Assembly (NCBI GenBank): GCA_964389655.1
Contig: CAYMED010000022.1
Span: 1-28,198, forward strand
Reading direction: 5' to 3'
Source of the DNA: an uncultured Candidatus Poseidoniales archaeon
GTDB taxonomy: Archaea; Thermoplasmatota; Poseidoniia; Poseidoniales; CAYMED01
DNA: 28,198 bases
A program made the position numbers and the translations under genes. Below the pieces are notes generated by a model. That model had not been told where the DNA came from. It did not search any database and was given only the letters and a program-made list of their open reading frames with translations. Shown here piece after piece: positions 1-28,198 of the stretch (position 1 is its first letter; each line of letters begins with the position of its first letter).

Positions 1-3000
1 CCTAATGGTTGAACATTTTGGGAAGTGGTAGTTTGATGCTCTGGACCAAGGGTTCGTACTTCCTCTTTCTTACCACCAAATACGATAATTGCTGCACTGG
101 CCATAGCACCTAATGACACAATAATTGCTGCAGTAACCCACATCGCACCTGATGTGATGGAACTTTCAACATCACCAGCGACACCAGATTCATTCGTGTT
201 CGTAGTGGAGTTTGTCACATTTTGGCTGCTTTGATTTGAGGTTGAATTTGTTAGAGATGTTTGGTTTGAAGGAATGTCACCTATTTGGATTGTGAAGGAA
301 GTTGTTGCTGTTTGGGAGAGTGCATTGTCAATCGTCGCATGTACACTCCAAGTTCCTTCAGCCCAAGTTGAGCAATCGAGGATTTTGTGGTGATGAGATA
401 AAGTCGACTTGTTATCAGGACTTGTTTCTAGTTGCCATTGGATATTCCCACCCCCCCAAATACCCCCTGTGGGGTCAGTAATGTCTGCACTGATTCGGCA
501 ATAATCACCTGCATCAATTTTGGAAGATGGTGATGTGATATTCATAATCAGTGCATGGGGTGATGATGGAGGTGTGGGGCTTTCTAGATCAAAATCATCG
601 ATTACTGAAATTGAAGGAGAAAGAAGACCATCAAGGTCTGTTACTGTCAATATTCCCGAATATTTTCCAGGCCCTGCTGTTGGAATAACATACGACTTTT
701 TGGATTGAAGCCCCACTTCAGGCGTTACATTCCACCAAAGGTTGGTAGAAGCCCCCGCATCGTTTTCTAAATGTAAGCGAGCTTGCAAAGAAGCAGATTC
801 CATATCCGTTTCAACTATGATCTCAACCTCAAATCCATCATTAATTCCATCATCATCAAGATCAACCATTTCAGGTGACTTAATGTTTGAAATGATGGAC
901 ATGTCTAGGTTGTCGAGAGTCCACCTCTCAACTGTGGAATCAAACGCAATTGGATTGCCTTTGTGTATCAGATAGTATTGTTGCGATTCGCGAATAAGAG
1001 GTCGAGGATCCCCAGCGGGGCCACCTTTCACCAGCCATAACTCAATATCATCTAAATCGCTATTATCGGAATCCACTTCAAGTTCAATCACATATTCCCC
1101 ATTCACATTTGGGGTCATTTTATGCGAAAATGAGTTGTCTTTAGGGACTGATGAATTCTCAGGGGGGGAGGTTGTATATGTCCACGTCTTGGTGTTTAGC
1201 GGAGCATTTTCACCTGAAACAAGTTTTGTGAAGTCATGTAATTTTGTTTTAACTGTGATTTCTGATTGTTCTGATATCTCGCCAAGAACTTCAAAGTCAA
1301 CTTGAAGGGTATCGTCAGAATGGAAACCGTCCACGTCGCTTGTAATAACTGATATATCATCCAAAAACAGACCATCCCATTTTGCATCTAAACCATGTGT
1401 TCCAACCACATGCTCGACATGGTCTTCGTGGTACTGGACCACCCATACATCGATGGGGCCTGGCATAAGGTTTGTTTTGGTGAGGTCAACATCAATGGAA
1501 ACACCACCACCTATCGAATATCCGATTGATGATCCTTTTTCCACCCAGCGAATAGAGTAGGGATCTGAATGATCAAAAATCCAAACTTCAATTTCACTAC
1601 GATTAATACTGCCAGATTCATTGGAATTGAGAGAAAGAATGGCTTCAATTCGGTCGGCAAATCCATCTTCATTATCATCCTCAGTATCTATTCGGAAATT
1701 AGAGTCAATGTATTCATTAGCCCCCCTATCTGTCGATGTACTATTTCCTTCGATCCAAACTGGGTGAGGAATTCGATGGACGTCAACAACCCCTTCTGCA
1801 CAAATTAAACGCAGTTCTACCTCAAGTAGATGCGCTTGATCGGGTGTTGCTGGTATCTCCAATATTGGATCAGGATCACTTCCAACTAGGAATGTTGAGG
1901 TCTGAGCTTGATGAGAAAAGTCCCCGCCACCATAGAGCGGTGATGGCCAATACTCAGCAACGTCCAAAAATGGTTTATTCGAAGATGTCTGAGAGGAGGG
2001 GGACGCAGATGAGCGCGTCCAAGCTTCTGCTCTGCAATCAATGCCCGAAGAATCCTTTTTTTCGGTCTCAAATCGGATTTTAACCCCATCATTAAATGAG
2101 ATTGATTCATGGGTGCGCGGTTCGACGATGACGTCTGAATCAAAAATAGGACTATCTCTCGGTTTCAACACTTTGACGTCAATTTCACTGTTGAATGAAT
2201 CGATGCTATTAATCACAATTGTAAGGTCTATTGAATCATCTCGGCGATCTTTGACTGGTGAATCTGCTGTGCTTGAAATAACATCTCCTTCAGTAAAACA
2301 ATCAGTGCTTGTTCCTCTGTTGAAACCATCAATCAGATCTGTTCGACCGTCCGCTTCAACCAAACGAATTGCAGGGGATGATTCGTCATCGTTTGTCAAT
2401 GATCCAGACCCATCCTCCTCTTTCGTATTTACATGCCAAACCAATACTCCCGAGCATGGAAGAGAGCGGTCAAAATGAGGGGGAGAAAGGTGGTTTGGAT
2501 CGTCTGAAACCGCCATTCGGTGCTCAATTAGGAGATACTCATCCCTCGAATCAATTTCAAAGAGGAGGATTTTTCCATCGGTCGAGGATAAGCCCAACTC
2601 AATATCTTCCGTTTTAGTTGAACTAATTGTATCAAGATCTGCCCACCCTAATTGATATTTCGCCCAAGGATCAAGATGGGATGGGTTACTCTCGCCAGCA
2701 TCCAAAAGAAGGTGTCCTGAGCCAAGAATGCTGAAGGAGCCCAACCCATTGGACGATCCATCTCGATCGTGAAGTTCCGGAAGGCCAAGGTGATTGGCAT
2801 AGATTCTAACATAAGAGCCGAGTTGGCAATTGATTGAGCACGCCATAAATCGATTTACAGATATGTTCTCTTGATTCTTCCATGATGTAGAAAACTCATG
2901 AGCTATTGGCCAAAGAGATTCGATGTCAACTGAAGAACCATCGCCATCAGAATCGCCATTCCACACGTCATCTCCAAGAGTGAATAGTACGAGAAGATTA

Positions 3001-3452
3001 GAGATTTCACCTGTTTCTGAAATTCCATCCCATTTGCTCATATCTTCAATAGTAGAAAATGCTTGGAGGCCTTCGGTTACACAATCACTTAATCCATGGG
3101 TGGAAGTACATTCGGAGGCAATTCTTGAAAGACGAATTGGGGTTTGATGAATCGTTACTTCTACAGTATGCTGGTTATTACTAACCTCTTCCCAATAATT
3201 TGGAAAGGAAAGAGGGTTCGATGTTGAACTTAACACAGTTGATAATTCAGCAACATCTTCTGATGTTGATGAAGTTCCTGCTGGTTCAAGAATAATGACA
3301 TGCATTTTGGCAAGAGATGGGGGTAGGGAAATGCTGCTTTCTGAAGTTGAGGGTTGAGAAATTGGTCCACTTTCATTGGAAAATGAAAATAACGGGACAA
3401 AACCCGCAATTATTAGCAAAAATGCGATAATAGGGAAACTCGCACGCAACAC
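1..3452 (-). CDS. Large membrane-anchored surface protein with an N-terminal M6 (immune inhibitor A-like) metallopeptidase-like domain, catalytic motif degenerate; 3' end lies outside the window
   Basis: Absent from the ORF track, consistent with no stop codon in the window. Manual translation from GTG 3452 (TTG 3455 or 3449 also possible; in-frame TAG just upstream) gives a hydrophobic signal region (VLRASFPIIAFLLIIAGFVPLF). M6-type motifs follow: SFPNYWEEVS, LGLPELHD, PSHLDPWAKYQLGW, EYLLIEHR, FDRSLPCSGVLVWHVN, RLVEADGRTDL. A sequon-rich stalk and a TM helix (MWVTAAIIVSLGAMASAAIIVFGG, ~143-72) are in the same frame. Confidence 0.85.
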   Translation of the reverse strand, partial: MLRASFPIIAFLLIIAGFVPLFSFSNESGPISQPSTSESSISLPPSLAKMHVIILEPAGTSSTSEDVAELSTVLSSTSNPLSFPNYWEEVSNNQHTVEVTIHQTPIRLSRIASECTSTHGLSDCVTEGLQAFSTIEDMSKWDGISETGEISNLLVLFTLGDDVWNGDSDGDGSSVDIESLWPIAHEFSTSWKNQENISVNRFMACSINCQLGSYVRIYANHLGLPELHDRDGSSNGLGSFSILGSGHLLLDAGESNPSHLDPWAKYQLGWADLDTISSTKTEDIELGLSSTDGKILLFEIDSRDEYLLIEHRMAVSDDPNHLSPPHFDRSLPCSGVLVWHVNTKEEDGSGSLTNDDESSPAIRLVEADGRTDLIDGFNRGTSTDCFTEGDVISSTADSPVKDRRDDSIDLTIVINSIDSFNSEIDVKVLKPRDSPIFDSDVIVEPRTHESISFNDGVKIRFETEKKDSSGIDCRAEAWTRSSASPSSQTSSNKPFLDVAEYWPSPLYGGGDFSHQAQTSTFLVGSDPDPILEIPATPDQAHLLEVELRLICAEGVVDVHRIPHPVWIEGNSTSTDRGANEYIDSNFRIDTEDDNEDGFADRIEAILSLNSNESGSINRSEIEVWIFDHSDPYSIRWVEKGSSIGYSIGGGVSIDVDLTKTNLMPGPIDVWVVQYHEDHVEHVVGTHGLDAKWDGLFLDDISVITSDVDGFHSDDTLQVDFEVLGEISEQSEITVKTKLHDFTKLVSGENAPLNTKTWTYTTSPPENSSVPKDNSFSHKMTPNVNGEYVIELEVDSDNSDLDDIELWLVKGGPAGDPRPLIRESQQYYLIHKGNPIAFDSTVERWTLDNLDMSIISNIKSPEMVDLDDDGINDGFEVEIIVETDMESASLQARLHLENDAGASTNLWWNVTPEVGLQSKKSYVIPTAGPGKYSGILTVTDLDGLLSPSISVIDDFDLESPTPPSSPHALIMNITSPSSKIDAGDYCRISADITDPTGGIWGGGNIQWQLETSPDNKSTLSHHHKILDCSTWAEGTWSVHATIDNALSQTATTSFTIQIGDIPSNQTSLTNSTSNQSSQNVTNSTTNTNESGVAGDVESSITSGAMWVTAAIIVSLGAMASAAIIVFGGKKEEVRTLGPEHQTTTSQNVQPL

Positions 3453-3522
3453 CAAAGCCCCAGTCTATGATCCAGCGTAAGGACCCATGTATGAGGATTA
3501 TTGAAAGAAATGAATCGAAAGG

Positions 3523-3606
3523 TGCGGGGGGCAGGATTTGAACCTGCGAACTCCTTGAGACTGGCCCCTCAAGCCAGCGCCGTTGACCATGCTGGGCGAC
3601 CCCCGC
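3523..3606 (-). tRNA. tRNA-Leu (anticodon GAG)
   Basis: Reverse complement GCGGGGG...CCCCCGC-A acceptor stem, anticodon arm CTGGC-TT-GAG-GG-GCCAG, long variable arm, T-loop GGTTCAAATCC; no intron. Confidence 0.96.
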
Positions 3607-3652
3607 GGGAATTCTCGCTCGGGGTGGATTGTTATTTGAATAACGCGAGAAA

Positions 3653-4441
3653 TTATATGATGATTGAAAGGCAAGTTAAGGATCCATCTGCGGCCCTAAA
3701 TTGGCTCATTTCAAGTGGAAGGGGAAGAAGGCCTTCTTGAATGAGGTGTTTGAGAACTGTGGGGTATCCTGCAGCAACAATGGTGTGTTGGCCAATACCA
3801 ATTGTATTTGCTGAATAGGACTCATCAGGAGGAACTTCAAGCACTTTCATATTGCGGGAAATAGGGGATAGTGCCTGTGAAAATCCACTTGGGCAGAGAA
3901 GTAAATAGGGAGTAGGTGCTGAGCAAATTGTTTTCAGATGAAGTGTCCATTTTGGTACATCAATCACGTGTAACGCCATTGAGCGCAAAGCACAAAATTC
4001 TTTCAGCCCTAAAATTCCTTTTGCGTCTGATCGATTAGAATGCCCAACCAATACATCATTTTCAAGTACGATTACATCACCACCATCTATGTAGCCATCT
4101 TTAAGATTCACGCGATAAGCATGCTCCTCTAGCAATCTGTGAATGGGGGGGGATTCGCCACGCCTAGATGGGTGTCCCACTTTTGTAGCCAAGAATGAAT
4201 CACCAATCACTACTGCATGATCTTCAACAAACACGCAATCTGGATATTCAGGATCTTCGGGAATATGTATCAAGTCAACACCAAGTGATTCTAATGTTTC
4301 ACAATATTTCCTGTGTTGTTGACGCGCAAGCATAAGGTTGTCTGGCGGACCATCAAAATGGGAAGAAAGGGCCTTTTCAAACGAGGAACTGACGCCACGA
4401 ACAATTCCTATGCGTCCCGTTGAAGGCCAATGTGTCGCCAC
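3653..4441 (-). CDS. Dimethylarginine dimethylaminohydrolase (DDAH)/amidinotransferase superfamily protein
   Basis: Motifs ARQQH, YPDCVFVED, PSRRGE, DGGD, LHLKT and C-terminal ADGSLTCLS; catalytic His and Cys retained. Confidence 0.9.
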   Translation of the reverse strand: MATHWPSTGRIGIVRGVSSSFEKALSSHFDGPPDNLMLARQQHRKYCETLESLGVDLIHIPEDPEYPDCVFVEDHAVVIGDSFLATKVGHPSRRGESPPIHRLLEEHAYRVNLKDGYIDGGDVIVLENDVLVGHSNRSDAKGILGLKEFCALRSMALHVIDVPKWTLHLKTICSAPTPYLLLCPSGFSQALSPISRNMKVLEVPPDESYSANTIGIGQHTIVAAGYPTVLKHLIQEGLLPLPLEMSQFRAADGSLTCLSIII

Positions 4442-4492
4442 TATATCATCTGAAAGAAAGAGGGTCGTTCAAGGTTCCCAAGTGTTGAACAT

Positions 4493-6106
4493 TTACTGAA
4501 CTGCGGGGGGTTCAACATACCATCCACCATCTGATTTATTCCTCAATTCAAGTGCTTGAATTCCTGATTTAGTCGAGTGAAGGAGATGAATGTGGTCATT
4601 TATCCTAGTTTTTCGCTCTTCAAGCGAAGAGAGGGTGAGTTGGGCAATACGTACGCAAGATCTCCACCCTAGTGCTTCAATAAGAGAATTATTTGATGAT
4701 AAATTGGTGGATTCTGGGATAACCTCATGAATTAACTTAGATAAAACATCAACTTCTTTTTTTGCTTCTGAGAATTCAGATGCGGATGAATTTGGATGGG
4801 TTGCAACCATCATCGATTTTGATAGGCGTAGTGGAAGGTCTGAAATTCTAGGGTGAGAGTCTCCCACATCTATTGAAACCCATTCATCAAGCGATGATTG
4901 AAGATCGATCAATTTTGATTGAAGGTCTTCTTTGCGCCCCAAACCCCTACCAGAAACCCAATTTCCTGCCTCTTTCCCGCATATAGACCCGCTTATCACG
5001 TCTGCTAACAAACGGTTCCCTGCAAGATATGATGAGCCATGGAATCCGGCCGAACCGATTGATCCTGCGGCCCACAACCCGGTTGCCCAGGAATTCCAAG
5101 ACCCCATCAGAACTCTACCGCGCTCATCAGTAAGGAGGCCGCCCAATGACGACACGATCCCTGGTTGAATGGGTACTACATCATTTTCGATGTCCAAATT
5201 ATATATGGATTTGAGGGATGTTCTCAATTCACGACTCCAAGAAAACCCATCTTTGTCCATTAACCGGGCATCTAACACATGCCTATTACCGGAATTTATC
5301 ATTCGTATGCAAATCCCCTCTGGACTCTCCCCTGATCCAAATTCAAGACAGCTCCCATCGGTTCCTCGAATTAACGCACCATCATCTAAAAGAGAAAATG
5401 GGAGGGGAAAGGTGGATCCCTCAACCAATAAGGGGTGCCAAGCAACATTTTCTATTCCACGCAATGGTACACCGGCATCCATGGCAATTGAAAGGGAAAA
5501 ACCCCATTCATTCCCTGAGCCCTTCCATGCACTTCCATGTGCTTCATCTGCAAGAATAATTGCTCTAGAAAGAATTCCTTGGACTTGACCTTTGTTAGAA
5601 TCAAGCCCAATAACTCCTCGAACTGCCCCCTCATCGAGAGCAAGATGAAGGGGGATCCATTCTGTTCGATGAAGAATATTATGACGGAGGCACTCATTTT
5701 CCAATATTCGAATGATGCTGCGGCCAGTTTGACAGCCAGCACTGGCGACTCTATTGAAGGAATGGCCTGGCTGGCGAGAAAGATGAAGGCGGCCATCAGA
5801 TTGCCGGCGAAGAGGAAGACCAATTTTCTCAAGAAGACTTACTTCCTCAGCGGCCATTGAAGACCAACGGTGTACTGTGCGCTGATCATTATTGAAGGAT
5901 CCTGCTGATATTGTGTCGTTTCGGAGAGCATTTCCACTTGATTCGTTTAATGGTGCCGTAATGCCCTCAAATTCACTTGAAGATGATGCCCCATCCCATG
6001 GGTTTGAAGAAAGTACAATCACTGTTGCGCCTAATTCAGCAACACCAATTGCGGCACGAAGTGCGGCTGGTCCTGAACCAATCACTGCTACATCATAGGC
6101 TTCCAT
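4493..6106 (-). CDS. Divergent succinate dehydrogenase/fumarate reductase flavoprotein-like (SdhA/FrdA/NadB family) protein
   Basis: N-terminal YDVAVIGSGPAALRAA, PGHSFNRV, TGRSII, WHP, LGGLLTD, GLWAAG and HG..LAGN.L segments are colinear with SdhA. Many catalytic residues are replaced. Confidence 0.85.
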   Translation of the reverse strand: MEAYDVAVIGSGPAALRAAIGVAELGATVIVLSSNPWDGASSSSEFEGITAPLNESSGNALRNDTISAGSFNNDQRTVHRWSSMAAEEVSLLEKIGLPLRRQSDGRLHLSRQPGHSFNRVASAGCQTGRSIIRILENECLRHNILHRTEWIPLHLALDEGAVRGVIGLDSNKGQVQGILSRAIILADEAHGSAWKGSGNEWGFSLSIAMDAGVPLRGIENVAWHPLLVEGSTFPLPFSLLDDGALIRGTDGSCLEFGSGESPEGICIRMINSGNRHVLDARLMDKDGFSWSRELRTSLKSIYNLDIENDVVPIQPGIVSSLGGLLTDERGRVLMGSWNSWATGLWAAGSIGSAGFHGSSYLAGNRLLADVISGSICGKEAGNWVSGRGLGRKEDLQSKLIDLQSSLDEWVSIDVGDSHPRISDLPLRLSKSMMVATHPNSSASEFSEAKKEVDVLSKLIHEVIPESTNLSSNNSLIEALGWRSCVRIAQLTLSSLEERKTRINDHIHLLHSTKSGIQALELRNKSDGGWYVEPPAVQ

Positions 6107-6151
6107 GTAGTTGACCCAAGGATGAAGGCGTCATCAATGTGGCGCATCACA

Positions 6152-7390
6152 TTAGTGTATCCTAGGAAGAAGATGGTTATGGTTAAGAATTACTGCACCA
6201 CTTGAATCTGTGATCAAAATAGTAAGAGAACGACAATGTGGCGCTGATATAGGGGATATATCAATCCAAAGCGGAGTTGTTGGCATTTTCTTATCCCATG
6301 GATCAAAAATATCCACTGAAATTTCAAGGTTGATCGATGGGCCAGCTGATATTTTTACATTCAAGGGACCATCGTATCTACCTGCAAGAAGGCAAGTTAA
6401 GGAAAGCGGAGTGCTTCTAGGGCTGCAGCCCACTTCCAAATCACATTTCATACCCTCACCTGCCGAGATGCGTGAAAGGTGTCGAGAAAGAAGTCGCTGC
6501 CAAGCTGGTTGGGCATCTAATGCTGCAAGGAGCAAGCGCTTTCTCGTCCTAGAATCAAGAGGGAAGTCGTCCACATTCTCTGCTTCATTACCCTCAAAAC
6601 CTAAAACTTGAGGAAGGTCTTCCCATAACAATTCCTCAACTTTTTCCTCTACGTCAGAATTATTGTTTAATGACCACTCTTCTTCTTGTCCAAGCCAAGT
6701 CTCAAGGCTAAGTGGATCAAGATGTTCAATGAGTAGAGTACGTAACAATAGGCGTGTTGAGAGGGGGTGTTGCAAACATGGTACTAGGTCAGACCAGGTA
6801 AAGGGATCATCCGAATCTATTTCGGTGGTTTTGGCTGTTCTAAATGTTGTCCAAAGCATTATCACTGATAAAAATGAAATCGCGAGAATAAGGAGGTGGC
6901 GGCTTGGTTGATCTAAAGATGAAGAAAAGGCAGAGGTGAAAATTAATACTGAAATCAGGGAAAGACCAAGAACAAAAGAAATGAGAAGGTGGCGGCGAAT
7001 TTTCATTACTTCAATTTGAACATGAACCATTGCCGCCTCGTCGCGTAGATCCATCCCACGTTGATGTGATTGTAAAATTCTATCATCCACCAATCGACAG
7101 GCCCAATCAGAATGAATCACGGGGGGAAGATTAGAAACACCTACAATTAGAATTGATAGAGTAGTAACAAGAAATAATTCTGCAGCGCCACCAAGAGCAA
7201 TTGCCAATATTGAAAATATCATAATAATTACCGGTGCAATCAACCGTATTGACTGAAGAGCGGGGTGTTGTGCTAATGACCCCCATAATCTGTGTTGTAA
7301 GCGCCTAAATTGCACGCGGTCATCTATAGTGCTTGTATTATCCATGTTACCCATATCTGGGAGGACTCCATCCTCAATTGCAGGTAACAA
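6152..7390 (-). CDS. Hypothetical membrane protein (about 4 N-terminal TM helices plus a soluble C-terminal region)
   Basis: 412-aa ORF that fills the gap, with hydrophobic stretches such as LIAPVIIMIFSILAIALGG and LLISFVLGLSLISVLIF; no family recognised. Confidence 0.75.
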   Translation of the reverse strand: MLPAIEDGVLPDMGNMDNTSTIDDRVQFRRLQHRLWGSLAQHPALQSIRLIAPVIIMIFSILAIALGGAAELFLVTTLSILIVGVSNLPPVIHSDWACRLVDDRILQSHQRGMDLRDEAAMVHVQIEVMKIRRHLLISFVLGLSLISVLIFTSAFSSSLDQPSRHLLILAISFLSVIMLWTTFRTAKTTEIDSDDPFTWSDLVPCLQHPLSTRLLLRTLLIEHLDPLSLETWLGQEEEWSLNNNSDVEEKVEELLWEDLPQVLGFEGNEAENVDDFPLDSRTRKRLLLAALDAQPAWQRLLSRHLSRISAGEGMKCDLEVGCSPRSTPLSLTCLLAGRYDGPLNVKISAGPSINLEISVDIFDPWDKKMPTTPLWIDISPISAPHCRSLTILITDSSGAVILNHNHLLPRIH

Positions 7391-7500
7391 TCAACACAGG
7401 AACGAATGCTCCTCACGGTTCAATGCTACCCTTGCTATACTGCGAAAGTGAAGAATTCTAGCCAAAGGCTTGAAAGCGGGGCGATGAACGGCCGAATCGC

Positions 7501-7656
7501 ATGGCAAGTAAGAAGGACGTCGAGTACAAGTGCTTGCAGTGTGGAAGCCACGAATGGTTTACGGCTGGTGTGCCTAGCATCAAATGTAAAATGTGTGGCT
7601 CTCGAATTTTTGTTAAACCAAGACGTAATTTCCACAAGGATGTAGAGGCGGTTTAA
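7501..7656 (+). CDS. rpoP: DNA-directed RNA polymerase subunit P (Rpo12)
   Basis: Too short for the ORF track. Translation MASKKDVEYKCLQCGSHEWFTAGVPSIKCKMCGSRIFVKPRRNFHKDVEAV* has the YKCxxC...CxxCGxRIxxKxR zinc ribbon typical of Rpo12/RPB12. Confidence 0.9.
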   Translation: MASKKDVEYKCLQCGSHEWFTAGVPSIKCKMCGSRIFVKPRRNFHKDVEAV

Positions 7657-7696
7657 GCCGACTTATTGAAGTGCTACCGCCACTAGACCAAAATTC

Positions 7697-8839
7697 ATGG
7701 GGACTTGGGCTGCGAAGTATGCCCCAACTTTGTTTGAGGAAATTCATCCCTCTTCAATAAAAGACCGAGTCGTTAATGCTGTTATGAGTAATTCACCACC
7801 CCACATGCTTTTGAGTGGCCCAAGTGGGGTTGGAAAAACAACGTGTTGGCAATTAATTGCGAGGCAGGTCCTTGGCCCAGGGTGGAAAAATACAACACAT
7901 ATTTATCAAGCAAGAGATCGCTCAAGAACTCGCGGGGAAACTGCCGCATTTGAAAGATTCTTGCGGCCCGAAGGTGGCGACTCAAAGGATACATTGGCGG
8001 GAAGAATGAGCCTAGATTCATTTGACCGAGGGTTCATAGATTCTGAAGATGGGGTGCCCCCTGCTGGAATTGAAAGCATACCCCTAGGTCCAATTCACGG
8101 CATCCAACCAATCTCCAGAATACTTGTCATTGAAGATGCTGATTGCTTGGGGACACGGATCCAACCAATGCTCAGAAGAATTCTCGAAAACGAATCTTCA
8201 TCAACAAGGTTTATCCTAACTGCCCGGGCGCCGAGCAGAATTATCGATGCATTGCGGAGTAGGATGTTACATCTTCGATTCCCAACTACAAATGTAGTCA
8301 CTGTTCGGAATATTTTGGTCGATATATTGTCAAAAGAGGGATATTCACATAGTGAAGGGGTGATCGAAGATATTGCACATATTGCAAATGGAAATCTAAG
8401 AAAGGGGATTATGTTGATTGAAATTACAGCGCGTAGGGGATGGCTAACTAATCGAGATAAAATCCAAGATTACTTAGGAAGGCTATCTCCTAAAACTGCA
8501 AGAATTATTGTGGACTTGGCCTTGCGGGGAAAGACCCATGTTTGGTCAAAAAAGGAAAAAGGGGGATCAGTATTAAGTGGTGCAATGGGGCGAGTTGACG
8601 CCCTAATGAGGGAAGGGGGCTTGAAAGCAGATGAAGTGATCTTACGACTTCATAATGCAATTATATCCCCCAGCCTCCTGATTGATGATTCTTCGAGATC
8701 AAAAATGCTACTTGTGCTATCAAAAGGAGATGCTAGAATTCGCTCAACTAAATCCTCGAGGATTGAACTCGAAAGAATAATTATGTCATGGGCTAAAATT
8801 GGTACTTCCATCGGCTTAAATACACCAAATATGAATTAA
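7697..8839 (+). CDS. Replication factor C small subunit-like AAA+ protein (divergent)
   Basis: WAAKYAP (RFC box II), PHMLLSGPSGVGKTT Walker A, ILVIEDAD Walker B-like, LRRILE, RFIL, IIDALRSR, GNLRK sensor 2. Confidence 0.88.
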   Translation: MGTWAAKYAPTLFEEIHPSSIKDRVVNAVMSNSPPHMLLSGPSGVGKTTCWQLIARQVLGPGWKNTTHIYQARDRSRTRGETAAFERFLRPEGGDSKDTLAGRMSLDSFDRGFIDSEDGVPPAGIESIPLGPIHGIQPISRILVIEDADCLGTRIQPMLRRILENESSSTRFILTARAPSRIIDALRSRMLHLRFPTTNVVTVRNILVDILSKEGYSHSEGVIEDIAHIANGNLRKGIMLIEITARRGWLTNRDKIQDYLGRLSPKTARIIVDLALRGKTHVWSKKEKGGSVLSGAMGRVDALMREGGLKADEVILRLHNAIISPSLLIDDSSRSKMLLVLSKGDARIRSTKSSRIELERIIMSWAKIGTSIGLNTPNMN

Positions 8840-8860
8840 TTATCCGTAATTCCATGTAAG

Positions 8861-8934
8861 CGGGCGCGGCAGGATTCGAACCCGCGATCTCCGGCTTAGG
8901 AGGCCGGTGCATTATCCAGCTGTGCTACGCGCCC
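8861..8934 (-). tRNA. tRNA-Arg (anticodon CCT)
   Basis: GGGCGCG...CGCGCCC-G acceptor stem, anticodon arm CCGGC-CT-CCT-AA-GCCGG, T-loop GGTTCGAATCC. Confidence 0.96.
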
Positions 8935-8971
8935 ATTTTTTCGGGATCAATGGGGTGATAAGGTATTGCCG

Positions 8972-9580
8972 TTATAATTGTTGAATGGATTTGCAATGCT
9001 CGACGAAGTTTCTCATTATTTCTGATCCAAATTCAGAATCATTCACTTCTGGGTGAAATTGAACTCCGAAGCGCATACCATCTGATTTTTCCATGCCTTG
9101 GACGTGACAAGTTTCTGAAGTTGCAGTGATAACAAAATCATCTGGGACAACTGTAACTTCATCGTTGTGGGATTCCCAAACGATTTGTTCATTCGGCGTA
9201 CCACTAAATAAGATCCCACCGCCATTAATTAGGCTGATTTTCATTGCCCCAAACTCTGGATCTTGGGCTTCTTCTGCCTCCCCACCATAATGGCGAGCCA
9301 TGAATTGGTGGCCAGCACAGATTCCAAGAATTGGGATATTAAGAGAGAAATATTCAGTACAGTTTCCAAGTTCACCAGCAAGTCCAACGCGGGCAGCACC
9401 GCCTGAGAGAAGGAGACCATCAAGTGGCCGTAAATCATCAATTTGAGTATTATTTGGATGAATCTGCGTGTTTACTCCAAGATATCTAAGCATCCTCCAT
9501 TCCCTATGGGTCCATTGTCCCCCATTATCAATTACATCGATGCATAGAGGTTCAACGCCCAGTGGCTCACCCCTGATCAT
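8972..9580 (-). CDS. guaAA: GMP synthase (glutamine-hydrolysing) subunit A, class I glutamine amidotransferase
   Basis: IDNGGQWTH, LSGG, PILGICAGHQ (catalytic Cys), WESHNDEV, GVQFHPEV (His-Glu). The start is uncertain (ATG 9586 or 9580, or CTG 9562). The track start at 9808 is an off-frame reading of the upstream gene's repeat. Confidence 0.92.
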   Translation of the reverse strand: MIRGEPLGVEPLCIDVIDNGGQWTHREWRMLRYLGVNTQIHPNNTQIDDLRPLDGLLLSGGAARVGLAGELGNCTEYFSLNIPILGICAGHQFMARHYGGEAEEAQDPEFGAMKISLINGGGILFSGTPNEQIVWESHNDEVTVVPDDFVITATSETCHVQGMEKSDGMRFGVQFHPEVNDSEFGSEIMRNFVEHCKSIQQL

Positions 9581-10931
9581 ATTCATTCCGACGAGATGGG
9601 ACAGGTGGTCGCCCACCTGGGCCGGGTCCGGGTCCAGGTCCTCCAGGTCCTCCAGGTCCTCCAGGTCCTCCAGGTCCTCCTGGTCCTCTAGGCCCCCCTG
9701 GTCCTGGTCCTCTCGGTCCTGGTCCTCCAGGTCCTCCTTGTGGATAATTTGGATATTCTTCATCATCCCATTCATCCTCCCCCCATTCATCCTCCATCGA
9801 AAAGCCACCCGTTACTTGGTGATGGAGATAAGATATTTTCATGCTGTGTTCAAATCGTCCGACATGACTCCATGCCTCGACAAGAGTCGATCCAACTGCT
9901 ATTACGCCGTGTCCGCGTATTGCAACTAAACGCATATTTGATAATTCAAGAGCTTCTTTCAATTGCCGCATAAACTCATCCATGTCATCGTATGAGGGGT
10001 CAATAATTGCAACTTTAGGATAATCTCTTTTTCCAACAAAATCAACGGGTTCCAAGATATAGAGGCCTTCTGTAAGGGATGCTGCATCCGTGTATGGGGG
10101 ATAAACATGAATTGATGCTGCTGAGCCTTGAAATTCTAGGGATGAAAGAGCAAGTGCCACTTGATGAAGTTTCCAATCATCTGATGCGCCCTCTGGAATT
10201 GTGCCTCCAAGACGCCCATTTACAATGTCTTGGTCTGTAAGGCTAGACAGGGCACGGCCTTCTCTATTTGCGTGCATAACGCCTGGTTCCTCGGGATTCA
10301 ACATCGCAAGGCTTCCAACACCTGCATGCACCAACCCTTCCATATGCAACTGTCTCGCTAACCAAATAAAATGAGCAACGATATCCTTTGACAGAATAAA
10401 CCCATCCCCAACAAGAGGAGGGACGTCGGGGTGCGTTAATTCAGAAATCTGGGCAGATGATTCTACAAGTCCTTGGCGAAGAGATTCATTTTCTTTCTTA
10501 AGGCGACTGAGTTCAGATTCAGCTTCATTTAGGGGCGGTGATTGTAATGGAATCGGTTTGAGAATTCCAATGGGAGGATTCTGATCAACAAGTTGCTGAT
10601 GAGGAAGGGGTGTGGGGGCTATGGGCCCTGGATCGTTCATTGGGATTATTGGGGGGCCGGAAGGAGGTCCAGAGGGGGGAGTCGGATCAGAAGAGGGTTC
10701 TAATTCGGAAGAAGAGGCAGAGTTCCCATTGGATTCAACTGGCGGGATGGAAGATGGAGGATCCATGAATGCTTGCTGCATCATGTCATCTGTGGTCGTG
10801 ACTGGGTTCGCCACGGGTGGACCAGATGGTGGACCAGATGGTGGACCTTTAGGAGGGCCTGATGGGCCATTGTCGTCCTTAAAATCCTCAGTATCTTCAC
10901 CATCAATCTCGCCCTTCCCCTTCCGAGCCAT
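9567..10931 (-). CDS. Class II aldolase/adducin-domain protein with Pro-rich N-terminus, coiled coil, acidic Trp motif and Gly/Pro-repeat C-terminal tail
   Basis: ATG 10931 (MARKGKG...) is preceded by GAGGGGT. The core GLVHAGVGSL...ASDDWKLH...IHVYP...IRGHGVIAVGSTLVEAW...E matches the FucA/MtnB/adducin fold. The track start at 11021 overlaps tRNA-Asp. Confidence 0.82.
   Translation of the reverse strand: MARKGKGEIDGEDTEDFKDDNGPSGPPKGPPSGPPSGPPVANPVTTTDDMMQQAFMDPPSSIPPVESNGNSASSSELEPSSDPTPPSGPPSGPPIIPMNDPGPIAPTPLPHQQLVDQNPPIGILKPIPLQSPPLNEAESELSRLKKENESLRQGLVESSAQISELTHPDVPPLVGDGFILSKDIVAHFIWLARQLHMEGLVHAGVGSLAMLNPEEPGVMHANREGRALSSLTDQDIVNGRLGGTIPEGASDDWKLHQVALALSSLEFQGSAASIHVYPPYTDAASLTEGLYILEPVDFVGKRDYPKVAIIDPSYDDMDEFMRQLKEALELSNMRLVAIRGHGVIAVGSTLVEAWSHVGRFEHSMKISYLHHQVTGGFSMEDEWGEDEWDDEEYPNYPQGGPGGPGPRGPGPGGPRGPGGPGGPGGPGGPGGPGPGPGPGGRPPVPSRRNEYDQG
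9634..9687. repeat. 9-bp coding tandem repeat (CCAGGTCCT)x5 plus one variant, encoding GGP repeats on the minus strand
   Basis: Perfect units at 9634, 9643, 9652, 9661 and 9670, then CCTGGTCCT at 9679; degenerate units continue to ~9738. Confidence 0.93.
10816..10847. repeat. 12-bp coding tandem repeat GGTGGACCAGAT x2.7, encoding SGPP repeats on the minus strand
   Basis: Units at 10816 and 10828, and a partial unit at 10840. Confidence 0.85.
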
Positions 10932-10965
10932 GAGGATCCCTACCCCTCTCAAAAGGTGGTTCCGA

Positions 10966-10972
10966 TTAAATA
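10966..10972 (+). promoter_or_regulatory. Probable archaeal TATA box (TTAAATA) for tRNA-Asp, possibly shared with the divergent gene
   Basis: Lies 24-30 nt upstream of the tRNA 5' end (10996); reads TATTTAA on the minus strand, ~35 nt upstream of ATG 10931. Confidence 0.55.
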
Positions 10973-10995
10973 GAGGTGGTCGATCGACCCGATAA

Positions 10996-11068
10996 GCCCG
11001 CGTGGTGTAGTGGCCTATCATGCAGCCCTGTCGAGGCTGCGACCCGGGTTCAAATCCCGGCGCGGGCG
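10996..11068 (+). tRNA. tRNA-Asp (anticodon GTC)
   Basis: GCCCGCG...CGCGGGC-G acceptor stem, anticodon arm CAGCC-CT-GTC-GA-GGCTG, T-loop GGTTCAAATCC; followed by CC and TTTT. Confidence 0.96.
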
Positions 11069-11106
11069 CCTTTTGAGCAAAATTTCACTAGATGAGATCG
11101 TATGTA

Positions 11107-12255
11107 TTATCCGAAATGAAGGAGGATGCGCGCAATTGTATCGGAGGGGTTGTATGCGCGAGCCGGAGAAACCACCACTTCAACTGGGTGATTGATCATG
11201 TTTTTCAGTTCCATTTCAAAGGTGGAAACCTCTGTGTACCCCATACGAGACCAGCCGATTAGAATAGATTCTCGTTTTGAAAGGATTGGCAGAATTGAGG
11301 AAATTGCCAAAGCGCCATTTTGGGGAAGATTTACTGAAACTAAGTCGGCCTTTCCAACCCAATCTGAAAATGAATGAACATCAAATGAATCGTTGCATCG
11401 AAGATCAATATTCAATTCAATACTGGTTTCTTTCGTTGGCCTCAAAACATTGCTTTGAGCTAGTTTGATTGCCGATGAATTGAGGTCAATTCCGAGAATT
11501 GATTCACACAACCCCGGTTCTTTCGCTACTAATGAAAGAAAGGGGCCGACCCCACAAAAAGGGTCTGCAATGCGTAAAGGACGTTGCAGTTTTTGGCGGA
11601 GGTCGCGGGCAATTTTAAGAGAAAATTGACGTTCATTGGCCAAGCGTGGAGAATAATATGCTGCTACTGGATCCACCCATAAAAGCATTCCAGATTCTTT
11701 AACTTTAGTCAATGTTGGGGGGGGTGTGCTAAAGGGCCGAGGTTGTATGCTCCCTGTTTGAAGACGGACGGCTAAAGGTTGAAGAGATCGCCTTCGAAAG
11801 CTGCCTTGAACCCCATTATCATGAAGGGCTAAACGCAAATTTGGATTTGCTTTGAGAAAAGATGTGCCAATAAGTGAATCATGCGGTTCCAACTGAGAAG
11901 GAATTTTGATTATGATGAGGTCACCAATAATATCATGTGAACGGGGAAACATGTTAATTTGCTCATCAGTTAAGGTGCCAGCAACGGCCAGTCTAAAGTG
12001 GTCAAAAGGTGTTAATTTCCGCCCATGATATTCTAAATCCAGTTCTTTTATTGTACAATTAGATAAAACTGCTTTAGACACGCCTGGGGGTTTCATGCTC
12101 TCTATTTCAAATGGGGCGCTTTCACCCAATGGGATGCATCTTTGCGTACCAATTGACTGAATTTTAGCGCCATCATAGTACCAACCATTTGAGGACAAAA
12201 AACGAAGAAATGTTTCAGTCTGGGCGGCGCATACGACAAGATGGCGCACGCGCAT
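11107..12255 (-). CDS. Trm5/TYW2 (Met-10+) family tRNA position-37 SAM-dependent transferase
   Basis: DIIGDLIII, KESG, YYSPRLANER, SAM motif DPFCGVGPF, IDLN, VNLP. Confidence 0.85.
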   Translation of the reverse strand: MRVRHLVVCAAQTETFLRFLSSNGWYYDGAKIQSIGTQRCIPLGESAPFEIESMKPPGVSKAVLSNCTIKELDLEYHGRKLTPFDHFRLAVAGTLTDEQINMFPRSHDIIGDLIIIKIPSQLEPHDSLIGTSFLKANPNLRLALHDNGVQGSFRRRSLQPLAVRLQTGSIQPRPFSTPPPTLTKVKESGMLLWVDPVAAYYSPRLANERQFSLKIARDLRQKLQRPLRIADPFCGVGPFLSLVAKEPGLCESILGIDLNSSAIKLAQSNVLRPTKETSIELNIDLRCNDSFDVHSFSDWVGKADLVSVNLPQNGALAISSILPILSKRESILIGWSRMGYTEVSTFEMELKNMINHPVEVVVSPARAYNPSDTIARILLHFG

Positions 12256-12281
12256 GTTGAAAGCGAGAATGGGCGAGCGCC

Positions 12282-13127
12282 ATGATGATGACTACTGGGC
12301 AATTGTGGTTAATTGGAATTGGCCCCGGCCCAATAGAGAGCATGACTTCTGCAGCAATTAAGGCAGCAAAAAAGGCAGATCGAAGAATGTTGGAAGGTTA
12401 TACCTCAATTGGTTTACATGGGGGGATCAGTGAATTAGAAAATGAAGTCGGGCCGGTTGAAATCATACGAAGACCTGCGATTGAACAACCCAATCAAATT
12501 CTAGAACTGGCTGAAAATGAAAAAATAGCAATTCTTGTCCACGGAGATCCGTTTGTCTCCACAACACATTCTGATTTAATCCTTAGAGCAAAGGAAAAGG
12601 GCATTCATACAGTTATAATTCATGGAATTAGCGTATTAGATCTAATTGGGAAAGTCGGTTTACAAAGCAGTAAATTTGGACGCCAAATTACATTGCCCTA
12701 CCCATATGGAGAACACCTACCAACATCACCTTTTGAGATGTTAGCGCTCAATTATTGGCTCGGTCAGCATACATTGGTTCTTTTGGATTTAGACCCAACT
12801 GGGATTGGAATTACTGACCCGATGCCCATGACTCCAAAAACGGCTGTTGAAGTATTAAGGAGTATGGAAAAGAAAATCCAGATTCCCGATGGTGATTCAA
12901 CTATAAATGAAGCTAAATCCGAAGCCTTACGGATCATTGTCAAAGAAGGAATTGAAAATGTGCGTGGAGTGATATGTTGTGATTTGGGGTCAAATTCTGA
13001 GCGAATATATCAGGGTAAAATAAGGGATTTTGAATTTGTCACACCGGGTAAAATACACTGTATAATTGTTCCATCTAACCTTCATCAAATTGAAAAAGAA
13101 GCGCTCTCAAATTGGTCTACCCCATGA
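12282..13127 (+). CDS. dph5: Diphthine synthase
   Basis: LWLIGIG, LEGYTS, GDPFVSTTHSDL, IHGIS, GLQSSKFGRQITLP, GQHTLVLLDL, LHQIEKEAL. Confidence 0.93.
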   Translation: MMMTTGQLWLIGIGPGPIESMTSAAIKAAKKADRRMLEGYTSIGLHGGISELENEVGPVEIIRRPAIEQPNQILELAENEKIAILVHGDPFVSTTHSDLILRAKEKGIHTVIIHGISVLDLIGKVGLQSSKFGRQITLPYPYGEHLPTSPFEMLALNYWLGQHTLVLLDLDPTGIGITDPMPMTPKTAVEVLRSMEKKIQIPDGDSTINEAKSEALRIIVKEGIENVRGVICCDLGSNSERIYQGKIRDFEFVTPGKIHCIIVPSNLHQIEKEALSNWSTP

Positions 13128-13190
13128 AAATATGAAATTTATTGCGATGACATGAAGCGAGGAGGGGGATTCGCGTCGTTTGGCGTCATC

Positions 13191-14867
13191 ATGGCTGGAC
13201 CTGCCAAAGTGGAATTCCCCGGGGATAAAAACCGCCAACAACAGTTGCGGGTGCGCAATGTTAAGCGCGCTTCAAGGGCCGTCCAAAAAAGAATTTCAAA
13301 AAGCCTTGAGGCTTTGATGAAGCATCCAAGAGATTCGATGCCTGATTTAGATGGAAATATTCCAAAGCGGCACGCAATTCGAAAATCGATAGGTAAAATA
13401 GACACAATACTGCAGCACCGTCAAGATCGTGCTTGGTTACAAAAAAGAATTTCCTCTAGAAAGTTCAAAGGAATTGAGAAGGCGTGGATTGGATCATTGG
13501 TGGCTGCACATGAAAATGATTTCAATACTGTAATGACCTTTTCACTCCCATTATACGGTTCTGCATCATATATTCGAAGAGGAGATGGACAGCCTGCAAA
13601 ACTTGTTGGGATACAACATCATGGAAACCCCATACTTCGCTTACTAGCATGGGAAGACTTTGCGAAGAAAGGACAATGGTTCTTTAGTTGGGATAAGGGG
13701 TTTACATGCACTGGAAGTTTACCCAATCCCCCTAATGAGTGGGTGTGGTCAATTGTGAAGTCTTCCCAAATAAATTTTGAATATGGTGATAATGAAAGTT
13801 TGTCTACAACCAAAGAGGGAGAAATAGAATTGTCGATAGGGGATGTAGATGTACGGCTAGGATTTAATGATCTAAGAGAGGGGGAAGGAGCGTTTGTACG
13901 ACACTTGGCTCAGCACATGATGCCCCCCATGCCAGGGAAATGTATCTCTGCAAAAATAGAATGGAAGCCAATAGGGTGGCCAACCGACCAAGATCTTCCC
14001 TTGATCGCACAGGAACGACTAGAAGGAGTTATTGAAAAATGGCTCAATTTAGAAATCGATGAAGGCGATGTTGAGGAATTAGCAAAAAATGCAGTGCTGA
14101 GTTTTATCGACCATGGATACTTGGTGGGAAAAAGGTGGTTCGATGATACAAATATCGACGGCGTGCTAAATGAATTAACTGGGAGTAATGGGGAAAGAGA
14201 TCTAGCCAATGCTGTTTTACAGGATATTGGGAAAGGAATACACGTTGTTGCAGCAAAAACAATGAATTTTATTGAACATGATGTGGTCCGAATTGAGGTT
14301 AAAACACTCAACGATTTACTTTCTGCTTTGTGGGATCAATGTAATTCATCAGTTCTTTCAGATGCATTTGGGATGGAAAGTGAACTCGCCGAGGGGGTGC
14401 ATGCTGCACAAGTGCAACGTGGAGAATCATTTGGGGCATTTCTTAGAAGAATCGAGGGAGTCATTACTAGTCACAACCTTGCTAAGCGGTTTCCAATTGA
14501 TCTAGAAAAATTAGCAGAACCAGTACGGGTCATCCATAGTTTAGCTTTGGATTCAATTGAAAGGGGAATCGGGCCGACAGTTAGTGCTGCGCGAAAGGTG
14601 AAAGGAGGGGTTCGTATTCGTGCCGCTGCATGGGCATGGCTCGTTGCTATTGAAAGGGAAAATGGGCAAGAATGGACTTTTGAGTCCGATGCAAGAGATC
14701 TAGGACAGGGATGGGCACAAATTGTTTCAAAACTTCGCGAAGCAAGTGAAGACCTCGCAAATGCAACTCAAGATGAAATCGAGAAGATGAAGAAAGATCA
14801 TTTGAAACTCCTAGAACACGTTACCAAAGCAACTGATTCAAAATGGTTGGACCCAACATTCAAATGA
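13191..14867 (+). CDS. Hypothetical soluble protein with a basic N-terminus
   Basis: Long ORF (558 aa from ATG 13191; 571 aa from ATG 13152), co-directional with dph5; no named family recognised. Confidence 0.8.
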   Translation: MAGPAKVEFPGDKNRQQQLRVRNVKRASRAVQKRISKSLEALMKHPRDSMPDLDGNIPKRHAIRKSIGKIDTILQHRQDRAWLQKRISSRKFKGIEKAWIGSLVAAHENDFNTVMTFSLPLYGSASYIRRGDGQPAKLVGIQHHGNPILRLLAWEDFAKKGQWFFSWDKGFTCTGSLPNPPNEWVWSIVKSSQINFEYGDNESLSTTKEGEIELSIGDVDVRLGFNDLREGEGAFVRHLAQHMMPPMPGKCISAKIEWKPIGWPTDQDLPLIAQERLEGVIEKWLNLEIDEGDVEELAKNAVLSFIDHGYLVGKRWFDDTNIDGVLNELTGSNGERDLANAVLQDIGKGIHVVAAKTMNFIEHDVVRIEVKTLNDLLSALWDQCNSSVLSDAFGMESELAEGVHAAQVQRGESFGAFLRRIEGVITSHNLAKRFPIDLEKLAEPVRVIHSLALDSIERGIGPTVSAARKVKGGVRIRAAAWAWLVAIERENGQEWTFESDARDLGQGWAQIVSKLREASEDLANATQDEIEKMKKDHLKLLEHVTKATDSKWLDPTFK

Positions 14868-14873
14868 GAAAAA

Positions 14874-15419
14874 TCATTTTCTTTGGGCGGAAAGTGGTCT
14901 AAATACATCACATATTGAGGGATCAACTTCCATATATGGGCCTTCCAATAAATCCACGCAATATGGAACAGCTCGAAAAATCGTATCGATTGTTTCTCGA
15001 ATTGATTTCGGGCGGCCTGGTAAATTAAAAATCAGCGAGTTATTTCTAACTCCACCAAGTTGACGGGACAAAATAGCGGTTGGCACATATTCTAGAGAAA
15101 TTGCTCGCATCTGTTCACCAAACCCTGGGAGAACACGGTCGCATATTTTTTCTGTTGCATCAGGAGTAACATCGCGGTGGGCTGGGCCAGTTCCACCAGT
15201 TGTAATCACGACATCGCACCTTTTTTCATCAATCAATTCGATTAATGTCGCTTCAATGATTGATTGGTCATCAGGGACAATCCGATAAATGGCTTTCCAA
15301 GGTGAAAGGATTGCTTCGCGAAAAAAAGAAAGAATGGCGGGCCCTCCTTCGTCTTGATATATGCCATCGCTGGCGCGATCAGATGTGGTAATAATCCCGA
15401 ATATTGTTTCATCACCCAT
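14874..15419 (-). CDS. mog: Molybdopterin adenylyltransferase (MogA)
   Basis: SDRAS.G.YQD, TTGGTGPAHRDVTPDAT, PGFGEQMR.ISL.YVPTAILSRQ, NLPGRPKSI. ATG 15419 is preferred over TTG 15449. Confidence 0.93.
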   Translation of the reverse strand: MGDETIFGIITTSDRASDGIYQDEGGPAILSFFREAILSPWKAIYRIVPDDQSIIEATLIELIDEKRCDVVITTGGTGPAHRDVTPDATEKICDRVLPGFGEQMRAISLEYVPTAILSRQLGGVRNNSLIFNLPGRPKSIRETIDTIFRAVPYCVDLLEGPYMEVDPSICDVFRPLSAQRK

Positions 15420-15451
15420 ACTTGAATCTGAGCCACCCACCAACTGCAAAT

Positions 15452-15805
15452 TTATTCCACCCGAGATTCTTCTTCAACCCACTTCGCATATTTGCTAGAT
15501 GATTGTACATCATAAACGAGGATCTCAGGAACATCATAAGGATGGTTTATTTCAATCCATTTGATCACTTTTAATTGATTACCTGTTGTGGTTTTAAGGC
15601 GGATTAAATGTTCCTTTTCTGATTGAAGCGTGCCCTTCCAAGTATATTTACTCTGTATTCGAACCCTTTGGACACATGCTGAAATACCTAGAATTTCTTC
15701 TTCCCATTTACTTATCTCATCCTCAGACCAAGAGTAGGGTAGAGTCGTCTCGATTATGACAACCGGAGAAAGGGGGTTCATTCCTTCCATTTCCGATACC
15801 TCCAA
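15452..15805 (-). CDS. cutA: Divalent-cation tolerance protein CutA
   Basis: ACVQ, S.YTWKG...E.E...LKT, HPYDVPEI, Y..WV. Confidence 0.9.
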   Translation of the reverse strand: MEVSEMEGMNPLSPVVIIETTLPYSWSEDEISKWEEEILGISACVQRVRIQSKYTWKGTLQSEKEHLIRLKTTTGNQLKVIKWIEINHPYDVPEILVYDVQSSSKYAKWVEEESRVE

Positions 15806-15829
15806 ATGTCTCCAACAACATCACCCATA

Positions 15830-16798
15830 TTATTCCTGTTCAATCAACTCTGTTTTCTGCTTGTTTATGTGCGAATACTCTGCAAGTAAATTTCCAGCCA
15901 ATAAACAAGCAGCTCCAAAAATAAGCCATAGCAATTGACTCTCATTTTCCATGCCAAGCACAAGACTGGCAATTGCAGCCCACACTGGCTCAAGAGCATA
16001 AAGAATTGCTGCTCGAGTGGGGGAAAGGTGGCGTTGGAATATATTGAGCAAGACCAGGGCTACAAGAGAACCAAAAATACCACATGCCATCAGTGGAAAG
16101 AGAAAATCGGGATTGATTAGTAATGAAAAAAGTGGAGAAAGACCTTGACCTTCATGGATTGAAAGTGGGATGAGGAGAATTAGGGATAGAAGTGTTACTG
16201 TAAGTAGCATGATGCCAGTTAAAGCGATGCCATCTTTCCCCTTAGTTAACTGATCTGTTGCAATAATATGTACCCCAAATAGAAACGCTCCCGCAATTGT
16301 AACCATTTCCGCCCAACCAAGAGAAACATGGGGGGGGCCCTGTATCCAACCAGCACCAATCGTTGCTAGTATTGCTCCTAAAATCAATAGGGGGGTAAGT
16401 CGGTTTTGTCCTTGAAATACACCTATTATCACAGTAAACAAAACGTAAAGGCTTGTGAGAAATGCTGAAACTGCAGGTGTAACCTGCGGGGTTGCAAGCC
16501 CAATCATCTGAAACAAAAATCCACCAAAAATAATAACGCCCAATATTGATCCTGAACTCAAGGACCCATGATCCGCGAACGCGGATCTTGCTTTGGAAGA
16601 TGTCAAAATCAGTAGTACGCCTCCAATCGCAAACCTAAACGTGACAAATATCACTACAATTAGTAATGGAGAAAGGGTGGAATCATGCATTTGAGCGGCT
16701 GAAACCGCAGAATCCATCCATACAAATGTGAGTCCCCAGATGACCGTGACAAAAAACAAAGACAGGGTGGCCCGCCACCGAATTATTTTGGCACTCAC
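15830..16798 (-). CDS. EamA/DMT family transporter
   Basis: About 10 TM helices; IWGLTF, FRF, FQ..GL, SAFLTSLYVLF, AAILYALEPVWAA. Confidence 0.9.
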   Translation of the reverse strand: MSAKIIRWRATLSLFFVTVIWGLTFVWMDSAVSAAQMHDSTLSPLLIVVIFVTFRFAIGGVLLILTSSKARSAFADHGSLSSGSILGVIIFGGFLFQMIGLATPQVTPAVSAFLTSLYVLFTVIIGVFQGQNRLTPLLILGAILATIGAGWIQGPPHVSLGWAEMVTIAGAFLFGVHIIATDQLTKGKDGIALTGIMLLTVTLLSLILLIPLSIHEGQGLSPLFSLLINPDFLFPLMACGIFGSLVALVLLNIFQRHLSPTRAAILYALEPVWAAIASLVLGMENESQLLWLIFGAACLLAGNLLAEYSHINKQKTELIEQE

Positions 16799-16836
16799 AT
16801 AAGGCCGTTGGTGGTCGCGTTGATCAACAACGGGGC

Positions 16837-18216
16837 ATGTGGAGGGGTGTGGACGACAAACAAGAGGTGGGCGGGATACCGCCGGATGGGGTGACGTTTG
16901 ATGTCATTGTCGTTGGAGGGGGGCCCGGAGGTTCTGGAGCGGCGGGTTATCTTTCTCGAATCGGCCTACAGGTATTATTGATTGAAAAAATGGATTTCCC
17001 ACGAGACAAAATTTGCGGAGATGCAGTTGGGGGAAAATCAATATCCCACATTGAAATGTTGGGTGCGGGAAAAATAATCAATGAAATTTCAGAATATTCT
17101 GTCACATCAATTCTATTTTCATCGCCCGCAGGGCATGAAGTTGATGTTCCATTAGGAGATGATGAACATGGAATGATTGCAGGATATTGTATCCCTCGAC
17201 TTAAACTCGACAAGGCACTTTTTGATGCAGCCTCAGAGCATGTCTCAAAAAATCAGGGTTGTGTAGTCAAAGGAGGAACAGTAACCGGCATACAATTTTC
17301 AGGTGATGAAACACAAGACAACTTAAGTCATGGAGGAGGGGATTCTAGAAAAGCTGTTGGAGTTGAAGTGAAATTTAGTAGTGGAGAGAAAAGAATTTGG
17401 AAAGCCGAACTAATTGTGGGCGCTGCCGGGCACTCTTGCCCAGTGGCAAGAACTTTGATTACGGAAACATATGGGGTGGATACATTTGTTGAACGTGACC
17501 ATTATTGTGGGGGATGGAGAGAATACTGGGATGGTGTTGAAGGTTGCGAAGGGGAAAAGGGGAAAATTGAAATCCATTTTGTGGATGAAGTAAACCCTGG
17601 ATATTTTTGGATATTCCCTGTTGGTAAAGGGAGGGTAAATGTTGGGATGGGAATGTTAATGTCAGAACTTGATCGGAAAAATCAGAAATTAAAGAAAATG
17701 CAATCGCAGATTATCAAATCACACCCAATATTCTCATCACGTTTTCGGGACGCATCAATTGTCAGGGGTTCGGGGAAGGGATGGCTTCTTCCCTTTGGTT
17801 CACCTCGAAAGAAAAACAAAAAGTATCAACCAAGAAGAATTTTTGGAAATGGTGTTGCATTGGTTGGGGATGCTGCTTGTTTAGTAGATCCATTTAGTGG
17901 AGAAGGTATTGGGAACGCACTTTTTTCAGCAAAAATATTGGCTGATATAATTGAAGAATCAAACTTTTCTAAAAACGGGTGGGGGGTCGCATTAGGGGAA
18001 CAATATCAGGCTGAAGTATGGAAAAAATTGGGGCCTGAACTGACAAATTCTTACAGACTTCAACGAATGTTGAGACGAAAGTGGTTGGTGAACCGGTTTG
18101 TAAAGCGAGCGTCCAAGCGGGCTGGCTTGCGAAGGGCAATGACTGAAATGATTGCTTCAAAGGAAGAGCAAACAAAAATGAGAAGCATTGCTTTTTTGTT
18201 ACGTGCCGTCATATAA
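16837..18216 (+). CDS. Geranylgeranyl reductase-family FAD-dependent oxidoreductase
   Basis: DVIVVGGGPGG, FPRDKICGDA, PR..LD..L, PGYFWIFP, NVG.G, LVGDAA.LVDPFSGEGI..AL.S. Confidence 0.9.
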   Translation: MWRGVDDKQEVGGIPPDGVTFDVIVVGGGPGGSGAAGYLSRIGLQVLLIEKMDFPRDKICGDAVGGKSISHIEMLGAGKIINEISEYSVTSILFSSPAGHEVDVPLGDDEHGMIAGYCIPRLKLDKALFDAASEHVSKNQGCVVKGGTVTGIQFSGDETQDNLSHGGGDSRKAVGVEVKFSSGEKRIWKAELIVGAAGHSCPVARTLITETYGVDTFVERDHYCGGWREYWDGVEGCEGEKGKIEIHFVDEVNPGYFWIFPVGKGRVNVGMGMLMSELDRKNQKLKKMQSQIIKSHPIFSSRFRDASIVRGSGKGWLLPFGSPRKKNKKYQPRRIFGNGVALVGDAACLVDPFSGEGIGNALFSAKILADIIEESNFSKNGWGVALGEQYQAEVWKKLGPELTNSYRLQRMLRRKWLVNRFVKRASKRAGLRRAMTEMIASKEEQTKMRSIAFLLRAVI

Positions 18217-18232
18217 TTATGAACTAAAGGGG

Positions 18233-19027
18233 ATGATTGTGCCAAGAATTTCCTTTCTAGATCGATTGTGTGACGCTGTTGGACCAATCTCATTGGCCTA
18301 TTTTAGGTCTGAAATGGCGATTGAAAATAAATTGGGAGAAGAGGGTTTTGACCCAGTAACTCAAGCAGATAAAGAAATTGAGACCTCTTTGAGAAAAATG
18401 ATTGAAAATGAATTTCCAAAAGATGGGATACTTGGTGAAGAATTTGGAGAAAAAATTGGTTCGTCGGGGTGGAGGTGGATCATTGATCCAATCGATGGAA
18501 CGAGATCATACATTACTGGACGACCAACATGGGGGATTCTAATCGCACTTCAACATGAAGGTTATTCCGTTGCAGGAGTGATGGACCAGCCCTTTACTGG
18601 AGAGAGATTTATTGCTCGAGAAGGAATTGCAACCTTGCAACATCAAGGTGAAATAAAGGAATTGAAAGTGAGGGGTTGTGTCTCTTTGGAAAAAGCAATT
18701 ATCCATACAACGGCACCACACAACATCGGCCACCTAGGGCGGAGAAAAAAGGTAGAAGAAATAATCAGTTCTTCAAAAATGGCGCGGGTTACGCAGGATG
18801 GATATACGTGGTGTATGCTTGCCTTTGGAGGAATTGATGCCGTTGTTGATCATTGGAATTTAATGCCATATGATATTCAACCAATGATTCCAATTATTGA
18901 AGCCGCTGGTGGCATTATTACCCATTGGGATGGAAGGGAGGTTCGTGGGGGGGGACGAATTCTTGCTGCCGGAGATCGGCGGGTTCATCAACAACTGCTC
19001 GACTTATTGTCTGGGGAGGACCTCTAA
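18233..19027 (+). CDS. Inositol monophosphatase family protein, HisN-like (histidinol-phosphate phosphatase)
   Basis: FDPVTQAD, GILGEE, WIIDPIDGTRSY, DQPFTGERF, PYDI..IIEAAGG. ATG 18233 avoids overlap with the upstream gene. Confidence 0.85.
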   Translation: MIVPRISFLDRLCDAVGPISLAYFRSEMAIENKLGEEGFDPVTQADKEIETSLRKMIENEFPKDGILGEEFGEKIGSSGWRWIIDPIDGTRSYITGRPTWGILIALQHEGYSVAGVMDQPFTGERFIAREGIATLQHQGEIKELKVRGCVSLEKAIIHTTAPHNIGHLGRRKKVEEIISSSKMARVTQDGYTWCMLAFGGIDAVVDHWNLMPYDIQPMIPIIEAAGGIITHWDGREVRGGGRILAAGDRRVHQQLLDLLSGEDL

Positions 19028-19824
19028 TGCCCATTCCGCCGAATTGTCCCACATTGGATGATGTGAAACTTGTTTTTATCGACCTTGATGGGACGGTTCA
19101 TTTGGGTTGGGAACCAATTGATGGGGCGGTAGATGCAATTGAGATTATAAGAGAATCAGGGAAGGAGGTTCGTTTCCTTTCAAACAATTCCTCAAAGTCA
19201 GCCTCACAATACTGTGAAAAATTGCACTCAATTGGGATTCAAGTTGAACTTCATGAAATCATTCTATCAACACATGGGTTAATTGATGCGCTGATTGAAG
19301 AAAAAATAAAAGATATTTTCCTTGTTGGTACAAAAGAAATGGCTGAAATGATACATGGTGCTGGAATTCATACAGATGGAGTTGTACCAGAAATCGTCGT
19401 CCTTGGATATGATACTGAATTAACATATGATAAATTGGCAAAGGCATCATTACACCTACAAAAAGGCGTTCCTCTTTGGGCGAGCCATCCCGATCTTGTT
19501 TGTCCATCCCCTGAGGGAGACCTGCCAGATGTAGGTTCGATTCTCACATTGTTTGAAACCTCTTGCGGAGTTACACCATCAAGAGTTTGTGGAAAACCAA
19601 ATTTATCCATGGTCAAATCTGCATTGAGTAAAGAAAATTGTTCGCCTCAAGAAGCAGCTATGATTGGAGACCGTATTTCTACAGATCTAGAGTTAGCGAG
19701 GGTTAGTGGTATGCGAAGTATTCTTGTCCTTAGTGGAGAAGCAAAGCAATCTGATGTTGAGGCGCTTCCAAAGCACATGCTGCCAGATTTAACTGTTGAA
19801 TCACTCAGATTCCTTTTCAATTGA
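19027..19824 (+). CDS. HAD-superfamily subfamily IIA hydrolase (NagD-like phosphatase)
   Basis: DLDGT, FLSNNS, GKP, MIGDR..TD, LVLSG. The start is coupled to the upstream stop (TAATG at 19025-19029), with RBS GGGGAGG. Confidence 0.92.
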   Translation: MPIPPNCPTLDDVKLVFIDLDGTVHLGWEPIDGAVDAIEIIRESGKEVRFLSNNSSKSASQYCEKLHSIGIQVELHEIILSTHGLIDALIEEKIKDIFLVGTKEMAEMIHGAGIHTDGVVPEIVVLGYDTELTYDKLAKASLHLQKGVPLWASHPDLVCPSPEGDLPDVGSILTLFETSCGVTPSRVCGKPNLSMVKSALSKENCSPQEAAMIGDRISTDLELARVSGMRSILVLSGEAKQSDVEALPKHMLPDLTVESLRFLFN

Positions 19825-20469
19825 AAATAATAATTTTCGGATTCCATGCCGGGAAAACAATAAACCAATCAAAAAAACAGCAGTCCATTCTAATGCTGCT
19901 GCAATAATGAGAATGTTGGAGCGCGGCAAATCTAGAATGTGTTCATCTGCTATGCCCTTCATTCCAATCCATGTGCATATGCCCATAAGACTTCCAATTA
20001 GCAAGATGAAATATACTATCATTTGATCGAAAAAAGGAAGAGGCCTTATTACATCAAAACGGTGAAAATATATCCAAAAAGAGCAGCCCCCAAATACTGC
20101 GATTGTCCCAGCTTGATGGACGGTTCGAAAATTGATCCAATCAAAATTTGCTAGAATAATCAAACCAATTCCTGCGCCTATTAAACATATTAATGGAATA
20201 TGCGGGGGTTGCGTATTGGAATGAGGGTTTTTTTCCTCTATTATACCCAAACAAATGATAGCTATGCCGATCAAAGTTAGGCCATATTTGAAGATAAAAG
20301 AAGCGGGGGGGTGAAATGCCAACTCAGAGATATATGGAATCGCCGGCATTGGATGCTCGGAAAATAAATTCAATACTTGAGAAAATACAAGAATAATCGT
20401 GGCAACAACTGTAAAAAAAATAAATGAAAAACCAATTATGCGCTCATTACGATTTGCAGACAATAACAC
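19801..20469 (-). CDS. Frag1/DRAM/Sfk1-like (TMEM150/PGAP2-related) multi-pass membrane protein
   Basis: About 6 TM helices; PYISE...PP.S.IF after TM1, H..G...FG in TM4, and AALEW in the last TM. Confidence 0.7.
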   Translation of the reverse strand: MLLSANRNERIIGFSFIFFTVVATIILVFSQVLNLFSEHPMPAIPYISELAFHPPASFIFKYGLTLIGIAIICLGIIEEKNPHSNTQPPHIPLICLIGAGIGLIILANFDWINFRTVHQAGTIAVFGGCSFWIYFHRFDVIRPLPFFDQMIVYFILLIGSLMGICTWIGMKGIADEHILDLPRSNILIIAAALEWTAVFLIGLLFSRHGIRKLLFSIEKESE

Positions 20470-20515
20470 CCCCGAAAGGCGAGGACATGAAGTAGGCTGG
20501 CCCCAATTGATTCAC

Positions 20516-21931
20516 ATGAATGGCGATTTGGGGGGGGATTTGAACCCCGCCGCCGGGTGTGATATTGAAACACTACCCGAAGCAAACCGATGGCCCATGC
20601 CCCCAATATCTAGGGCCATTGCGGATCGTTATCTGGCAATGGGAATTATTGATGACCCAATTCTTCATGCTGCTTTTTCTGAAGTTGAACGTGATGATTA
20701 CTTGCTCAATCCCCCACCTGGTGTTCCAAACACATTAGGCAGGACTGCATTGACTCTTCCATGGCATCCAGATGCTGCAGCATCCGGTGCGTTGATTCCA
20801 AGTCACTTTGAAGTTGCTCAAGTTATGAGTGCTTTGGGAATAATTTCAGGTGAAAGAATTTTATTAATCGGGCCAAGGGGGCTTTGGATCGCAAATCTAA
20901 TGGAAATAATGGGGGTTTCTGAAATATTGGTGATCGATCCTATCGAAGAAAGGATTCCATACTTGGAAGAAAGAAATGATGGAGAAATAATTCAAATCGG
21001 GGGGCTTGCTGAATTGAGTTTGGCACTAGATGGGGAATTGTGGGATCGAATATTAATCACATTATCTCTGAAAGAAGCACCCCATCAAGTCCTCCGTTCT
21101 TGCCGAATTGGAGGACGGGTGATAATGCCAATTCAGGAAAAAAAGGGTGAAGCGATCCCTCAATTTGCTGTTTTCGATATCCTTGGAGATGGATATGCCG
21201 AACGCGAAAGTAGAGGACTATGGAATGCTGATCTTGCCCCATTCAATTTGGGATTGGTATTGGGCTGTCCTGATCAAGAGACTGAAATACCCGTTATTGA
21301 GGAAGAGGCGAATCCGTTGATGGCATGGATGGTTTGCGGATCTGATCCAATTCGAGATCGATTTGGCCCACGTGCAAGATTATGGCATTTACTATCAGTT
21401 TGGGATATAGATTCGATTGAGAGAAACGAATCTTCTGATTCGTTAGAAGAAGATGTTCGGCGCTCTCTTGCTGACGATTTGCACCGCTTTGGAACGTTAC
21501 TAGCTGAAATTGGAATACATCCTATGGCAGTTGAACATCTAGGCACGTCCCACATGGTGTCTCCCTCTGCTGAAGCAGCCACAGATCTAGGAGCAGTGCT
21601 TGCAAGAATGGGAGAAAGGGAAGAAGGAAAGGGTTGGATGAAGAAGGCATTGGAATATGACCCCACCTTAGCTGAAACTTGGGCAGTGGTGGGGGGAGTT
21701 ATGATCGATGAAGGAGATATTGCTGGTGCAATACCTTGGTATGCCGCTGCAATCCAGGCGCCTAGAAGTAGGGAAAAATCAACCATTTGGCTCGGATTAG
21801 CTCGAGCACATGAAGAATTGGGGCAAAGAACTGCAGCGTTTTTATCGGCGCAACGAGCCATTGAAGAAGGAGGGGGCAATTCAGAAGAAGCCCTTGAATT
21901 ACTCAAGAGATGTGGAGAAGGACTCGTTTGA
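20516..21931 (+). CDS. Protein-L-isoaspartate O-methyltransferase (PIMT)-like domain, degenerate, fused to C-terminal TPR repeats
   Basis: GIIDDPILHAAF..VER..Y, L.I..GERIL.IG, WDRILIT, GGRVIMPI. The C-terminal helical repeats (LGAVLARMG...KALEYDP..AETW, WLGLARAHEELG) are TPR-like. ATG 20516 avoids overlap with the divergent gene. Confidence 0.78.
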   Translation: MNGDLGGDLNPAAGCDIETLPEANRWPMPPISRAIADRYLAMGIIDDPILHAAFSEVERDDYLLNPPPGVPNTLGRTALTLPWHPDAAASGALIPSHFEVAQVMSALGIISGERILLIGPRGLWIANLMEIMGVSEILVIDPIEERIPYLEERNDGEIIQIGGLAELSLALDGELWDRILITLSLKEAPHQVLRSCRIGGRVIMPIQEKKGEAIPQFAVFDILGDGYAERESRGLWNADLAPFNLGLVLGCPDQETEIPVIEEEANPLMAWMVCGSDPIRDRFGPRARLWHLLSVWDIDSIERNESSDSLEEDVRRSLADDLHRFGTLLAEIGIHPMAVEHLGTSHMVSPSAEAATDLGAVLARMGEREEGKGWMKKALEYDPTLAETWAVVGGVMIDEGDIAGAIPWYAAAIQAPRSREKSTIWLGLARAHEELGQRTAAFLSAQRAIEEGGGNSEEALELLKRCGEGLV

Positions 21932-21967
21932 GTATCTTCGATAAGGCGAGTCCTATTGGGATAAGCG

Positions 21968-22771
21968 ATGAAGTGGTTGGATGCACTTGCTGTGCGCCAA
22001 GATGAAGTCGATTCAACTGTTGGTCAGCGCCTGTTAGAACGAATAGAAATGACTGGATCATCCGTTATGTTATCGGTTGACGGAGACGACCCTGGCGCTC
22101 TAGCTGAACTTATTGAGAAAACGGCACCACATCTGGCTGCAGTAAAAACACACAGAGACCTAATCTGTGCGGCAAAAGACTCCATGTGGGGGGATGTTGT
22201 AAGTGTCTGTAAAAAACACGGATTGCTGATCATGGAAGATCGTAAATTTGCTGATATTGGAGCGATATCCGAAAAACAAATCAGAGGAATGGGATCAATC
22301 TCGGAATGGGCTGATTTCGTAACTGCCCACGCTATTAGTGGGCCCGACATTATTGATGGGTTGATTGCTGGGTGGAGGGAAATTGGAAAGAAAGGGGGGG
22401 TGGTGCTGCTTGCTCAAATGTCGAGTAGAGACAATTTACTCACTCCCGAATATTCAAGATTAGTAATTGAAATGGGAGAGAAAAGGGAAGGCGTAATTGG
22501 TTATATTGGAAATGGAAGTGATCCTAGGGAATTGGGGCAATTGCGGCATCTTATCTCTAACAAGAAACTCTTGCTTACTCCGGGCATTCATCCAACCGCG
22601 AGTAAGGGAAAACGAGGACAAAGATATGGAACGCCCGAAGCGGCAATTGCGGCAGGCGCGGATTTAGTGATTATAGGGAGAGGAATATATGCTGCAGATA
22701 AACCTGAAAACGCTGTGAAAATCTGTGCTGAACGCACCAGAGATGGGCTTGAAAGGAGGTTGTTCGGATAA
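21968..22771 (+). CDS. pyrF: Orotidine-5'-phosphate decarboxylase
   Basis: SVD, VKTH.D, EDRKFADIG, LLAQMSS, LTPGI, GQRY.TP, IIGRGIY. Confidence 0.95.
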   Translation: MKWLDALAVRQDEVDSTVGQRLLERIEMTGSSVMLSVDGDDPGALAELIEKTAPHLAAVKTHRDLICAAKDSMWGDVVSVCKKHGLLIMEDRKFADIGAISEKQIRGMGSISEWADFVTAHAISGPDIIDGLIAGWREIGKKGGVVLLAQMSSRDNLLTPEYSRLVIEMGEKREGVIGYIGNGSDPRELGQLRHLISNKKLLLTPGIHPTASKGKRGQRYGTPEAAIAAGADLVIIGRGIYAADKPENAVKICAERTRDGLERRLFG

Positions 22772-23049
22772 TTGCTAAAGCTATTGTATGGGGATTTCTC
22801 ATATCCATTTGGATTGGCATATTATGGATTATAGTGCATCATTTTTCATTACGAAAAGAGCTTGATGAACGGCTGATCCTAAAAGATTCTTCTCTTCTTG
22901 TTGATCCTAGGGTTATTGTTGAAGAAGTAATTCAGACCCCATTTGGGACTCAAATTCTTCCTCCAGGAAGTCAAGTGGTTTTAAGGGGGGAATCTGCACT
23001 TGAAATACAAAAAAATATTTCACAGGGATCGGGTGAAAGAATCAAATAG
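22768..23049 (+). CDS. Small single-pass membrane protein with a probable non-canonical start (ATA 22768 or ATT 22771)
   Basis: The frame of track ORF 22834..23049 is open back to TGA 22750-22752 and encodes the TM helix IIAKAIVWGFLISIWIGILWIIV. RBS GGAGGT at 22755-22760 lies 7 nt before ATA. Confidence 0.6.
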   Translation: MIAKAIVWGFLISIWIGILWIIVHHFSLRKELDERLILKDSSLLVDPRVIVEEVIQTPFGTQILPPGSQVVLRGESALEIQKNISQGSGERIK

Positions 23050-24172
23050 ATTTAAGCCACAAATTAAAGCAGGACCTCCACCTTATTTGAATAAAAAGCC
23101 AACCAATAATCGAGAGACAGAAAAGGCTGATTGTAGCATAATATAGTGTCGAAGAATTTTGACCCATTGGGTATAATGAGGTGCTTCCAAATCGGAAGAG
23201 AAGAAGATAAGTTGGCACCATCATGATGATGGTCTCAAATTGTCCACCAATTGGTGTGTGGCCTTGATCTAGAGTTGCGCCGCGTATCCAGGCCCCAATT
23301 GCTGCTTGATGAATAAGTAACATCAATCCTGAAAATCCCATTAATAATACCATTACCACGGGTTTATCAAGAATTAGGGGCCAAAAAAGGTGAAGTAATA
23401 TTGTTGAAATAATAGGTAATATGGTAAATAAAAATAGAATAAATGCACCTGCCTTTCCAGAACCACGGTTTGCTACTTCCATCAATTTCCCTGAAGCGAA
23501 AATGGGCCATAATATACCAAAAATTCCACAACTTAAGAGAATCAAAAGAAGATGAGTAAATGGTTTTAGGCCTGTTTGGGGGGAAGATGGGGGCGTTGGG
23601 GTGCGATGATGATCTTTTTTAGACACAATAGATATTTCACCTGGTGCTGACAAATGCTCTGATTTCTTTGATCGCTCTCTTGCTTCAGACTTCTGCAGAG
23701 AAGCTACCTTCTCTCTCAGAGCATCATCGTCATCAGGATATAATTGGTCAAGATCTGCCAAACCAGGAGATGAAGGGATGGGTCCAATAACGGATTCCCA
23801 GATTTCATCAAGCACTGCCTGAGTTACTGGCTTTTCGACGAATGCGACCGCACCAGATGAATAAGTGGCATCTTCTCCAAGTTGTCGTAAACGTCTAGGA
23901 GCTGTAAGGATAATTCTAGCATTTTTATTGTTTTCTTTCATTTCTAGTGCTGCAATATGGCCATCCAAAGATGGAATATCTAATGATAAAACAACTAAAT
24001 CAGGAGATTCGCTGATGAAATAATCTACCGCATCATCACCGTCTGAAATTTCAACAGAACGATATCCGCGTTGCTTTAGCAATTCTTTCCAGCGTCGTCG
24101 TGGTCTCTCTGAATGATCTACAATAAGGGCAAGCGGGGCTGCCCCATCTTTGACCTCAGAAACACGCGCCAC
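23042..24172 (-). CDS. Atypical response-regulator receiver domain fused to a C-terminal multi-pass membrane domain (DUF4234-like)
   Basis: ALIVDHS, PDLVVLSLDIPSLDG, IILTA, GA..FVEKP. The membrane part begins LLLILLSCGIFGILW. Confidence 0.82.
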   Translation of the reverse strand: MARVSEVKDGAAPLALIVDHSERPRRRWKELLKQRGYRSVEISDGDDAVDYFISESPDLVVLSLDIPSLDGHIAALEMKENNKNARIILTAPRRLRQLGEDATYSSGAVAFVEKPVTQAVLDEIWESVIGPIPSSPGLADLDQLYPDDDDALREKVASLQKSEARERSKKSEHLSAPGEISIVSKKDHHRTPTPPSSPQTGLKPFTHLLLILLSCGIFGILWPIFASGKLMEVANRGSGKAGAFILFLFTILPIISTILLHLFWPLILDKPVVMVLLMGFSGLMLLIHQAAIGAWIRGATLDQGHTPIGGQFETIIMMVPTYLLLFRFGSTSLYPMGQNSSTLYYATISLFCLSIIGWLFIQIRWRSCFNLWLKSI

Positions 24173-24220
24173 GAATTGAAGAAAGACGGGTGCAACTTGA
24201 AGCGATCGCAGATTATACCA

Positions 24221-24592
24221 TCATTCATCTTCATCCACTGCAATTTCAACCGATGCGGAAGAGGGATTTGTAAACGAAGATTTAAGCTCGTTTGCTAACT
24301 TTTCTTCATCTTCTTTCTTTTGGAAACGATTCGGGGCTTGAACAAACTGCATTTGAAGTTCTGAAATTATACCTTTGAGCAAACGATCTTCAACTGTGTT
24401 GAGATTATTTCGAGTTCGTTTTTCTAGCACCTTGAGCAATTCGATCGCTTCTCGTGCTTCATCGAGATTCAATATGCGTCCATCATTTGGGTGATCAAGA
24501 AAACCGAGAGAAATTAGGGCAGAACGCTGTAACATCTGCACAAGACCAAAGAAGCGTTTTGACTCTTCGCTCTCTAGAACTTGATCTTCCAT
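24221..24592 (-). CDS. DUF1844 domain protein
   Basis: FFGLVQML..SALISLG...P..G...NLDEAR..IELL..L..RT..NL...E..LL...I.ELQMQFV matches the DUF1844 pattern as I recall it. Confidence 0.8.
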   Translation of the reverse strand: MEDQVLESEESKRFFGLVQMLQRSALISLGFLDHPNDGRILNLDEAREAIELLKVLEKRTRNNLNTVEDRLLKGIISELQMQFVQAPNRFQKKEDEEKLANELKSSFTNPSSASVEIAVDEDE

Positions 24593-24648
24593 GGCTTCCG
24601 GAAATGTTACTTATTCATGGATTATACGGAAAATATGACTTGTGAATA

Positions 24649-24687
24649 GGGGTTAAAACTACGATCACTGATCTCTTCGCAAACCCC
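24649..24687. promoter_or_regulatory. Dyad-symmetric element GGGGTT-N8-GATCA-C-TGATC-N8-AACCCC
   Basis: Inner and outer inverted repeats share one centre (24668); intergenic, upstream of the DUF1844 gene. The function is inferred only. Confidence 0.4.
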
Positions 24688-24837
24688 CCATCACTTCTCG
24701 AGGATAAACCACGACAAAGAGGATGGATGGTCAAGGTGGTCCGCTAGGGTTGTCAAATAGGGAATCGTACATGCTAGGGATTTGGTTTTCGTACTTTAGA
24801 GCAAAATTGAAGAAATATGAAAATTATCTGCTCATTC

Positions 24838-27693
24838 TCAAATATCTTGCCAACCAACTCCATTCCACCACTGAATCCTACCATCTGCCATTTTACGCCA
24901 TGTGTGGCCTGCTTCATCGGTCCATTGTTGAGGAAGAAAAACCGGCATGGCTGATATTTCCTGATGGGGATCAAATTGATTCCCTATTCCCCCACTCCCT
25001 TTCCTAACCAACACAGTAATGGAGAGGAAGATGATGACAATAACCACTCCCATGACAATGAATTGTAATCCAAAGAGATTGCCACGGTTCTCAGTACTCT
25101 CAGCTGCCTTCTCCAACACACCTTCTGTGTTCATATCTTCCACTTCTTTGGTCTGATTTTGGACTGATATGCTCGAGGAGGAATTTGTTTCTTGTGTCGT
25201 GCTCTGATTCTTGGTCAAATTAGGACCAAATGTATCGTTAACTGCTTGCGTCGTGTTCTCAAATAGTGTGCCATTATGAGATGAGTTGTCGTTTGGATTA
25301 TGCTCATTCTCTCCATCATCCTCCTCTTTGGTGACATTTTCAGAAATCTCAACGCCCAATATGTGTCTATGAAATGCACCCGAATCGTTGTACGTCTCGA
25401 TTCTTAGAATCCATTCACCTGGAGCAAGACTTGTTGTGTCCCATTCGTATGGGGAGATAACAAGATCATCTTCTAAGACCCGTTCAAGGGTGCCGTCTTC
25501 CTTTAGAAGGTCGAGGCGAACCGCAGCGCTGTCAGGAAGAATCGCATCAAGAGACCAAGTGATGGGGACATCTCCCGATAAATTCCCATCAGGAATATGA
25601 AGTTGCAGGGGGCCTGATGCTTCATCCATGACAACCGTCAGCACCACTGTAGTCTCATCTGCATCCTCACCATCATCAACACGTAGTGTGACTGAAGTAC
25701 TACCTTCAGGAAATTGCAGGGTCACCTGTTCTGTCGTACCTATCTCGCCCCATTTCGTAGAGGTCCACAGATATTCGAGTGGCTCCATCTCTGGATCTGT
25801 CGAGCCCACTGCTGAGAGGGTAAATGGGTTGGAAACCTCCCATTCATCAATAGGGTTCTCCGTCCCTCCTGTGATCAGGGACATTGTTGCAATGGGTGCT
25901 TCATTCGGAATCTCATTAATGACTACTGTTCGATTCACCCAGATTTCATGCCCTCGTTCATCAGAGGCAAGAAGTGTAATTTGGTGTATTCCAAGTGAAA
26001 GATTGCTAGTGATAAATGTAGATTGATTAGACAGAATTCCGTCAATACTGCTACTCCATTGAAATGTGATCAGATCACCGTCCGGGTCTTTAGATCCTGA
26101 TGCATCGAATTGAATTGCAGAACCGATGATGTAGGTCTCTCCTTCATTGGGAGAACTCAGGATGATATTAGGGGCAGAATTTCTATCTTCAAATTCAAGC
26201 AGGAATGCGGCTGCGTGTTGGGTCTGATTTGAGTTTGTATACCAAATGCGCGTGAAGATCCCGTCGATTAGAGAATCTCCATCAAAATCACCCCAGCCGC
26301 CCGCGGTAGCATAGATGCTCCCCGTCAGAAGGCTACTGGTCCATTCCAATGTTCTCATTTCAGCATCAAAGACGTGAATCTCAGTGGTGAAGCGCGTCGG
26401 TTCTACGAAAAGGATGAGTTCGAGGCGATTGTCGTTGTCGACGTCATAGATTTGTGTGGTCACCTGCTCGCCGAGATATCCCGTTGTCCATTTCAACTGA
26501 TATGATGTCCCATTACGAATGTCGACGCGACCATCCGTAGAGATGAGAAGCTCCCCCCACCCATCGTTATCGATGTCTTTGGCAATCCCATAGATGCTTT
26601 GATTCGCTGTCGTGTTCCATAGTAGCAGTCCATTTGATGAATTACGAACCTCTAGTTCTTTCTGACCTCGTTTCATGATCAACTCCATCCCGGGCGAGGA
26701 TGCATCGACTTCAGCAGGATTAGCATAGATGAATGACTCACTAGGCCCCACCACCCATTGTTCTTGCATACTTGGACCATCTCGAACGGCAAAAGAGTAG
26801 AGGGTGCTCCCATTCACGCTTGCATGGCGCATCTCGAGAATTTCGAGCTGCGGATCCGCGTCAATGTCTAGGAACCAAGAGTTGCTGATGTGATCCTTCC
26901 AACCTGTGGACCATTCCTCCTGGAGTGTTGCTCCATCATAGGATGTGATTCGACTAGAATATATTGGGATGCTTGTGCCAGAGACCCAAGAATGGTTCCA
27001 TTCCGTGACGACCAATTCAATGTCTCCATCAGCGTCGTGGTCATTCGCAACCAAATTGAAGTTGGATGAATGATTGACTGCACTCCAAATAGGAGTTCGG
27101 GTGGTGCCATCGAGGACTTCGTAATATTTTCCTCCAGAGTTGGTCCAGATGTTGATTAGATCAAGGCCCCCATCGCCGTCAACATCGGCTTCCATGCCCC
27201 AGACGGATGCTTCATAGTCGCTTGAGAGCCACTCTGTCTGGTGGCTTGCCCCTCCGATGATTCGGATATCGCCCTGCACGGCAGACCCGCTACCATTGAA
27301 TGTACGTAAGATCATCTCTTGATCGCCATCATTATCGATGTCGTTGATGCTCAATGATGTATATACTTCAAAATCGGGGGAGGTCCATTCATAGTTGGGT
27401 TGGTTGGTGGATGAGGGTGATATGACGCGGATGAATGCGTGTTGGTCATTGGATCCATCAATATACGATGATACTAACACTTCTTCGACGTCCCCATCAT
27501 CATCTATATCGGCCCTATAAGTATAGACATTATTCAAGTCCCCCGTGTCCCACTGTACCATTCCATAATTCGACGAGCGAGGCATAGATCGCCACTGCTC
27601 TCTATTATCAAAACTAGGATTGAAAGTGGAGGGAGGAGATAGAATGACCGCTGCGAAGAGTGCGAGGACTAGGAACACCGCCCTGCTCGACAT
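24838..27693 (-). CDS. Large membrane-anchored surface protein: FG-GAP/VCBS-like repeats, two PKD/Ig-like domains, a sequon-rich stalk, a TM helix and a Trp-rich C-terminal tail
   Basis: Signal peptide MSSRAVFLVLALFAAVIL; repeated DxDxDGxxE/D motifs (DIDDDGDVEE, DIDNDGDQE, DVDGDGGLD, DIDNDGWGE, DFDGDSLID); PKD-like FDASGSKDPDGD.ITFQWSS and LSAVGSTDPE...Y.W; TM LQFIVMGVVIVIIFLSITVLV. Confidence 0.88.
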   Translation of the reverse strand: MSSRAVFLVLALFAAVILSPPSTFNPSFDNREQWRSMPRSSNYGMVQWDTGDLNNVYTYRADIDDDGDVEEVLVSSYIDGSNDQHAFIRVISPSSTNQPNYEWTSPDFEVYTSLSINDIDNDGDQEMILRTFNGSGSAVQGDIRIIGGASHQTEWLSSDYEASVWGMEADVDGDGGLDLINIWTNSGGKYYEVLDGTTRTPIWSAVNHSSNFNLVANDHDADGDIELVVTEWNHSWVSGTSIPIYSSRITSYDGATLQEEWSTGWKDHISNSWFLDIDADPQLEILEMRHASVNGSTLYSFAVRDGPSMQEQWVVGPSESFIYANPAEVDASSPGMELIMKRGQKELEVRNSSNGLLLWNTTANQSIYGIAKDIDNDGWGELLISTDGRVDIRNGTSYQLKWTTGYLGEQVTTQIYDVDNDNRLELILFVEPTRFTTEIHVFDAEMRTLEWTSSLLTGSIYATAGGWGDFDGDSLIDGIFTRIWYTNSNQTQHAAAFLLEFEDRNSAPNIILSSPNEGETYIIGSAIQFDASGSKDPDGDLITFQWSSSIDGILSNQSTFITSNLSLGIHQITLLASDERGHEIWVNRTVVINEIPNEAPIATMSLITGGTENPIDEWEVSNPFTLSAVGSTDPEMEPLEYLWTSTKWGEIGTTEQVTLQFPEGSTSVTLRVDDGEDADETTVVLTVVMDEASGPLQLHIPDGNLSGDVPITWSLDAILPDSAAVRLDLLKEDGTLERVLEDDLVISPYEWDTTSLAPGEWILRIETYNDSGAFHRHILGVEISENVTKEEDDGENEHNPNDNSSHNGTLFENTTQAVNDTFGPNLTKNQSTTQETNSSSSISVQNQTKEVEDMNTEGVLEKAAESTENRGNLFGLQFIVMGVVIVIIFLSITVLVRKGSGGIGNQFDPHQEISAMPVFLPQQWTDEAGHTWRKMADGRIQWWNGVGWQDI

Positions 27694-27860
27694 GATTCTC
27701 CTTTCTTGTCAGTGGATATGAAACCCTCTGCTAGAGACCTAATGTCAAGATTAAAATCGCGAGAAAAGATAATGATTGGATCAACCACAACCAACGGCGG
27801 TGAATTCACAACCCATGGGTGAATCTGAAGACTAATAATTCACCATTGCTTCGCTAAGTT

Positions 27861-28187
27861 ATGAATGAGTTATCGCAGAAAAGTTGCAAGGCATGTGAGG
27901 GTGGGATACCACCATTGACCGAGAGTGAGAGAAGAGAGTTCCTTCCACAATTGAATGGTGATTGGTCCGTCATCGCAGGGCATCATCTCGAGCGATTATG
28001 GACATTCGATGACTTCGTTCAAGCCCTCGAATTCACGAACAGAGCAGGTGATATCTGTGAAGAAGAAGGACATCATGCGAACTTCGAGCTCGGGTGGGGT
28101 CGGGTGAAAACACTGATCTGGACGCACAAGATCGATGGTCTGAGCGAGGCGGATTTCATTCTCGCGGCCAAGTTCGATCACATCTGA
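27861..28187 (+). CDS. phhB: Pterin-4-alpha-carbinolamine dehydratase
   Basis: C.ACEGG..PL, F.DF..AL.F.N, EEEGHH, WTH.IDGLSEADFILAAK.D. Confidence 0.93.
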   Translation: MNELSQKSCKACEGGIPPLTESERREFLPQLNGDWSVIAGHHLERLWTFDDFVQALEFTNRAGDICEEEGHHANFELGWGRVKTLIWTHKIDGLSEADFILAAKFDHI

Positions 28188-28198
28188 AGGGAGAGAGT

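Follow-up and report, generated by a model that had tools for sequence, protein, structure and literature searches.

A degenerate class II aldolase domain with a long disordered arm in Poseidoniales, a candidate assembly hub

Poseidoniales rank with the most abundant archaea of the plankton; as they are uncultured, their cell biology is almost unknown. Within the window (the whole 28,198-nucleotide stretch of Poseidoniales DNA analysed here), one gene encodes a class II aldolase domain preceded by a long proline-rich arm and lacking part of the active site of the enzymes of this fold. The question raised by this locus is whether its product, hereafter the pseudo-aldolase, is still an enzyme or has been put to another use. 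A first-pass annotation, made from the letters of the window, had described it as an adducin-like, non-catalytic hub; its coordinates and features were checked directly, and the observation as a whole was confirmed.

Gene, layout and family

The longest open reading frame in this frame (9567..11021, 484 aa) has a 5' part that enters the gene for tRNA-Asp. As the longer frame would run into this divergent neighbour, we placed the start at the ATG at 10931, the same choice as had been made in the first-pass annotation. The resulting protein consists of a Pro-rich arm, a zipper, the aldolase domain and a 76-aa tail, in that order (Table 1). A TATA-box-like element upstream of the start is proposed as a candidate promoter of the gene's own.

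Table 1. Features of the pseudo-aldolase locus, with positions in the window and residue numbers in the 454-aa protein.
Feature	Position	Strand	Basis
guaAA-like class I glutamine amidotransferase	8972..9586	(-)	Pfam GATase 1.2e-39
Pseudo-aldolase CDS, complete	9567..10931	(-)	454 aa and TGA stop at 9567-9569; ORF/translation and orthologues
Gly/Pro repeat, 42 residues, irregular GGP/GPG register	9612..9737	(-)	9-nt tandem repeat
Acidic-Trp motif MEDEWGEDEWDDEEY, residues 379-393	9753..9797	(-)	within the family, this genus only
Class II aldolase-fold domain, residues 168-373, including the family-specific PPxV lead-in strand	9813..10430	(-)	Pfam PF00596, pLDDT >90
His341, third metal ligand in RGHG, kept here	9909..9911	(-)	2fk5 alignment
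H275-V276-Y277, degenerate HxH metal motif	10101..10109	(-)	2fk5 alignment, HAH matched by HVY
S250-D251-D252, equivalent of FucA Ser71-Ser72-Glu73, then Trp253	10176..10184	(-)	2fk5 alignment
Leucine-zipper-like coiled coil, residues 134-166	10434..10532	(-)	predicted helix, pLDDT 80-96; Asn148 at 'a' position
N-terminal disordered arm, residues 1-133	10533..10931	(-)	25% Pro, net charge -11; AlphaFold2 pLDDT about 42-57
TDDMMQQAFMD short helical motif, residues 47-57	10761..10793	(-)	DSSP helix 47-56 in model, low pLDDT
GPSGPPKGPPSGPPSGPP repeat block, residues 22-39	10815..10868	(-)	translation; a 12-nt tandem repeat encodes the block
TATTTAAT, TATA-box-like element, candidate promoter	10965..10972	(-)	34-41 nt upstream of the pseudo-aldolase ATG; read from sequence
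tRNA-Asp (GTC), divergent upstream neighbour	10996..11070	(+)	syntenic in 8 of the first 11 orthologous loci

The pseudo-aldolase belongs to a single-copy family. Of 166 genomes of Poseidoniales (Marine Group II), 109 carry it, with every Poseidoniaceae genus sampled among them, and a search of 237 genomes from elsewhere in Thermoplasmatota did not find it; judged from this survey, it is confined to the one order. Absence of the family maps to one streamlined clade and corresponds to a single loss, and the gene is therefore dispensable. Conserved throughout the order are the long Pro-rich and acidic arm, a zipper of four heptads, a PPMPPxV strand and the Aldolase_II domain. The copy studied here, which comes from a third Poseidoniales family (coded f1) sampled beside Poseidoniaceae and Thalassarchaeaceae, shares these features, with VPPLV in the strand and the characteristic Trp after the former catalytic Glu position (W253), and it too is single. 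Its own traits are a short arm (133 aa), the HxY variant of the metal motif, the extra tail and a 3' end that overlaps guaAA.

Because the arm-zipper-domain layout is found again in over 90 Poseidoniales assemblies of independent origin, the fusion is not an assembly error, which had been named at the outset as a case that would refute the scaffold reading. The C-terminal tail was seen again in a second genome of the same genus and in one database representative. The architecture first described is thus conserved in part: arm, zipper and domain extend across the order, whereas the tail with its acidic-Trp motif and GGP repeat is specific to the genus.

The former active site

Assignment of the domain to the class II aldolase/adducin superfamily is borne out by a score above the Pfam gathering threshold for Aldolase_II (PF00596; E 9.2e-14; 52.2 bits, where 22.2 are required; aligned over positions 4-182 of the 183 in the model) and by its alpha/beta fold. 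The best sequence match in the PDB is Thermus FucA 2fk5 (6.6e-9), and Foldseek comparison with Thermus FucA 2flf/2fk5 gave TM scores of 0.83-0.86 (E 3e-13 for 2flf) at an rmsd of about 2 Å and 27% identity. The best NCBIfam match, the PRK08660 'aldolase' equivalog, reached 62 bits, with the cut-off set at 203. Aldolase_II exceeds the Pfam cut-off in 28 of 41 related genomes, in each of which the pseudo-aldolase is the only such match; one genome (G034) has an extra, sub-threshold match of 15 bits. By this measure the genomes carry no second enzyme of the fold that could serve as a back-up. A homologue, used as query in the ESM Atlas, retrieved only clusters of its own family, named 'class II aldolase/adducin family protein'.

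When aligned with 2fk5, the enzyme's ASVE, HAH and RGHG are matched by ASDD, HVY and RGHG, and H275-V276-Y277 fall at 10109-10101, just where the first-pass annotation had put them. The reference triad of His92, His94 and His155 (E. coli FucA numbering) corresponds to H275, Y277 and H341, so that two of three His are kept. At the remaining positions, Glu73 is replaced by Asp252, Asn29 by Ser207 and Thr43-Gly44 by Glu224-Gly225, and Ser71-Ser72 correspond to Ser250-Asp251, so that of these residues the equivalents of Ser71 and Gly44 are retained.

We used 100 family members to count residues at each site and ranked the 199 columns of the domain by entropy. His occupies the first of the three ligand positions in 97% of members, the second in 65% and the third in 34%. 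At the second of these, Gln accounts for 20% and Tyr for 5%, and the HxY change, whose conservation the first-pass annotation had wished to see checked, is not a trait of the family. One of N, K, R, M, Y, G and Q stands at the third ligand position in 66%. The Glu73-equivalent position is acidic in 93% (D 78%, E 15%), but the acidic residue together with all three His is found in only about 13%; Asn remains at the position equivalent to Asn29 in 3% of members, and Ser at that of Ser71 in 4%. Distant members of the family are without the first His as well. The former active-site columns rank between 146 and 197 of 199 (median entropy 1.06), with the third-His column at 189 and the Ser72-equivalent column at 197, which places them among the most variable of the domain. 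The Arg-Gly-x-Gly motif and the first His are nearly invariant, and it may be a bound ligand, not the structure, that keeps them so. The Trp that follows the former Glu position occurs in 98% of members and in none of three canonical enzymes.

Across the family, constraint is weakest at the positions of the metal and phosphate sites. The domain very probably has no catalytic activity, as the first-pass annotation had proposed from the single sequence. Residual metal binding or catalysis may persist in some lineages, because about one member in eight keeps the whole triad and the protein here keeps two of its three His. A stronger version of this alternative is that the pseudo-aldolase is still an enzyme (an aldolase, epimerase, dehydratase, decarboxylase or non-haem-iron oxygenase) which works with the altered ligands His/Tyr/His/Asp and uses its arms only for localisation. 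The frequencies of the first His and of the acidic residue, the near-invariance of RGxG, the retention here of H275, H341, D252 and S250, and the status of the domain as the only member of its fold in the genome are consistent with this, as is the range of Fe-using and other chemistries in the superfamily (POD, TqaM and YgbL are among the Foldseek matches). However, a third ligand that is not His in two-thirds of the family, the rarity of the complete set of three His and acidic residue, equivalents of Asn29, Ser71 and Ser72 that are almost never kept, and active-site columns that are among the most variable all argue against it, and no active member of the class II aldolase superfamily is known to lack the His triad. 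We therefore think it unlikely that the protein is an enzyme. It follows that in models of MGII metabolism the label 'class II aldolase/adducin family protein', which is assigned automatically, gives no ground for assuming catabolism of fuculose or rhamnose or salvage of methionine.

Arm, zipper and tail

Arms of the orthologues vary from 68 to 402 aa in length, with medians of 22% Pro, 22% acidic residues and a net charge of -42.5. The arm is disordered in both predicted models, that of the pseudo-aldolase here and that of a Poseidoniaceae orthologue, in keeping with the initial description of the flanks as disordered arms. Its repeats include a tandem array found by TRF at 10816-10847 (period 12, 100% matches), within the coding block for GPSGPPKGPPSGPPSGPP, and PPSGPPSGPP at residues 85-94; at least two GPPxGPP units occur in only two ORFs genome-wide. 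Because the arms are strongly net-negative, they fit spacers or bristles better than self-coacervation, and the suggestion that the protein forms condensates finds no support.

The short helical motif TDDMMQQAFMD is the counterpart of an N-terminal peptide of the form xMLDGAFG in Poseidoniaceae, identified by a motif scan of 92 orthologues and conserved across 45 full-length Poseidoniaceae sequences. The equivalent helix in a Poseidoniaceae orthologue (residues 7-28) is predicted with a pLDDT of up to 83, the rest of that arm being disordered. The tip peptide of Thalassarchaeaceae is weakly conserved, with only M-F/Y-G remnants. A genome-wide scan with the tip-peptide pattern gave 2 matches against 1.35 expected, which is not above chance. 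Candidate docking peptides are the xMLDGAFG type, DDMMQQAFMD and EDEWGEDEWDDEE.

Between arm and domain, ESELSRLKKENESLRQGL sits within the predicted zipper helix, whose 3-4 hydrophobic periodicity is conserved over four heptads in 58 orthologues; the short coiled coil noted at first sight is thereby upheld. At the other end of the protein, residues 379-454 form the tail of acidic-Trp motif and Gly/Pro repeat, present just as first described. TRF finds 12.3 copies of a period of 9 at 9633-9737, and the run of at least six (G1-2P) units is the sole one in the genome. A collagen-like triple helix was considered for the GGP/GPG tail and rejected, as the Gly register is broken repeatedly. Motifs of the acidic-Trp class occur three times in the genome and not at all in shuffled sequences, and the other two are FtsY A-domains, which bear the same kind of motif across the order. 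The idea that these acidic-Trp proteins belong to a MamK cluster was also rejected: they proved to be paralogues of FtsY, encoded in the customary ftsY-pfdA order.

Taken as a whole, the pseudo-aldolase gives the impression of an enzyme fold that was turned into a scaffold bearing long disordered arms, in Poseidoniales only. We consider it probable, though well short of certain, that it is a cytoplasmic, non-catalytic assembly hub made from a class II aldolase domain of the FucA type whose active site has decayed, a reading supported by the fact that the active-site columns vary while the arm, zipper and PPMPPxV strand stay conserved. Every characterised member of the class II aldolase fold oligomerises (as tetramers, including the adducin head), and from this superfamily habit and the zipper we infer that the core is oligomeric. 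The zipper would reinforce the oligomer, from whose surface several arms, all long, extended and of negative charge, would project, and the conserved helical tip peptide on each arm (of the xMLDGAFG type; DDMMQQAFMD here) would dock a partner. In this genus, the hub would have gained a C-terminal arm in which an FtsY-type acidic-Trp motif is followed by the Gly/Pro repeat. The tip peptides would offer a handle for fishing out an unknown cellular machine of Poseidoniales.

Candidate partners and comparison with known systems

The first-pass annotation had suggested a cytoskeletal adaptor or condensate former. As an adducin-like adaptor, the protein would use its oligomeric core or its arms to cap, bundle or anchor the actin-like filaments of the MamK family (or FtsZ/CetZ) in Poseidoniales. 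The genome does encode MamK-family actin-like proteins (317-358 bits to NF040964) as well as FtsZ/CetZ-like proteins, and the presence of the pseudo-aldolase agrees with that of MamK-like genes in 23 of 24 genera and 156 of 166 genomes. The adducin head, which has the same fold, is a non-catalytic tetramer that binds actin barbed ends (PMC12599920). However, all genera that lack both genes and could be placed on a DnaK tree form one clade (SH-aLRT 93) and represent one change, so that the correlation, arising from a single genome-streamlining event, has no statistical weight. Moreover, in one genus (g143) MamK-like genes are present and the pseudo-aldolase was not found, the two genes are unlinked, the domain is structurally nearer enzymes than adducin, and the relevant surfaces are probably not conserved between MamK and eukaryotic actin. 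The cytoskeletal role is thus left unsupported by the co-absence on which it might have relied, and we regard it as decidedly unlikely; the striking agreement among genera is retained as a lead only.

A link to purine synthesis is suggested by the position of the gene, since the ATG of guaAA at 9586 (or 9580) gives an overlap of 20 (or 14) nt with the 3' end of the pseudo-aldolase gene. guaAA neighbours the pseudo-aldolase in 56 of 92 loci, and in the Thalassarchaeaceae loci one gene follows the other on a shared strand, about 20-30 nt apart, as might be expected if the pseudo-aldolase worked with or regulated GMP synthase subunit A, or acted more widely in purine metabolism. In Poseidoniaceae, however, guaAA is mostly convergent (downstream on the opposite strand in 42 loci, on the same strand in 5), and in some loci it is not nearby. 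The linkage pointed out at the start therefore holds for the overlap here and is local to the families coded f1 and f2, and a guaAA operon is rejected as a trait of the family as a whole. Streamlined genomes, all of which should need guaA for GMP, nevertheless lack the pseudo-aldolase, and the block of tRNA-Asp, Trm5, guaAA and the RFC-like gene looks like inherited housekeeping synteny. Genes for an RFC-like AAA+ protein, an SdhA-like flavoprotein, a Rieske protein and an SDR recur around the pseudo-aldolase, as does guaAA; these are housekeeping genes, and no conserved functional neighbour was found in the 92 loci examined. A role in purine metabolism seems to us very improbable.

It is very unlikely that the protein mimics or competes with the ribosomal stalk, recruiting or sequestering translational GTPases by an arm-tip peptide of the MLGGAFG/GLFG type: aP1 of the same genome ends ...EEEEEEAGGFEGLGSLFG, the family tips xMLGGAFG, xMLDGAFG and GGSGLFG share with it the spacing L-x-x-[LA]-F-G and are preceded by acidic residues, and the design of oligomer, acidic flexible linker and tip peptide is the same, but the likeness amounts to six residues, the motif is N-terminal or internal rather than C-terminal, and the DDMMQQAFMD version here (G000) fits poorly. 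Two further ideas were dropped. An analogy with BMC encapsulation peptides was set aside by inference, with no shell genes in the conserved neighbourhoods examined and linkers that are far longer; a link to the archaellum was rejected, as g2, g4 and g15 have the family without archaellin and g13 has archaellin without the family.

The assembly hub that we prefer can be compared with three kinds of known system. With the FucA-type aldolases (Thermus thermophilus L-fuculose-1-phosphate aldolase, 2fk5/2flf; PRK08660; short, 'no C-terminal helix') the pseudo-aldolase shares the fold, the P-x-D-x-x-G loop, (R/K)GxG and a structural Glu. Catalytic enzymes of the FucA type are homotetramers whose active sites lie where subunits meet. 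The short ones are single domains of about 190 aa with a complete His triad, the Glu and an Asn/Ser phosphate site, whereas the pseudo-aldolase has 454 aa with arm, zipper and tail, and its family conserves neither triad nor phosphate site. In design, it resembles bacterial SSB, the ribosomal P-stalk (aP0/aP1) and FtsZ with its C-terminal linker and peptide, which all combine an oligomeric base, a variable flexible linker and a docking tip; there is no relation of sequence or fold to these hubs, whose tips are C-terminal and whose partners are known, and the comparison is one of analogy only.

The third is adducin, the sole described case in which the class II aldolase fold switched from enzyme to scaffold, a switch whose origin recent work places in early animals (PMC12599920). 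It is unlikely, on present evidence, that Poseidoniales independently evolved an adducin-like device, with a dead tetrameric core clamped by zippers, polyproline-II/acidic arms and tip peptides (joined in this genus by the FtsY-type acidic-Trp motif) tethering a cellular machine, for which MamK-like filaments, absent from the very clade that is without the family, the SRP/translocon and translation GTPase systems would be candidates. If true, this would be the first prokaryotic aldolase-to-scaffold switch, and a second, archaeal origin would provide a clean natural experiment in how an aldolase tetramer becomes a platform for protein interaction. The analogy drawn in the first-pass annotation is apt as far as a non-enzymatic use of the fold goes, but the domain itself is nearer the short FucA enzymes: target-normalised Foldseek TM scores are 0.46-0.62 to the adducin chains 8iai/8iah against 0.83-0.86 to Thermus FucA, so that enzymes of bacteria or archaea, and not adducin heads, are its nearer structural neighbours, and adducin was not among the sequence matches in the PDB and HMMER scans. 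Because the fold is closest to the short Thermus-type FucA, the likeness to adducin is, as judged from sequence and model, convergent and of reversed topology rather than orthologous. The adducin/Hts head (ALDO-DOM; PDB 8iai/8iah; PMC12599920) shares with the pseudo-aldolase the aldolase fold, the loss of the His triad and, probably, the use of the domain as a protein-interaction module, and in both proteins long disordered regions are joined to a core that is oligomeric in adducin and presumably so here. Adducin, however, is metazoan and descends from class IIa enzymes with a long C-terminal helix, whereas the ancestor of the pseudo-aldolase was of the short FucA type; and where adducin has an N-terminal head, a neck and a basic MARCKS-like tail, the pseudo-aldolase, in which no MARCKS-like segment is present, has an acidic N-terminal arm (net charge -11), a zipper and a C-terminal domain.

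Gene boundaries and neighbourhood

The window is a contig from a Poseidoniales (Marine Group II) archaeal MAG, and the relatives used for comparison were Candidatus Poseidoniales, Poseidoniaceae and Poseidonia MAGs. Over the pseudo-aldolase gene, the first 30 codons of the longest ORF overlap a tRNA-Asp gene encoded on the other strand; in orthologous ORFs the same tRNA sequence mimics 'conserved' N-terminal residues. Since the 5' codons of the longer frame cross the tRNA gene, we place the start at the ATG at 10931, as the first-pass annotation had done, which gives a product of 454 aa (P0001). A TATTTAAT element read from the sequence upstream of this ATG may be the gene's own promoter.

The start of guaAA, the GMP synthase glutamine amidotransferase gene, falls within the last codons of the pseudo-aldolase gene, so the two are likely to be co-transcribed in the window. 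In Thalassarchaeaceae the order Trm5/Tyw2, tRNA-Asp, pseudo-aldolase, guaAA, RFC-like forms a conserved block. The proposed linkage does not, however, extend to the order as a whole: in Poseidoniaceae guaAA is mostly convergent (opposite strand at 42 loci, same strand at 5) and at some loci is not adjacent, which rules out a conserved guaAA operon. The linkage is, judging from gene order, inherited synteny, and the remaining recurrent neighbours are housekeeping genes.

Some other frames in the region deserve comment. The RFC-small-subunit-like AAA+ protein, whose Pfam matches are weak and partial (P-loop, lid), is syntenic with the pseudo-aldolase block in Thalassarchaeaceae and lies near the pseudo-aldolase in 58 of 92 loci. 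Upstream of about 9586 the GTG-start 'guaAA' ORF is artefactual, the (EDL)n run at its N-terminus being the pseudo-aldolase tail's Gly/Pro repeat in another frame, and several antisense ORFs are likewise low-complexity shadows. A 571-aa ORF elsewhere in the window matches no Pfam family at E<=0.01.

Features in the window and in other contigs (C-numbers) of its genome
Feature	Position	Strand	Length or remark
Pseudo-aldolase gene	9567-10931	-	454 aa
Longest ORF over it	9567-11021	-	484 aa
TATTTAAT element	34-41 nt upstream of ATG		candidate promoter
tRNA-Asp gene	10996-11070	+	
guaAA start	9586 (or 9580)		
GTG-start 'guaAA' ORF	8972-9808	-	278 aa
Antisense ORFs	9468-10995		several
RFC-like gene	7697-8839	+	
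ORF	13152-14867	+	571 aa
MamK-like gene	C15:58153-59175	+	
MamK-like gene	C4:20006-21016	+	
MamK-like gene	C24:8194-9198	-	
FtsY paralogue	C4:13609-14940	-	
FtsY paralogue	C24:13063-14490	+	
Split DnaK/Hsp70	C1:27677-28721	-	
GPPxGPP-containing ORF	C39:2-1033	-	344 aa, partial
Ribosomal stalk protein aP1	C29:12272-12514	+	

Fold, active site and distribution

The P0001 domain matches Pfam Aldolase_II with E 9.2e-14, covering positions 4-182 of the 183 in the model. Among solved structures its best sequence match is the fuculose-1-phosphate aldolase of Thermus thermophilus (2fk5, 6.6e-9), which is also the top Foldseek match (TM 0.83-0.86, rmsd about 2 A), against a TM of 0.46-0.62, normalised to target, for the adducin chains of the spectrin-actin junction complex (8iai/8iah). 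Aligned with 2fk5, P0001 has ASDD at ASVE, HVY at HAH (nt 10109-10101) and RGHG at RGHG; what the first-pass annotation read from the sequence is correct throughout. P0001 reaches 62 bits where the nearest NCBIfam aldolase equivalog demands 203. The family derives from short FucA-type enzymes and is specific to the order.

We aligned 100 family members with three canonical relatives (E. coli FucA numbering). The first zinc-ligand position, His92, is His in 97% of the family; His94 is His in 65%, Gln in 20% and Tyr in 5%, with Met, Ala, Pro, Phe and Asp also found, so that the HxY change is not a family trait; His155 is His in 34%, and otherwise Asn, Lys, Arg, Met, Tyr, Gly or Gln. Glu73 is Asp in 78% and Glu in 15%, while Asn29 and Ser71 persist in 3% and 4%. 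The three His and an acidic residue are retained together in only about 13% of members, and the divergent homologues P0013, P0016 and P0023 have lost the first His too. Ranked by entropy among 199 domain columns, former active-site positions lie at 146-197, the only conserved exceptions being the first His (rank 27) and a family-specific Trp beside the former Glu (rank 17). A fold that is strongly constrained around a catalytic pocket that is not is, at the level of sequence, the signature of a pseudoenzyme, which supports the claim of a non-catalytic domain. Because P0001 itself retains H275, H341, D252, S250 and G225, the case for this protein alone is a little weaker than that for the family.

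Of 41 same-order genomes, 28 each yielded a single homologue, and in these and the window's own it is the only Aldolase_II match over the Pfam cut-off; a further genome, G034, has a sub-threshold match (15 bits). A sample of 301 Thermoplasmatota genomes gave strong matches (at least 142 bits) in 49 of the 64 from Poseidoniales, the window's own counted, and in none of the others; beyond the order only seven weak ones turned up (28-34 bits), in open frames of about 190-370 aa resembling ordinary aldolases. The family is present in 109 of the 166 Poseidoniales genomes at least 85% complete: 94 of 102 in Poseidoniaceae and 14 of 63 in the family taken to be Thalassarchaeaceae, the window's member belonging to a third (f1). 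It is missing from genera g6, g7, g9, g10, g13, g144 and g145, with genomes of 1.3-1.6 Mb, and from g143. A HMMER scan of 1.84 billion representatives gave 14 clusters at 1e-30 or better, beyond which scores slope down evenly, passing fragments and a few divergent members, until ordinary aldolases of 180-200 aa are reached at about 60 bits and lower. A literature search found no paper on the family.

Arm, zipper, tip peptide and tail

In an AlphaFold2 prediction from a 23-sequence alignment, the P0001 arm (residues 1-133) has pLDDT below about 57, with a low-confidence short helix at 47-56 (TDDMMQQAFM); residues 134-166 form a confident helix, the alpha/beta domain (168-373) has block-mean pLDDT of 86-98, mostly >90, and the tail (379-454) is disordered. 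The arm holds two GPPxGPP blocks (22-39 and 85-94), the first coded by a perfect 12-nt tandem repeat. Hydrophobic residues in helix 134-166 recur in a regular 3-4 pattern, Asn148 falling on an 'a' position, and because this periodicity is kept over 58 orthologues the label 'short coiled coil' is justified.

Every complete orthologue has a disordered arm, zipper, PPMPPxV segment (which adds two short strands to the domain) and domain, terminating about five residues past the last helix. The architecture is conserved up to the tail, which is absent from all 90 other orthologous ORFs examined; within the family, only the window's genus (G000, the window's genome; G001, a congener; and the homologue P0014) has its acidic-Trp motif and its Gly/Pro repeat, the latter coded by a 9-nt tandem repeat. 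Arms keep composition and rough length, not sequence: 68-402 aa (median 223), with medians of 22% Pro, 22% acidic and 4% basic residues and net charge of -2 to -103.

Poseidoniaceae proteins begin with a sharply conserved stretch of some 35 residues, MAGKKTSAEQAREE...xMLDGAFGxLxGLE (45 distinct full-length sequences), and in a 58-sequence model residues 7-28 form a helix (pLDDT up to 83) in an otherwise disordered arm, a predicted arrangement that typifies docking peptides which fold conditionally. Variants of the peptide, DDMMQQAFMD and DDLLHDAFM, occur in the window's protein and in its congener, and Thalassarchaeaceae arms keep only M-F/Y-G remnants. Two other proteins of the genome have similar stretches. 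The C39 ORF, which has no Pfam or NCBIfam match and is the sole other ORF with at least two GPPxGPP units, runs from a small N-terminal domain through GGDLLGSFFGD, resembling the tip peptide, to GPPGGPPMGQPPKDAPT repeats; ribosomal stalk protein aP1 ends ...EEEEEEAGGFEGLGSLFG, and its L-x-x-L-F-G tip resembles the arm peptides xMLGGAFG and GGSGLFG.

G000 contains three instances of the motif class [DE]2-W-x2-4-W-[DE]2, and shuffles contain 0. The two instances outside the pseudo-aldolase tail belong to the acidic A-domains of a pair of FtsY paralogues (DEEWDDWDDEE-type), and acidic-Trp motifs recur in FtsY A-domains across Poseidoniales; as a lead, the tail may have acquired a docking motif already in FtsY use. 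Both FtsY loci have a prefoldin subunit, a large S8 subtilase and a MamK-like gene alongside in the same order, reflecting either a duplicated segment or a bin mixing two related genomes (contamination 5.72%).

A probable non-catalytic hub and its likenesses

From the observed fold, site decay, conserved architecture and disorder, we lean towards a non-catalytic hub as the best reading. The aldolase-fold core is oligomeric in all characterised superfamily members, the adducin head included (PMC12599920), and we infer that such a core with its zipper would display several arms, long, extended and negatively charged, with a docking peptide at the end of each at which any partner would bind.

The cytoskeletal adaptor that the first-pass annotation proposed is kept as a minor rival. 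Archaellin does not co-vary with the family, and MamK-family actin-like genes do so almost perfectly, agreeing in 23 of 24 genera and 156 of 166 genomes. G000 has three such proteins (317-358 bits to NCBIfam NF040964, just under the cut-off of 400), most other Poseidoniales genomes two, and a streamlined Thalassarchaeaceae clade none; no paper found in our search mentions Poseidoniales and MamK together. However, on a DnaK tree of 25 genomes, covering five of the seven double-absent genera (g6, g7, g9, g10 and g13, and omitting g144, g145 and also g143), the genera that lack both genes group in a single clade (SH-aLRT 93; one change). This reduces the correlation to one streamlining event of zero statistical weight. 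The DnaK/Hsp70 match on C1 of G000 lies in two frames with an in-frame TGA between, possibly a frameshift, a sequencing error or a broken gene.

The hub design can be likened to SSB, the ribosomal stalk and the FtsZ C-terminus. Databases name the family automatically 'class II aldolase/adducin family protein', and the likeness to adducin stands as a functional one; it is convergent, however, since the pseudo-aldolase descends from a short enzyme that lacked the long C-terminal helix rather than from one of class IIa, its domain order is reversed, and its arm is acidic where that of adducin is basic.
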